Part shown: in pieces, positions 1 to 64,000 of the stretch
Position numbering within the stretch: the stretch's first letter is position 1
Layout: every line of letters starts with the position of its first letter
Assembly: GCA_963697165.1 (NCBI GenBank)
Contig: CAVOMX010000012.1
Location: 128,001 to 192,000, forward strand
DNA from: Candidatus Bathyarchaeota archaeon
GTDB taxonomy: Archaea > Thermoproteota > Bathyarchaeia > Bathyarchaeales > Bathyarchaeaceae
Direction: 5' to 3'
DNA: 64,000 nucleotides
Made by a program: the position numbers and the translations under genes
Notes under the pieces: model-generated
Seen by the model: only the letters and a program-made list of their open reading frames with translations
Databases searched by the model: none
What the model was told of the DNA's origin: nothing

Positions 1-2
1 AA

Positions 3-956
3 TCCAACAATCTGGCGATTAAAGGGGTTGCTTACCGTAATCGGGAGAAAGGCAACCATGTAATCACCACAGCAATCGAACACATCTCAGTGATAAACAT
101 CTGCAAGTATCTTCAGAAGCAGGGCTTCGAAGTAACCTATGTTCCCGTGGACAAACAGGGCGTGGTTGACCTCGAAAAACTCAAAGCCGCAATAAACAAC
201 AAAACATGCCTCATTTCAGTCCAGTATGCGAATGGCGAGATTGGAACAATTCAGCCGATAAGCGAGATTGGAAAGTTAGCCAAAGAAAAAAATGTCCTGT
301 TTCATGTGGATGCTGTGGCTGCGACAGGAAAGGTGCCCATTAACGTTGGAGAAGATAACATTGACCTTCTGTCCATTTCTTCAAATGACATGTATGGACC
401 CAAAGGCGTGGGAGCCCTTTACATAAAAAAGGGAACAAAAATTGTGCCAATCATTCAGGGCGGCGGTCAAGAGAATGGATTACGTTCAGGAACAGAAAAC
501 ATTCCGGGCATAGTCGGTATTGGAGCGGCAGCTGAGCTTGCACAAGCAGAGATGGAATCCGAGAGCAAACGCTTGATTGGATTGCGGGACAAACTGATTA
601 AGGGCGTTCTGGACACGATTGATCACTCTTTTTTGAATGGTCACCCAACAATGAGGCTTCCCAACAACGCTAACCTCAGGTTTAGTTATATAGAAGGCGA
701 GTCTCTCATTTTAGGTCTAGACATGAATGGAATTCAAGTATCCTCCGGCTCTGCATGCACATCAAAAACATTGGAGCCATCCCATGTGCTGTTGGCTATC
801 GGCTTAGCTCACGAGGAGGCTCATGGGTCTCTTGTATTTACCATGGGCAAACAGAACTCTGGGGAGGATGTGGATTACGTGATAGAAGTATTACCCGATG
901 TGGTGAAACGATTGCGGGCGCTTTCGCCCCTAACTCCGAAGGAAATCTTGAGGTGA
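3..956 (+). CDS. iscS: Cysteine desulfurase IscS/NifS family (5' end outside window); PLP-Lys position is Asp
   Basis: Frame open from position 3 (SNNLAIKG...TTAIEH); motifs NGEIGTIQP, HVDAV, GGGQE-G-RSGTEN, SSGSACTS; followed by iscU. Confidence 0.95.
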   Translation, partial: SNNLAIKGVAYRNREKGNHVITTAIEHISVINICKYLQKQGFEVTYVPVDKQGVVDLEKLKAAINNKTCLISVQYANGEIGTIQPISEIGKLAKEKNVLFHVDAVAATGKVPINVGEDNIDLLSISSNDMYGPKGVGALYIKKGTKIVPIIQGGGQENGLRSGTENIPGIVGIGAAAELAQAEMESESKRLIGLRDKLIKGVLDTIDHSFLNGHPTMRLPNNANLRFSYIEGESLILGLDMNGIQVSSGSACTSKTLEPSHVLLAIGLAHEEAHGSLVFTMGKQNSGEDVDYVIEVLPDVVKRLRALSPLTPKEILR

Positions 957-959
957 AAA

Positions 960-1346
960 ATGGGAATGTATAGCGAAAAGGTTATGGATCATTTCATGAA
1001 ACCCCGAAACGTAGGCGAGATTCCAGACGCGGACGGCGTTGGAACCGTCGGCAATCCCGTCTGCGGGGACCTCATGACTATGTACATCAAAGTGAAAGAC
1101 AACAAGCTGACGGATGTTAAGTTCAAGACTTTTGGTTGCGGAGCAGCCATTGCCACAAGCAGCATGACCACCGAGCTTGCAATCGGAAAAACTATTGAAG
1201 AAGCAATGAAGATTACTCGCGCTGAGGTAGCCGAGAACCTTGGAGGTCTTCCTCCCATCAAGATGCACTGCTCAAACCTAGCCGCAGACGCTCTACATGA
1301 AGCAATCAAAGATTACCAGAAGAAACAAAAAGAAGCAAAAAAATAG
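960..1346 (+). CDS. iscU: Fe-S cluster scaffold IscU/NifU
   Basis: YSEKVMDHF, GNPVCGD, FGCGAAIA, LPPIKMHC; three conserved Cys. Confidence 0.96.
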   Translation: MGMYSEKVMDHFMKPRNVGEIPDADGVGTVGNPVCGDLMTMYIKVKDNKLTDVKFKTFGCGAAIATSSMTTELAIGKTIEEAMKITRAEVAENLGGLPPIKMHCSNLAADALHEAIKDYQKKQKEAKK

Positions 1347-1535
1347 CCATTCTACTGATCACTGCCATAGTAGGAGACTAATAACAGAGCATTGTTGAAA
1401 ACAACCTTTTTTCTGTTTTTCGCACTTGGAGTTTACCAAAAAAACTCTTCAACAACTCTTTCTCAAACTAGGTCAATTCCCTACATTTGACAAGGCTTAT
1501 AGGAGAAATGGATCTTTAAGAAAAGAAGAGCGGGC

Positions 1536-2658
1536 ATGTCTTCAAAACTGATTGTGGTCAAGGTTGGAACTGGAAGCTTAACCAAGAGCAACGGAATTCT
1601 TGACATAGAATTGATGCGCAGACTGGTTGACCAAATAGCCGCGGCAATCAAGCAGGGAAACAAAATCGTTTTTGTAACTTCCGGAGCCGTAGCCGCTGGC
1701 ATAGCCGAGCTTGGCATACCCCCAAAACCAAACGACATCGTCTTCCAGCAGGTCTCAGCGGCAGCCGGACAGAGCATAATCATGTCCACATACCGCGAAC
1801 TTTTCGGGAAGCATGACCTGAAGGTTGCCCAAATCTTGCTCACCGCAGAGGACCTGTCTAACAGAGCCGCCTACCTGCATATCTGTGACGTCTTAGAACT
1901 GGTTCTGCAGTTAGGAATTGTTCCAATCATCAACGAGAACGACGTAACATCAACAGACGAGCTGGTTCCCGTAACAAAAGGTTACGAAGTGAACTTCAGC
2001 GACAACGATATCCTATCCGTTCTTGTGGCTAACGCCCTAGAAGCAGACATGGTCATTATCCTGTCTAACGTAGACGGCTTATACACGATGAACCCCAAAA
2101 AACAGGATGCAAAACTGATCAAAACAGTCGAAACAATCACACCCGAACTCAGATGCGAAATCGAAGGAAAGAGTAGGCTGGGTAGAGGCGGCATGAAAAC
2201 GAAACTTAAAGCCGCAGAAATCGCCACATCCAGCGGTGTGCCCTTGGTGATAGCTAACAGCAACAAAGAAAATGTAATCATTAACATACTTGCGGGAAAG
2301 CCGATAGGAACATTCTTCAAACCACAAGAGCGGTTGCCATCAATAAAACGGTGGATCGCTTATCGGCGCTTCAGTGAAGGGACAAATCTTTGTAAATGAG
2401 GGAGCTAAGAAGGCGATTTTGCAGGGCGCTAGCCTTCTTCCTGTGGGCGTGATTAAGATCACGGGAACATTCAATGAGGGCGACGTGGTTAGCTTGCTGG
2501 ATCAGGATGGTGTCGAGTTTGCGAAGGGCAACCCGAACTATAACAGCGGCGAAATCAGCATCATAAAAGGCTTAAAAACAAATCAGACAAAAAATGCTCT
2601 TGGGTACATACGTCACAAAGAGGTTGTCGCCCGAAAAAACATCTGCATAATGAAGTGA
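1536..2658 (+). CDS. proB: Glutamate 5-kinase with PUA domain (1-nt frameshift near 2364)
   Basis: VVKVGT, VTSGAV, INEND, FSDND, GGMKTK; PUA domain in ORF 2374-2658 (GASLLPVG); adjacent to proA. Confidence 0.93.
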
Positions 2659-2664
2659 AAAATT

Positions 2665-3906
2665 ATGATTTTAGAAATTTGCCAAAAAGCAAAAATTGCC
2701 TCGGCGCAGCTAGCCAAAGCATCCGCTGAACAAAGAAACAAGGCATTATGTAACATGGCTGACTCCCTTGAAAACTGCTGCATAACGATTTTGGAGGCAA
2801 ACATGAAGGATGTTGAAGCTGCAAGAGCCAAAGGCGTAAAAGAGGCGCTGATTGACCGGCTGATTCTGGATAAAAAACGTGTAAGCAGCATGGCATCCAA
2901 CCTGCGGGAGATAGCAAAGTTGCCTAATCCTGTTGGTGAAATCGTGAAAACATGGACCCGACCCAACGGCTTGATTATTGGGCAGATTCGTGTGCCGCTT
3001 GGTGTAATCGGAATAATCTACGAGTCCAGACCCGACGTTACGTCAGAAGCGTCTGGGCTGTGCATAAAATCTGGAAACGCGATAATCTTGAGGGGCGGCT
3101 CAGATGCCATAAACTCGAACATGGGAATAGGAGACGCACTACGTGTCGCACTGGAAGAGACAGGCTTAATGAAGGATATCATTCAGGTTGTTCCAGTGAC
3201 GGACAGAAGTTTTGCCGAGAAGCTAATGACAATGAGAGAGTATATTGATGTGCTGATTCCCCGTGGAGGAGCCAGCCTCATCAAAACAGTAGTAGAAAAA
3301 TCTACCATTCCTGTTATCGAGACAGGAACAGGAAACTGCCACATCTACGTTGAAGAAGACGCAGACCTAAACCGAGCCGTGGATATTGTAATCAATGCTA
3401 AATGTCAGAGACCCGGAACATGCAACGCTGCAGAAAAACTAATAGTCCACAAGAGCGTTGCAAGACAGTTTTTGCCAAAAGTGGTTTCAGCTCTTAACCT
3501 TAATGGAGTCGAAGTCAGAGCATGCAAAAAGACAATGGAGTTGCTTCCAAACTTGAAGCCAGCAGTTGAAGCAGACTGGGGAACAGAATATCTTGACCTG
3601 ATTATTGCCATAAAAATAGTCGAAAATTTAGACGAAGCAATCGTTCACATTAACAAGTATGGCACAAAACATTCTGAATCGGTCTTAACAGCAGATTTTA
3701 ATAAGGCACTAAAATTCATTAACGAAGTAGATGCCGCAGCAGTCTACTGGAACGCATCCACACGCTTCACGGACGGCAACCAGTTCGGACTAGGAGCAGA
3801 AATCGGAATCAGCACCCAGAAACTGCACGCAAGAGGACCAATGAGCGTCCAGCAGCTAACAACAACAAAATTCTTCATACTGGGTAGAGGACACATCAGG
3901 GAATAA
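2665..3906 (+). CDS. proA: Gamma-glutamyl phosphate reductase
   Basis: VPLGVIGIIYESRP, CNAAEKL, NASTRFTDG, GAEIGISTQKLHARGPM. Confidence 0.97.
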   Translation: MILEICQKAKIASAQLAKASAEQRNKALCNMADSLENCCITILEANMKDVEAARAKGVKEALIDRLILDKKRVSSMASNLREIAKLPNPVGEIVKTWTRPNGLIIGQIRVPLGVIGIIYESRPDVTSEASGLCIKSGNAIILRGGSDAINSNMGIGDALRVALEETGLMKDIIQVVPVTDRSFAEKLMTMREYIDVLIPRGGASLIKTVVEKSTIPVIETGTGNCHIYVEEDADLNRAVDIVINAKCQRPGTCNAAEKLIVHKSVARQFLPKVVSALNLNGVEVRACKKTMELLPNLKPAVEADWGTEYLDLIIAIKIVENLDEAIVHINKYGTKHSESVLTADFNKALKFINEVDAAAVYWNASTRFTDGNQFGLGAEIGISTQKLHARGPMSVQQLTTTKFFILGRGHIRE

Positions 3907-3930
3907 CCCCCTTTTGAAGTAGTGGATGTT

Positions 3931-4521
3931 CTAATCTTTATCACTGAATGCTTCCCATCCTTCTTTCAAAAAGAATGGAATCAAAAACAGGGCAGCTATT
4001 GGATCTGCCCACCACCATCCAAATAGAGCATTCAGTCCCAGACCAGCTAGGACAGTTAAGTCTTGAAGGTCACACATCAGACTTTCTACCGCTTCAGCTC
4101 GGAGAGCACGGGAACCTAAATATTTTGCCAACCTTGTCTTCCCAAGATATAAAACTATCATTACTAGTGCACTGGCTAAAACAAGGACTATTCCTACTGG
4201 ACTTTCTTGAGGCTCAACTAGAAAACCTGTCAAAGTAGCTAATGACTGGAAAGCCACAAAAGCAGCTAACAAGAAAAAGGTCGCACCTACTAATTTCAAA
4301 GCCCTGCCTTCAGCCTTCTCTTCCTCTTTGTCTTCTCGAAGATTCAATCTCCAAATCAAAACAGCCCCAGCAAAAATTTCTATTATACTATCCAATCCAA
4401 AAACAAAGAGAGCCACGCTGCTAGAAGTGAGGGCAGACCAAAGAGCTACCCCTGCCTCTAAGAAATTCCAAAGAAAGCCTATCCACACTAAGATCAGAGC
4501 TTTTCTCCGAAGAGCATTTTC
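3931..4521 (-). CDS. Cation-efflux-type transmembrane protein (TM domain only; start uncertain)
   Basis: About 6 hydrophobic segments; FGLDSIIE, SRALRAEA, WWWADPIAAL. Confidence 0.75.
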   Translation of the reverse strand, partial: ENALRRKALILVWIGFLWNFLEAGVALWSALTSSSVALFVFGLDSIIEIFAGAVLIWRLNLREDKEEEKAEGRALKLVGATFFLLAAFVAFQSLATLTGFLVEPQESPVGIVLVLASALVMIVLYLGKTRLAKYLGSRALRAEAVESLMCDLQDLTVLAGLGLNALFGWWWADPIAALFLIPFFLKEGWEAFSDKD

Positions 4522-5090
4522 CTAACTATGATTGCCAACAACGTTAAGATTGTGAATAATAGCAGAATAATCTCTGATGGAAATTCTGGTATTACATTCG
4601 TGGCAATAATATCTATCGTGTGAGTACTATGTTCGTATACTATGCTAAACAAATAATGAGTGCTATTATATGTTTCAGTATAGTCAACATTCTTGATTAA
4701 TAGTGTATCATCTTTGTAAATTGAAAATAGTCCTGAAAGTAATTCTGCTGGAATTGTAATATTACATACTCCAATTGTGTAAGTAGCTCCTTCAACATTG
4801 ATTCATTATTTACAATAGAATATTCGTCTATAACATTTGTAAACTTTAACCACAAATATTATTACGGTAAATACCTGATAAAACAACTGGGGGATTACAC
4901 AAATCCAATTCTGGGTTAGTAATTTTTAGTATTACTTATAGTCAGAAACACTACATTCTGAAATCTGTCACTAACCTTGTGACACACAACATCTTATCAA
5001 CCTAAAAAAAACTCAGTTCTGCATCAGGGGGAGACGTAAACAAAGCCACTCCCTAATCGGGTAAATAAAGGAATGATGGGAGGTGAAATA

Positions 5091-5438
5091 ATGAATAAGA
5101 AAATTCTAGTTATTACAGTTCTCCTATTGACTTTTGCTTTGATTTCAATTCCAGTAATGGGTGCACCAGCAACAATTAAAGAGGTTACAATGACAGCTGC
5201 GAATATACCAACTCCTGACGACCTACGGTGGGTAAGTCATGATACCATAAGACATGCAAGAGGCACAGGTACAGGTACAGGTGCAGTTACTCTAAATATA
5301 CCAGGACAAGATCCTCTAATTGGAGATTGGTATAGTGAATGGGCTAACGAGGGTAATTTTATTCAACCAAACGGATCACAACTTAGTTGTCGAATTAGAG
5401 ACCAGAAGCAAACGGAGACACTCTCAAATCAGATTTAA
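5091..5438 (+). CDS. Secreted hypothetical protein (possibly 3'-truncated)
   Basis: GGAGGTGA RBS; signal peptide MNKKILVITVLLLTFALISIPVMG. Confidence 0.6.
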   Translation: MNKKILVITVLLLTFALISIPVMGAPATIKEVTMTAANIPTPDDLRWVSHDTIRHARGTGTGTGAVTLNIPGQDPLIGDWYSEWANEGNFIQPNGSQLSCRIRDQKQTETLSNQI

Positions 5439-5462
5439 TAAAGGAAGAAGGGAGGTGAAATA

Positions 5463-5997
5463 ATGAATAAGAAAATTATGCTTATCAGCATTATGTTGTT
5501 AGTGTTGCTAACTATCTCTGCTATTCCAGCATATGCAGATCCAACAAAAGGACAAAAAACGGCAGTTACATTAGGCATGAAACGAACAACTGACCCGGAG
5601 GATATCGACGATCCTGTATCTACTGGTCCTGTAACCCATCAATATATACGTGTAAATTATGACGCTACTATTACATTTGAAGATGGTTCAACTCTTGTAG
5701 GAACACTCGTTACTGAAAGGAAGGTCGTCATAGTGCCGCAAAAGGAGGGAGAAAAAAGAATTTTCACAGACTACTATGTGTTTACGTTTGGAGATGGAGG
5801 CTTTGAAGGCAACGCTAAGGTAATCTTAGATGGCTGGATTACGGGAACACCGTCATCCTGGAAACAGTCGAGGGACCATGGAGTGTATACCAGGGTACTG
5901 GAGACTTTAAGGGGCAAACACTGAAGTTGGGCACATTTGAGGGAGCACCACCACTGACTAGCGGCTAGGATTTCTGGATTACTGGCCAAAACGGTAG
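5463..5997 (+). CDS. Secreted beta-rich hypothetical protein, paralog of 59898-60467 (frameshifted 3' part)
   Basis: RBS and signal peptide; VPQKEGEKRIFTDYY-FTFGDGGFEG shared with the paralog. Confidence 0.7.
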
Positions 5998-6353
5998 CCA
6001 CAAATGTAGAACCTTCAGTCTCAATAATCTCCTTTTTCCTTTTTTTCTAACCAGAAAACAGTAACGTTAGATTGCTCTATGAACAAAGTTGGATACTAGT
6101 CAAGTATAATCTCAATTTAGTAATAATTCACACCCGATTATGGGAACAACACATTTGGGATGAAAGGTCGGAATGAGGAATTTTATTTTGGTACCTTACA
6201 GTTCCCTATTATTTGATTGTGTTTAGTGAACTACCATACACTAGTTTTCTGTTAGATTATTTTAATTAAAAAAATTATTAAAAACATGGATGAACACAAT
6301 ACAAACAGCCTTTTGAATCAAGAAGTAAGTCTGTAAACCAGTTTCTGTCTAGC

Positions 6354-6642
6354 CTATTTTTTGCCGATGGCGTCGGTTAATAGTTCCATGGTTTTTTCGA
6401 TGTGGTCTTTCTGTTTGGCGCGGATGATTGGACTGAAGATTTTTTTGACATACATCCCGTAGATGAGGATTTCTCTTGGGTCAGTCTCAGAAAGCGCCTC
6501 AAGAAGCAAATTCAAAATCTTCTGTTTCGCCTCGCTACTTTGAATATTCTTCAAAACATCTGCAATATCGTTGACTGCGTCCTCTTTCTCAGGGCTACTT
6601 CTTGGGCTTGTAGCCTAACTCTTCAAGTTTCTTTAGAACCAT
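6354..6642 (-). CDS. Small hypothetical protein (probable frameshift near 6595)
   Basis: ATG just after the ferredoxin stop (MVLKKLEELGYKPKK) joins ORF 6354-6554 by one indel. Confidence 0.5.
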
Positions 6643-6649
6643 TATTTGC

Positions 6650-7171
6650 TCATCTCCAAGCTTCTGGAATCAACTTGTTAACTGTAGCTTTTCTTGCTTT
6701 CTGGTCAAACTCTTTTTGTGTCATAAGACTCAAAGCATTTTCTGGGCACCATTCAATACATTGAGGTATGCCCTCACACAGGTTACATATCATAACCGTC
6801 TTTTTGTCTTGATTCAAGAATATGGCGCCATGCTTACAGCTTTCAAGGCACCAGCCACACAGATCACATTTTGCATCATCAATCATAATTATGCCTGTTT
6901 CCTCAGACCGCGCCAAAGCATCCCGAGGACACGAACGAACACATGGAGCATCCTCGCAGAGCTTACAAGACACGGGCATGTTAACAAGCTGATGTAAACG
7001 TAAAACTTTGATTCTGGAAAGTTTAGGATCAAAAACTTTCTCATTTTCCAACGCACAAACAAGTTCACACACTCTGCAACCAGTGCACTTTTCAAAGTCT
7101 GCACCAATAAATTTCTTTTCATCCGTCACTTGCTCTGACACCACCATTCCGTCAACCTCTAAGGCAATCAC
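6650..7171 (-). CDS. 4Fe-4S multicluster electron-transfer protein (DmsB/HydN-like)
   Basis: CTGCRVCELVC, CKLCEDAPCVRSCP, CDLCGWCLESC, CNLCEGIPQCIEWCP. Confidence 0.9.
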   Translation of the reverse strand: MIALEVDGMVVSEQVTDEKKFIGADFEKCTGCRVCELVCALENEKVFDPKLSRIKVLRLHQLVNMPVSCKLCEDAPCVRSCPRDALARSEETGIIMIDDAKCDLCGWCLESCKHGAIFLNQDKKTVMICNLCEGIPQCIEWCPENALSLMTQKEFDQKARKATVNKLIPEAWR

Positions 7172-7397
7172 CTAAAAAGTTGTTGCATACTTATAGGTTT
7201 TCGTTTCCTCTTTTTCAATTAATGGTTATTTTTGTGTGCCTTAAAACTGTTTACGGCAACTTTGCTGAAACCTAAACGAGAGCTTGAAACAGAATTTTGT
7301 TTCATGTACCAAGAACAATGACAAAGAAGTTGATGTTTATTTCAACTTTTAACATTAGCTTCATAACTGTTATGTATTTTTTGTGGTATATTTAGTG

Positions 7398-7413
7398 ATG
7401 TCGCTGGTGACAT
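7398..7413. promoter_or_regulatory. Putative PadR operator ATGT-N8-ACAT (copy 2)
   Basis: ATGTCGCTGGTGACAT, near-identical to the site upstream of padR at 14767-14782. Confidence 0.55.
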
Positions 7414-7425
7414 AAAGGCTGATTG

Positions 7426-7547
7426 GTGAGCAAAACGAACAGGCGGGACTCCTACGTTTCCTAGTCATGAACATGCTAGCAACAGGAGAACCCCATCAGA
7501 TTTTCTATAAAAAACCGATAATACACAGCGCTCTAGAAAACCTGTGA
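7426..7547 (+). pseudogene. 5' remnant of a padR paralog
   Basis: 7446-7478 encodes GLLRFLVMNML versus GLLKFLVLKMI in PadR 14192-14752; similarity lost and stop soon after. Confidence 0.55.
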
Positions 7548-7789
7548 ACACTATATTGATAGCCACAATTTGGGAAAACAAATTTTACAAACGAGTTTTG
7601 AACGATGCTTGTTTCGGTTACTCCATGCTTCCTCTTCAACAATTTCTTTTTCACAAATCTTACATTTTCGACCATTCAAGGGATTTCGACCGGACTTTTT
7701 AATTCGTACCAACTTCCAAGGCATTTTGGGTCATCTCAATTTAAACTAAATATTATTCGTTAAAATCAATTCATGTTACATTAGTGAAT

Positions 7790-9605
7790 CTAGTTTTTAA
7801 TTTCTCCGTCTTCGATTTTGATCTTTGTTTGGGCATAGTTTGCAATATCTGGTTCGTGAGTGATTATTATAATTGTGGTTTTTGTTTCTTCATGAAATTT
7901 TTTGAGTAATCTCATTACTTGCTTTCCTGTTTCTGAATCTAGGTCTCCTGTGGGTTCGTCCGCAAATAATACTTTAGGTCGATTGGTTAATGCCCGGGCG
8001 ATAGCTACTCGTTGCATTTGCCCCCCACTTAGCTGGGCGGGATATTGTTTAGCCTGTTGTTTGATTCCAACACCATCAAGGAGGTCTTCAATTCTATTTT
8101 TCAGTTCTTTACTGAATCCTGCTAGATCAGCAGGCAGAGCAACGTTTTCTCTTGCATCATAGTGTGGCAATAAAGCATAGCTTTGAAAAATGAAACCCAT
8201 ATCTAACAGCCTAACTTTTGACTTTGCGTTGTCACTCATTTTGTGGATGTTCTTTCCTTTAAACAAAACAAAGCCATAATCGGTTTCATCTAAGCTGGCC
8301 ATACAATTTAACAAAGTGGTTTTTCCTGCTCCAGAATTACCTACAATTGCCACAAAGTCGCCTTCTTTAATATCAAGATCTATTCCTCTAAGAGCATATA
8401 CAGTGGTTTTTCCTAGTGTGTAATTTTTTGTTAGACCTCTAACTAGATATGATGTTTTCAGCGGAAGTTTGGATATCTTCGGATATGGAATCACTAAAAA
8501 TCTTATTTTGAAAAGTGAAGTATGGAAGATCTGAACCGAAAAAATCTAACCACATTTTCAGCAATTCAGCTTCGATAAAAAGATCTGAACTTAACTCAGC
8601 TAATGGTAACATGGCGAGTTTAAATTCTTCCATAGAGTTTACAGTTTTTACTCCGTATTTTGTTTCGTCCAGATAATCTCGAAGGCTAATTTGGCAGATG
8701 TCAAGTTTCTTTTGGACATCTTCTAGTAATCCTTTGCCTTGATTTATTTTCCATGCTACTTGTCTTAGTTTTGTATCAAAATTTTCGCAAATTTGTTTGA
8801 AGTCATGTTTTCCAAAGAAAAAGGATTTTGGTACCTGAAACAGATTTAGGATAGTTGAGATTGTTTTATCCATGTTTTGTAGAGCACTAAGTTTTGCTTG
8901 AAGAATTCTGAAAAACATTTCAAGTTTTTTTTGAGTTTTGGGGTCATTGATTCTGTGATGTCTTCCTTGGAGGCCTAAACTTAATCTTTCTAATACTTGA
9001 TTCATATTTCTTAAATTAGTTAATGTTGGATTTAGAAAAACTAAAAAGAAATTCATTAAAACTAGTTTGTCCGTCATTTCTTCAAAATCAATTATGTTTC
9101 CGTTAGATATTGTGAATTTTCGTGTTTTGCATCCTGAAAGTAGAATATGGGTTTCATTACTTTCGTTCAAATTCCAGATCATTGCCATACTGTTTTGTTG
9201 GATTTCAAAGTATTGATTTGGCAAATCTGACAACAATTTCTTTAGATTCAATTCGAAGGTTTTTGGGAGCTTTGGGTCAATTACTTTTAAGAATTCTTTA
9301 ACAATTTCAGAGGTTTCCTTAAGTTCTTGTTTTTCTTTTAGTAGTTTTTTCAGTTTTGTTTTGTTTTTTTTATAGTAGTCTTGGAGTATCGATGAGATGT
9401 TGTCTTCAATTTTTTCTAAAGTCTCTGTTTGCAGTGGTTTTTCGAGGTTTTTTTCAGCTCCTAAAAATAGGAATGTGTTGTGTTCTTTTTTGCTTATTTT
9501 TGATTTTTTGATTTTTTTCTTAAATTCTTTTTCAATTTTATCGGCTAATTGCGAGTTTTGTTTAGAGACAGACTTGTCTATTAAAGCCCCAAAATATGCT
9601 TTCAT
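7790..9605 (-). CDS. Probable fusion of a ~385-aa helical N-terminal domain to a LolD/MacB-type ABC ATPase (1-nt frameshift near 8445)
   Basis: ATPase motifs [20 protein letters not shown]; removing one base gives ...[13 protein letters not shown], a normal ATPase N-terminus. Confidence 0.65.
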
Positions 9606-10351
9606 TGTTTCTTTCCTCCAGACCTAATTAAGCCCTCTTCTATGTGTGAGACAACTCCATCGGTCATATGCACTATGTAATCGCATTTTTCTGCAATCCA
9701 TCTGTTGTGTGTTACAAGAACCAATGTTTGTTGATTAATTCTGTTTATTCGACGAAATAGATCCATAACTTCCGCACTTGTTGAAGAATCTAAATCTCCT
9801 GTCGGTTCATCTCCCAAAATTATGGCAGGCTGATTTATCAATGCCCTAGCTACAGCAACTCTTTGTTGTTGACCTCCAGATAGTTCTGTAGGCAGATGGT
9901 AAAGTCTGTCTCCCATTCCTAATTCTCGAAGTAACATTTTTGCTTGTTCTCTTGCTAAACCTGAGCGAACTCCACTTAGTAACAAAGGTGTTTCAACGTT
10001 TTCAACTGCTGTTAAGAATGGAAATAGGTTGAATAGTTGGAAAATGAATCCGATTTTATCTCGGCGAAATGCTGTCATTTGGCCGTCAGAAAGTGAAGAG
10101 GTGTCTACTCCGTCAATTATTATTGTACCTGAAGAGCGTTTATCAAGGTGACCTATCATGTTTAGAAGGGTTGTTTTTCCGCATCCAGAGGCACCCATAA
10201 TGGCCATCATGTCTCCTTTGTTTACTGTTAAATCTATTCCTTTTAGAGCGTGAACTTCGTTTGGTTTTCCTTCATTGTATTTTTTATGTAAATCTGAAAT
10301 TGAAAGGATAGACGTTTGGGATAACGTTTCTTTTTGGTTTATCTTTTTCAT
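9602..10351 (-). CDS. ABC transporter ATP-binding protein (LolD/MacB type)
   Basis: GASGCGKT, LSGGQQQR, GDEPTG, VTH. Confidence 0.95.
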   Translation of the reverse strand: MKKINQKETLSQTSILSISDLHKKYNEGKPNEVHALKGIDLTVNKGDMMAIMGASGCGKTTLLNMIGHLDKRSSGTIIIDGVDTSSLSDGQMTAFRRDKIGFIFQLFNLFPFLTAVENVETPLLLSGVRSGLAREQAKMLLRELGMGDRLYHLPTELSGGQQQRVAVARALINQPAIILGDEPTGDLDSSTSAEVMDLFRRINRINQQTLVLVTHNRWIAEKCDYIVHMTDGVVSHIEEGLIRSGGKKQ

Positions 10352-13300
10352 CCTACATACCTCAATGCTTCTGCTGGGGGAATTCTTGAAGCCACAAGCG
10401 CAGGGAGTGACCCAGAGCCTAGGGCTATTAGTACAATTATTGAAAGATATAGTCCGATTTCTTGCCAGGGAATTACTAGTGTTACGCCTTGCATGTTTGC
10501 AAAACCTACACTTACTAGCAATCCGTTGGCAGTTCCGATTAGTAATCCGATTATTCCAAGTACTACTAGTTCAAGGAGAACTGAAAGAATTACTTGTGTT
10601 CTAGGAAATCCTATGGCTCTCATCATTCCGATTTCTCGTTTTCTTTCTGAAACGTTTCGAACTGAAATTACTCCCATGCCTACTGCTCCAATTACTAAAC
10701 CAAATGTAACGTAGATTTGAAGGAAAGATCCTATTCGATCTGTAAGTTCTAATGTTGATTCAATTCTAGAGTAGGTTCGACTAGAACTTGCAACATAGAA
10801 GTTGTCATCTGCTAAAAGTCGGTATCCTTCTCCGTTTGTGTTTGTGAACTCTTCAATTTTTTGAGCTATATCTTCAATTTGAGGATCATCAATAGGGAGA
10901 CTAGTTTTTATCAAATAAGAGTTGTATTGATTTTCTTCTCTGGAAATTAGGGTTTTTCCATCTGCTTCACCTAAATAATTTGTTTGGTTTGACCAATATT
11001 CGGGAAGATACAAAGTTCCTAGAATTGCTTGAAAGTCCATGTCGCCTCCACCAATAGATAAACTGGCTGATAATGGGAATCCTCCAGCACGTTGGTTGTC
11101 AAGACTTCCTCCAATAGTAAACGCTTGATACTTTGGAAATCCGTTGGTCGAAGAATTCATTGGTATCCAGATTTGCATTCCAAGAGGCAAAATAAACGAG
11201 TCAGTGAATACTATTGGGTTTTTGATAATGTTTCCATCATCGTCTCTCAAAGGTTCAACGCCTTCAAGCGGGTCTTCTCCTGAGCCTCCAACAAATCCTC
11301 CTCCGTCTCCGCCTCCTATCTGAAGTTCAGAAAGGTCTGTTTCTCCAGAAAATATGGAAAGTATACGAGATGAAACATTGTAGGCAGCCATTTCGTATTC
11401 AGGAGTAAAGAATTGATCCCAACCTTTTTTGGTTAACACTTCTAGTTCTTCATCAGAAAGGTCTGAAAGAGCAGATTCCCTAATTCCATCAGGCAGATCA
11501 CCTAAATAAAACGGGTAACGCCAATTAGGATCTGAATAGTCTGAGGCGTTTCCTCGAATTTGTTCGGCTTTGAATTCTCCAATTCCAATTGGAACAAAAC
11601 TGGTTGCAGCATCAAAATCTGAAGAACTGGGATCCTTTAATGATACAAACTTTGTGAAGTCTTGTCCTGGTCTGAAAGTTTTGAATCCTATTATGTCTGT
11701 TATTCGATCGTCAAGTTTGTAAACTTGGTCTGTATATGAAGTGTCAGGAATTATTGCTTCGGGTTTGTTTAGGAATATTACCATGTCAACGCCTTTGCTA
11801 TCTTCTTCAAGTTGAATTGCAGTTCCTAAGCTTGTGGGAATCAATGTGGCAACCAGCACGTTAAGCGTTAATATGACTGCAAAAATTGCAAATGTTAACG
11901 TAGAACGGGTAATATGGGATGAAATTAGTGATGGAGATATTTGGGCAACGCCTTTTACTCCTCGAATTTTTATCAGAACATTCCTTAGGCCTCGCATTAA
12001 AATAGGTAGATTGAGTGCGACAAATAGGATTGATCCGATCATTATTTCGATAATTCCCAAAATTAGGATATCAATAGATAGACCTGTTATGTCTGTTACC
12101 CAGTTGCCCATAGCTACAACAAATAGGATTGACGGAATAACCCAAAGGGTAATTGCTGCTATGTTGAAAGCTTTTACCCTGTCTATATATTTGGAGAGGA
12201 CAAGACCTAAGCCTCCTGTTAATAGGCCAAATCCCATCATTAGAGATCTCCATTCGTTAAGGGTGTCCCATCCTTCACTGGTCCAGAAGACTTGGTAGGA
12301 TTCTTCGATTATTCCGTTATTTATTAGAAGAATTATTCCGCCTGCAATCATTAGTACTCCTAATGCTGCTAGGTTTCGGCTTGATTTTTCTTTGAATTCT
12401 ACTTTTATTCCACGTAGAGCTTCTACGATTTTGACTCGTGATGCCCTTAAGGCAGGAAGAATTCCGGTTATAATGCTTAAGACTACACCGATTATTACAG
12501 ACAATATGACTGCTTCTTGAGAAATAACTGGTTGAACACTAAGCTCCCCAGTTCCAAATAGGCTTACTAGATACATTGCTACAGCTTGGCCAAATGCTAA
12601 TCCTCCAATTAGACCTACGATTCCTCCGATTATTCCTTGGAACAAGTTTTCAATTATTATTGACTGAAAAATGCCGCTACGATTAGCACCTACTGCTCGT
12701 AGTACTCCTGTTTGAAACTCTCGGTCTTCTACACTCATCAATTGAACGTTGGTTATTAGCAAAATTCCGGTCATTGTGATTAAGAACCCTAATGCAGTTA
12801 GCATTGTGCTCATTAATGTGATGAAGAATTCTGCAAAAGTAGTAAAATCAAGTCGGTTCGATGTAACTTGGTAGATTTTTTGGGTGTTTCCTGTCTGAGG
12901 GTTTATCTCTTCGGGAATTGTGTTTTCTACTTGTTCTAGTTTGTTTCGCAAGAAATCTTCGTCTATACCTAAAATAAAGTGGTCAGATTTGTAGCTCACT
13001 AGAAATGTGCTGATTATGTCTGTTTCTTTCTTTGGGTCCTGTAGACTTAGCCAGTTTTGTAGATAATCTAGTCTTATTATGCCTCCTGAGTATTGGGAGC
13101 TGATTCCGGGACGGTTCGAATCAAAAATGCCGACTACATTCATTTCTATTTTTGAAATTTCAGGAGTAAATGAAATAATTGGTACTCTTTGGGTTCCATT
13201 TGGAGTTAAAGTTTCAAAGGCAATTTCTGTTATTTCAATACTGGCTGGAGTTCCATCAAAACTTACAATTCCTAGGAAGGCATCTCCTCTTAGAACTCTT

Positions 13301-14178
13301 CCAGTATAAGGTGTTAAATCAAAAGTTGAATTATTAAGTGTGATTAAATCGGTCCAGTTTGCCACATCAAGGGTGCTGCCATCATCTAAGGAGAAACCTA
13401 ACATAATTCCTGTGTTGTAGGTTCCTGTCGCTGTTACATTGACGTAATTATAATTTGACAAATTTAATGATGGACAGTTAATGGTGTAAATCATAACTGT
13501 GCCTGTGAAGTTAATTGGTTGAATTTCAAGGCTTAGACTAGCGTTATTGCTGTTTAGAACGTAATTGGTGGTTGTGAAATTAGCGTTTATTGTCCATTCA
13601 GTCAAAGGAACAACTGGTGGAGTAAAAGTAGCTGAAAGGTTAGTGAATTCAGTAGTTAAAGTCACCGGTAATGGTGTATCTTCGTTAAGTCCAAAGGTTT
13701 CAGCTTGATCGCTGGATAGTAAGATGCTTTTATTGTCGTTTAATAGATTGTTTATGTCCATTTGTTGTTGGGTTTTCCAGTCATAAAATATTCCAAAGGC
13801 ATCGGGGTAATCTGTTGGAATTCCTGAAAGTTTCATTTTAGGATCAAATTGGCTAGATATTAATGCAGGAACATCAGCTGATAATTCGGGCATAACTCCT
13901 AATGCATCAGGAACTAGATTGTTTACGGTTTCTTGATCACTGATGCTCAGATATCCGCCATTGGTAACGTTCATTATTCTAAGATCGACTTCTCCTTCAC
14001 CTTGAAGAATACTTGTTATGAAAGAATTTTCTAAAGTATCAGTTGTTATAGTAATTCCTACAAGCAAAGTAACTCCTAATGTAACAGCCAAAATTGCGCT
14101 AAGATTCTTTGTTTTTCTTCGGGATAACGATCTCCATGCAATCATAAAACTAGATTTTAAACCCAAATTATTCACCAA
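10348..14178 (-). CDS. Large FtsX/MacB-family ABC permease with two FtsX domains
   Basis: Two FtsX motifs (SVEDREFQTGVLRAVGA; NVSERKREIGMMRAIG), PALRASR/PALVASR ends, large extracytoplasmic loops. Confidence 0.92.
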   Translation of the reverse strand: MVNNLGLKSSFMIAWRSLSRRKTKNLSAILAVTLGVTLLVGITITTDTLENSFITSILQGEGEVDLRIMNVTNGGYLSISDQETVNNLVPDALGVMPELSADVPALISSQFDPKMKLSGIPTDYPDAFGIFYDWKTQQQMDINNLLNDNKSILLSSDQAETFGLNEDTPLPVTLTTEFTNLSATFTPPVVPLTEWTINANFTTTNYVLNSNNASLSLEIQPINFTGTVMIYTINCPSLNLSNYNYVNVTATGTYNTGIMLGFSLDDGSTLDVANWTDLITLNNSTFDLTPYTGRVLRGDAFLGIVSFDGTPASIEITEIAFETLTPNGTQRVPIISFTPEISKIEMNVVGIFDSNRPGISSQYSGGIIRLDYLQNWLSLQDPKKETDIISTFLVSYKSDHFILGIDEDFLRNKLEQVENTIPEEINPQTGNTQKIYQVTSNRLDFTTFAEFFITLMSTMLTALGFLITMTGILLITNVQLMSVEDREFQTGVLRAVGANRSGIFQSIIIENLFQGIIGGIVGLIGGLAFGQAVAMYLVSLFGTGELSVQPVISQEAVILSVIIGVVLSIITGILPALRASRVKIVEALRGIKVEFKEKSSRNLAALGVLMIAGGIILLINNGIIEESYQVFWTSEGWDTLNEWRSLMMGFGLLTGGLGLVLSKYIDRVKAFNIAAITLWVIPSILFVVAMGNWVTDITGLSIDILILGIIEIMIGSILFVALNLPILMRGLRNVLIKIRGVKGVAQISPSLISSHITRSTLTFAIFAVILTLNVLVATLIPTSLGTAIQLEEDSKGVDMVIFLNKPEAIIPDTSYTDQVYKLDDRITDIIGFKTFRPGQDFTKFVSLKDPSSSDFDAATSFVPIGIGEFKAEQIRGNASDYSDPNWRYPFYLGDLPDGIRESALSDLSDEELEVLTKKGWDQFFTPEYEMAAYNVSSRILSIFSGETDLSELQIGGGDGGGFVGGSGEDPLEGVEPLRDDDGNIIKNPIVFTDSFILPLGMQIWIPMNSSTNGFPKYQAFTIGGSLDNQRAGGFPLSASLSIGGGDMDFQAILGTLYLPEYWSNQTNYLGEADGKTLISREENQYNSYLIKTSLPIDDPQIEDIAQKIEEFTNTNGEGYRLLADDNFYVASSSRTYSRIESTLELTDRIGSFLQIYVTFGLVIGAVGMGVISVRNVSERKREIGMMRAIGFPRTQVILSVLLELVVLGIIGLLIGTANGLLVSVGFANMQGVTLVIPWQEIGLYLSIIVLIALGSGSLPALVASRIPPAEALRYVG

Positions 14179-14191
14179 TTAATATATTATT

Positions 14192-14752
14192 TCATTCTAC
14201 AAACATATTGGAAGAATTCTGAAAATTATTTTTCATTCTTTGGACAATTTTTTCAAGTTTGTCATAACAATCGTTCAGGGATGCTGATATTTCTTCAACT
14301 TCCTTTTCTGAAATCCTGTCAGCATTTTGGCGTAATACGATTAATGACTTCATTACGTTCTTAGCAGATTCTTTTGTCTTGCGAAATCTTTCATTTTTAT
14401 CCTCAAGGTCGAAACCACCAACTAACATAGGTGCAAGGAATTCAATTCGTTTTATGAAATCCTGTCCAAATGCTATTTGTTTTTCAAAGAATCTTTTTCC
14501 TTCATCTGTAAAACTATATCTTTTAAATCCCTGATCATCCGTAGGTAACTCTATAGTTAACCCTTTTTTGTTTAACCGAGCTAGGAGAGGATAAATTGAT
14601 CCTGAACTGGGTTTCCAGCTTCCAGTTTGTTTTTCAATTTCTTCCACAATTTCTGCTCCAGACATGGGTTTTTCGTTAATCATCTTTAAAACTAAAAATT
14701 TGAGAAGACCTCTAGGAACGCCTACTGTTCTAGATTTCCTAGTAAAAGTCAT
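14192..14752 (-). CDS. PadR-family transcriptional regulator
   Basis: GLLKFLVL, PMSGAEI, WKPSSGSIYPLL, YSFTDEG. Confidence 0.92.
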   Translation of the reverse strand: MTFTRKSRTVGVPRGLLKFLVLKMINEKPMSGAEIVEEIEKQTGSWKPSSGSIYPLLARLNKKGLTIELPTDDQGFKRYSFTDEGKRFFEKQIAFGQDFIKRIEFLAPMLVGGFDLEDKNERFRKTKESAKNVMKSLIVLRQNADRISEKEVEEISASLNDCYDKLEKIVQRMKNNFQNSSNMFVE

Positions 14753-14766
14753 TTAATCACATCGTA

Positions 14767-14782
14767 ATGTCACTAGCAACAT
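14767..14782. promoter_or_regulatory. Putative PadR operator ATGT-N8-ACAT between the TATA box and the padR start
   Basis: ATGTCACTAGCAACAT; minus-strand TTTTTATA TATA-like box at about 14792-14799. Confidence 0.65.
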
Positions 14783-14841
14783 CACTTGAAATATAAAAAT
14801 GTTATGAATTTCGGTTCTGCTTTGTACACGTTTCAACTGTT

Positions 14842-15871
14842 CTAGTGCATTTGTTTCATTTTCAATTTGAAATCCTGCAGTGTTGACTGAAAATCGTTTC
14901 TTATGAAACCGCCTTTAACAAGCTCAGAATCTTTTACGCGCCTCTTGGACTGAAACACAAGCCTCTTTTTCCATATTTTGGGCAAAGTTGCAATCGGATT
15001 AATAACGCCCTTCAGGGTTGCTTTTGCCTCATCATGTTTTTTTACAGCAAAAAAACCTGCAGAAACAATAAACGTGAAAAAAGTCAAAACCGAAAATCTC
15101 CACCAGACGTTTCTAAGTTCATAGTTCTTGAGTACAGTATTCAATCGATTTTTAGAAGAATAATAAAGCATCATTCCGCTTACTCCCCTTAGAACGCCGC
15201 CGCGATGAATCACCACAGCGGATGGAACAAACATTACCTTATAACCCAGCAATCTTGTACGAAGAGAAAGGTCGGTATCATCATCATATATGAAATAGTC
15301 AGCGTCAAAGCCTCCAACTTGGTCAAAAACGTCTCTTCGAGCAATACAGCAACCTGAAGACGCCGCTAAAATCTCAAAATTTTCTTTAAGCATTTCTTCT
15401 TTTGAGCCATAGTTTGCAGCCCACGTTCCCAAAGCGTCAACAGCAACGCAAACATAGTCTAAACAACGTTTGTCTTCTGATAACACAATTTTAGCTTGCG
15501 CTAATCCGACTGTTTTATCCTTTTCCATGACATTAACTAGTTCGCAGAGCCAATTTTTTTCCTCGAATTCTATGTCACTATCCAAAAAAACAATGTATTG
15601 TCCTTTAGTCATTCTTGCGCCGATGTTGCAGCCCTCAGAATGTCCTACATTCTCACGTGTTTTCAACAATTTTTATTCGAGGATTTGAACCAAAAGAAGC
15701 TTCTATCTCCGCGAGGCTTCCGTCTGTCGAAGCATTATCAACAACAACTACTTCATAGTTAGGATAATCTGTATCCAAAAGAGTTTGTAAACACTGCCTC
15801 AAGAGATCTTTCCCATTAAAATTCACGATTACAACCGAGACAGAAGGGAAGCTCTCACTCTTTTTTGACAC
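14842..15871 (-). CDS. Glycosyltransferase family 2 (frameshift near 15660)
   Basis: SVVIVNFNG, VVVDNASTDGS, FLDSD, GGFDADYFIYDDDTD. Confidence 0.92.
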
Positions 15872-16023
15872 AACTATTCACCATACGAAACAAAACTTTA
15901 GCTTGGTTCCAGCACGTTTTCTCGTTTCAATAAAGTATTGGGCTAACTTAAAGCCTTTTTTGGCACAAACAATAAATTGTTTTCTATGCTGATTCTACGA
16001 AAGCGTAAATAGAAGCGATTCTG

Positions 16024-17055
16024 ATGGACAACTACAAAACATCCTCCTTCGGTCACTGTTATAGTTCCTGTACGGAATGGAGAACAAACTATCCAACCGT
16101 TACTTGAGTCTCTCCAAAAGCTGGACTACGACAGAAACAAAGTAGAGGTGATTGTAGTTGACGGAAACTCTACAGACAAAACTCGAGAAATAGTCAAAGA
16201 ATACCCCGTGAATCTTGTTGTTGAAAAAAGAAACGGATTAAACATTGCAAGAAACACAGGAATAAAATGCAGCAACGGAGAAATCGTTGCATTCACTGAC
16301 TCCGACTGCATAGTGCCTCAAAACTGGATAACAAAAATCGTCGAGAACTTCAAAGACCCCAAAGTCGGCTGCGTAGGTGGAAGCACAAAAGCTCTTGACA
16401 ACGATTTTGTTTCACAATATGCTGACAACAGCATAGTACAGACTGATGCCATTCTTCAGGAAACGGGAAGAACTTGAAAAAGTGAAACCGTTCTTCCGAC
16501 ATCCAGCAGGATGCAACATGGCTTTTAGACGAAAAGTAGCCGAGAAAGTCGGATATTTTGACGAGAATATTCAGTATGGCTTTGATGAAGTTGAGTTTGC
16601 AGACAGAGTTTGCATGGCAGGTTACAAGATGGTTCTGGACCCCGAAGTTTCGGTCTGGCACAAGCATCGAGCAACACTTGGAGACTTTATGAAACAAAAC
16701 TTTCAGTATGGCAAAGGAAGCGGATTGGTGCTTAAAAGAAACAGGTTGAAGGACGCGGTTTCTAGATGGGCGTTTCTGGGACTAATTGGTTTCATAAGTT
16801 GGCTGATGATAGTTGGATCGTTATCGTTTCTAACTCTTACGTCAAGTTCCAGCATTTTCCAATTGGTTACTCTTCGGGTTCACTGGCTTGCCCCTAATCA
16901 TATTGGCGTCAGTTTATGTATATCGAGCAGTTCAGAACAAAAAATTTGCCAGAATTGTAACATACCCGTTTATTGATCTCTTCAGAACGCTTTCTTTCTG
17001 TTGTGGACAAGTTTATCAACTTTTTAAAAGGACTCGAAACGTAACAGAGTGTTAG
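16024..17055 (+). CDS. Glycosyltransferase family 2 with C-terminal TM helices (several indels)
   Basis: SVTVIVPVRNG, VVDGNSTD, AFTDSDC, GCNMAFRR. Confidence 0.88.
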
Positions 17056-17286
17056 CTCCTAAACGTCGGCACTATGTCCGTGAACAAAAACATTCCCAAA
17101 TAGTAAACATATCTGCTCCTGCAACTTTTCTTAAATTACTCGTATCCCCTTTTTTCTTAGTCAAGGAGAGGGTAACTTGCTTTGGATTTTGAGTCTGAAG
17201 GCTACGTTTACAACCTGTTCGAAGCGTTAATTGACCTTGTACGTGGAGAAAAACGCAAAAAACTACATTTGCCAAATGCCTGATTT

Positions 17287-17511
17287 GTGGTTGCCTTAGC
17301 CAATTCAGACCGAAATCCAATAGCATGCAAGTTCACAGATCTTTACTGCAATAACTGCGGAATCATCATCTCTTTTGGCACAAAAGGAAAGGATCCTCAA
17401 ATAAGCGAACATGCCAAAATATTTTGTGAAAACTGTGAAGACGACTGCAGAAAATGTCAAATCAACAAATTAGCCAACGAAAAGTTATTAAAAGACATTA
17501 ACCGCAAATAA
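17287..17511 (+). CDS. Small Cys-rich putative zinc-finger protein
   Basis: CNNCG, CENC, CRKC. Confidence 0.5.
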   Translation: MVALANSDRNPIACKFTDLYCNNCGIIISFGTKGKDPQISEHAKIFCENCEDDCRKCQINKLANEKLLKDINRK

Positions 17512-17615
17512 ACATATTGTAGACTCAAAAAACAGCTTATTTTTTAATAAGAAAAAAATCTAATTACAGTTACCAAAATGGTAACTGAAACAAGGAAAAT
17601 GAAAAAGAAGTATTT

Positions 17616-18167
17616 TTAGTATCTTCTTCGCTGGTATCCGCCGTCGTTGCCGCCGCTTCTTCCGCCACCGCCGTATCCGCCGCCGCCTCTACCGCCGTAG
17701 CCACCGCCGCTTCTCCGCCACCGCCGTATCCGCCGCCGCCTCTACCGTAGCCACCGCCGCCGCCTCTGTTGAAGCGTCTCTCTTGTTCGTATCGTTTGTC
17801 TGAAATGTTGTTTTCTGTGTTGACTTTAGATGATTGGCGAATCTTCTACTATTTCGTAGCTGCCATATTTTCCGATGTTTAGGCGTATGTTTCCTCTGAA
17901 GAGGTTTATGTAACCGTTAGTGATGCTTAGTGTGGCTTCTTCGTTTATTGCGTCTATTTTGTCATCCCAAAGGGTCATGTATACACATCCAGTCTCGTCG
18001 CCAACTAACGCATCTGCAACTCGTCGTACAGAATAATCACGTCCAGTGACGCTCCTGATTTCACCCTTAGAAACTACTTTCACGATGGTGTTGACGCCTC
18101 TAGAATTGGGGGTCAACGTTTCAATTTTTACCAGTTCTTCACTTTCAGATGGTTCTTCACCTGACAT
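17616..18167 (-). CDS. ssb: Single-OB-fold ssDNA-binding protein (crenarchaeal SSB type) with Gly/Arg/Tyr-rich tail (frameshifts near 17828 and in the tail)
   Basis: KVVSKGEIR, VADALVGDETG, TLWDD, NGYINLFRG; tail of GGYGGGxRGG units ending YQRRRY*. Confidence 0.88.
17634..17767 (-). repeat. GGC-rich imperfect tandem repeats encoding RGGGGYGG units
   Basis: Repeated ccgccaccgccgtatccgccgccgcctcta on the + strand. Confidence 0.85.
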
Positions 18168-18359
18168 TTAATCTACATCCGATTTACATGGTCATTTAGA
18201 GCGGTTCTTAAAGATTGTGGTATAACCCCATAGACCACAAAAACTTGAAACATAACGTTTGAATCAAAAAACGGTAAAATAAACCAAAATTAGCCAATCA
18301 GCAAGTCACTCACAATTTATAAGTTCCCTCACTGCAACTCTTTACTCGATGGTGTTTCT

Positions 18360-19846
18360 ATGAATGGGCAAAGAAAATTTCAGGAACCTAGAGCATCTGT
18401 TCCCATCGAAAAAATTGACGATTACCACTGGCAAATACCCACAAGCTACAAGTCTGGTATGCGTGTTCCCGGTATGGTCTTTGCTGACGAGCAACTCATC
18501 GAAAAAATAAAACTGGATCGAACACTTGATCAGTGCGCCAATGTTGCTCACTTACCCGGAATTTACAAGTATGCGATTACGTTGCCTGATGGTCATGAAG
18601 GGTATGGTTTTCCGATAGGCGGGGTTGCGGCTACAGACTATAATGAAGGCGTGATTAAGTCCAGGGGGCGTGGGCTACGACATCAACTGTGGTGTGCGTC
18701 TATTAACAACGAACCTTTCTGAAAGCGATGCTAGACCATACCTTGCTGGCCTCACCAACTCCATATTCAATAATGTTCCCAGCGGACTTGGTAGCTGCCG
18801 CAAAGACTTCCGACTGAACCTGCATGAACTTGACCAGCTGGTTACGGAGGGGGTGTCTTGGGCAGTAGATAAGGGGCTTGGACGGTCTGAAGACATCAAA
18901 CACTGTGAAGAAGAGGGATGTATGGAAGGCGCTAACCCTGACAAGATTTCGTCAAAAGCCAAGCAAAGGGGTCTTCCTCAAAGTGGCACCCTCGGTTCAG
19001 GAAACCATTTCCTAGAAATCGGAAAGGTTGACAAAATCTACGACAATAAAGTGGCTAAAACCTTCGGCGTCACACATGAGGGACAAGTTACAGTTCTGAT
19101 TCACTGTGGCTCACGCGGATTCGGACATCAAATCTGTTCAGACTATCTGCGTGTCATGGAACGAGCCGTCCAAAAATATGGCATCTCATATACCCGACAG
19201 GGAACTCGCCTGTGCACCAGCCACAAGCAACGAAGCCCAAGATTATTATCAGGCTATGGCATGCGCAGTCAACTACGCTTTTGTGAATCGTCAAGTTATC
19301 ACACATTGGGTTCGCCAGAGCTTTGAAGAGATTTTCAAGAGATCAGCGGAAGACTTGGGTTTGAATCTGGTCTACGATGTTGCCCATAATATCGCAAAGA
19401 GTGAAGAACACACTATAGACGGGAAGCGAACCAAAGTTTGGACTCACAGGAAAGGAGCGACAAGATCGTTTCCGCCTGGACACAAGGACGTTCCAGCCGA
19501 TTACCGTTCTGTGGGACAGCCTGTCATTATACCCGGAAGTATGGGCACAAGCTCGTGGCTGCTGGCGGGAACGGCTAAAGCTATGGATGTTTCTTTTGGT
19601 TCCACGGCTCATGGAGCTGGTCGCATGTTGAGCAGATCGGCTGCGAAGCGAAGGTTCTGGGGCGGAGACGTAAAACAGGCGCTGGAGGGTCGAGGAATCG
19701 TTGTCAGAGCAGCCAGTTCTACTATTTTGGCTGAAGAAGCTGATTTAGCATACAAGGATGTGGACAGAGTAGTGGACGTGAGCGATAAGGCGGGAATCGC
19801 AACCCGTGTTGCCCGCTTGGTTCCACTGGGAGTCGTAAAAGGATAA
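18360..19846 (+). CDS. rtcB: RNA-splicing ligase RtcB (two 1-nt frameshifts near 18657 and 19190)
   Basis: [63 protein letters not shown]. Confidence 0.96.
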
Positions 19847-19855
19847 AACTGGCAT

Positions 19856-20750
19856 TTAGTGCTTCTGTTGGGTTCGCAGTAGATGGAACAGGTATTCCTG
19901 TGCGTATCCTGCATATCTTCCAAAATATTGTCTCCCAAAGGAGCCTATAGTTTCGTATTCCTTAGGTGTGGGTGAGCCTTTGCTGGCGACTCGTTTAATG
20001 AACGAAGAGTCAAAGTGGCAGGTATAGAGACTTGTGGCTGCCCTCTTCATCCATACATCTATAGGAAAAGCCTCAAGCTTCTCTAAAGAAAAGAGAAGAA
20101 CGCAGTCAGCAACTTTATGTCCCACTCCTGGTAAACCCAAAAGGGTTCGTTTAGCCTCCAAATAGTCCATGTTCTTCAAAGACTCAAGAGATAGTTCCCC
20201 GTTGTCAATCATTTTTGCGGTCTCCAAAACTCGCTCAGCCCTGAAACCTAAACCACAACTTCGCAATTCTTCGATGCTGACTTGTGCTAGGTCTTCTGGC
20301 TTCGGAAAAGTGTAAAAAGTGTAGACGATCAAACGCCAACTTTTTTCCAAACTGTATGCAGATGCTATTGATCATTCTTTTGATGGCTGGGATACTCTTG
20401 TATGTTGCACAGATGTAAGAGATGAGGCACTCCCACGGTTCTTGCCTGCATAATCTCAGTCCACAGAAAAGTCTGATTGCCTCTCGAATATTCTCATCTT
20501 TGTTTATCTCAGACAGAATAGATGCTAAGTCATCGTCTAATCTCAAGTAATTCTCGATAAATCCGTGTTTTTTTGTTTCTGGAAAAATCTGAAAAATCAG
20601 CCTTTCGTTGCACTGTTTTATCTTAATCACTCTGTCTGCAACAGTGCCATACCACCAATCATCCAGTTTTTTCCATCGAAAAAGTTGACCACAATTCAAG
20701 GTGTGCTCTAAGCTGAAGGGACCAGATGACCTGTTCAGCTTAAGTTCCAT
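19856..20750 (-). CDS. 8-oxoguanine DNA glycosylase (OGG_N plus HhH-GPD; frameshift near 20330)
   Basis: TLNCGQLFRW, RQEPWECLISYIC, GLGFRA, LPGVGHKVADCV, AFPIDVW, GYAQEYLF. Confidence 0.92.
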
Positions 20751-20760
20751 GGCGTTTCCT

Positions 20761-21358
20761 TCAGCAAGTTGGTTCAGTCTGCAGGAACGGATTGTGCCTC
20801 TTTTCGTCGCCTATGGTAGTGAATGACTCGTGTCCGGGATATACCTTGAAACTGTCGGGCAAACACAAAAGCTTGGTCTTAATCGACCGTATTATCTCTT
20901 CGAATGATCCTCCGGGAAAGTCGGTTCTGCCTATAGAACCCGCGAAAAGTGTATCTCCAGTAAAAACAATGTTGTCTCCTACGAGGCATATGCCGCCTTT
21001 TGTGTGTCCGGGCGTGTGAAGAACAGCCAGCTTGAAATTGCCTACATGTATGCCGTCTCCGTCGTGGAGCTTCTGGTCTGCATTTACACGTCCAGAATGG
21101 CTTTCATGGATAAGTATGAGCGCATCTGTTGCCTCTTTGATGAAACCGTTTCCGGATATGTGATCGGGGTGACCATGAGTGTTTATGACATATTTTACGT
21201 GGAAGCCGTTCTGTTTTATGAAATCCAAAATCTCTTCTAGCTTCATTTTTGGTTTCTAATCCCGGGTCAATAATCGCCGCTTCTTTGGTTTCTTCGCAGC
21301 CTGCGACATAACAGTTTGTGGATAACCACCCAACCTTGAAGCATTCTATGATCATCAA
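20761..21358 (-). CDS. MBL-fold metallohydrolase (glyoxalase II-like; frameshift near 21240)
   Basis: THGHPDH, TPGHT, FTGDTLF, GRTDF, PGHE. Confidence 0.92.
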
Positions 21359-21509
21359 TATACCTCACTGAAAGTTGACGACAACTCCTATTCAAAAAGG
21401 GAACCACATTATAAAACATACTGAATTTTAGAGCAGAGTATCTTCAGATTAACTCTCTAAACTAGATTTCATGTAAAGTCTTAATTCACACGCTTTAGTA
21501 TATGATCTG

Positions 21510-22229
21510 GTGGAATGGAAGATGAGTCAGCAGGCTTGGGAAGGACTTATTCAAAAATTGGCTAGAACCGGTATCCTCCAGTCGCCAAATGTCATCAGAG
21601 CATTGCGTCAAGTTTCACGGAGCCAATTTCTTCCTGAAAACGTGAAAGCTAATGCAGCCATGGACTGCCCGCTTCCGATAGGGTCAGGCCAAACAGCTTC
21701 CGCGCCTCTCAGTTTACACAGTGTGGTCAACTGGGCGAAACATGGTAGCTATAATGGATGAAGCCCTTGATTTGGAAGTGGGACACAAGGTTCTGGAGGT
21801 GGGTGCAGGTTCAGGCTGGCACGCTGCCACCATAGCTGAGATAGTGGCTCCGTCGGATGCGCCTAAGGAAGAGTGGGGACACGTCTACACGGTGGAGAGA
21901 ATACCAGAGTTAGCCGCGTTTGCCAAAGACAACATTACGAAGGCAGGGTATGGAAACCGAGTCACCGTAATCCATCAGGATGGAACATTAGGGTACATCC
22001 TGAAGAGACTCCATATGATCGTATCCTAGTTGCGGCGGCTGGTCCAGAGGTGCCCAAACCTTTGATTCAACAGTTAGGCGAGGATGGAATCCTTCTTGTT
22101 CCTGTGGGAGGCGCCCAATTCTACCAAACTTTGATTAGACTCAGAAAAGAGAACGGAAAAACAATTGAGGAAAACTTGGGAGGAGTCGCCTTCGTACCTC
22201 TAATCGGTAAATACGGCTTCGAACCGTAA
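21510..22229 (+). CDS. pcm: Protein-L-isoaspartate O-methyltransferase, interrupted by a 31-nt BHB intron (plus an indel near 21997)
   Basis: [19 protein letters not shown] after splicing; [38 protein letters not shown]. Confidence 0.92.
21709..21739 (+). other. Predicted archaeal BHB intron in pcm mRNA (31 nt)
   Basis: Helix CGCC(21703-06)/GGCG(21734-37), bulges TC^T and AA^A, intron stem CAGTT/AACTG; excision gives CCT-CAC-ATG (P-H-M) in frame. Confidence 0.85.
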
Positions 22230-22235
22230 ATGACA

Positions 22236-23270
22236 CTAGCCGAACCACGTTTCAAGAGTTGTTTTGCTTTTTGCTTCCTTTAGTCCTTCAGCCATTTTGT
22301 TGAGGGTTCTACGCACCCGATCCTCAGAAAAGTCTCTTTCGCGGCAAAGAAAGTCTACTACACCATCGACGTTGGGCGCTTTCCATTCCAGCTTATAGTT
22401 GTCCGTAACTTTTGGGTGAAGAAAGATTTCCCGTATTCTTTTAGGTTCAGCCGGAAATGTGGCATCTTCCAACTCAGGTATAGCCTCTTCGATGCTTCCA
22501 TGTTTCTTGATCAGTTTCAGAGCAGTTTTTGGTCCTATTCCCTTCACGCCATTAGGATTAAAGTCCGTTCCCACCAGAATCGCCACATCTATGAGCTGCT
22601 CACGCGTGACATCCAAATCTTTGAGAACCTGATCAAGTTTCATAATCTCCGGCACAACTTCAACATAAACATTCTTTCTTGGAACCTTTCGTCTGCCACT
22701 TATAGTCACGTTTCTCACAAGAGCAGTTGCGCCAAAGAGAAGACTATCGTAGTCTTGGCTGGCACAGTAGTCAGCATCACCCTTGATTGTTAGGTAGGCA
22801 GCTTGGGATTCACCTTCAGACGGCGCTTGAATCCATGGCACGCCCAATTCAGTGAGAAGCCGTTTCGAATCATCTGGCATGTAGTCCTTTAGCTTAGAAG
22901 TCATTTGAGCATAGCTTCTAGCCTTCTCCATTTTTCCTTCCATTATAGCTGTTTCATACCTGACAAGAGCCTCCGCCTTGACTTTGGCTCTGCGTTTAAT
23001 CTCCGCCTCTTTGAGGGCAGGCGGAGCCCCATCAAAAACATAGGCAACCTTCATGCCCATCTCAACAAGATTAGCAGTTCTGTAGAATAACCCACTAAGA
23101 TGACTGGTTATCCTGCCAGAACGATCCTTCAAAGGTGTGCCATCTGGCTGACGGATGATCGCCAAAAACTGGTAAAGGGCATTGTATGCGTCGATTGCTA
23201 CAGTCTTTCCGCTCAGGCTCTTGAAATCAACCTTTGTCTTAGGTATCAATACCCTCAAATTTACGCCCAA
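22236..23270 (-). CDS. fen: Flap endonuclease 1
   Basis: TTG start MGVNL; IDAYNALYQFL, VFDG, APSEGE, SQDYDSLLFG, GTDFN, GIGPKTA, C-terminal PIP-like KTTLETWF. Confidence 0.96.
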   Translation of the reverse strand: MGVNLRVLIPKTKVDFKSLSGKTVAIDAYNALYQFLAIIRQPDGTPLKDRSGRITSHLSGLFYRTANLVEMGMKVAYVFDGAPPALKEAEIKRRAKVKAEALVRYETAIMEGKMEKARSYAQMTSKLKDYMPDDSKRLLTELGVPWIQAPSEGESQAAYLTIKGDADYCASQDYDSLLFGATALVRNVTISGRRKVPRKNVYVEVVPEIMKLDQVLKDLDVTREQLIDVAILVGTDFNPNGVKGIGPKTALKLIKKHGSIEEAIPELEDATFPAEPKRIREIFLHPKVTDNYKLEWKAPNVDGVVDFLCRERDFSEDRVRRTLNKMAEGLKEAKSKTTLETWFG

Positions 23271-23327
23271 AGTTATCTGCCACCAGATACTGGTTAAAGG
23301 CTGAGCCACGAAGATGCTCGAGGGTGG

Positions 23328-23565
23328 CTATTTCCCCTTCTCTACTAATTCAACTCTTCTTTTTCCTTTGGTGCGATCTGAAACATATATTGTTCCTTCA
23401 ATCTCCATTCTCATCAGAGTCTTGTTCAGTTCGTTGAATCCTACACCTTCATGAGTCCCCTTTAAAGAGGTCAAACAACTCAACATCAGTCATTGGACCC
23501 TTCCGATCAAGAAGCTCCTTTATTTGTGTATACACAGGATGAGATTTCCACGTTTTCATCATCAT
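23328..23565 (-). CDS. Small winged-helix-like protein between cdc48 and fen (absent from ORF track; one indel)
   Basis: MKTWKSHPVYTQIKELLDRKGPMTDVELFD/LKGTHEGVGFNELNKTLMRMEIEGTIYV...RRVELVEKGK*. Confidence 0.65.
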
Positions 23566-23590
23566 TTTCACATTCCTGAAATATTTTATG

Positions 23591-25765
23591 CTATGCCACA
23601 GGCGTCGTGGGCTTCTTCAACTGTCGAACATGCTTCATGAAGCCCTTATACCAAGCCTCCATGTTCGGCATTATAGATGGCCCAATCTTTTCAATGGCTA
23701 TCTTGAAGTCGTTGGCATCAACTTCCTTGGCATTTATGTCCGTCCGCAGGGCATTCAGTCCAGCCTCTCTACAAAGCGCCTCGATGTCCGCCCCCGAATA
23801 CATCTTCGTTATGGTAGCCAAATTGGACAAATCCACATCTTTTGCCAGCGGCATGTCCTTAGTGTAGAGTTTGAAGATGTTTTGTCTACTCTCTTGGTCG
23901 GGTTCTGGAACGTATATCAAGCGGTCAAACCTTCCTGGTCGAAGAATCGCGGGATCCACAATGTCTGGCCTGTTTGTCGCAGCGATTATAACAACATCCT
24001 CCAAAGAGATAAGTCCATCCATCTCCGTTAGAAGTTGGCTGATAACCCGCTCTGTAACTCCACTGTCTGAGTAACCCATTCCTCGTCCGGGAACTAGAGA
24101 ATCAAATTCGTCAAAGAATATGACAGTTGGTGAAGCCATCCTTGCTTTCCGGAAAACTTCGCGGATAGCCTTCTCTGATTCACCTACCCATTTGGAGAAG
24201 ACTTCTGGACCCTTTATGGTTATGAAGTTTGCTTCACTCTCTGTGGCTACTGCCCTAGCTAGCATTGTCTTTCCACATCCAGGAGGTCCGTAGAGCATGA
24301 TTCCCTTTGGTGGTCGTATACCCATTCGAGTGAAAACGTCTGGGTTTTTGAGGGGCCACTCCACAGCCTCTATGAGGTCCTCTTTCACGTCATCTAAGCC
24401 GCCTATGTCTGTCCAACGAACCGTAGGTACTTCGATGTAGACTTCTCTCATGGCCGTCGGCGTGATTTCGCGGAAAGCGTTTAAGAAAGTCTTCCATTCG
24501 AACCTCCATTTTATCCAAAACATTAGGAGGAACACGCTCTTCCTCTAGATTTATTTCTGGTAGGTATCTGCGCAACGCTTTCATGGCTGTTTCGCGTCCC
24601 AATGCGGACAAGTCGGCTCCTGTGTAACCGTGAGACATGTTTGGAGAGCTTATCCAAATCAACATCTTCTTTTAGGGGCATGCCTCTGGTGTGAATCTGA
24701 AGTACTTCAAATCGTCCTTTTTTGTCGGGTACGCCTATTTCAATTTCTCGGTCAAAACGTCCAGGTCGTCTCAAAGCAGGGTCTAAGGCTTCAGGCCTGT
24801 TTGTGGCGCCTATTACAATGAGGTAGCCTCTTCCTGAAAGACCATCCATCAAAGCTAGAAGCTGAGCAACAACCCGTCTCTCAACTTCTCCTGTAACCTC
24901 TTCTCTTTTAGGTGCGATTGCATCCAGCTCGTCTATGAAGACGATGCTGGGAGCGTTCTTTTGAGCCTGCTGGAACATTTCGCGGAGTCTAGCCTCAGAT
25001 TCGCCGTAAAATTTGCTCATTATTTCTGGACCGTTTATTGAGTAGAAGTTAGCCTCAGACTCGTTTGCAACTGCTCGGGCTAGAAGGGTTTTTCCACATC
25101 CCGGCGGTCCATGTAACAGAACTCCTTTTGGAGGATCAATTCCAAGCCTTTGGAAAAGTTCTGGGTGCCGCAGCGGAAGTTCAACCATTTCTCGAATCCG
25201 CTGAATCTCCTCCTCGAGTCCTCCTATATCCTCGTATGTTGTGCGAGGCAAGCCTTTGGTTTCAGGAGCTGGTTCAGCCATTATCTGGAGGCTTGTGCCG
25301 TGGCTGATTCTCACGATTCCGTGAGGACGAGATTTGGTTACTCGGAAGGGTATGGCATGTCCTAGCATCATAACTAGGGTGGTGTCTCCTTCCACGAATG
25401 TTCTTTCCATAAGTCGGTTTTTCACAAAGTTTGTGAAGTCTTCATCAACATTTAGTTTCATGTCTATGGGAGCTAAAACTACGGTTGTGGCGTTGGTTAC
25501 ATTTGCAGATCGAATTACTACTAGTTCATGCATAGCAACTCCAGCATTTTTGCGTGTGAATCCGTCGATTCGGATAATGTCTCTGTTTTGGTCTTCAGAG
25601 TATGCTGGCCATGCTATGGCGGCGGTGTTTCTTTTTCCAACAATTTCTATTACGTCGCCTGCTGAGATGCCTAAGTTTTTGCATGGTTTGCTGATCGATT
25701 CGGGCGATTCCTCGATAAACGTCACGTTGTCGAGCGTCTTCTACTTTAAGTTGTACTTCGCTCAC
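23591..25765 (-). CDS. cdc48: CDC48/VCP AAA+ ATPase (three 1-nt frameshifts)
   Basis: N-domain [14 protein letters not shown]; two AAA modules ([25 protein letters not shown]). Confidence 0.96.
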
Positions 25766-25844
25766 TTGTTTTCCTTCCTTTATGTGTAATCGTGAAGCTT
25801 CACATTTTTCGAAGGAGACTATTCATATATAAACTTTGACGAAA

Positions 25845-26113
25845 CTAGAGCCTAGTCATTCCTAATGTCTGTATTTGACCGACTCTCTTCGATGTCAGTC
25901 ATTCAGTTTCTCTGTTTCGTCCAAAATTCCTTCTTTTTCCGGTAGAACCATGTTAACTTTCAGTGCACAGAGACCAAAAGCTATTGGTTCTTCAGCGAAT
26001 CGTTTAATAGCAGCAATATCTGCTAGTTTCTTCTTAATTTTTTCTTTCAACAATTCAAGGTCAACTGTTGATTCTGATGGAAAAATTTTGTAAGCAATAA
26101 CTATCTTTCCCAA
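25845..26113 (-). CDS. ef1b: Translation elongation factor 1-beta (frameshift near 25900)
   Basis: YKIFPS, EEPIAFGLCAL, typical length and end (GMTRL*). Confidence 0.9.
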
Positions 26114-26443
26114 TGTTCTTTATCTCCTAAAGTCCTGTTAAGTTTTTTGTCACATTACGAAAGTTTTACATGTATTTTTGGTAATGTGAACTAGCAAGCT
26201 AGACGATAAGCTGACCTATTAACCTTACTATGTATGTTTCTGTGACATAATCAATGGAACTTTTACCTGTTGTGTAACAAGGAACCGAATAATTGCTCTC
26301 CTTATTTTTACTACGAACACGTCGACTACAACGAGGACAAGACCAATAGTACTTTTTTCAACTCTTTTTTGGATTGTTTGGGTGTGAGAATATTTATTAA
26401 ATAACCTTTAACCTAATCGTAATCCTCTTGTGAGTGAACCGGG

Positions 26444-26626
26444 ATGCAACTCAAAGATGAAAACATGCTGGCAATAGGCATGCTGTCAATGGCTCTTGGC
26501 ATTCTTGTTGGACACTTTGTAAGCTTTGAGTATTCGGGTTTATCGGTTTCAGTTTTTGTTGAAGGAGTCCTTGTTGGGCTGTCGCTAGTGATGAATCTTA
26601 CCTACCTTATACGACGACGAAAATAA
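26444..26626 (+). CDS. Small two-TM membrane protein
   Basis: Two hydrophobic helices and basic C-terminus. Confidence 0.6.
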   Translation: MQLKDENMLAIGMLSMALGILVGHFVSFEYSGLSVSVFVEGVLVGLSLVMNLTYLIRRRK

Positions 26627-26711
26627 AAAAAGTGATGAATCAGCGCGTATATGCGTCTGAATAGCAACTCTTTAATTGTCTGCTAACCAATTGTTTCGAT
26701 AGTGATTTTGT

Positions 26712-27149
26712 ATGAAACTTCCAGAATATGTTATCTGTTCAAGAAGTGAAGACGAGTTTGTGCTGAACTCAAAATCAGAGATTGGACATTGCTGAAAAAA
26801 GCTGAAGTATTACCTAGAAGAAGCAAAAACAATATTGGCTGAACTTGAAACAGGAGAAATGAAAATCAAACTTGAAGATTTTCGTATGGGACTAGAAGTT
26901 GAACTTGAACATGGGATTCAATTCCCCGAGGCAAACGTCACCAACAACCATCCAATATTAACTGGAAAAATCGTGATTGCACACTTCAAGGAATCACTAG
27001 ATTATTACCGGCGTTTAGACGTGGCTGAAATCGAGGGCGACATACAAAAAGCTGTATTCAGCAAGAACGCAGCAAAAGTTTTGGTTCTCTATGAAAAACT
27101 TGTAAAAGCAAAATTGGAGCTAAGCCAAGCAGAATCCGAGATGCTTTGA
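26712..27149 (+). CDS. Hypothetical protein, DUF5661-like (frameshifted 5' part)
   Basis: FRMGLEVELEHG, NVTNNHPILTGKIVIAHFKESLDYY. Confidence 0.7.
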
Positions 27150-27266
27150 CCAAAAAACTGTTCTTTACAGCTTTTTGTGGACTCAAAAAACAAGCATTTG
27201 TATGTAGGGGTTAACCTTGTTTTTCGGCTGGACTGATGGGTTACACGGGGGTTGAGGGTTTTGCTA

Positions 27267-27964
27267 TTAGATTTGTGCCCGCGAGAAGAGATAGGTGCCT
27301 AGACCAACCATTAAAGCGTCGAAGCCAACCACCACTCCCAAGCTGATTAGCCACCCGAATGAACCGAGTAATGGTGATCCAGCGCCTAGGAGACACCAGC
27401 GTAGCAGTTCAACCCCATAAAACATGGGATCACATAGCATGGCAACTTGAAGAGGTAACGGTGACACGTCGATAGGAAAGAACACGCCAGATAACATGAA
27501 CATTGGCCACATCACAAAAGTTGACAGCAGCTGAAACGCGTGAAAATCGTTCAGGGTCGAACCGATTGCTACCCCAAGACCAACAAAGCCGGCAGTGATG
27601 AGAAGCATCACGCCTATAGATGCAAATGCGCCCGCAAGGAAAGTGAGGGATGGCGTAAATGCGCCCATGGCTCCAGCCACTACCAGTAATATTATGCCTT
27701 GGATTGTGGCAGTGGTTGCTCCGCCAAAAATTTTTCCAAGTATAATGCTGGTTCGGCTGACAGGTGCAACTAGCATCTCTTTCATGAAGCCGAATTGGCG
27801 GTCGAAGATTACTGAAACGCCTGAGAAGACGGAGCTAAAGAGAAGCCCCATGCCTATTACGCCTGGCGCCATGTATGAAAGGTAATTGATGTTGGCGATT
27901 CCGCCGATGAAGCCTCCTAATCCCAAACCGAAGATTGCTAGGAAGAAGAATGTTACTGCCCATA
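27267..27964 (-). CDS. ABC-2 (DrrB-like) permease; 5' end probably truncated, no partner ATPase
   Basis: YMAPGVIG, DRQFGFMKEMLVAPVSR, LSGVFFP. Confidence 0.8.
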
Positions 27965-28106
27965 GGATTTGGAAGTATGCTATCGGTTGCTTCTTTGAAA
28001 AGCCCTCGACTAGTTTTGTTAATGATTCGCTATTTTTTGTGCCTTCTAAAATGGTTGTTCAGGCAGCTACTATGTTAGATTTTAACGCATAATCCAGTAG
28101 TGGAGT

Positions 28107-28274
28107 TTAGCTTTCGATTACTTGTTTGACTAAGTCTTTGTTTTCTTTTAGCCAGTTTATGATCACGTCTTTGTTGCTTTCTAGCATGTTTTCCGCCATT
28201 CCGCCGAACATTGGAGGCAACGTTTTGCCTATTTGTTGTTTAAGTTTAGAAATCAATTCATCTTCTGCATTCAA
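28107..28274 (-). CDS. Small hypothetical protein
   Basis: MNAEDELISKLKQQIGKTLPPMFGGMAENMLESNKDVIINWLKENKDLVKQVIES*, downstream of the ATPase. Confidence 0.5.
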   Translation of the reverse strand: MNAEDELISKLKQQIGKTLPPMFGGMAENMLESNKDVIINWLKENKDLVKQVIES

Positions 28275-28336
28275 TGTCTCTCAACTCATTATGATTATTT
28301 TACTCTAGTTAAGACGTTTAAGTTGATTGATAATAA

Positions 28337-30469
28337 TTAGCGTTTTTTGGTTGAGCTTCGTTGTTGTTTGAAGTGTCCAGCTAATCTGCGTCCCGTGGCT
28401 GCGTCCATAACGATTGTGCGTTTTTTCTTGCTCTTTTTATGTCTTACTTTGAGCGTCCACACGGGAAATAGCACAATTTCAGAGTAGACTGGCACAACTC
28501 CCAAGGTCAGTCGTAAGGTTGAGTAAATTTTGTCTTGTCCAATCTTTATTTTAGGAATTCTAGGAATTTCTTTGGGAAGACGCGGAATAAACGTGATGTC
28601 AATGTCATCATCCAAGTCTTTGAATTTTTCAGCACTCTTTGTCACCAGTTTGTGAAACAGCATTGCCCCTTTCTCAAGAGAGATCATTGCACCTGTTGTT
28701 GCGCTCAAGTAGTACGTGTCCACTTCTTCTTTTCTGAAAAAGAAGAGATGTTTGGCTTTGCGGGTTGCTGAAACCTTCCAGATGGGAATGTGAGAAAATG
28801 TTACATCATAAATTTCTTCTTTTTTTGTGAATAACCCGCCTTCAAGCCATGATTTGGCTCTCTTGAATGCTTCAACCTGAATTATCCGTATGGGAACAGC
28901 CAAAACTTCTCCCAAAACATTCTTGGATGGTTCGAAACCAAACTTGGATAGCCAATACAGGTACTCTTCGTCACCTCTGGCTCGGCTTTTCTTAACATCC
29001 CTGGATTTGACAAGTGAGTTAAGCGCCTTTTCAGCATCTTTAACAATTACGTTCAGGCTCTCTGCAACATATTCTGCGGAGACGCTTTGTCTTACAGAGT
29101 TGAGTAATAGTTTTATTCGTTCTGCAAGCGATTTTTCTGGAACAGGTGACCGCGGCGCAGGCTTCACTGTTTTTTCTTTTGTTTCTTGTGTGGTTTGGAA
29201 CTTTTTGAAGAACTGTTTTGTTTCAGGCGATATTGCCTTTGGGATGTCTTGTTCATCCATTGTCATGTGGTCTGTTACCAGCCATCGAACCTGAAAATTC
29301 ATTACGTCCTCGTAGACGTCTGGGGACAGCATTAGGAATTCGCCTGTTCTGAGGCTTGGAAGCTTCTGCAGAACTGTTTCAGCGTGGGTTGGGTCTATTG
29401 ATTGGATAATCTGTTTTACCCTTGATATGTCCTGCTGGGTCATCATTCGACCTAAGCACCAAGTGTTGACTTGTGCGAGGGCTTTGTAGTCAATGTCTGT
29501 TATGTTTTGGGTGGCGGCTATGAGTCCAATTCCGTATTTTCGAGCTTGCTTGAAGAGAAAGGCGTATGCTTCTTTTGGTGGAGGATTTCGTGGATATGGC
29601 GGAATATAGGGCGCTATTTCGTCGACGTAGAATAGCAGTTGGATGTCCTCTGAGGGATTCTTTAGCATCCAACAGTAAAGCTCACGAAGAAGAGTGGCTA
29701 GGAAGAACTGTTTGTCGTTTGTGGAGCTTAGAGTGTTCATGTAGATTATGTTGAGGGGCACCTTTCCGTCGCTATTGTCCATGAACATGTCAATGTCAAT
29801 TTGGACGCCCTTCTGAAACATGAGACTGGGAGTTCCCACTGTAAGAAACCGTAGCTTACGGGCGATTTCTTGTGGCTCCCTTTTTGTAACAAAACTCTGT
29901 AGCTTTTGGACGATTTCTGAAGGAGGATTCAGCACAATCTCTGCCAGGTGTGCCATGTCTTTGATTGTTTCTCCTTTTTGCCACAGATGCTCCAGAATAG
30001 TGAATAGGTACGCTTTGGCTCCTTTTCCAGCATCTGATGCTAGGTCATATCCGAGAAAGCTTGAGAGAGAAGTAGCCGTCAAGTCAAGAGCAAGGATAGC
30101 TTCTTCGTGGGGCATGTCCTTTGACGGAAACGAGAGGGGATTGACGCTGATGGGAATGCCTTTGCTGCTGGCAGGAGTAAATATGGCGATTCGTGCCTTT
30201 TCGAAGTACTCCTCCTGCATGGTAAGGGGTATTCCGTGACTCTCCATCTCTTCAGGGTCTCCTTTCAGGGCTAAAGAGGAGATGTCGCCTTGTGGGTCAA
30301 CTATGATCACAGGGATATTATGGCGTATAGCCTCTTCCATCATACATTTGCAGAGCACAGTTTTGCCTGAGCCGCTGGCTCCAAGCGCCATCAAATGTCG
30401 GTGAAGAGCTTCCACAGGTAATTCAACTGGGATTTCGGTTCCCTGTTGTTTGCCTAAGAAAAAAGACAC
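28337..30469 (-). CDS. HerA/FtsK-superfamily (DUF87/DUF853-like) ATPase with C-terminal wHTH and basic domain
   Basis: HLMALGASGSGKT, IVDPQGD, YVDEI, KQARKYGIG, ATQN. Confidence 0.85.
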   Translation of the reverse strand: MSFFLGKQQGTEIPVELPVEALHRHLMALGASGSGKTVLCKCMMEEAIRHNIPVIIVDPQGDISSLALKGDPEEMESHGIPLTMQEEYFEKARIAIFTPASSKGIPISVNPLSFPSKDMPHEEAILALDLTATSLSSFLGYDLASDAGKGAKAYLFTILEHLWQKGETIKDMAHLAEIVLNPPSEIVQKLQSFVTKREPQEIARKLRFLTVGTPSLMFQKGVQIDIDMFMDNSDGKVPLNIIYMNTLSSTNDKQFFLATLLRELYCWMLKNPSEDIQLLFYVDEIAPYIPPYPRNPPPKEAYAFLFKQARKYGIGLIAATQNITDIDYKALAQVNTWCLGRMMTQQDISRVKQIIQSIDPTHAETVLQKLPSLRTGEFLMLSPDVYEDVMNFQVRWLVTDHMTMDEQDIPKAISPETKQFFKKFQTTQETKEKTVKPAPRSPVPEKSLAERIKLLLNSVRQSVSAEYVAESLNVIVKDAEKALNSLVKSRDVKKSRARGDEEYLYWLSKFGFEPSKNVLGEVLAVPIRIIQVEAFKRAKSWLEGGLFTKKEEIYDVTFSHIPIWKVSATRKAKHLFFFRKEEVDTYYLSATTGAMISLEKGAMLFHKLVTKSAEKFKDLDDDIDITFIPRLPKEIPRIPKIKIGQDKIYSTLRLTLGVVPVYSEIVLFPVWTLKVRHKKSKKKRTIVMDAATGRRLAGHFKQQRSSTKKR

Positions 30470-31358
30470 AATGCTTATCCTCCTTTAACGTTTACGCTTG
30501 CGGTTTTTATTTATCTATCTCTGTACGCTGACTAGGTTAACTGCTTATGTGCTTGATTTTTGAGCAAAACTTGCATAATATATTGGTTAAAACATGTAAT
30601 CCAGTATTTGATTGGTGCTTTTCTTTATATGGTATTGGCAACAGCGAATTGTCAGTAAACAATAAAATTGTCATTTCTGCGATTGTGGTTCTTGTAATTG
30701 CTTTGATTTTTGTTACATTGTTTATTGATAACACCCGCCAAGTTCGGAGAATATGGAATTGGTTAATTAAGAGAAATGGGAAAAATATACATTTCAGATA
30801 TTGAACCCCTAGAAATTGAACTGGTTTGCTCTTTTCGGAAAAATGCTGGATATGAGATCGTCTTTTCTGTTGCGGTTATCCACACTTTATTTCAAATTAT
30901 CTTAATTGGAATAAGATTTTATACGATGCCAAAATTTTTGTTATTTTTATAAAATGTAGCAAAATCAAAGTCATCATGTTTTCATAGAAAATAACTAAAA
31001 TCAATCTTCAAACTGATGAGGTGCGACTAAAGTAAGGTGCTATTGATTGAGTTGTGACCCAACATATTTTTAACCAATAGAATGTTTTCGGTTTTATTTC
31101 AAGTCAGGGTGGCTTTCCCTGGTGGTAACGTGTGAAAACTTATTTTTTTCAACATATTGTTCTGTAGGTTTCTGATTGTTTTTCATTATCTTTAAAATAA
31201 TCGTCTTTGTATTACCTATTTTTTAATATATTTTTTTAAAATTTTAATTACTTTGCCATGTTTGGATTTTTTTTTGAAAATAACACCGCTTATTTGGAAA
31301 CTTATAAATAATATCAAGGTAGTAAAGGGAAAAGAAACAATTAAATGAGAGAGATAAA

Positions 31359-34056
31359 ATGGAAAACTTAAGAAACAAGAAAACCAAATTTACTGCTATA
31401 TTCATTGTTGTTCTTTTAATGACTTCTATCTTTATGTTGTTGGCAACTACTCAAGCTCAAACGGAATATACTAATTTGCAAGAAGGAGGTTCGATACCAT
31501 TACCTTCAGGTGTTACTCCTGACTTGACACTTGAAACAATAGCATACCTCAGTTTTAGACCACAAACCGTCGGACTTGGTCAAGCCTTCTTGGTTAACAT
31601 ATGGCTGCAGCCCCCACTTCACATATCTCGATACCATACTCGATACGCAGTTACATTAACGAAACCCAGCGGAACAGAAATCGTTATTGCTCCAATCGAT
31701 TCCTATCGAGGGGACACATCGGCCTGGTTTGAATGGATTGCCGACGAGGTTGGCACTTGGACAATAGAGTTTGACTTCCCAGGAGGCTATTTCCCAGCAG
31801 GTAATTACACTACAATTGGCCGCTATGGGAGTGACGATGTTGTAACAAACTTTGAAGAAACAGTTTACTATGAACCCAGTTCTGTTGGACCGTTCGAACT
31901 TGAAGTTCAGGAAGAAATAGTGTATTCTTGGCCCGAATCTGACCTTCCAACGGATTACTGGACACGACCTGTTTCGCCAGAAAATAGAGAGTGGTGGCCG
32001 ATTCTAGGAGACTACCCATATAGTGGAATAGGTGGAGGAGCATATTGGCCTGCTGAAACTAACATATACAATAATCCAGACTACTCGTTTACTCCTTATG
32101 TTCAAGGACCAGAAACTGCACACATCGTTTGGAAACGATTTAGCGAAGCAGGAGGTCTCATAGGAGGCGATTTGGAACAAACCTCCTTTTACACTGGAGG
32201 CGGATTCGGTGCTGCCCCAAACCTTCCAGATTTAATCGTTCAAGGAAGAGTTTACCAAGAAATTACTAAACTGGTAGATGGAGAGATAATTGATGTTTGG
32301 CAATGCTACGATCTACGAACTGGAGAAGTTTACTGGGAACAAACAGGTGTAACTCAGATACCTAATCAAGTTGCCCATATTGGAGGAACACACATTGCTG
32401 TACCAGGTGCTGGAGCTCATATGCGAGGAATGGGTGTACAACTAGTGTATATTGGTGGTGGGAGGATGGTAAAATACGATCCGTTCTCTGGAGACGTAAT
32501 TGCAGACATTTCGATTGCACCCTTATCTTCTTCTACTTTATACGGTGGCGAATATGCTTTGGGTGTACAAAATCTTGGTGGTGGAAATCGTCGTTTATTA
32601 AACTGGAGCATTATAGAAACCGAACGCAACGTTGTTAAGGGCTTTGAGGAAAGAATAGTGAGCAATATAACGTGGCCATTGAGCAATTTGGGCACTGTTC
32701 AAGATTTCGAATCTGGAATAGCTGTTACAGTTTCAACGATTAGTCACGAAGCTACAGGTGTGGCAATAAATCAAGGACTAAGTGGTATCAGCCTGACAAC
32801 AGGAGAAGTCTTATGGGACATTACTACCGATACGGGTTTCGGTATTTTCAGTACAAGCACAGCTGTTGCTGACCAAGGAAAATTTGCAGTGCGTTTCAAT
32901 GATGGGCACTGGCATTGTTGGGATCTATACACTGGAGCTAAACTATGGCAGAGCGAAGTGTCAAGCCAGCCTTGGGGAACCTTCGGTGCTTACAATGTAG
33001 CATCGGCTTATGGCAACATATACAGCATGGCATACGATGGTGTTTCTGCTATTGACTGGGACACTGGAAACATAGTATGGACATACAACGCCCCAACCCC
33101 TTACGACTATGAAACTCCATATGAAGGCAACTATCCATTCTTCAGTTTTGCAATGGTTGCTGATGGAAAGGTATACACTTACAATAATGAACATACGATC
33201 AGTCAGCCAATCGCTAGAGGATATAGACTCCACTGCATCGATGCATTTACTGGAGATGGCATATGGAACATAACCGGATATATGCAACCAGGCGCTATCG
33301 CGGACGGCTACATCATAGCCGACAACATGTATGATGGATACTTGTATACTTTCGGTAAGGGTATGAGCTCCACTACAGTCACAGCCCCTGATGTAGCAGT
33401 TCCAAAAGGAACTCCCGTATTGATAAAGGGAACCGTATTGGACCAGTCACCTGCTCAACCTGGCACTCCTTGTGTTTCCGCAGATTCTATGACCATTTAC
33501 ATGGAATATTTACATATGCAGAAACCGATTCCAACCGACTTTACAGTAACTGGAGTTCCAATAATGCTGCTAGCTTTTGATTCGGACGGTAATGCAATCG
33601 AAATAGGCGAAACTACAAGCGATATAAGCGGCAAATTTGCTCATGCATGGACGCCTCCTGATGAGGGCGTGTATAAAATTACAGCATCGTTCCTTGGAGA
33701 CACTTCTGTACGGTAGTTCATGGGATGAAACCGCTGTTTTAGTGGGTCCAGCATCTTCACCTGCGGGTCCAATAGAGCCTGAACCAACACCTACACCTGA
33801 ACCTAAACCTGAACCTAAACCTGAACCTAAACCTGAACCTACACCTGAACCTACACCTGAACCTAAACCTGAACCTACACCTGAACCTACACCTGAACCT
33901 ACACCTGAACCTACACCTGAACCTACACCTGAACCTACACCTGAACCTACACCTGAAACGCCTTTGATCACCGCCGAAGTAGCAATCATTGCAGCTGTCG
34001 CAATCGCCAGCATCATCGGCGTAGTTAGTTTCTGGGCACTCAGAAAACGAAAATAA
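31359..34056 (+). CDS. Secreted PQQ-like beta-propeller surface protein with Pro-rich linker and C-terminal TM anchor (frameshift near 33708)
   Basis: Signal peptide; repeats [34 protein letters not shown]-terminal [24 protein letters not shown]. Confidence 0.9.
33778..33957 (+). repeat. 12-bp tandem repeat CCTGAACCTA(C/A)A encoding PEPT/PEPK linker
   Basis: About 14 near-perfect units. Confidence 0.95.
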
Positions 34057-34461
34057 ACCACAATTTTCCCTCCCCTTTTTTTGTGGGGGAGTAAAACATT
34101 TTTCAGGAATGAACGAACTGAAAAGACTCAAACATAGGGAAGAATGAAACACTATTTCCCCCTGAATAGTCTAAAATATTCCATCGCTAATCAACAAACA
34201 CTGGTTTTAGAGTTTCAGCAATGCCTTCTTTCAATACCATTACAATGCAAGAATAGAGTGTACTGTTTGTGGCAGGATGGGGCATCTGCAAGTGCGCGGA
34301 AAATTCGCTAGGATGGGGCATTATGTTGGTTATGGCGGTAAGACAAGTATAGTAAAGTGGCATAGAGTTGATGCAACAATCTGAAATTGGTAAACAATGG
34401 TAATCAAAACACGGTAAACAATAAGCAAGATTTATGTTCTAATGATGTTTTAGTGTCTTTT

Positions 34462-34773
34462 GGCGGGTCTAGGCGGGGGGCTAGGGGTCCCCTGAACCGT
34501 AAACCCTCTACACGACGGGCTGAATGCTTTGGCGAGGCGTCAAAGATCGTCAGACATCCTCAGTCCTCTAACCGTGACTATCCGTCCCTTTAGGCTGGCG
34601 GTCATGGAGCAGCTTTCGTAGGGAGGCTGTTAACCGCGTCTACCAGGCGAACCTGGCCAGGCCCGGGAGGGAGCAACCTAAGCTTGGACGTTCAGCGCTT
34701 AGGGGACCGCGGATAAGAGTTCAGAGGTTGAGGAAACTGGTGAAAACTGGGCGACGAACCAAGGCGACCCGCC
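34462..34773 (+). ncRNA. ffs: Archaeal signal recognition particle (7S) RNA
   Basis: GC-rich 312 nt; terminal helix GGCGGGTC/GACCCGCC; Alu-like 5' domain; helix 8 CCAGGCCC-GGGA-GGGAGCAACC. Confidence 0.93.
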
Positions 34774-35213
34774 ACTTCTATTAGGAGACTAAGGTTAAGC
34801 TATAGATGTTAAACTTAATAATAGATTGTGAGATTCAAGTTTTTTAGGGAAATTATTGAAAAGTCCTTATGTAGTAATGAAGAATTAGGGTTAGTTAACT
34901 ATTATAATATTATTTCAACTCAGGCATAGTCCATAGTCTATCTGGATTGCCATCCGATGGGTGAAATCTCCCACAATGCGAAATCTTACTTCTGATTTTT
35001 TACTTTCTCCAATTAATAAGACGTTAAAATCGGTTATAAAATCCTATGGAATACAATTCTAGAAATAACGAACATTGAATTTTAAGCTTTCTAACTACTT
35101 AAAGCCTGTTAAAATGTTAAATTTTAACCCCAAACCCAAAGAATGAAGAAGTCAAGTTTGTTAACCAACTAAAGACTCATTCTAGTCAAGGTTTCTCGAC
35201 AAAAACCCTTTTT

Positions 35214-35417
35214 TCATTCTTCCTGAAGTTTCAAGGCCAGATTTCCATCTTCCAAGATGAATGCTCCACGGTAACCACATTTTCTGCACTGCAATAACGA
35301 CCAGAGCTGCGGCATACCCTGCGCCCAAGAGACATCTGTTAATCCACACTTTGGACAATACTTATTTGCTCGCTTCTTTTTTGCCTCAATTTTGTTTGTC
35401 GTTTCATCATTTGGCAT
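35214..35417 (-). CDS. Small zinc-ribbon protein
   Basis: CPKCG...CRKCGY. Confidence 0.7.
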   Translation of the reverse strand: MPNDETTNKIEAKKKRANKYCPKCGLTDVSWAQGMPQLWSLLQCRKCGYRGAFILEDGNLALKLQEE

Positions 35418-35420
35418 ACG

Positions 35421-35783
35421 TCAACGCCGATCTTTGCCTAGTAATCTTTTATGAAAATTGTTTATCTCCGAACCAGACTGTTTCAAAAGATTTTTTATCG
35501 AACTATATTTGCGTAAAATTTCCCCTACTTTGCTTTTGTTCTTGTGTTTATTGTATGTCTCAAGAATCTGTAATGCTTCGCACATTTCAGAACAAACATT
35601 GTCTATTTCAAGGCAATCCTCTACTATAGCTAAAGTCGAATTAATTTTATCTTGAATCATAAAAATGAAATCATTATCAGAAAATTCTCTAAACTTCTCA
35701 AAATCATCCTGAAGCATATCCAAATTAGAATTACCAATAAAAAACGAGGATAAACTAGTAAAAATCTTAGACATAAAACCCAT
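35421..35783 (-). CDS. Hypothetical protein
   Basis: 120-aa AT-rich ORF adjacent to the zinc-ribbon gene. Confidence 0.5.
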   Translation of the reverse strand: MGFMSKIFTSLSSFFIGNSNLDMLQDDFEKFREFSDNDFIFMIQDKINSTLAIVEDCLEIDNVCSEMCEALQILETYNKHKNKSKVGEILRKYSSIKNLLKQSGSEINNFHKRLLGKDRR

Positions 35784-35835
35784 AATTAATCGAGTTTTCG
35801 AAGAAAAAAAGGTTGTTAATTCTCAATAATAATTT

Positions 35836-36044
35836 CAGTTACTGTTTAGTCAGTTTAGCTGCTCCCTTCAAAACCTGAACCAGTTGACGCACATCGCTTT
35901 GCAGATCCTCAAATTGACTTGACAAGCCTAGAATCTGCTCTTCTAGTTTTTTCACTCGTTCAGGCCTCAAAAGATACTCGACAGCTATATCTTTCTGATT
36001 AGGTTGTCGATTTCTCCTTCTAGTTCGCCTGGGCTGTGATCCAT
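35836..36044 (-). pseudogene. Fragment resembling the C-terminus of the 39421-40293 protein
   Basis: MDHSPGELE...YLLRPERVKKLEEQI versus IDNSPPERVP...LLMPLKLTRLEQRV. Confidence 0.4.
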
Positions 36045-36905
36045 TTTACGTTTTGGAGTATAGATCGTAAAGTATCTGCTTAGTAGTTTGCTTACGGAAT
36101 CGTTAACTGATTATTGCATCGTTTATCTTTTGCTTTTTAGTTGTTCAAGTTTCTTTATACAGTCTCTTGTGCTATTTCTCATGGCTTTCAAATTTGGTAT
36201 GGCAACCTCGCGAAGATATTTAACATCTTTATTGGTCAGCATTTGCTAATTCACAATATGAATAAAGATTAATAATAAGGAAAAGATTTATGAATTCAAA
36301 ATCTTAACCAAAAATTCATTCGACTACATTCAATCTTTTTTTATTTTTTGCGGCAGTTTATCAGACAATTCGTTCACCTTATCAACCAGAAATTCAAGTT
36401 GCACTATTATACGTTCAAACTCGATTTCGTGTTGCCTGAGAACAGCAAGAACAAACTCAACAGAAGCTTCCCCTTCATCGACTTTCATTTTATCCAAAAA
36501 AATACAACCCCCATCTCTTCAAAGGAATTTTTAGCACCATCAAAATAACACTTAATAGAAAATAAGCATTGTTGCACAATTTTATTTAGTAATTAGTCAA
36601 ATCTTTTTGCAACACTGAGCAAATAATCATAGCATCAAAAATTTTAATGTTGAAATAAAAATATTTTATCCATATAAAAAAATTGAATCCATGTCTTGAG
36701 ATTAATTATTTTAGTTGAATGACCTCTCGATTAAAATAGATAAAGAGTATACTAATTCTGGAGGTTTTGTGTTAAAAGAAGTAATAAAAATATGGGAAAT
36801 AGTGAATCGGTGTTTTCACGGTTTTGGATTATTTTGTATATTGGTATTCTATTAATACGTTGTATAGTGTGTATTCAATTGGGGTGGCACTTGCTGACAG
36901 ATCGA

Positions 36906-37181
36906 CTAGAACTTAATATTAGTTTTGGCTGTTATCAACAATAGCATAGTCAGTGTAATTACTGGGGCAGAATCGAAACTTAATCCTGAGTAACCTTCTG
37001 AACTAATTAGACAGATGTGATGTGCTCCTCCACCAAGTTGGTTGCGCATTAAGACCAGATCGTTTCTATTCGGACCTGAATCATACCATTTCCACATTTC
37101 CTCAATGATTTCTGTGGAATATCCTCTTTTATTAAGCATCTGATCAAAATTTTTTGGAAGTTTCATTATGCCATAGTGCAT
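36906..37181 (-). CDS. Hypothetical protein
   Basis: ORF track only; N-terminal half looks coding. Confidence 0.35.
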   Translation of the reverse strand: MHYGIMKLPKNFDQMLNKRGYSTEIIEEMWKWYDSGPNRNDLVLMRNQLGGGAHHICLISSEGYSGLSFDSAPVITLTMLLLITAKTNIKF

Positions 37182-37405
37182 ATTTGTGCCTTAAGAAAAT
37201 TACTAATTAAGGATCAACATTTGTATTTGCGTTTAACATGAATACACTATTGAAAAAGATGGATTTCTTGAGAAATATAGAATTTAATTCTAGAATTCAT
37301 AATGAAATTCTGTCACAAAATTCATCTCATCTCTTTTCGCCCTAGTGATAAAACAGATAGAAATGAGCTGTCTTTTTTTATATTTTGCCTTTTGGCGAGT
37401 TTTGT

Positions 37406-39005
37406 TTACCTGAGTAAAGGCACGAAAGTGGCGTCTCGCGTGAATAAGAATAGGTTGGCTGTTGGTAGGTTGTCTAAATATAGGTTAAAGTTCTTGTGAC
37501 GAATGTAGTGGTTTGGATAATTTACTGACTCAAATGATAAACACGTTTTGTCAGCTAGACCTGGTTTAGGTTTGAAGGTTGCATCTTTTTTAAAGAGATC
37601 AGTATTTTGGTAAGGATCAAGTTTTAAAGCAAAGTTGCTATGCCTAAGAAAATGTCCAGGTTTTTCCACTGATTCAAGGGAGATATAATTACCGCTCTGC
37701 TAAGCCAAAGGTCATCCGAAACAGGGCTGCAATTTTTTCCTGATTAGTTTTTATTTCTGCGATTTTGCCAGTGGAGTTTTGGGCAGTTATGTAGTGTGCA
37801 GGAAAATTTAGTGCCCTTAAGATTACTCTTCCGAGATGCTTCCTGTTTCCTTTCAAGGTAACTAGAAGTCTTGCTGCTGTATCCTGTAAGGCTTTTTCGT
37901 AGATTAGCAGAGCCATAGCGGTAGCTATTCTGGCCATTCTTTTTCCACAATCAAGATCAGTTTTATACCCATCCCTAAATTGATTATAAGTGTGGTCGTA
38001 TTCTCTGTAGGCATTAAGGGCAACCCAAGTAACTAGTTCGTCTATTTTCCAGTTTAGGGAAGGTGCCTGTTTCCAGTCATCTGGTTTGAGTGGATTTGGG
38101 GCTTGAATCTTATTTTGGCTCCAATGAGCATATAGTGTTTTCACATCTTTTTCAAATTCTGCTTGTCTCAACCAAGTGTCAAGATTGTTGTTGAAGTCAT
38201 TTTCCCATCGGTTATGCCAATTACCATTGCAGCCTGCAGCATGGTGAGGTACAATTGCATCTTGGATAGCATGCAACACTGGACCGAAAAGGGCTGGAAC
38301 ATTCATTTTTCCAGGGTTGGCATAGAGAAATATGGTGTACCAGTATCGAGCGAGGTTATCTAATGGCATGAATACGCTGTAGGGAATGCCTTTGCCTGAT
38401 TTTCCAATACTGTCGGCTAATGGGAATCTGGCAGCAGCTTCGGATTCGACTGTGGAGAAAATTTTTTTGTCATTTGGAAAGCTGTAGCGTTCGATTGATG
38501 GAGAACACCCGCGGTACCACTGCATTCCAGGAGCGTGGACGTATTCATCATTAAACCAGTATGCTATACCGTCATCTACTTTTCTATGTCCAGTTATTTT
38601 GCCCAGAAACTCTACTTTCCAGTCGTCTTTGGCATCCCAAGCGTCTTGGTATTCGTTTTTTGAAGCTGATCCTTTTTTGTAGCTGTATCCATCGTAGTCG
38701 TCAAAAAGCCCTGGACCTTTTCTGATGTCGATGTAGTGATTGAAGGCGGCGAAAATGAAGCCTTGGGTCTCATAACGTGCGACATCATCGTTGTCAGCGA
38801 TGGTTTTGACGTGTGGATCGTCTCTGCCTCCTGAAAGCCATACACTTTCTACATTAACGAACTCCAGATCCTTGTAGTTGTCTGGCTCTGGCGCAGCTTT
38901 TACGATATCTGTTTTTGCCTGATAGAAAATGCTAACTTGATTTATTTTCTTGAGAAGTTTTAGTGAATATGAAGTTAATTTTCTGTGGCTATCAGCTAAA
39001 ACCAA
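37406..39005 (-). CDS. Zn-dependent phospholipase C/P1-nuclease-fold domain fused to AbfB (CBM42) domain (frameshift near 37690)
   Basis: HAIQDAIVPHH and WHNRWE metal motifs; C-terminal SLESVEKPGHFLRH, DATF, SFESVNYPNHYIRH. Confidence 0.75.
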
Positions 39006-39420
39006 AAATTTACCCCCAATTGTTTATCTGTTTGTTATGTAATTAAGACTTGTCCTCTATATCGACAAATGAGCTGTAAGCGCGCATTTACGACCTTCTC
39101 CACCCCTAATAGAAAAACTTGAAAAAGCTGTTCATTTAGGTTTTTATTTGGTACTAAAATCAACATTAATAGAAAAGTTGTAACTTTAGTTCAGTTGAAT
39201 AATTATTCACCATTCTTGTATTAGCTGAATTCTCAATGTAATAAAGGGGGAGTTGCGGAAGAAAAGTGGTGATGTCTCCATTTTTGCTGGGAACAGTTAG
39301 TATATATTTTATTTGCGGTTTTATTATTAATAACTACCAAATAAATCAACCTTGATTGACGGTGCAAAGATTCATTATGATATGTAATTCTGATCTTCAA
39401 CTAGCTGTTGAGGCATCTCC

Positions 39421-40293
39421 CTAGTATTGATTAGGAATTAAAGCACTCTTTAGTATAGAAACAAGTTCGCTTATGTTGTCACTCAGACTGGTTAGTTTGT
39501 TTTCTATGTCTTCTACTCTTTGTTCGAGCCTGGTTAGTTTTAGGGGCATTAGTAGTCTTGCTTTGGCTAGGTCTTTGCCCACGTATTCTTCATGGGGAAC
39601 ACGTTCAGGAGGACTATTATCGATAGATCCTACATCTTCGACAATTGTGGTTCCTAAGCTTAACTAGCTCTCCAGCTTCTTCACTATAAAATCGGGTAAT
39701 AGGCTGATGCAAAGAATATCCAACATCACTTAGCACTAACCCAAACCTGTTCTCCAAAACCATACGGACACGCTCAACTATTCTGTCCAGAAAGCATAAG
39801 CAGCTCATCAACATCAAAACCCCGCAAGACGTCCAGGATGAACAATAATACTCTTACTAGTCCGGACAACTCTTACATTACCAATTTTGACCCCAAGCTT
39901 CTCCCAATTACGTGGACGCCCCAACTTCTTCCAATCCAACCGTTCAGCATTGCCCCACTCAATAACATCAAACTTGACAGCTTGATCTTCCAAACAGCAA
40001 ACTTCAGGACCAACACCGCTCTCACTCGTAGTGAGAATATTCGAACCGTAAGGCGTCAAAGCATACTCCTTAAACACATCAGTCTTAACCAGCCGCAATG
40101 CCCCAACATTAAGAAACTTGTTTTTCCAATAATTCACAGTGCTTTTACTACAAGGAACAGCTATTGCAACATCACGAGCAATGTTTCCAGCACCAAGCAA
40201 CCCCAAAATCTTTTTTCGCCTTCTCAGGCAAACCCAACGCATAATCCGTAAGAGTTAGAAAACTGTCTCGAACTCTTCGAACTGGTCGAACAT
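39421..40293 (-). CDS. HTH-containing protein typical of an integrated element (several frameshifts)
   Basis: RBS and ATG at 40293; HTH ARDVAIAVPCSKSTVNYWKNK; fragments 39814-40242 and 39617-39817 join to a coiled-coil end. Confidence 0.6.
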
Positions 40294-40338
40294 GCCCCCG
40301 CCCTTTCTTACCAGCCAGCAGAAGATCCTCCAGAAAAT

Positions 40339-40459
40339 TAACTCAACGCTTCCTCAGAACACAAAGGACATTCAACGAGCCTAGCAACTATCAGATTACC
40401 GACACCCACAAAAGCCATTTGCTACCGCAGCCTTCACAAGATATCTTCTGCTCAATCAT
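40339..40459 (-). CDS. Tiny zinc-ribbon protein (one indel)
   Basis: MIEQKISCEGCG...VECPLCSEE. Confidence 0.4.
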
Positions 40460-40545
40460 AATTTAGTGCTCCAAAAATTCCATTTAATAAAAAGAAAAAA
40501 GGGGAAGGTGACAAGGTACAGAATATTACGTATTCGTTTCTAAAG

Positions 40546-40637
40546 TGGTGCGGCCGCCGGGATTTGAACCCGGCTCGTCAGCGTTCCGCCCTTGTAGGTT
40601 GGCAGGCTGATGTCCTTCCAAGCTAGACTACGACCGC
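40546..40637 (-). tRNA. tRNA-Gly(GCC) with 16-nt intron at canonical 37/38 (40584-40599)
   Basis: Acceptor GCGGTCG/CGGCCGC-ACCA, TTCAAAT loop, BHB CTGC/GCGG with bulges CA^A and AA^C. Confidence 0.95.
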
Positions 40638-40783
40638 TCAAGAATGTTTCAAATGCACTTACGGCATTTATTTCTTTTCATAGTGATGAAGATTTCCATC
40701 CCTTTCTTTAGCCCATTTGGTCAGATAAACATTATAGGATACAACTGTACCTGAAAACTGTTGTCCAAAAAGAGCTGAAAGTC

Positions 40784-41524
40784 ATGTCTGTGGATTGTGT
40801 ACTATGGGAGAAACTGGTTTTTGTTATGGGCGGAGGCAAATTTGGCACAAACGCTCTTAGGCATCTGAAGGCTATGGGTGCTAAGGTTTTGGTGGTCGAC
40901 GTGAACCCTGATTGCATGGCAAGTTCAGAAATTGATGTTCAGGCTGATGGATTAGATGTTTGTGACTTTTTGGCTGATGGACAAGCCGCTTTTCTTATGG
41001 CCGATGCCGTGCAACTCTTGGCAGATATGCTGGAAAGCAGGGTGCCAGACTTGGTTGTTACGGCCATGCCCGGCAATGCAGTTGCAAAAGTTGTTGAGGT
41101 CTATCTTGCGAAGCGCGGCTTCAAGCTTGAACCCCACAGAAAGGCTGTTCCAGAAGTTTTAGAGAACATTCCAGAGAGTTTGGTTTCGGTTGTTGACGAG
41201 GATTCGGGGGTTATAGTGGTCAGTTACATGCCTTCGCATATGTGTTGTAGAGAAAACTGTGTGCCTCCAAAGAATGTTTGTGCCTTAACAGGCAGACCAA
41301 AACTTGCTTCAATGAACCGGCTCTTGGAGTTCGCTGTTTACAATCACACAGACGTTTCAGCTATTTTGATTTCTAGACAGTTGACTGGCGGGTTAGGGGC
41401 CATAGACGGAAAAGACCTGAATTCTCTATTGAAACGGTTAAATGGTCTTGAGATTCCTTACACGTTAGCGGTCGGAACAGCATGCGACTGCCACGGCATC
41501 CTCAAACTCACCAAAGTCACCTAA
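40784..41524 (+). CDS. Hypothetical protein with N-terminal Rossmann NAD-binding motif and Cys cluster
   Basis: VFVMGGGKFG...VVVD; CRENC, CALTG, TACDCHG. Confidence 0.7.
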   Translation: MSVDCVLWEKLVFVMGGGKFGTNALRHLKAMGAKVLVVDVNPDCMASSEIDVQADGLDVCDFLADGQAAFLMADAVQLLADMLESRVPDLVVTAMPGNAVAKVVEVYLAKRGFKLEPHRKAVPEVLENIPESLVSVVDEDSGVIVVSYMPSHMCCRENCVPPKNVCALTGRPKLASMNRLLEFAVYNHTDVSAILISRQLTGGLGAIDGKDLNSLLKRLNGLEIPYTLAVGTACDCHGILKLTKVT

Positions 41525-41630
41525 CTTTGGTTCCATCTTGGGGCGTATTTTTCACATCTTTTCACGGGTTTCCTAAAATAATATTTCACTAGATTCCTAT
41601 TGTACATCTTTGGGAGGGCATCACTAGGTA

Positions 41631-42604
41631 TTGAACACAAAAAAAGCGTCGATAACCATTCTTCTAATTCTTGTTTTGTCAACGACCTTTACGTTTCTAA
41701 ACCCAACTTCGGTTCTGACAACTGACACACAGAAACAAAAGGCTCAAGCACTCATCAACATTCTCGATAACAGCAACATGAGCATAGTGCTGGCTTTCAG
41801 CAGGCTTTGACGCCCAAAACATTACGGCGGCAAATGCTCAAACGGAATACAATGAAGGGCTCAAGCACGCCAAAGAAGCTACTAGCCTCATGAACGAAGA
41901 AAACTTTAGTGAAGCCTGCATCGAAGCTGTTGAGGCAATGCAAAAATTCGAAGAGACCTTACGACTACTAGAGACTGCCTCGCTGGTGGAGCCAACAGAA
42001 GCAGAAGTAACCGCTGAAAAGGCAATCAGTTTGAAGGCGAACATAACCCGAGCCATGGATCACATAAAACGGTTGGAAAATCTGACCGTAAAAGCTGCGA
42101 ATGTGGGATTCAACACGTCGGCAATCGAGAAACGACTTGGAGAAGTTAAGCAATATCTGGAAACTGCTACACGAGAACTGTACATTCTAAACTTTGAGGC
42201 TGCAGCTGAAGAACTTTGCATAGCCAAAACGTTACTTGCTGAATTAAATGAGCCCTTTGTTAGGTTGACTAATCTTGTTACTGCGTCAAACACTGAGACG
42301 TATCTAAAAGACGCTGAAATCAGAGTCACTTCAGCCAAGAAAAACATAACCCTGTCTGCGACGTTAACGCCAGAAGCCAAAGAAGATGCAATCACTGCCC
42401 TGAATAATTCTGAAGTCAAGTCTAGCAAACGCCAGAGATTCTATAGAAGACAACAATGTTGACGTGGCAATTGGAGAACTTGAAGAAGCAAAAAAATGGG
42501 AAGAAGAATCCAATCGTGCCATAGCAGCGGTAGCTGCGACTCCAACTGCACTTGCACCAACAACCGAAAGCGTCACTAGAGCAGAAACAACTGCATCAAA
42601 GTAA
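41631..42604 (+). CDS. Secreted alpha-helical protein (frameshifts)
   Basis: N-terminal signal/TM segment followed by Ala/Glu-rich helical repeats. Confidence 0.6.
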
Positions 42605-42675
42605 CGGGTGCTAAAGCCCTGAATCAACAGTACACAAAAGTTTTAGGCATATCCTTCACACCTTTTCCAAGAGAC

Positions 42676-44034
42676 GTGAACAGCCCATTGACTAAAAAAA
42701 GGGCATCCGCCTATCTTGTATTCACTTTACTTGTTCTATTGGCACTAACTTCTCAACCATCATTTTGTGAAGAGGCAACCCCAGAAACCCTGCTGTTAAC
42801 GATTTACCCTGACGGTTTCGTGCTTATCGACTATACTCTTATTGTGGACAAGACATTTCCAACCCAGAACATCACCGTTTTTGGTCAAGTTCTAGAAGAC
42901 TTGATTATAGTAGATTTTAATGGTTTACCTCTTAGGCTACTCACAAAACGGTTCTACACTCAGCATTTACACTCTTGGAACAGAAGAAATCAGCATTACA
43001 TACATCACCCAAGACCTCACCTCAAAAGAGGGAAGATACTGGACTCTGACAATGGTTGCTCCAATAACTACGCGGATAATCTTACCTGTAGAAGCGGCAA
43101 TCATAAGCCTGAACAAAGTGCCAGAAATTATAGAAACCAACAACGATAAAGTAACGCTTCTCATGAACGCTGGCTTAATCGAAGTAACCTACGTGGTAGG
43201 CATCGTTGGAACCGAAGAGTACGCACAAATAGTGATTGACGAGGCTGAAACGACCATCTTGAAAATCAAGAATTTGGTAACCATCATAACTGAGGCTGAA
43301 ACAATGCTTCAGGATGCAGAAGGACGCTTTTGAGCCTCGGCAATTATGCAGAAGCTGAAACCATTGGAAATGAAGCAAAAAATTTGGCAATTCAGATTAA
43401 CCAGACAGCAACCCAAGCCCAATCCAAAATAGCTGAGGCACAAACTACAGATAGTCAACAGCCGAAAATGAGAAAAGAACAGTTGGGTTAACTGACGCAA
43501 AAGACCTGCTTAACCCAAGCCAACAGCACATATGACGTCGGAAACTATTCTGAAGCATTGAGTTTTGGCGACTCAGGCAATAGTTGAAGCAGAAGACTCC
43601 AGCCTTTTCGGTGTCTGAAGAGTCTGAGGAACTTTTCCAGTCTTAGAGTTTTTCGGAGCTATCATGATTTCGGTTATAGCTGTCTTCGGTTTCATTTTTT
43701 GTCAAATCAAGAAAAAAACCCAAAGAAACTGAGGCTAAACAGAAGAAGAGACAGAATAGACGCTGAGCGAATATTTCGAGAACACAAAGATTTGATGCCC
43801 GAAGAAAAGCAGGCAATCCAGTTTCTGGTAGACAACAATGGCGAGGCCTTTGAGGCAGAACTCTATGATGATGTTAAGCTTCCAAGAACAACCACCTGGA
43901 GACTTGTTAAACGGCTAAAAAGAATGGGCATCATAACTGTTACCAAGTTCAGAAGACAGAATCTGGTACGACTGAAAACCAAATACGAAATCAAAGAACA
44001 GCCATCGTTTGAAAACTGTCTGCCATTGTTTTGA
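42676..44034 (+). CDS. Membrane-anchored protein with C-terminal wHTH (many frameshifts)
   Basis: Signal peptide, LTIYPDG, helical region, TM segment, then GEAFEAEL..KLPRTTTWRLVKRLKRMG. Confidence 0.7.
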
Positions 44035-44111
44035 AATTGTATTTTCGGGCCTTTCCATGGATTTCCTAAAGTTACTCTGCCGCCAATTTCCGATTAACGA
44101 GGTTAAAAAAA

Positions 44112-44744
44112 ATGCAAAAGAAAATCGTAATCTCAATGGCTGTGGTGACATTGCTCCTCATGGGAATAATGGCAACTTCAGTATTAGCATCAAACACTGA
44201 TCACTTGCAAAGAATACCGCTGTTAGCACAAGACCTGCAGGTAATCTCCAGAAACAGAGTCACCAGAAAACAGTTGCTCCAGTAAGCGGAACGCTCTCGA
44301 GTTTCCGTAAAACCTTTTGACTGCTTCAGCATCCGTAACTGCTGACAGATCTTCAACTTCCACAGTTCCTGACAGATCTGATGGACTAGCAGAAATTGAA
44401 GTTGAAAGCCTGCGAGAGAGCTGTTCCTAGCCACCTACGAAGAAACAGACGCTAGAGTATCAACTCAAAGAGTTAGGTTTCTGTTGTATACTCATGATGG
44501 CAAACATGTCATGTGGGGCTTTGTTGGAAAAGGCTACTTTGTAGGCACAGATAACCAAGGCAAACGCTGCTGGGGAATATACGACAAAGGCATATTTGCA
44601 GGATTCTATGACGGCGAATTCTTCTGGGGCAACTACAGAGGCGGCAACTGGAAAGCTGAAGGACTCTTCGGATTGAACTCCTCTCACGGAAAATACATAC
44701 TGTTTCCAACACCAGACATAACGCCAACACCAACAGTAGACTAA
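44112..44744 (+). CDS. Secreted hypothetical protein with Gly/aromatic-rich beta domain (frameshifts)
   Basis: Signal peptide MQKKIVISMAVV; HVMWG..GYFVGTDNQGKRCWGIY..FAGFYDGEFFWG. Confidence 0.6.
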
Positions 44745-44857
44745 CCCATAAACAAACAATAACCACACTCCCCTCCCTTTTTTCTAAAACAGAAGGTGAT
44801 CACGAAGTTATTTGGTAAAAACGATTACACTTCTTACAGAAGGAGACTCGTTGCTAA

Positions 44858-45394
44858 TTGCCTCAAACTGTTCTGCATCACCCCATCGCCTATATAATAT
44901 ACCAGATTGACAAGCGATTAGTCGCCCGGACAAATTGTGGGCTGCATGTTTCCCGACCTTGAAATGACCCTTCATAATTCTGTTATTTGGAACTCAAGTA
45001 CCGCAACCGAATGATTCTGCATAGCCTTATGGGTTCAGCCACCCTAGGAACATTTCTTGCCTTAATCGTCACGATTAGAGTTTATCCCTTTATGGTAAAC
45101 AATATCTTTCATGTTGACAATAAAAAAGTCAAAACCAAATGTAATTTCTCTTTTGCTTCGGTTTTCTCAGTTTTTGTTGGAAACATCTCTCATGTTCTGT
45201 TGGACGTGACAAACCACCCGTATAACCCAGTTTTTTGGCCTTTCCGTTCTGCCATTGCTACATCCAGCCCCATCTATTTCGCTCTTGGAAACCCGCTTGG
45301 GTCCTACTGGATGCAGATTATCATGGGCGTTCTTCTTGTGGCATTGATTGTTATTAAACGGAAGAACCTTTTTGAGGAGTTACTTGTTGGATAG
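44858..45394 (+). CDS. Membrane metal-dependent hydrolase-like protein (DUF4184/YdjM-like; frameshifts)
   Basis: MPQTVLHHP, FPDLE, RMILHSL, SHVLLD, FWPF. Confidence 0.65.
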
Positions 45395-45474
45395 AATCAT
45401 TAAGATATGTTGCCCGCTTTGGAACTTAAGTATCCCATAATAACCGATTAGTGTAGTTACTGGGATGTTGTTTA

Positions 45475-46317
45475 GTGAGTGTTTAGCTTCCAGAAGCAAT
45501 GATTCTTGATGAACAAATGAACCAAGGCCTTAGAGGCAAACATGTATAATCGTATCTGTTGAAAGACTATTAACGACTACAACGAATTGGGATTATGGAC
45601 AAGGACCTAACAGTCTTCAATCAGCTTGTAGACGGAAAAATTGAAGCAGTAACTTCTAGGGGCAACGTGATACGCATAAAACTCAACAACAAAACCAGCC
45701 TGATTCTTGGTCTAGAGTACGGCGGCAAAATCCTCTATCACAATGATACAAAAAATGGTCCCAAGTTTCATATACGAATTGATTTTAGCGATGGCACAGT
45801 GCTGACGGTTAGGCTAATCAGCATGGGCGTCATCCAAGTGCTGAATGATAATGAACTGGAGCGTTCCTATGTCTACAAACGAGACTTCGACTCCACGAAA
45901 CTCTCGCCCACCGATGAAGAGTTTACCTTTGAACATTTTTCTAATCTACTGTCAAACTACAACAAAATGCTAAAGACGGTGCTTGTGGGAAAAGATGCTA
46001 TTCTAGTTTGCATAAGCAACAGCACTTTCCAAGACATCTTGTATCAGGCTAGACTTGATCTAAAAAGAAAAGCCTCAGAACTTAATACCGAAGAAAAACA
46101 AAGTCTCCACGACGCAATCAGGTTTGTGCTCAAAGAAAGAATCAGACTCGAAGGAAAAGACCAGTTCCGTGATCTGTATTGAAAGCAGGGTGACTACCTG
46201 CCCGCCATGGGACCAAACATGAAAGGACACACTTGCCCAGAATGCGGAACCTCAATAGAAATGATGAGGTTGGGCGGAGGTCACGTGTACATATCCCCCA
46301 GCTGTAAACGTAAATAA
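45475..46317 (+). pseudogene. Fpg/Nei-family DNA glycosylase pseudogene
   Basis: V-*-LPEA start (TAG 45484), SRGN, ISNSTFQDILY, in-frame TGA at 46180, Zn finger CPECG...SPSC. Confidence 0.75.
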
Positions 46318-46455
46318 TCAAACTCCCAGCTCTTAAATGTCTAGCTTATTCTTTGGGTTTAGCTATACCGCAGAATTTTGTCTTTCAAGAAACCATCTTT
46401 ACTTTTTCGTTTGATTACCTAAGATTCTTAATATGCGCCTCTCCATGGACTGGGA

Positions 46456-46821
46456 TCAGAAACTCCAGTTTTTTGCAACTTTCAACTTTGTCACACAACC
46501 AGCAGCCTTTAATGTCCTTTTTTTGAGCGCATATTCTGACTCTTGCAGAAGGGAGAACTCTTCACCGTTTCTACAACCTTTTCTGAACCGAAACTTCACC
46601 ATTGCACCAAGAACCTCGTAGCACTCCTCATACTCCTTGAAGTCTTTGCCAAACGAAAACGTTGAAATGAACCCGACAAATTTGTCGTATCTTGTCGCCC
46701 TCAGTTCTTTTCTTAAATCTATGGCAAGGTCAGGAATTTTTCCTGAAAAACCATGACAATCTCCGAAGTAGAGCCCACAATACGCGATAAAATTCTGATC
46801 TTTTGAGATGTTTTTATTCAC
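46456..46821 (-). pseudogene. DUF3795-like Cys-rich protein, degenerate
   Basis: IAYCGLYFGDC (Cys lost), KGCR, frameshifted C-terminus. Confidence 0.6.
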
Positions 46822-47085
46822 GTAACACTTCTCCCCCTGTTACTTTCTAACACCCTCATAGGATGAATTTAAAACTGTTAAGGTCTGTTCTCGTTAGCTG
46901 ACAAAATTCATAATCATCATTCATGAATGTTTGTTCATGTTTACGGTTTTTGACACCTGAAAAATGAATATTTTATGTTAATTATGCTCTTTAATTAAAA
47001 AATCTTATAAGCAACCTTTCCTTAATGGCAACAGGTTGCCGTATACCGTTATGGTATGTGGTAAAAAAACTGGAGATGAAACGAA

Positions 47086-48675
47086 ATGAATTTAAGAAGA
47101 CCAAACGCAGACGAGTCAACCGGCACATTCAATCGATCCAAGAACGTTACACCCATGTCGGGAATATGTTCAAGATGCATCGATGGATGCAAAGGCGGTT
47201 GCGAAATCTGGTTATCATCATTCAGAGGCCGCGAGGTACTCTACCCTGGACCATTCGGAGAAGTAACAGCGGGAGCAGACAAAAACTATCCCGTAGACTA
47301 TTCTCACCTTAACATTCAAGGCTACGCACGAGGAGCAAAAGGGCTTCCAGAAGGAGTCAAAGCGGACCCCGATACTGCCCTTTTCCCCAACGTGGACACC
47401 GAAACAGATTACGGCTGGACCAAAAAGGTCAAGATGAGATTACCAATATTCACTGGTGCTTTGGGTTCCACAGAGATTGCCCGTAAAAACTGGGAACACT
47501 TTGCGATAGGTGCCGCAATTTCTGGCATCACGCTTGTCTGTGGCGAAAACGTTTGTGGAATCGACCCCGGACTTGTATTGGATAATATGGGAAAGATCAC
47601 TAAATCGCCTGAGATGGATAGGCGAATAGAAATTTACAAGAAATACTATGAAGGCTATGGTGAGCTTCTTGTCCAAATGAATGTTGAGGACACTCGATTT
47701 GGAGTAGCAGAGTACGTATCATCAAAACATGGCTTAGACACTATTGAACTGAAGTGGGGACAGGGCGCCAAATGTATTGGTGGAGAAATCAAAGTTAATT
47801 CCTTGAAGCGTGCTGTTGAACTCAAAAAGAGAGGCTACGTTGTTTCGCCTGATCCTACTCTTAAAGAAAACCAAGTGGCCTTTGAAGAAGGAGCAATCAA
47901 AGAATTTGAGCGCCACTCCAGGTTAGGTTTTGTAACTAAAGAGGCATTCTTGGAAGAAGTTGATCGCCTCCGTGGTTTAGGATTCAAACGGGTCACCCTG
48001 AAAACGGGAGCTTACTCTGCCTTGGAGTTGGCTATGGCACTACGTTATGGTGCAGAGGCAAAACTGGACTTGCTTACGATTGATGGTGCTCCTGGCGGCA
48101 CAGGTATGAGTCCTTGGCCAATGATGAACGAGTGGGGAATTCCAACATTCTATCTGCAATCTTTAACATACAAGTTCTGTGAAAAGCTTTCAAGAAAAGG
48201 CATGAGAGTTCCTGACCTTGCTATGGCTGGCGGTTTCTCATCAGAGGATGGCGTATTCAAGGCCCTAGCCATGGGCAGCCCCTATGTTAAGGCGGTGTGT
48301 ATGGGAAGAGGCTTGATGATACCTGGAATGGTTGGAAAGAATATCGGAAACTGGTTAGAAGCAGATGATTTGCCAAAGTCGGTTTCAAAGTATGGCAGTC
48401 AGGTTAATGAAATCTTTGTCGCCTATTCGGAGCTTGAGGAAAAGTTTGGTGCAGACATTAAAGACATACCTTTGGGTGCTGTTGGTATCTACACTTACTG
48501 TCAAAAGTTCAAGGTTGGATTGCAGCAGTTGATGGCTGGAAGCAGAAACTTTAGGCTCTCCACAATCTCCCGCAAGGACCTCATGGCACTAACCGAAGAA
48601 GCAGCGAAAATCTCTGGAATACCCTACGTCATGGAAGCCTACGGTGAAGATGCAAACAGAATCCTGGAAGAATAA
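47086..48675 (+). CDS. FMN-binding glutamate synthase family protein
   Basis: CSRCIDGCKGGCE, ELKWGQGAKCIGGE, LKTG, IDGAPGGTG, MAGG, MGR. Confidence 0.9.
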   Translation: MNLRRPNADESTGTFNRSKNVTPMSGICSRCIDGCKGGCEIWLSSFRGREVLYPGPFGEVTAGADKNYPVDYSHLNIQGYARGAKGLPEGVKADPDTALFPNVDTETDYGWTKKVKMRLPIFTGALGSTEIARKNWEHFAIGAAISGITLVCGENVCGIDPGLVLDNMGKITKSPEMDRRIEIYKKYYEGYGELLVQMNVEDTRFGVAEYVSSKHGLDTIELKWGQGAKCIGGEIKVNSLKRAVELKKRGYVVSPDPTLKENQVAFEEGAIKEFERHSRLGFVTKEAFLEEVDRLRGLGFKRVTLKTGAYSALELAMALRYGAEAKLDLLTIDGAPGGTGMSPWPMMNEWGIPTFYLQSLTYKFCEKLSRKGMRVPDLAMAGGFSSEDGVFKALAMGSPYVKAVCMGRGLMIPGMVGKNIGNWLEADDLPKSVSKYGSQVNEIFVAYSELEEKFGADIKDIPLGAVGIYTYCQKFKVGLQQLMAGSRNFRLSTISRKDLMALTEEAAKISGIPYVMEAYGEDANRILEE

Positions 48676-48807
48676 GGAACTTACATTCCTTCACCCATTT
48701 TTCATTTTTCTTTTTATTTTGTTTTTTCCACTTTCTATGCATCGTTATTGAATGGTATTTCCGCAAAGAATATTACTGCTGATTCTCCCAGTTATTCAGG
48801 GATAATA

Positions 48808-49386
48808 ATGAACAGTAAATGGATCGCCGTAGTTCTGATTATTGTTGCCATTCTTGTGGTCGGGGTTGTTTTTGTAGTACTATACTACGGAACTTACAAT
48901 AATCTAGTGGGTCTTGAAGTGTCAGTAGACGAAAAATGGGCTCAGGTTCAACAGGAACTCCAGAGAAGATACGATTTGATACCACGAGTTGTGAACGCCT
49001 CCAAACTTTATATCCAATATGAAGGTTCTATCCTCCAAAACGTCACTGAGCTTAGAAGCCAATGGGCGACTGCAATGAATTCTGGAGACATAGACTATAT
49101 CAATGACGCCACAGGCAAACTTGATTCGGCTGTAACTAATCTGGTTGTTGTAATTGAAAATTATCCAGAATTAAAGTCATCACAGATTGTAGAAGATTTG
49201 ATAATTGAACTTGAGGGCACAGAAAACAGAATTTCCACGGAACGCATGAGATACAATGAGGCTGTCGGAGATTATAACAGTGCGCGAAGGTCTTTTCCTG
49301 CAAACATGTGGGCAGCTGGATGGGGATTCGAAAGCAAAGCATATTTCGAGGCTAAAGTCCTGGAGCTCAGGAACCTCCGGCAGTGA
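48808..49386 (+). CDS. lemA: LemA family protein
   Basis: TM, YNNLV, QRRYDLIP, ENYPELKS, LEGTENRI..ER.RYN, FPAN. Confidence 0.93.
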   Translation: MNSKWIAVVLIIVAILVVGVVFVVLYYGTYNNLVGLEVSVDEKWAQVQQELQRRYDLIPRVVNASKLYIQYEGSILQNVTELRSQWATAMNSGDIDYINDATGKLDSAVTNLVVVIENYPELKSSQIVEDLIIELEGTENRISTERMRYNEAVGDYNSARRSFPANMWAAGWGFESKAYFEAKVLELRNLRQ

Positions 49387-49428
49387 CCAATAAATTAACA
49401 GATCATTATGTAGAGGCATTCAGATGGT

Positions 49429-50218
49429 TTGTCGTACCACGCAACATTCTTTTCTCTCTTTCTATTAGTGATGATTTTTGCAATCATTTTAGGGACAATT
49501 CCCGTTGCAGTGTTGCCTGTTAATGGGCAGGTAATTTCGGAAGACTGGAAAAATGATATCGAATCTTATCTTCAACATGTTGACACGAACACCACCGCTG
49601 AGATTGTTATCTATGTTGTCAATTCCTTTTACGGTCACGGAATCACGAATGATGGAAGCGAAATTAATGATATAGTGCAACTTGGGGTGTACATCTTCAA
49701 TGAGTTGCCATTAGATACACCCAGCGGACAAGTTGTTGGGATCGGAAAAAAGGGAAAGGATAACGGTGTTCTGGTTCTTGTTGCAGTTGAGGATAGGGAA
49801 TGGAGAATCGAAGTAGGTTATGGATTAGAAGGCTACATAACAGACGTAGAATCCAAAAGGATAGCCGAAGACTATTTAGTTCCCAAGTTTCAAGAAGGCA
49901 GAATACGGGGAAGGACTAGCAAACGACGGTTATTGCCCTTGCTCTAAAGATACCGAACATCAAAGACACCGAGAGGCTGCCAACACGTGGAAAATATGTT
50001 TACGATGGTGCGAGAATTACCCACTGAGGAGGAGATTCCAGCATGGGTTATTGTGCTTATTGTCATCTTTGTAATTTGTTATGATTTCTTTTGGTGGCCG
50101 TTTAGGTGGTGGTAGATCAGGTAGGGGTTGGGGTGGTTCAGGAGGTGGTGGAAGTCGTTCGGGAGGCGGCGGAGGCGGCGGACGCTCTGGAGGAGGAGGT
50201 TCCGGCGGAAAGTGGTGA
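49429..50218 (+). CDS. TPM-domain protein with Gly-rich C-terminal tail (frameshifts)
   Basis: GIGKKGKDNGVLVLVA..DREWRIEVGYGLEG; GGGGRSGGGGSGGKW*; standard LemA partner. Confidence 0.88.
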
Positions 50219-50291
50219 TGCTTTAATTGTATACCTCTTTGCAGCAAAAAGAAAATAAATGTCAAAACTCAGTTAACCTATGAGTCAAATG

Positions 50292-51104
50292 TTAATCTGT
50301 AGAAACTAGTTTGATTTCGTAAAGCTTTGACCATCTTTTTCCTGTGAAAAAGAGTCTATCCTCGTTCGGGTCATAGGCGATTCCGTTGAGCACGTTGTCT
50401 CTGCTCTGGATGTCTGTAGGATTGATGCCCGTCAAGTCAATCCATCCTGTGACTTGCCCTGTCTGGGATTTATTATTGCAATCTTGTCTTCTTTCCAGAT
50501 GTTCGCGTAGATCCTTCCATTGATGTATTCAAGTTCATTAAGCCGAGTCACAGGTTCTTCGTCGTAAACTTCAATCTGATCAATAGTCTGGAATGTTTCA
50601 GGGTCAAGAAAATACAAAGTTGCTGTGCCATCACTCATTATCAATGCACTACAGTTATGCGTTATTCCCCAGCCCTTCAGTGGGGTACTCAAAGGTCTCT
50701 AATAATTCAAAGGAGCTTTTATCATAGACGAAGGCCAATGTTATTTCTCCAAGTTAACTGGATAATTTTGTCTTCGAAAATTGTGATGCCTTCTCCAAAG
50801 AGATTGTCAGATAATTTAATAACCTGTGTTACGTTGCCGGTCTCCAATTCTACGCGCCGCAACGTAGATTGACCGTAGAGTCCTGTGCTCTCGAACAAGA
50901 CGCCGTCCTCAAAGATTAGTCCTTGTGTGAAAGCAGTTTCATCATGAGGATAAACGTTGACAATCTGATATGTGTAGTGATATGATTCAGGTTCTGGGTA
51001 GGTTCTATTGGACATTCGATGAATTAGTCGGATCAACTGGGTTCTTATTCAGCAAAACCAGCGTAACCGAAATGGCAGCTATTACCGTTACGATAATTAA
51101 TCAA
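50292..51104 (-). CDS. Glutaminyl-peptide cyclotransferase (frameshifts; start unclear)
   Basis: YPHDETAFTQGL, ESTGLYG, FGEG, QLTW, GWG, SDGT, LNELE, ANIW, VLNGIAY. Confidence 0.9.
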
Positions 51105-51107
51105 TTG

Positions 51108-52548
51108 TTAAACGCTTCGTTGCATGAACATCTCCAGTAGCTTCTGTACCTTCCATGCTTTTAATATTTCATGTAACACAAGGTTCAGAAAATTGGAGAA
51201 AAGGGTTGCTTTTCTGCTCCTTTGCAGTCTTGTTCCCGACCGTCTAGATGATGAGCCCATTCTCCTCAAGGGAACCCCTAACCTTCCTGTAGGCTTCTGT
51301 TCTTTCTTTAGCAGTGAAGTCAGAAGTTTCAAACACAGGATACGTCCGCATCCGTGTCATCTATTGGCCAATCTAGCAGCTCTTCTTTGTCAATGTCTAG
51401 CCAGCGTCCATTCTTTTCAGCCCAATCCCAAAACTTTGTTCCAAAAATGGGAGTCGCCATGCTTAAGTGTACGCCATCAACATTGCACATTTTCAACAAA
51501 ATCTATTATCCTATCCGCAGATTTGGAGTTGTCTCTGGGGTTTCCTATCATCAGGAGAATGTTTGCTCTGATTCCCACTTGTCGAGTCAACTTTATTGTC
51601 TGTTTCTATCTGCTCCAGGCTCACGCCCTTTCTTATGAAGGATAAAACCTTTGGGTCTATTGACTCGACCCCAAAGTTGATTGCTGTGCATCCCGCCTTC
51701 TTCAGTTTTAATAGTAAATTTTTTGTCGCGTGGTCGGCTCGCATGCCATTCCAGAAGTAGATATCCAGTTTCCATTTCTTTGCTATTATCCCATCAAGAA
51801 TCTTTTCTGCACGTTCCATGTCAACAGTGAAGTTGTCATCAAGAATACTCAAAGTGGAAACTCCATACTCTGTTATCAGATGTTCAATCTCTTTTAGAAC
51901 ATAATCTGGGTTATGACCGCGCCATTTTCTTCCAAAAACTGGTCGACTACAGAAGATACACTGCTGTGGGCATCCTCTCGAGGTGAATATGCTACCTGCG
52001 TTTTCGCCATAGAGCCGCATTTTGAGTTCTTCTCTTGCAGGGAATGGAATCTGGTCCAGTGGACTGATGGGATTTGGCTGTGGGTTGCTTTTGATTTTTG
52101 TTTCTTTCCTGAAAACCAGTCCATCAACAGCATCTATGCTCTGGGTATTCTGCAAACGTTTGATTAATTCCAGAAAGTTATATTCTGCCTCGCCCACGAC
52201 GGTCACGTCAACTTCGTTATGTCTAGTTAACAGGCGAGTTCCCATTATGCTTGGGTAAGGACCACCCATGACAACAAAACTTTCTGGAAGAATCATTTTT
52301 GTTTGTTTGGCAATGTCGAATGCTCTGCGAGCGTTTGTAATTATAGATGAGATTCCGATGATGCCTGGCTTCTCTTTAGTCAAGTATGTGCTAAGGCTAA
52401 TTTTTTCTATGTTTAAATCGATTATTTTTATTTCAATATTGTTTCTTTTTAACACGGCGGCTATGTAGGCTAATCCAAGGGGTGGAACCTTAAAGTGCTG
52501 ACTTTCGGATGCCGGATTAATCAGGACAACTTTCATGCCATCTAACAA
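51108..52548 (-). CDS. Cobalamin-binding radical SAM protein (frameshifts in 3' part)
   Basis: PPLGLAYIA, GGPYP, GEAE, TSRGCPQQCIFC, DDNF, FGVES. Confidence 0.92.
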
Positions 52549-53160
52549 CTTGGTAGTTTTCTATATTTATTGTATTCTTAATTAAATATTGATATTTTTC
52601 ATGGAACACCTATATACAAAGACCTAAAAAACCAAATGTACATTATTCTTTTTGAGTGCTAGGTTCTTTGTGGTTAGGGCAAATAGATTTCTTTGTTATT
52701 TGTGCTTGTAATGTTAAAAACAAAACGTTACTGTGCAACTATAAATTATGTCTTTTAATTTAAATAGAAATTGCACAAATTGAAAGCTAGAATGCAATTT
52801 TTATTTTTCCCTTTTGAAAAAGTTTTAGAATCGCTAATTGCAACAGAAAAATTCCAAACCCGTATCCTGCAAAAAGCTCTTCTATCAACCTGAAAAAACA
52901 ATGATTAAGAAAAACTCTGAAAATAGTTAATAATAATTTCAAAACACTCTTACATTCTGGTTCCAAGAAAGCAACATTTTCATTAATGGATTGGACTTGA
53001 ACCGGAGACATTGAGATATCACCCGACTAATTTCCAGAAACCCCTTAACAGGGCATAAAATTATCCTTTAAAAATACCTAACTAGGTAACCCAGAATGTA
53101 TTACACTATACTCGAAAAAAGAAAAATAATGTACAATTAACTTATTCCAACGTAATATGG

Positions 53161-53263
53161 TGGTGCCGAGGGCCGGATTTGAACAGGCGACAACTCGGTC
53201 TTCAGCTTCACCCTCAACTTTGTGTGTTGAGTCGAGTGCTCTCCCAAGCTGAGCTACCTCGGC
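53161..53263 (-). tRNA. tRNA-Phe(GAA) with 26-nt non-canonical intron at 30/31 (53207-53232)
   Basis: Acceptor GCCGAGG/CCTCGGC-ACCA; BHB CACT/GGTG with bulges CG^A and AA^G; splicing restores CTCGG-CTGAAGA-CCGAG. Confidence 0.92.
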
Positions 53264-53389
53264 GACACACATCATGAATCATAACTTGTTTTTTAATCTT
53301 TTTGAAAAACCGTTCTTTTGTCTGCTCTGAGGATGAACCATAACCTATTAACACGCAAGAAATAATCCTAAATGATGGTTGAATAAACG

Positions 53390-53824
53390 ATGAGCGATGT
53401 TTGTGTCTTCTGCAGCATAGCCTCCGGCAAAGCGCCGGCAAGCATCGTCTACGAAAATGCCACTGTATTCGCATTCATGGACATGAACCCCTCTAATGTT
53501 GGTCACACTTTAGTTATTCCCCGTTGTCATTGGGAAAATATCTATGAAGTGCCCGAAGAGATACTAGCTGATTTGGCTGTGGTGATTAAGCGGGTCAGCA
53601 TTGCTGTGAAGAAGACGGTTGGCGCTGACGGAATAAGTGTTATTCAGCTTAACGGGAAGGCTGCAGGCCAGATGGTGATGCATTTTCACGTTCATGTCAT
53701 ACCCAGATTCAGGGGTGACTCCATCTCCAGAGCCTTGGGGGCGATGATTGGGCATCACGGATTCAGAATGCCCGAAAGAAGCGAGTTGGATGAGTCTGCG
53801 AAGAAAATAAGAGAAAACCTCTGA
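53390..53824 (+). CDS. HIT family protein
   Basis: CVFC, GHTLVIP, HFHVHVIPR. Confidence 0.95.
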   Translation: MSDVCVFCSIASGKAPASIVYENATVFAFMDMNPSNVGHTLVIPRCHWENIYEVPEEILADLAVVIKRVSIAVKKTVGADGISVIQLNGKAAGQMVMHFHVHVIPRFRGDSISRALGAMIGHHGFRMPERSELDESAKKIRENL

Positions 53825-53846
53825 CGTTGGGGTATCAATAAATTGG

Positions 53847-53941
53847 TGGTGGGCCCGGCCGGATTTGAACCGGCGATCTCTTCCGCGTGAGGGAAGCGTC
53901 TTTTGGCCTCAAATGGAGTTAACCAACTGGACCACGGGCCC
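53847..53941 (-). tRNA. tRNA-Val(CAC) with 18-nt D-arm intron at about 21/22 (53902-53919)
   Basis: Acceptor GGGCCCG/CGGGCCC-ACCA; BHB TGGT/GCCA with bulges TA^A and AA^A; anticodon arm CTTCC-CTCACGC-GGAAG. Confidence 0.92.
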
Positions 53942-54199
53942 ATTCTATGAACCTAAACGGTTGCATGATTCCTTTATATCTTTTGTAAATTCTTCTTATC
54001 TTTCATTGATTGTTTATCTTTTGCATTTTTCAAGCTAGATACCCTGCCTAGATCTGGTTTTTTTGAGAACATCGGAAAAAAAGCTGTTTTTAACATTGTT
54101 CTGTTGGTTATTTTAGAATATGATGGAGTTTCATGGTTTTCTGTTATTGCTGTTCATTCACCGAACAACATTTTTTGGCGTATAATGTGTATGGGTTTG

Positions 54200-54994
54200 T
54201 TATTTGATGAGTCTTTTCTTCATGAGGTTTAGGGAGAGTATAAAAAAGATAGGTGTGATTATTAGCATCCATGCTAGGTTCAGGATGATTGAAAGTTGGA
54301 TGTTGCCAAGAGCTAAGGATCTGGTTACTGTTACAGCGTTGGTGAGTGGGAGAAAAATTTGTGCTACCACTTGCAGAAACTCGGGCATGGATGTTAGAGG
54401 GAAGAATGTTCCGCTTAAGAGGAACATGGGAGTTATGAAGAGATAACCGGGATAATTGAAGGCGTCAATGTTTGGGACGATGGCTGTGAAGCACATGGCT
54501 ATGGATGAGAATAGGAGTCCAACAAGGAATGATACTAGAGGAATCAGAAGAAACAGTGGGGAAAGAACCAATCCAAAGGCGACTATTACTGCTAGAACTA
54601 TTGATGAGTTGATGAGACTTTTGGTTGCACCCCATAGAATTTCGCCGGTTATGACTTCTTCTATGGTGACTGGCGTGGCTATTATGGCGTCAAATGTTTT
54701 CTGGTAGTACATTCTTACAAAGGAGGCGTATGTGCATTCGTAGAATGAGGAGAACATCATTGAGACTGCGACCAGCGCCGGAGCAATAAAGTTGATGTAT
54801 GTTTGTCCGTCGATTGGTTGAACAAAACCTCCGAGTCCAACACCTAAAGCGAGTAGGTAAAGGATGGGCTCCAATAGTGAGGGAATGAAATTGGTTTTGT
54901 AAGTTTTCATGAAAACGTCTTTGTTTCGCTTCCAAACCTTCCATACTCTGTAGCTGAGTTTTGGAATTCGAAAGAGTGTAAAAGTGTTATTCAT
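54200..54994 (-). CDS. ABC-2 permease (NodJ-like)
   Basis: LLEPILYL, YINFIAP, QKTFDAIIATP, LSGTFFP. Confidence 0.92.
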   Translation of the reverse strand: MNNTFTLFRIPKLSYRVWKVWKRNKDVFMKTYKTNFIPSLLEPILYLLALGVGLGGFVQPIDGQTYINFIAPALVAVSMMFSSFYECTYASFVRMYYQKTFDAIIATPVTIEEVITGEILWGATKSLINSSIVLAVIVAFGLVLSPLFLLIPLVSFLVGLLFSSIAMCFTAIVPNIDAFNYPGYLFITPMFLLSGTFFPLTSMPEFLQVVAQIFLPLTNAVTVTRSLALGNIQLSIILNLAWMLIITPIFFILSLNLMKKRLIK

Positions 54995-54996
54995 TA

Positions 54997-55926
54997 TTAG
55001 TCCCTCAAGCTTCTTCCTGCCAAGTTCAAGAATACGTCTTCAAGGTTGCTGTCTCGTATAGCTGCTCCTTTAAACGAAGTTTTCTTGAGCACTTCTGCGA
55101 AATATCCTCTGGGTTTGTTGTCGAATAAGTAAATTTTGTCGCCAACAACTTCTATTCTAGCGTCAGGAAAGGTCTCTTTCAGGCACTTCATTGCTTCTTC
55201 ACTGTAGAGAACTTCAAGAACTTCTTCTCCTACATGTTTCTTAACAAGTTCTGCTGGTTCGCCTGTTTCAATGATTTTTCCGTGGTCCATGATTATTATT
55301 CTGTCGCAGAGCTGGGCTGCCTCATCCATGTAGTGGGTTGTCAGTATGACCGTGACACCTTGTTTTTTCAGGTTTCTGATTTTGGTCCATATAAGGTGGC
55401 GGGCCTGCGGGTCTAGACCTGTTGTGGGTTCATCTAGAATTAGTATCTGGGGGTCATTCATCAAGGCTCTGGCGAGGATTAGTCTGCGTCTCATGCCTCC
55501 AGAGAGAGACGTTATTATGACGTCTTTTTTTTGGGTTAACTGCAGAAAGGTTAGGAGATCTTCTGCTTTTGTTTTTGCTTTTTCTTTTGGAATGTCAAAG
55601 TATCTAGCGTAAAATATGAGATTCTGGAAAACTGTGAAGTCGGGGTCCAGATTGTCTTCTTGGGGGGCAACACCGACCATGCTTTTTATTCTTCTGCCAT
55701 GTTCTGTAACATCCATTCCCGCCAGAGTTAGTTTTCCCTCGGTTATGGGAGAGACGCTTTGGATCATTCTCATTGTCGTGGTTTTTCCGGCGCCATTGGG
55801 TCCAAGGAATCCGAAATTTTCGCCCTTGAAGATTTCGAAATTGACTCCGTCTACTGCAACGAGGTCGCCAAACTTTTTGGTTAGCTTCTCTGCTTTGACC
55901 AGAATCTCTCGCTCCATGAACGCCAA
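54997..55926 (-). CDS. ABC transporter ATP-binding protein (NodI-like)
   Basis: GPNGAGKT, LSGGMRRR, LDEPTTGLDP, TTHYMDEA, NLEDVF. Confidence 0.95.
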   Translation of the reverse strand: MAFMEREILVKAEKLTKKFGDLVAVDGVNFEIFKGENFGFLGPNGAGKTTTMRMIQSVSPITEGKLTLAGMDVTEHGRRIKSMVGVAPQEDNLDPDFTVFQNLIFYARYFDIPKEKAKTKAEDLLTFLQLTQKKDVIITSLSGGMRRRLILARALMNDPQILILDEPTTGLDPQARHLIWTKIRNLKKQGVTVILTTHYMDEAAQLCDRIIIMDHGKIIETGEPAELVKKHVGEEVLEVLYSEEAMKCLKETFPDARIEVVGDKIYLFDNKPRGYFAEVLKKTSFKGAAIRDSNLEDVFLNLAGRSLRD

Positions 55927-56132
55927 CTCCTTCTATTATAGTCTGTTAATATTTTAGAGGATTAATAAAATATAACAAATTATCAGGTAACTTAATTTAT
56001 TTTCTTTACAATCTGGACATTCAAACAAGCAATCTCCCCCAGTTATCTATGCCTCTACAGGTAGATCTGCCTTTGGACAACCCATATCGTTCACACTAAA
56101 ACAAAAAACAGCAACTATTGTATTCCAAAAAT

Positions 56133-56381
56133 TTATGATTCACTCTTTAGCGCCGCCACCTTTTTCTCCAGCGCCATGATTTCGTCAAACAAAACCCGCT
56201 TCTGCTCCTTCTGCTCTTCCCGGGATTTCTCTAGTTCCATCTGAAGCTTCATCCTCTCTCGTTGTAGCTGTGCAATCTGCTCCTGAAAATGGCTAAACGA
56301 TTGAATAACCGTATTCATGCATGACTCGCACGCAAGTAACCTATTCTCTTTTAGTTCCTTCGAAACATCAACGCCAGACAT
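56133..56381 (-). CDS. Small coiled-coil hypothetical protein
   Basis: Heptad-like Q/E/K/L pattern; CESC. Confidence 0.55.
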   Translation of the reverse strand: MSGVDVSKELKENRLLACESCMNTVIQSFSHFQEQIAQLQRERMKLQMELEKSREEQKEQKRVLFDEIMALEKKVAALKSES

Positions 56382-56488
56382 CCAAAGACCACAACCATAC
56401 CCTTGTGTAGTATAGAGTAAAATTGTTTTCCATAACTAATATGGTATGTCGGACATGATTTGAACCGGTGACCTTCCACACATCAAGC

Positions 56489-56703
56489 GTTCAGTCTGTC
56501 CTTAGAGTTTTTTTGGGGTTTGAGATTGTGAATTTGCAGAGATAAGAGAAAACAGCTAATAAAAAGTATACTGTATTTGCAGATTCTTTAACGAAGTTAA
56601 TCCTGGAAAGGTTAGGATTGAGTCTGTTCACCATTATCTAGGAGATTTGAATAGTTCAAGCTATGTCTACAAGAATGTTCTTGGTGCTTTGAAGGTTTTT
56701 TAA
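56489..56703 (+). pseudogene. Tyrosine-integrase int(C) relic (SAM-like domain)
   Basis: VNLQR*EKTA.../CRFFNEVNPGKVRIESVHHYL...YKNVLGALKVF*. Confidence 0.55.
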
Positions 56704-56976
56704 ATGCATGCAAGTTGGGCTGGTGTGGTTGGGTCCACGTCGCTGAACACGAAGTTCGCCACAGAGTTGGTAAATCTCCTGACGAAAAGAGAATGGGTTT
56801 TTCTCCGAGTCCCAACCATCCAACTTGAAATGTCAAATTCATATATAGCAATTTAAAGTTTTTCGTTTTGCGAGCAGACTTAGGTTATCTTTAATCCAGA
56901 AACATTAATTAAACAACTGATTTTTTTGTGCACCAATTAAAGAAACATAAACCACCTGAAATAGATTTGCACGTTT

Positions 56977-57384
56977 TCATGATTTTCTTTCAAAACACTC
57001 TTTTAATGGTTCCCAGTAGAAGTCGATCCACCCTTGCCTTAGATCAGCCTCTTGGGTGATTGGGACATCCGAATGTAACATTGTGATTTCTGTTTTATCT
57101 TCTAACTCTTTAAATGACAACTCTAATCTCGAGGGAGGAAAATCTTGAGGCCAGTCAGTTGTAACCCAATTTTGGACAATTTTTTTGCCTTCTACAAGTT
57201 CAAGATTCTTACCATGTATATATCCGTCCCAAACTGTAAACTTAGTACCTATATTCGGGTTTCCAGTAGCTTTACTTCCCGTGAACTCGGAGTGTTTATT
57301 TGGATCTATTAAAGCTTCATAAACTTCTTTGGGTGAAGCATTGACAATGACCTTTTGAATTATTGTAGATTTTTTAATTGCCAT
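56977..57384 (-). CDS. SRPBCC/Aha1-like domain protein
   Basis: ASPKEVYEAL, FTVWDGYIHG, IVQNW, GWIDFYW. Confidence 0.9.
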   Translation of the reverse strand: MAIKKSTIIQKVIVNASPKEVYEALIDPNKHSEFTGSKATGNPNIGTKFTVWDGYIHGKNLELVEGKKIVQNWVTTDWPQDFPPSRLELSFKELEDKTEITMLHSDVPITQEADLRQGWIDFYWEPLKECFERKS

Positions 57385-57445
57385 TGAGACATCAACAATT
57401 TGGATGGATTTTTATTGGGTGAAGAGAATTCAAATTTGATCATGT

Positions 57446-57799
57446 TTAGCTTGATCTGTCGAGATAAACCGAACCGTCGTCTGGAGGTTGATAAGCTGCT
57501 TTTTTTGCTTTTTTCATGGCTTCCACACCTTCTTCCCATGTCAAAAGTGGAGTGGTTTTAATTCTTTTGAACACTCCACTTGCTAGGAGAGCCATAGAAA
57601 GGGATGAGGCTGATACGTTATCGGGCATGTCAAGAATTGCCATTGAGTCATACTTACCAAATGATAAATAAGCACATTCTATGCTTCCTCCAAGGGTCTT
57701 TACGATTGGACCTGCAATTTCCAGGCGGTCTTGAGGCTCCCTTACCAAAGCAGTCCAAGCCTTGATTTGATATTCAATTTGAACTAAATATTTTGGCAT
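57446..57799 (-). CDS. GYD-domain protein
   Basis: MPKYL, GGSIE, SFGKYD, TTPLL. Confidence 0.88.
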   Translation of the reverse strand: MPKYLVQIEYQIKAWTALVREPQDRLEIAGPIVKTLGGSIECAYLSFGKYDSMAILDMPDNVSASSLSMALLASGVFKRIKTTPLLTWEEGVEAMKKAKKAAYQPPDDGSVYLDRSS

Positions 57800-58023
57800 C
57801 TTTACAACCCCCGTCTATTACTAATTTTTGCAAATTTTATCCCCTAATTAGAACGTTCGCAAAACTATGTAAACTTTTTCAATCGAGTTTCATGTATGTG
57901 ACCGATATGGATGGGCTAAAGCTGTTCCGCAAAAGGAAATAACTTGCCTATTTCTCTTCTTTTAGGATTCCCGCAGTGGAAATGCTAATATTCTAATTCT
58001 TGAGTAGTTCATTTGGGGAGAAA

Positions 58024-58218
58024 ATGAGTATTCCTAATTGGACAATTGGACTCATTTTAGCTATCTCAATGATTATTATTTGGTCTCAAGTAATATGGGG
58101 TGCAGTTTCCTATACAGACGCATTGCTGCTAACGGCAATTCTTTTTATTCTTGCCTTTGTTTTACGTAGCCTTATGTTTTATGTTCTAATGATGACCAGT
58201 AATAGATTGAAAGATTAA
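58024..58218 (+). CDS. Small two-TM membrane protein
   Basis: GGGGAG RBS, two hydrophobic helices. Confidence 0.55.
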   Translation: MSIPNWTIGLILAISMIIIWSQVIWGAVSYTDALLLTAILFILAFVLRSLMFYVLMMTSNRLKD

Positions 58219-59145
58219 CTGTCCCTCTTTTTTTGCGGGGTCATACCATACAGGCGGTTTCTTATTAAAAATAGCAACAACCATGTTTCTTTAGCATGAT
58301 GTATATTTCTTTTTGATCTTTTTCATCAACACTAAAAATCTTCAACCGCTTTATTTATCACTTTGTTCGTGTTTGACTCCACCTCAATTTTATTATCCTC
58401 CAGATAAATTTGGGTTTCACCCTTGTTAACATACTTCAAAATAACGTGAATCTTCTCCCCCAAAGTATACGCCCCAAATCGAAACCATACTTGTTACGTA
58501 ATTTTAAGCCTGCAAATTCTTATATAGGATTAACGTTTTCAAGTTTCAAATTACAGCCATTTTTTTGTTGAAACCAGTAAACCACTCGCCATCAATACCA
58601 CACAATTCTAAAAACACATGCACATTCTGATTATATTAATTATGTCGCCTATGCCTTTTCAAATCAATTATTTTGAAAAAAATATTATGCGTTCGGGTCT
58701 GTGGTCGTACAGCCAAGTCTGTTTTGATCCGCCATTACACTGAGTATAATTCTGAAAGATTACGCAGAATCTACGAAGAGGCTAACTTAATAGTGTTAGT
58801 ATAACCTCCATCTGTCACTATGTGGGTTTGCATGTAAATGAAATAATACTATCACTCTTTGTGATTCGGTCTTCTTATTTAAAAAACATAATTCTTAAAT
58901 TATTTCTCAACCATATATTAGTTTGGGGGAAAGAGACAAAGTCTATAATTCGTTAGTGCCTCAAATCTCTGGAAAATACTTTGAAATAACACGAGGCTAT
59001 GTAACACAGGTTCAAACTTACGAGAATGGCATTGAATACCTTGATATCAAACAGATCTCAACAATCCAACCAAAAAAGAAAACCTTTCCCCCTTTCCTTT
59101 TTTAAGTACTTATATTGTAAGTAAAACATCATAAAAACTGGAACC

Positions 59146-59322
59146 AAAACGACCATTATTCTATATCTCAATAGGAAACTTGTCAAAAAAGCCAGAGATC
59201 AAGGCTTAAATCTACCAAGAGTCACAGAAAAATCCTTAAATAAAATTTTAAGCTATTTAAGCGACCAAAACAAGCCTTTTTCTCAGTGAATGTTCTCTTT
59301 TAAGCAAAAGAGAAATTTCAAA
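59146..59322 (+). pseudogene. RHH/CcdA-like int(N) relic running into the tRNA antisense strand
   Basis: KTTIILYLNRKLVKKARDQGLNLPRVTEKSL...(slip)FLSECS...KVGRTGFEPAT. Confidence 0.5.
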
Positions 59323-59399
59323 GGTGGGCCGGACCGGATTTGAACCGGCGACCTTCTGCACGTCAAGCAGATGTCCTAACCAGACTAGACGACCGGCCC
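59323..59399 (-). tRNA. tRNA-Val(GAC), intronless
   Basis: GGGCCGG/CCGGCCC acceptor; TCTGC-TTGACGT-GCAGA; TTCAAAT. Confidence 0.95.
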
Positions 59400-59540
59400 T
59401 ACAGCCTTTTTAGGATGTTTTTCTCGTATTTAAGTTTCAGTTTCTTTAGATGCCTAAAATGTAATGGTTCATATACAGAAACCTGGGATCTTTTTCCCAT
59501 AACGCTTAATAGCATTCTTGTATGGTTTAAAATGTCAATT

Positions 59541-59618
59541 GGGCGGGTAGATCAGCCTGGAATGATCGCAGCGTTGGCATCGCTGAAGTCGCGGGTTCAA
59601 ATCCCGCCCCGTCCACCA
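59541..59618 (+). tRNA. tRNA-Ala(GGC), intronless
   Basis: G3:U70; CAGCG-TTGGCAT-CGCTG; encoded CCA; TTTAAA box upstream. Confidence 0.95.
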
Positions 59619-59897
59619 AACCTTCTTTAGAAGAAGCTTCACCAAGAAACTTCTCCATGTTGATTCACCACTTAAAAAGAAATGTGTGAAGTTGTATTTA
59701 CGATTTGCTTTCAATGGCATGTTAAGTTTATCTTGTAAAAAAGAGTCAGTTAACATTACGATTTTCTATATTTTTTATCCAATAAATTTTAAGTGTAACT
59801 TTTAGTAACACTATTTATTGCACATTTCGTGCAAGGGGGAGAGGACAACACTGATTCTGTTATTCTTTCCTATGAAAAATTAGGGGGAGGTGAGAAA

Positions 59898-60467
59898 ATG
59901 AGAAAGAAAATTATGCTTTTCAGCATTATGTTGTTAGCGTTGCTAATTGTCTCTGCTATTCCCGTTTACGCAGTTCCAACAAAAGGAAATAAAGTGGCAG
60001 TTACATTAAATATGACTCGAGACCCTTCCCTTGATGAAGAAATTTCTGTGGTAATTACTGGTCCTATAACCCATAGACATGTAATACAATATTATTACGC
60101 TACCATTACTTTTGATGATGGTACAATTCTTGCAGGAGACGACCCCGAAATTACAAACCTCGTTGTTGAAAGGGAGGTGGTATTTGTGCCGCAAAAGGAG
60201 GGAGAAAAAAGAATTTTCACAGACTACTATGAGTTTACATTCGGAGATGGAGGCTTTGAAGGTCAGGGTACCGTAATATTAGATGGCTTTGTTCTTAATG
60301 ACCCCCCACCAGGAGCAACATGGATTAGTTCGAAAGCATATGGATTGTTCCAAGGAACTGGAGCATTTGAGGGACAAACACTTAATGTTGGGCACACTTG
60401 GGGAGCACCTGGTAGTTCTGTAGCAGATTGGACTGGATACTGGCTAAAGTGTCAAGTATATCCTTAA
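59898..60467 (+). CDS. Secreted beta-rich hypothetical protein, paralog of 5463-5997
   Basis: GGAGGTGA RBS, signal peptide, FQGTGAFEGQTL, 46-nt identity block with the paralog. Confidence 0.8.
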   Translation: MRKKIMLFSIMLLALLIVSAIPVYAVPTKGNKVAVTLNMTRDPSLDEEISVVITGPITHRHVIQYYYATITFDDGTILAGDDPEITNLVVEREVVFVPQKEGEKRIFTDYYEFTFGDGGFEGQGTVILDGFVLNDPPPGATWISSKAYGLFQGTGAFEGQTLNVGHTWGAPGSSVADWTGYWLKCQVYP

Positions 60468-60800
60468 ATTGGGTTTTCAATCCCATATTCTCCTCTTTTT
60501 TTCTCACCAGAAAAACAGAAACATCAGATTAACACTTTCAAGTTAGCTCCATCATATATTTTTTTCAATCTTTCAAGGTTATAGTCAGTGTAATGTCTGC
60601 AATAAGACAATCAGCAAAAATGTCAATGACCTTAACCTCGAGAAAATAGCGAATTTGATTCAGCAAGCTAATGAGAGAAGTTCTAAAGTCAACCTGAAAT
60701 GTCTATTCAAGAGCTTGAAAAAGTCGAGACCTTTTAACTCTCAACGGCAATAATACTATCGCGCTAATATTACTAACCCTATTGAACGAGGAGGTGAGAT

Positions 60801-60962
60801 GTGAATTTGAAAGAATATGCTTGCATACAAGTTAATCACCACAAAGAAATACCTACGGCAATTGCTGATATGCAGAATATAGGTTGGCGTCTTCATACCT
60901 ATCAGGCTAATGGGTTTGGTACAGATGTAAAGCACTAATTATTATTTGAAAAGGGTGACTAA
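60801..60962 (+). pseudogene. Microprotein gene with in-frame TAA (60936); paralog of 63528-63689
   Basis: GGAGGTGA RBS; KEYACIQVNHHKE...GWRLHTY...VKH*LLFEKGD. Confidence 0.65.
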
Positions 60963-61146
60963 GCACACATGCTAAAAGGGGGTTGAAGAAGTCGCGACCT
61001 AATAGCAGGTAAGAAGATAACGCTCGCTCTGGAGGAGTATCGCCTTATCACGGCTCATTTTTGGATGTTGTTAATCATATATGTATATGTTCTAAAACTT
61101 AGTTTTTTATATTTCGCGCACTAATTAATGAAATAAGGAGATCAAA

Positions 61147-61326
61147 ATGAAATATAGAGTTCATAGGATTGATATTGATTTGACAAAAGGTCAACTTAAG
61201 TTAGAGCAATTTTTGAATGACTTAGAGGGTGACGTTGTTACAATAATTCCCAATGTTAATCCAAAGTTTACTGGTGGAGGAATGGGTGCAAAAGTAGATT
61301 TTCTTCTAATAATTGAAAAAATCTAA
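61147..61326 (+). CDS. 59-aa hypothetical protein
   Basis: AGGAG RBS; MKYRVHRID...GDVVTIIPNV...GMGAKVDFLLIIEKI*. Confidence 0.7.
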   Translation: MKYRVHRIDIDLTKGQLKLEQFLNDLEGDVVTIIPNVNPKFTGGGMGAKVDFLLIIEKI

Positions 61327-61508
61327 ACACCATAAACACAAAAACTAAATCCTAATTCACTCAATTTTTAGTTACTATTTAGTAAATTTGTGATAAACTA
61401 AAACTATGAGATAAGCCTCTTTATAGATCATCATATTCTTCATGGCCTTTAGAAATGATAGGAATTCCCCAAAAAAATTAATTCATAATTAGCTCATAGA
61501 TTGAAACT

Positions 61509-62054
61509 ATGTTACCAGAACAACGTGAAGAACTACTCAGAGCATTGAAAGCCCGTTTTGAGAAAAATATGAACCGCCATAATGGTCTTGAATGGGCTAA
61601 AGTACAAGCAAAGCTGGAAGCTAATGCTGAAAAATTATGGTCGCTCAATGAAATGGAAAGAACTGGCGGTGAACCGGATGTTGTTGGTCATGATAAAAAG
61701 ACGGGCGAATACATTTTTTATGATTGTTCAGCGGAAAGCCCTAAAGGTCGCAGAAATGTTTGTTACGACCGTGAAGGGCAAGAGTCAAGGAAAGAATTTA
61801 GACCAGAAAATAACGCTGTTGATATGGCAGCTGCCATGGGTATTGAGCTTTTAACGGAAGAACAATATCGAGAGTTGCAGAAACTTGGTAATTTCGATAC
61901 GAAGACGTCGAGCTGGGTGAAAACGCCTTCTGATATTAGAAAACTCGGCGGCGCCCTCTTTGCTGATCGCCGCTACGACCATGTTTTCGTTTATCACAAC
62001 AGTGCGTCCTCTTACTATGGCGCTAGGGCGTTCCGTGGCTCGCTAAGGGTCTAA
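61509..62054 (+). CDS. DUF4256 family protein
   Basis: RFEKNMNRH, MERTGGEPDV, DCSAESPKGRR, FDTKTSSW, GARAFRG. Confidence 0.88.
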   Translation: MLPEQREELLRALKARFEKNMNRHNGLEWAKVQAKLEANAEKLWSLNEMERTGGEPDVVGHDKKTGEYIFYDCSAESPKGRRNVCYDREGQESRKEFRPENNAVDMAAAMGIELLTEEQYRELQKLGNFDTKTSSWVKTPSDIRKLGGALFADRRYDHVFVYHNSASSYYGARAFRGSLRV

Positions 62055-62118
62055 ATTTGGAAAATGAATATTTAACACATCATAGTGATGGACGCGTTTT
62101 TGGAGTATATTATGGGAT

Positions 62119-62373
62119 TTGAAGAATAGAGGATATTACGAAAGAACATTGAAGGGTTATAGCAAAAGATTTAAGCTGTTAGTTAAAAATCCAAATCTGG
62201 ACGATTCTGATTCTGTTAATCGTTTTATTGCAAGTAGCGAAGGCTGGTCTAATTTCTATAAAGAAGGCGTGGTTAAGGCATATGTTCATTATGTCAGATA
62301 TTACGGATTAAGCATCATTAAGTTCGCTTTTTCATTGATTTCTTTTGATCTCTCTATTCAATGTGGATTGTAG
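62119..62373 (+). pseudogene. N-terminal fragment of an archaeal tyrosine recombinase
   Basis: RGYYERTLKGYSKR, NLDDSDSV..FIA, WSNFYKE..VKAYVHYVRYYGL; no catalytic domain follows. Confidence 0.6.
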
Positions 62374-62472
62374 TGTTTAGCCAGAACGTTTCCAGATTCT
62401 GCCCTAACCGCAAACATATTTAGGAGTTGTTGCTAGAATACTAAGAAGAGTTTTGGGGGAATGTGAGTCTTT

Positions 62473-62970
62473 ATGTCTCTTCTTGATTTGATTCTCAGCC
62501 GAAGGAGCATTAGAAAATATGAAAACAAAGATATACCCGAAGATGTTTTGCAGCAAATTCTTGAGACTGGCAGACAGGCTCCTTCAGCTGCTAATAGACA
62601 GCCTATTCGTTTCATCATTGTAAATGATCATGATATACTAAAGAACTTATGCGATAATTTGATTACCCGTTTTGTCAAATATGCTCCCGTCGCGATTGTT
62701 GGGTGTGCAGACATAAAATCGCTTTTGACTGGAAAATGGGCCGTTGTTGACGCTACAATTGCAATGGAGAACATGGTTATTGCCGCGTGGACTTTAGGGA
62801 TCGGTTCATGTTGGATAGGAGCTTGCAACGAAGAAAAAGTTAAGGAAATGCTGAAAATCCCTGATAAATGGAAGGTTGTTGCGTTATTAACTTTCGGGTA
62901 TCCTGCCGAAAAGCCAGAACAAAGAAAGAAGAAACCTTTTGAAAAAATGTTTAGCTTTAACAGTTTCTAA
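62473..62970 (+). CDS. Nitroreductase family protein
   Basis: RRSIRKY, APSAANRQP, GIGSCWIG, FGYP. Confidence 0.95.
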   Translation: MSLLDLILSRRSIRKYENKDIPEDVLQQILETGRQAPSAANRQPIRFIIVNDHDILKNLCDNLITRFVKYAPVAIVGCADIKSLLTGKWAVVDATIAMENMVIAAWTLGIGSCWIGACNEEKVKEMLKIPDKWKVVALLTFGYPAEKPEQRKKKPFEKMFSFNSF

Positions 62971-63089
62971 ATACTTGTAGATAGGAACAGTTATTTTGTT
63001 TTTCTGGAACCTACTTGTCTAATCATCTTTAAATCAGCTTTTTCATAAATTTCTTTAAGATTGAGAACGATACTTCAATATGATCAAAC

Positions 63090-63503
63090 ATGTTATCCAA
63101 TGCAACAGATATTTATAATGAAGAGAGGGAATTGGAAGTTCTTTCAGAGATGGCCATTAAAACAAAAGAAATTGATTGGAAACCAGCGATTATATTGTCA
63201 GCTGCCTATCTGGAAAAGTTTGGAGTGTTGAGAATATCCGAGTTTCTAAAGAATCGTAGAATTAAACTTGGTAAGAAATTGGATAATCTTTCCCTTAATG
63301 ATCTATCCGTTTTTCTTTATACGTTGTACCAAATTAACGATAAAGAATTTACCCAAATCAACCAAATTCGAAAAGAGAGAAATAGAATTATTCATCCAAG
63401 AGGAACCAGAATTCCAGTGCATTTTGGTGAAAAAGCTAACAATAAATATGAAAAAATGGTTGAGAATGCAATTAACATAATTTCTTCATTGAAATCAGAT
63501 TAG
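63090..63503 (+). CDS. Hypothetical protein with HEPN-like RxxxxH motif
   Basis: AIILSAAYLE ... IRKERNRIIH. Confidence 0.6.
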   Translation: MLSNATDIYNEERELEVLSEMAIKTKEIDWKPAIILSAAYLEKFGVLRISEFLKNRRIKLGKKLDNLSLNDLSVFLYTLYQINDKEFTQINQIRKERNRIIHPRGTRIPVHFGEKANNKYEKMVENAINIISSLKSD

Positions 63504-63527
63504 TGAATCACCAAGTTTGCTTTTATC

Positions 63528-63689
63528 CTATTCGCCTTTTTCAAATAGCAAATAATGATTTACGGCCATCATTGCCCCAATTCCAGCACAAGCATAAGTA
63601 TGGAGATGCCAGCCTTTCTTTTGCCATTCTTCAATCACTTCACCAACATTCTTATGATCACCAACTATCACGCATTTCCACTCCTTCAA
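63528..63689 (-). CDS. 53-aa microprotein (absent from ORF track)
   Basis: GAGGTGA RBS, TTG start; MKEWKCVIVGDHKNVGEVIEEWQKKGWHLHTYACAGIGAMMAVNHYLLFEKGE*. Confidence 0.75.
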   Translation of the reverse strand: MKEWKCVIVGDHKNVGEVIEEWQKKGWHLHTYACAGIGAMMAVNHYLLFEKGE

Positions 63690-64000
63690 AATCAATCACC
63701 TCAAAACCCAATAGAACAAAGAAATTAATCTACCTTCTTAAGCCAACTTTCAATAAAAGAGTCGAAAGTTTGCTTTCCATAGATTTTCTTCAATCTTTCT
63801 GGACTATGATCAGTATAATGTCTTCAAAAATGCTAAGTAGATTACCGCAAAACTTGTTACCATCCTTATTTACTGGAGCGTGATAAAACCACAATTAATA
63901 TGAAGATTATGAATAGTATGATGCCTGCCTCAAAAAGAAAAGGAGGAAATTGAAGTTCTTGCCCTACTATAAATTCAAATTTTTGTTCTGAAGAAAAATC

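What the first reader, a model, noticed from the sequence alone, without database searches (positions are those of the whole stretch)
21695..21750. Candidate spliced BHB intron in a protein-coding gene (pcm)
Seen: a 31-nt insert TCAGTTTACACAGTGTGGTCAACTGGGCGAA (21709-21739) splits the conserved QTxSAPHMVA motif. The RNA forms a canonical bulge-helix-bulge: 4-bp helix CGCC/GGCG, 3-nt bulges UCU and AAA, intron stem CAGUU/AACUG, and an imperfect exon stem (AGCUUCCG with CAUGGUAGCU). Cutting after the second base of each bulge, the established EndA rule that also fits the three tRNA introns here, joins CCT C|AC ATG = Pro-His-Met in frame. Unspliced RNA stops at TGA 21759-21761. Established: archaeal mRNA introns are known mainly from crenarchaeal cbf5. 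Inference: this is an mRNA intron in a protein-repair gene that makes its expression depend on EndA/RtcB, possibly one of a wider hidden set mis-called as frameshifts. I cannot check whether it has been reported.
Basis: partly seen in the sequence, partly recalled or inferred. Interest (0 to 1): 0.95.

Follow-up and report, generated by a model that had tools for sequence, protein, structure and literature searches.

The report
Spliced tRNA-type intron in archaeal pcm
The protein-repair gene pcm of this archaeon is broken by a 31-base hairpin that recurs at the same spot in over a hundred related genomes, and one environmental RNA sequence lacks exactly those bases, so it is likely an intron cut out by the tRNA-splicing enzymes, which the papers I could search report inside the coding sequence of only one other archaeal gene.

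Summary
Confirmed. The 31-nt insert (21709-21739) splits the His codon of pcm (protein L-isoaspartyl methyltransferase) and forms a bulge-helix-bulge. A same-site insert occurs in 22 of 30 closest homologues and is precisely absent from 8. Across 106 distinct loci (25-48 nt) the central helix always pairs and the stem covaries. Of 80 listed records, 75 are titled Bathyarchaeia; four families in other classes also carry it. A metatranscriptome contig, 242/245 identical to the flanks, skips exactly these 31 bases; a contig from another run reads through them. The genome encodes a two-subunit EndA and RtcB. Splicing is therefore likely; enzyme action is inferred. Limits: one low-depth contig, no DNA run, weak exon-side helix. 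The 'hidden set' is small here: of 5,707 frame-breaking candidates only pcm restored an intact reference protein, and a cbf5 intron also turned up. Other checked frameshifts are 1-2 nt, likely assembly errors. I found no report in print. This scan noted the same pcm intron earlier in another genome (e1-6362785).

The parts
21522..21708 (+). pcm exon 1: Met1 to the first base of the His codon, including the GQTxSAP active-site motif (a GTG at 21510 is a possible longer start)
   Evidence: (PIMT profile positions 3-63)
21709..21739 (+). 31-nt BHB intron
   Evidence: Skipped exactly by an RNA contig of run X2 and read through by one of X1; same-site inserts in relatives
21703..21706 (+). 5' strand of the 4-bp central helix (exon: end of the Ala codon, start of the Pro codon)
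   Evidence: Paired in 106 of 106 loci; second pair G-C 96, A-U 9, G-U 1
21707..21709 (+). First 3-nt bulge; predicted 5' splice site after 21708
   Evidence: Sequence; joint starts after 21708
21710..21733 (+). Intron hairpin (5-bp stem 21710-21714 with 21729-21733; 8-9 bp in close relatives)
21734..21737 (+). 3' strand of the central helix (intron)
21738..21740 (+). Second 3-nt bulge; predicted 3' splice site after 21739
   Evidence: A-N-A in 106 of 106 loci (the search pattern required this for part of the set); joint resumes at 21740
21740..22229 (+). pcm exon 2 (SAM-binding motif I onward) to TAA; carries a 2-nt excess near 21997 that is likely an assembly error
   Evidence: (profile 64-142 and 141-214), table 4, intact 224-aa homologue in L002
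21759..21761 (+). TGA that ends the unspliced reading (79 aa, lacks the SAM-binding fold)
18360..19846 (+). rtcB, the single RNA-splicing ligase gene found in this genome, in three abutting frames in this assembly
   Evidence: intact in 5 of 5 relatives searched

Best explanation
The 31-base insert is a tRNA-type (bulge-helix-bulge) intron in pcm, missing from one environmental RNA sequence exactly at the predicted ends, and is likely cut out of the messenger RNA by the two-subunit splicing endonuclease EndA and sealed by the ligase RtcB so that the full 224-residue repair enzyme would be made. Shown: the insert, its shape, its conservation with compensating changes, precise intronless alleles, one joined RNA contig, and genes for EndA alpha, EndA beta and RtcB. 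Inferred: that EndA and RtcB do the cutting and joining; that unspliced message yields only a dead 79-residue stub; and that the intron is old, or was spread between lineages, and has been lost cleanly many times, probably by replacement with a spliced or intronless copy. It most likely persists as a nearly neutral passenger. It sits two codons past the active-site serine, where only exact removal restores the protein, as the cbf5 intron does in its catalytic Asp codon.
For: (1) RNA. A run X2 contig of 245 nt joins 21708 to 21740 with no ambiguous letters, 0 differences in 107 nt upstream and 3 in 138 nt downstream. The nearest other genome compared differs at 34 or more of the same 245 positions. 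(2) Presence or absence. 22 of the 30 best homologues carry a 29-32 nt insert at the same site and 8 have the exact intronless join. (3) Covariation over 106 distinct loci. First stem pair 105 of 106 paired (U-A 52, C-G 43, G-C 7, U-G 3; shuffle mean 70.8, maximum 79). Stem pairs 2-5 paired in 105, 105, 103 and 100. The exon-intron helix pair switches G-C to A-U with a silent Ala codon change in 9 loci and never to A-C. On the tree, independent pairs go the same way in about 5.6 of 6 for stem pair 1 and 3.7 of 4 for the helix pair, and none go the other way. (4) Silent sites. 67 of 67 intron-bearing genes use only GCG/GCA, CCT/CCA and CAC, against 7 of 25 intronless genes. (5) Lengths 25-48 nt fall in all three frames, and 22 of 22 in-frame introns hold a stop, so read-through cannot give the protein. 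(6) Two EndA genes, one with Tyr/His/Lys at the catalytic motifs and one lacking the His (triad as in PMC10485636; residue assignment by eye), plus rtcB. (7) The same genome carries a cbf5 intron in the Asp codon.
Against: The RNA support is a single assembled contig of depth 2.2 from one run. No DNA run was laid and the tool's table of the joined form in other runs was not given, so an intronless strain of the same species is not excluded. The intron state does change between close species: 3 changes in 24 genus rows, with the intronless rows rejected as one clade, p-AU 5e-5. The X1 contig is unspliced, at depth 6.3 (precursor or DNA). The exon-side helix is one invariant pair. The central helix has a predicted probability of 0.5 or more in only 64 of 106 loci. 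The window fold is not more stable than shuffles. The independent-pair tests are small: median p 0.03 for stem pair 1, 0.06 for stem pair 4 and 0.125 for the helix pair. Part of the 106 loci were found with a pattern that fixed three helix pairs and the bulge ends; the 22 loci found by protein search were not so selected and all have the full helix. rtcB is frameshifted in this assembly.
Confidence: 0.93

Rival explanations
1. The insert is never removed. pcm is dead in carriers, and the joined RNA contig comes from an intronless strain of the same species.
For: Precise intronless alleles exist in the same genus (8 of 24 rows) and arose more than once. No DNA run was laid. One genus of the order often lacks a pcm match (8 of 40 with a match), so the gene can be dispensable.
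Against: Both exons stay open and conserved in carriers across several classes. Pairing is kept by compensating changes, and silent sites are constrained only in carriers. At about 1 state change per substitution per site in the genus (3 over 2.89), a change within 1.2% divergence has roughly a 1% chance (my estimate).
Confidence: 0.03
2. The hairpin makes the ribosome hop or shift frame over the insert, without RNA splicing.
For: A stable hairpin, often with a stop in its first codons (51 of 106 stop at codon 2), superficially resembles a bypass signal. PMC2738675 notes that cbf5 introns were once confused with frameshifting.
Against: Lengths occur in all three frames, the break falls inside a codon, the BHB geometry is fixed at both ends, and the RNA contig lacks the bases.
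Confidence: 0.01
3. The joined contig is a reverse-transcriptase skip over the hairpin, so the structure is real but the RNA evidence is void. Removal, if any, is by another route.
For: One contig only, from a cDNA library; hairpins can be skipped by template switching (recalled).
Against: The joint has no shared letters on its two sides, whereas template switches usually use short repeats (recalled). It falls inside both bulges, not at the hairpin base, and equals the join of intronless genes.
Confidence: 0.02
4. The insert is an error of this frameshift-rich assembly.
For: The genome has many small indels (140 one-base splits against G313; 160 against the fetched half of G024).
Against: An X1 contig holds it, and 119 or more places in the genome collection match the same-site pattern.
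Confidence: 0.003

Closest known systems
cbf5 pre-mRNA BHB intron of Desulfurococcales and Sulfolobales (PMC2738675; Watanabe 2002 and Yoshinari 2006 seen only as citations)
   Same: A short (16-44 nt there, 23-48 nt here) BHB intron inside a coding sequence, placed after the first base of a codon in an active-site motif, in hosts with a two-subunit EndA, with lineage-specific precise loss.
   Different: A different gene (protein repair rather than RNA modification), a different lineage (mostly Bathyarchaeia), and an unrelated intron sequence. It splits a His codon two codons after the catalytic Ser, not the catalytic residue itself. The exon-side helix is weaker than that of this genome's own cbf5 intron (1 pair against 4). 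State changes are more frequent (13 on a 92-row tree against at least two losses reported). No RT-PCR or enzyme test exists yet.
HVO_1309 mRNA intron of Haloferax volcanii (PMC7714728, PMC10485636)
   Same: A BHB intron in an mRNA; that one is cut by EndA in vitro.
   Different: It lies in the 5' untranslated region and is cut by a homodimeric enzyme; it does not break a reading frame.
Archaeal tRNA and rRNA BHB introns
   Same: The same 3-4-3 geometry and cut rule; three tRNA introns of this window fit it.
   Different: No sequence match between the pcm intron and any other locus of this genome beyond chance-level words (best E 0.05), and no homing-endonuclease frame within it.

Membership tests
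Archaeal BHB (EndA-type) intron | 4-bp central helix flanked by two 3-nt bulges | tested here: met
   Window sequence; 22 of 22 loci found by protein search; 106 of 106 overall, partly pattern-selected
Archaeal BHB (EndA-type) intron | Intron-side helix next to the first bulge, kept by compensating changes | tested here: met
   100-105 of 106 paired at stem positions 1-5, above every one of 500 shuffles; tree-aware pairs agree but are few
Archaeal BHB (EndA-type) intron | Exon-side helix closing the second bulge | tested here: inconclusive
   One invariant G-C pair; the next position pairs in 42 of 106, equal to the shuffle mean. A relaxed motif; relaxed motifs are accepted by two-subunit enzymes (PMC12397907 passages, PMC5829648 abstract start)
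Archaeal BHB (EndA-type) intron | RNA joined after the second base of each bulge | tested here: met
   One RNA-library contig, joint 21708 to 21740; no DNA control
Archaeal BHB (EndA-type) intron | Host encodes EndA and RtcB | tested here: met
   Two EndA genes; rtcB in three frames here, intact in 5 of 5 relatives
Archaeal BHB (EndA-type) intron | Cleavage by EndA in vitro or loss of splicing on EndA depletion | not testable with these tools
   Bench test
Archaeal BHB (EndA-type) intron | Excised intron circularises | not testable with these tools
   Only assembled contigs were available for the four runs
cbf5 intron | Sits in the catalytic Asp codon of cbf5 | tested here: not met
   The host gene is pcm. 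The genome has a separate cbf5 intron on contig C10. It works like the cbf5 intron but is not that intron
Group I or group II intron | Catalytic RNA core of hundreds of bases; Rfam match | tested here: not met
   31 nt; no Rfam match at E up to 1 in 21400-22400
Mobile BHB intron with homing endonuclease | Endonuclease frame inside or beside the intron | tested here: inconclusive
   None fits in 23-48 nt. Neighbouring frames of 59 loci were clustered and read by eye without a family scan; none was recognised as an endonuclease. Long intron variants were not searched for
Protein L-isoaspartyl O-methyltransferase (pcm/PIMT) | Full-length match to PIMT models and solved structures, with the xSAPH motif and SAM-binding motif I | tested here: met
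   Three window pieces cover consecutive profile ranges 3-63, 64-142 and 141-214; the intronless homologue matches 2yxe (E 1e-56) and 1jg1 (E 3e-52); no second pcm found in the 81%-complete genome

The most novel reading that the evidence does not exclude
The intron is a working switch. It ties production of the protein-repair enzyme to the load on the tRNA-splicing machinery, so that slow-growing or stressed cells hold pcm message unspliced and release it by splicing: an archaeal counterpart of the HAC1/XBP1 logic. Not excluded because unspliced and spliced forms appear in different RNA runs, every in-frame variant carries a stop (22 of 22), and the intron is kept across several classes although clean loss is easy. 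Against it: frequent loss without visible cost, and no expression data.
Probability: 0.12. Interest if true: 0.92.

Novelty: new member of a known kind. Interest (0 to 1): 0.74.

Why it matters
Papers of 2020 and 2023 (PMC7714728, PMC10485636) list cbf5 and the Haloferax HVO_1309 leader as the known spliced archaeal mRNAs, and the 2023 review expects more. This is a second coding-sequence case in the literature I could search, in a large uncultured lineage, with more than 100 natural variants and an RNA junction. It means a spliced pcm would be missed or split by gene callers in about half of the genomes of this order (20 of 40 sampled carry the intron). It supplies a natural mutagenesis series for what a two-subunit EndA accepts. 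Repeated exact loss, independent of the cbf5 intron in the same genomes, makes the open question of how archaea gain and lose introns testable.

Tried and rejected
Folding energy as evidence: z = 0.18, rejected. A reference-free BHB scan with a codon-usage filter (121 candidates, 70 printed) found the cbf5 intron, but pcm was not among the printed rows, so it is insensitive and was replaced by comparative scans. Comparative scans against G313 (1.58 of about 1.63 Mb) and G024 (0.80 of 1.56 Mb; the half without its pcm) found no intron beyond pcm and cbf5. They see only shared genes and near-canonical motifs of 13-80 nt, so relaxed, long or lineage-specific introns remain open. Same-site BHB-shaped pairs between this genome and G024 (94 pairs) looked like ordinary conserved coding sequence and were rejected by eye. 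A 33-nt candidate in G024 lies upstream of the rio2 start and was rejected. Leads from earlier notes: the rnhB, hypD and ahcY motifs lie in open frames in this genome; the rtcB pieces abut without an insert; my recalled carB motif matched nothing, so carB is untested. Origin from a tRNA intron of this genome: no match. Runs X3 and X4 have no listed contig across the intron, and table 8 was cut at 24 of 44 pieces. The cbf5 pattern rang about as often as its control, so only rows read by eye were used. The promoter scan is for bacterial promoters and was uninformative. Alignment A1 had one mis-specified row and was not used. One search gave no taxonomy for five outlying records, so they are cited by title only. 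L115 failed my motif and was left out of the counts; it carries a 30-nt intron. L276 was a chance pattern hit and was dropped.

Full report
What was checked. The window is G000:C12:128001-192000 of a 1.99-Mb, 81%-complete archaeal assembly. Its name is not given. Of the 80 listed records that share the same-site insert, 75 are titled Bathyarchaeia or Bathyarchaeota, so that lineage is the likely home. The pieces on either side match consecutive parts of the PIMT models (profile 3-63 and 64-142). Leaving the insert out gives a continuous reading through the xSAPHM motif, which aligns without a gap to solved archaeal PIMTs through an intronless homologue. Unspliced, the frame ends after 79 aa at 21759-21761, before the SAM-binding motif. 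No second pcm was found in the genome.

A second break and the quality of the assembly. pcm has another frameshift near 21997, and rtcB, ogg and cdc48 nearby are also in pieces. Against G313 the genome shows 140 one-base splits. Two RNA-library contigs lack 2 nt at 21997, and rtcB is intact in 5 of 5 relatives. These small breaks are likely consensus errors. They are a reason for caution about any single frame break in this genome, but they do not explain a 31-nt insert.

Relatives. Of the 30 best homologues among 41 genomes searched, 22 carry a 29-32 nt insert at the same site and 8 have the exact intronless join. Twenty-one further loci, which I picked because the gene looked split or held a stop, added 20 parsed introns of 30-48 nt and one that my motif missed. 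In an even draw of 401 genomes of the phylum, rows with the BHB insert, read by eye, came from 5 of 7 family members (the window's own included), 20 of 40 other members of the order, 0 of 13 from other orders of the class, and 14 of 341 genomes of other classes, in four families (four of the 14 were fetched and four more came as loci, parsed, 23-34 nt). Five genomes from other orders of the class do carry it.

Structure. Pairs were counted from the two splice sites, so no alignment was fitted. Over 106 distinct loci the central helix pairs in all. Its second pair is G-C in 96, A-U in 9 and G-U in 1: a silent Ala codon change in the exon is matched by a change in the intron. Stem pairs 1-5 pair in 105, 105, 105, 103 and 100, each above all 500 shuffles. 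Sliding the partner by one or two breaks most but not all positions (for +1: 99, 12, 103, 2, 96), as expected of purine/pyrimidine-biased strands with G-U allowed. The pattern fixed three helix pairs and the bulge ends for part of this set, but not the second pair's combination or the stem; the 22 loci found by protein search all show the full helix. Tree-aware tests agree in direction but are small (median p 0.03, 0.06 and 0.125). Silent positions tell the same story: 67 of 67 intron-bearing genes use GCG/GCA, CCT/CCA and CAC, against 7 of 25 intronless genes (some of the 67 were pattern-selected). Against a textbook BHB, the exon-side helix is a single invariant G-C pair (next position 42 of 106), the central helix has predicted probability 0.5 or more in 64 of 106 loci (0.69 here), and the local fold is no more stable than shuffles.

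RNA. Four metatranscriptome runs held a small share of the region's words and were laid as assembled contigs. One 245-nt contig of run X2 (depth 2.2) lies on 21602-21708 with no differences and on 21740-21877 with three, skipping 31 letters with no ambiguity in the joint. The closest other genome compared differs at 34 of those 245 positions, so the contig belongs to the window's species or one very near it. A contig of run X1 (depth 6.3, 3 differences) reads through the insert, as precursor or DNA. No DNA run was laid. An intronless strain is possible, since the state changes 3 times on a genus tree of length 2.89, but that rate gives only about 1% over 1.2% divergence (my estimate).

Machinery. 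Two EndA-family genes lie on C15 and C25. By eye the first has Tyr, His and Lys at the catalytic motifs and the second lacks the His, which fits the two-subunit type linked to cbf5 splicing and relaxed motifs (PMC10485636 and PMC12397907, passages). rtcB lies 1.7 kb upstream of pcm. The three tRNA introns of the window fit the same cut rule, two of them apparently away from the usual anticodon-loop position. EndA and RtcB were found in all archaeal genomes examined in PMC12918454, a study that includes Bathyarchaeia (passages).

How it likely works. The pcm transcript folds the BHB; EndA cuts after the second base of each bulge; RtcB joins the exons, rebuilding the His codon; a 224-aa PIMT results. 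Joining at that site is shown once; the enzymes are inferred. The site is two codons past the Ser of xSAPH. PMC8275801 places human Thr57-Ser59 at the substrate site and PMC7565475 calls Ser60 catalysis-related (passages); that these equal the Ser here is my reading of the motif. All 22 in-frame introns hold a stop, against 60 of 84 out-of-frame ones (unselected subset 15 of 15 against 56 of 79). Without the common codon-2 stop it is 5 of 5 against 26 of 50, which is suggestive only, given kinship and small numbers. The intron state changes at least 13 times on a 92-row pcm tree (8 forced by well-supported branches), and the 8 intronless genus members are rejected as one clade (p-AU 5e-5). The tree is midpoint-drawn and built from pcm itself, so gains, losses and allele exchange cannot be told apart. 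Loss is independent of cbf5: G001, G006 and G023 lack the pcm intron but show the cbf5 one, while G112 and G040 show the reverse.

The wider set. Of 5,707 frame-breaking BHB candidates in this genome, 1,962 in half of G024 and 3,113 in G313, only pcm restored a gap-free match to an intact protein of another genome. A scan for introns shared with G313 found cbf5 (21 and 26 nt, with a changed but paired helix) among 11 listed pairs, the rest looking like ordinary coding sequence or rRNA. So this genome shows two coding-sequence introns, within the limits listed under Tried and rejected. Earlier notes of this scan name pcm in another Bathyarchaeia genome and candidates in hypD, rnhB, ahcY, rtcB and carB in other archaea. 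These are unchecked leads and were not used as support.

Literature. Searches for a prior report; none listed a pcm or Bathyarchaeia mRNA intron. Seen: PMC2738675 (abstract, background, Table 1, part of methods, passages); passages of PMC7714728, PMC13149111, PMC12397907, PMC12918454, PMC10485636, PMC8598171, PMC8275801 and PMC7565475; a term search of bioRxiv 10.64898/2026.10.13.758758 with no hit for mRNA, cbf5, Bathy or pcm. Watanabe 2002, Yoshinari 2006, Peng 2004 and Brugger 2006 were seen only as citations; PMC2738675 says the last two predicted unconfirmed introns in other genes, and I could not check whether pcm is among them. No supplements were opened, and most subscription journals are outside the library.

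Verdict. A real, conserved and very likely spliced BHB intron in an archaeal coding sequence other than cbf5: a new member of a known kind, confidence 0.93, interest 0.74.

Noticed in passing
G000:C10:30382-30402 (+), outside the window: A 21-nt BHB intron in the catalytic Asp codon of cbf5, with a 26-nt covarying counterpart in G313. By eye it shows in 29 of 61 genomes of the order among the 150 of 186 rows listed, with intronless cbf5 in 3. PMC2738675 reports this intron only in Desulfurococcales and Sulfolobales.
   Followed up: partly
window 18360-19846, 19856-20750, 20761-21358, 23591-25765: rtcB, ogg, an MBL-fold hydrolase and cdc48 each lie in two or more frames; likely small assembly errors.
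   Followed up: partly
window 40584-40599, 53208-53231, 53903-53918 (- strand): Three tRNA introns of 16, 24 and 16 nt that fit the BHB cut rule; two seem to lie away from the usual position and make ARAGORN mis-name the tRNAs.
   Followed up: partly
G000:C9, about 43970-44000: A hairpin insert of about 23 nt relative to G313 in what looks like 23S rRNA; no clean BHB was assigned.
   Followed up: partly
G000:C15:31202 and C25:27497 (L031, L032): Two EndA subunits on different contigs, catalytic-type (185 aa) and structural-type (193 aa).
   Followed up: partly
G000:C9, about 105000-117000: A stretch rich in G+C-rich candidates, unlike the 41% G+C genome; possibly foreign or a binning contaminant.
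   Followed up: no
G000:C14:120388-126993 and C12:181161-187618: A near-identical tRNA cluster occurs on two contigs with slightly different intron lengths, suggesting mixed strains or a duplication.
   Followed up: no
L134 and L175: Records titled Thermoproteota and Jordarchaeia carry the same-site pcm intron (25 and 29 nt) and group together with G426 on the pcm tree; the label or a transfer is unresolved.
   Followed up: partly
genus g21 of family f9: Only 8 of 40 genomes have a pcm match at E up to 1e-8, although many are over 90% complete: possible loss of pcm in that genus (not found with this query).
   Followed up: no
G000:C12:48335 and G024:C1 about 53235: An identical 18-nt stretch just upstream of rio2 in two genomes whose flanks differ; possibly a promoter element.
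   Followed up: no
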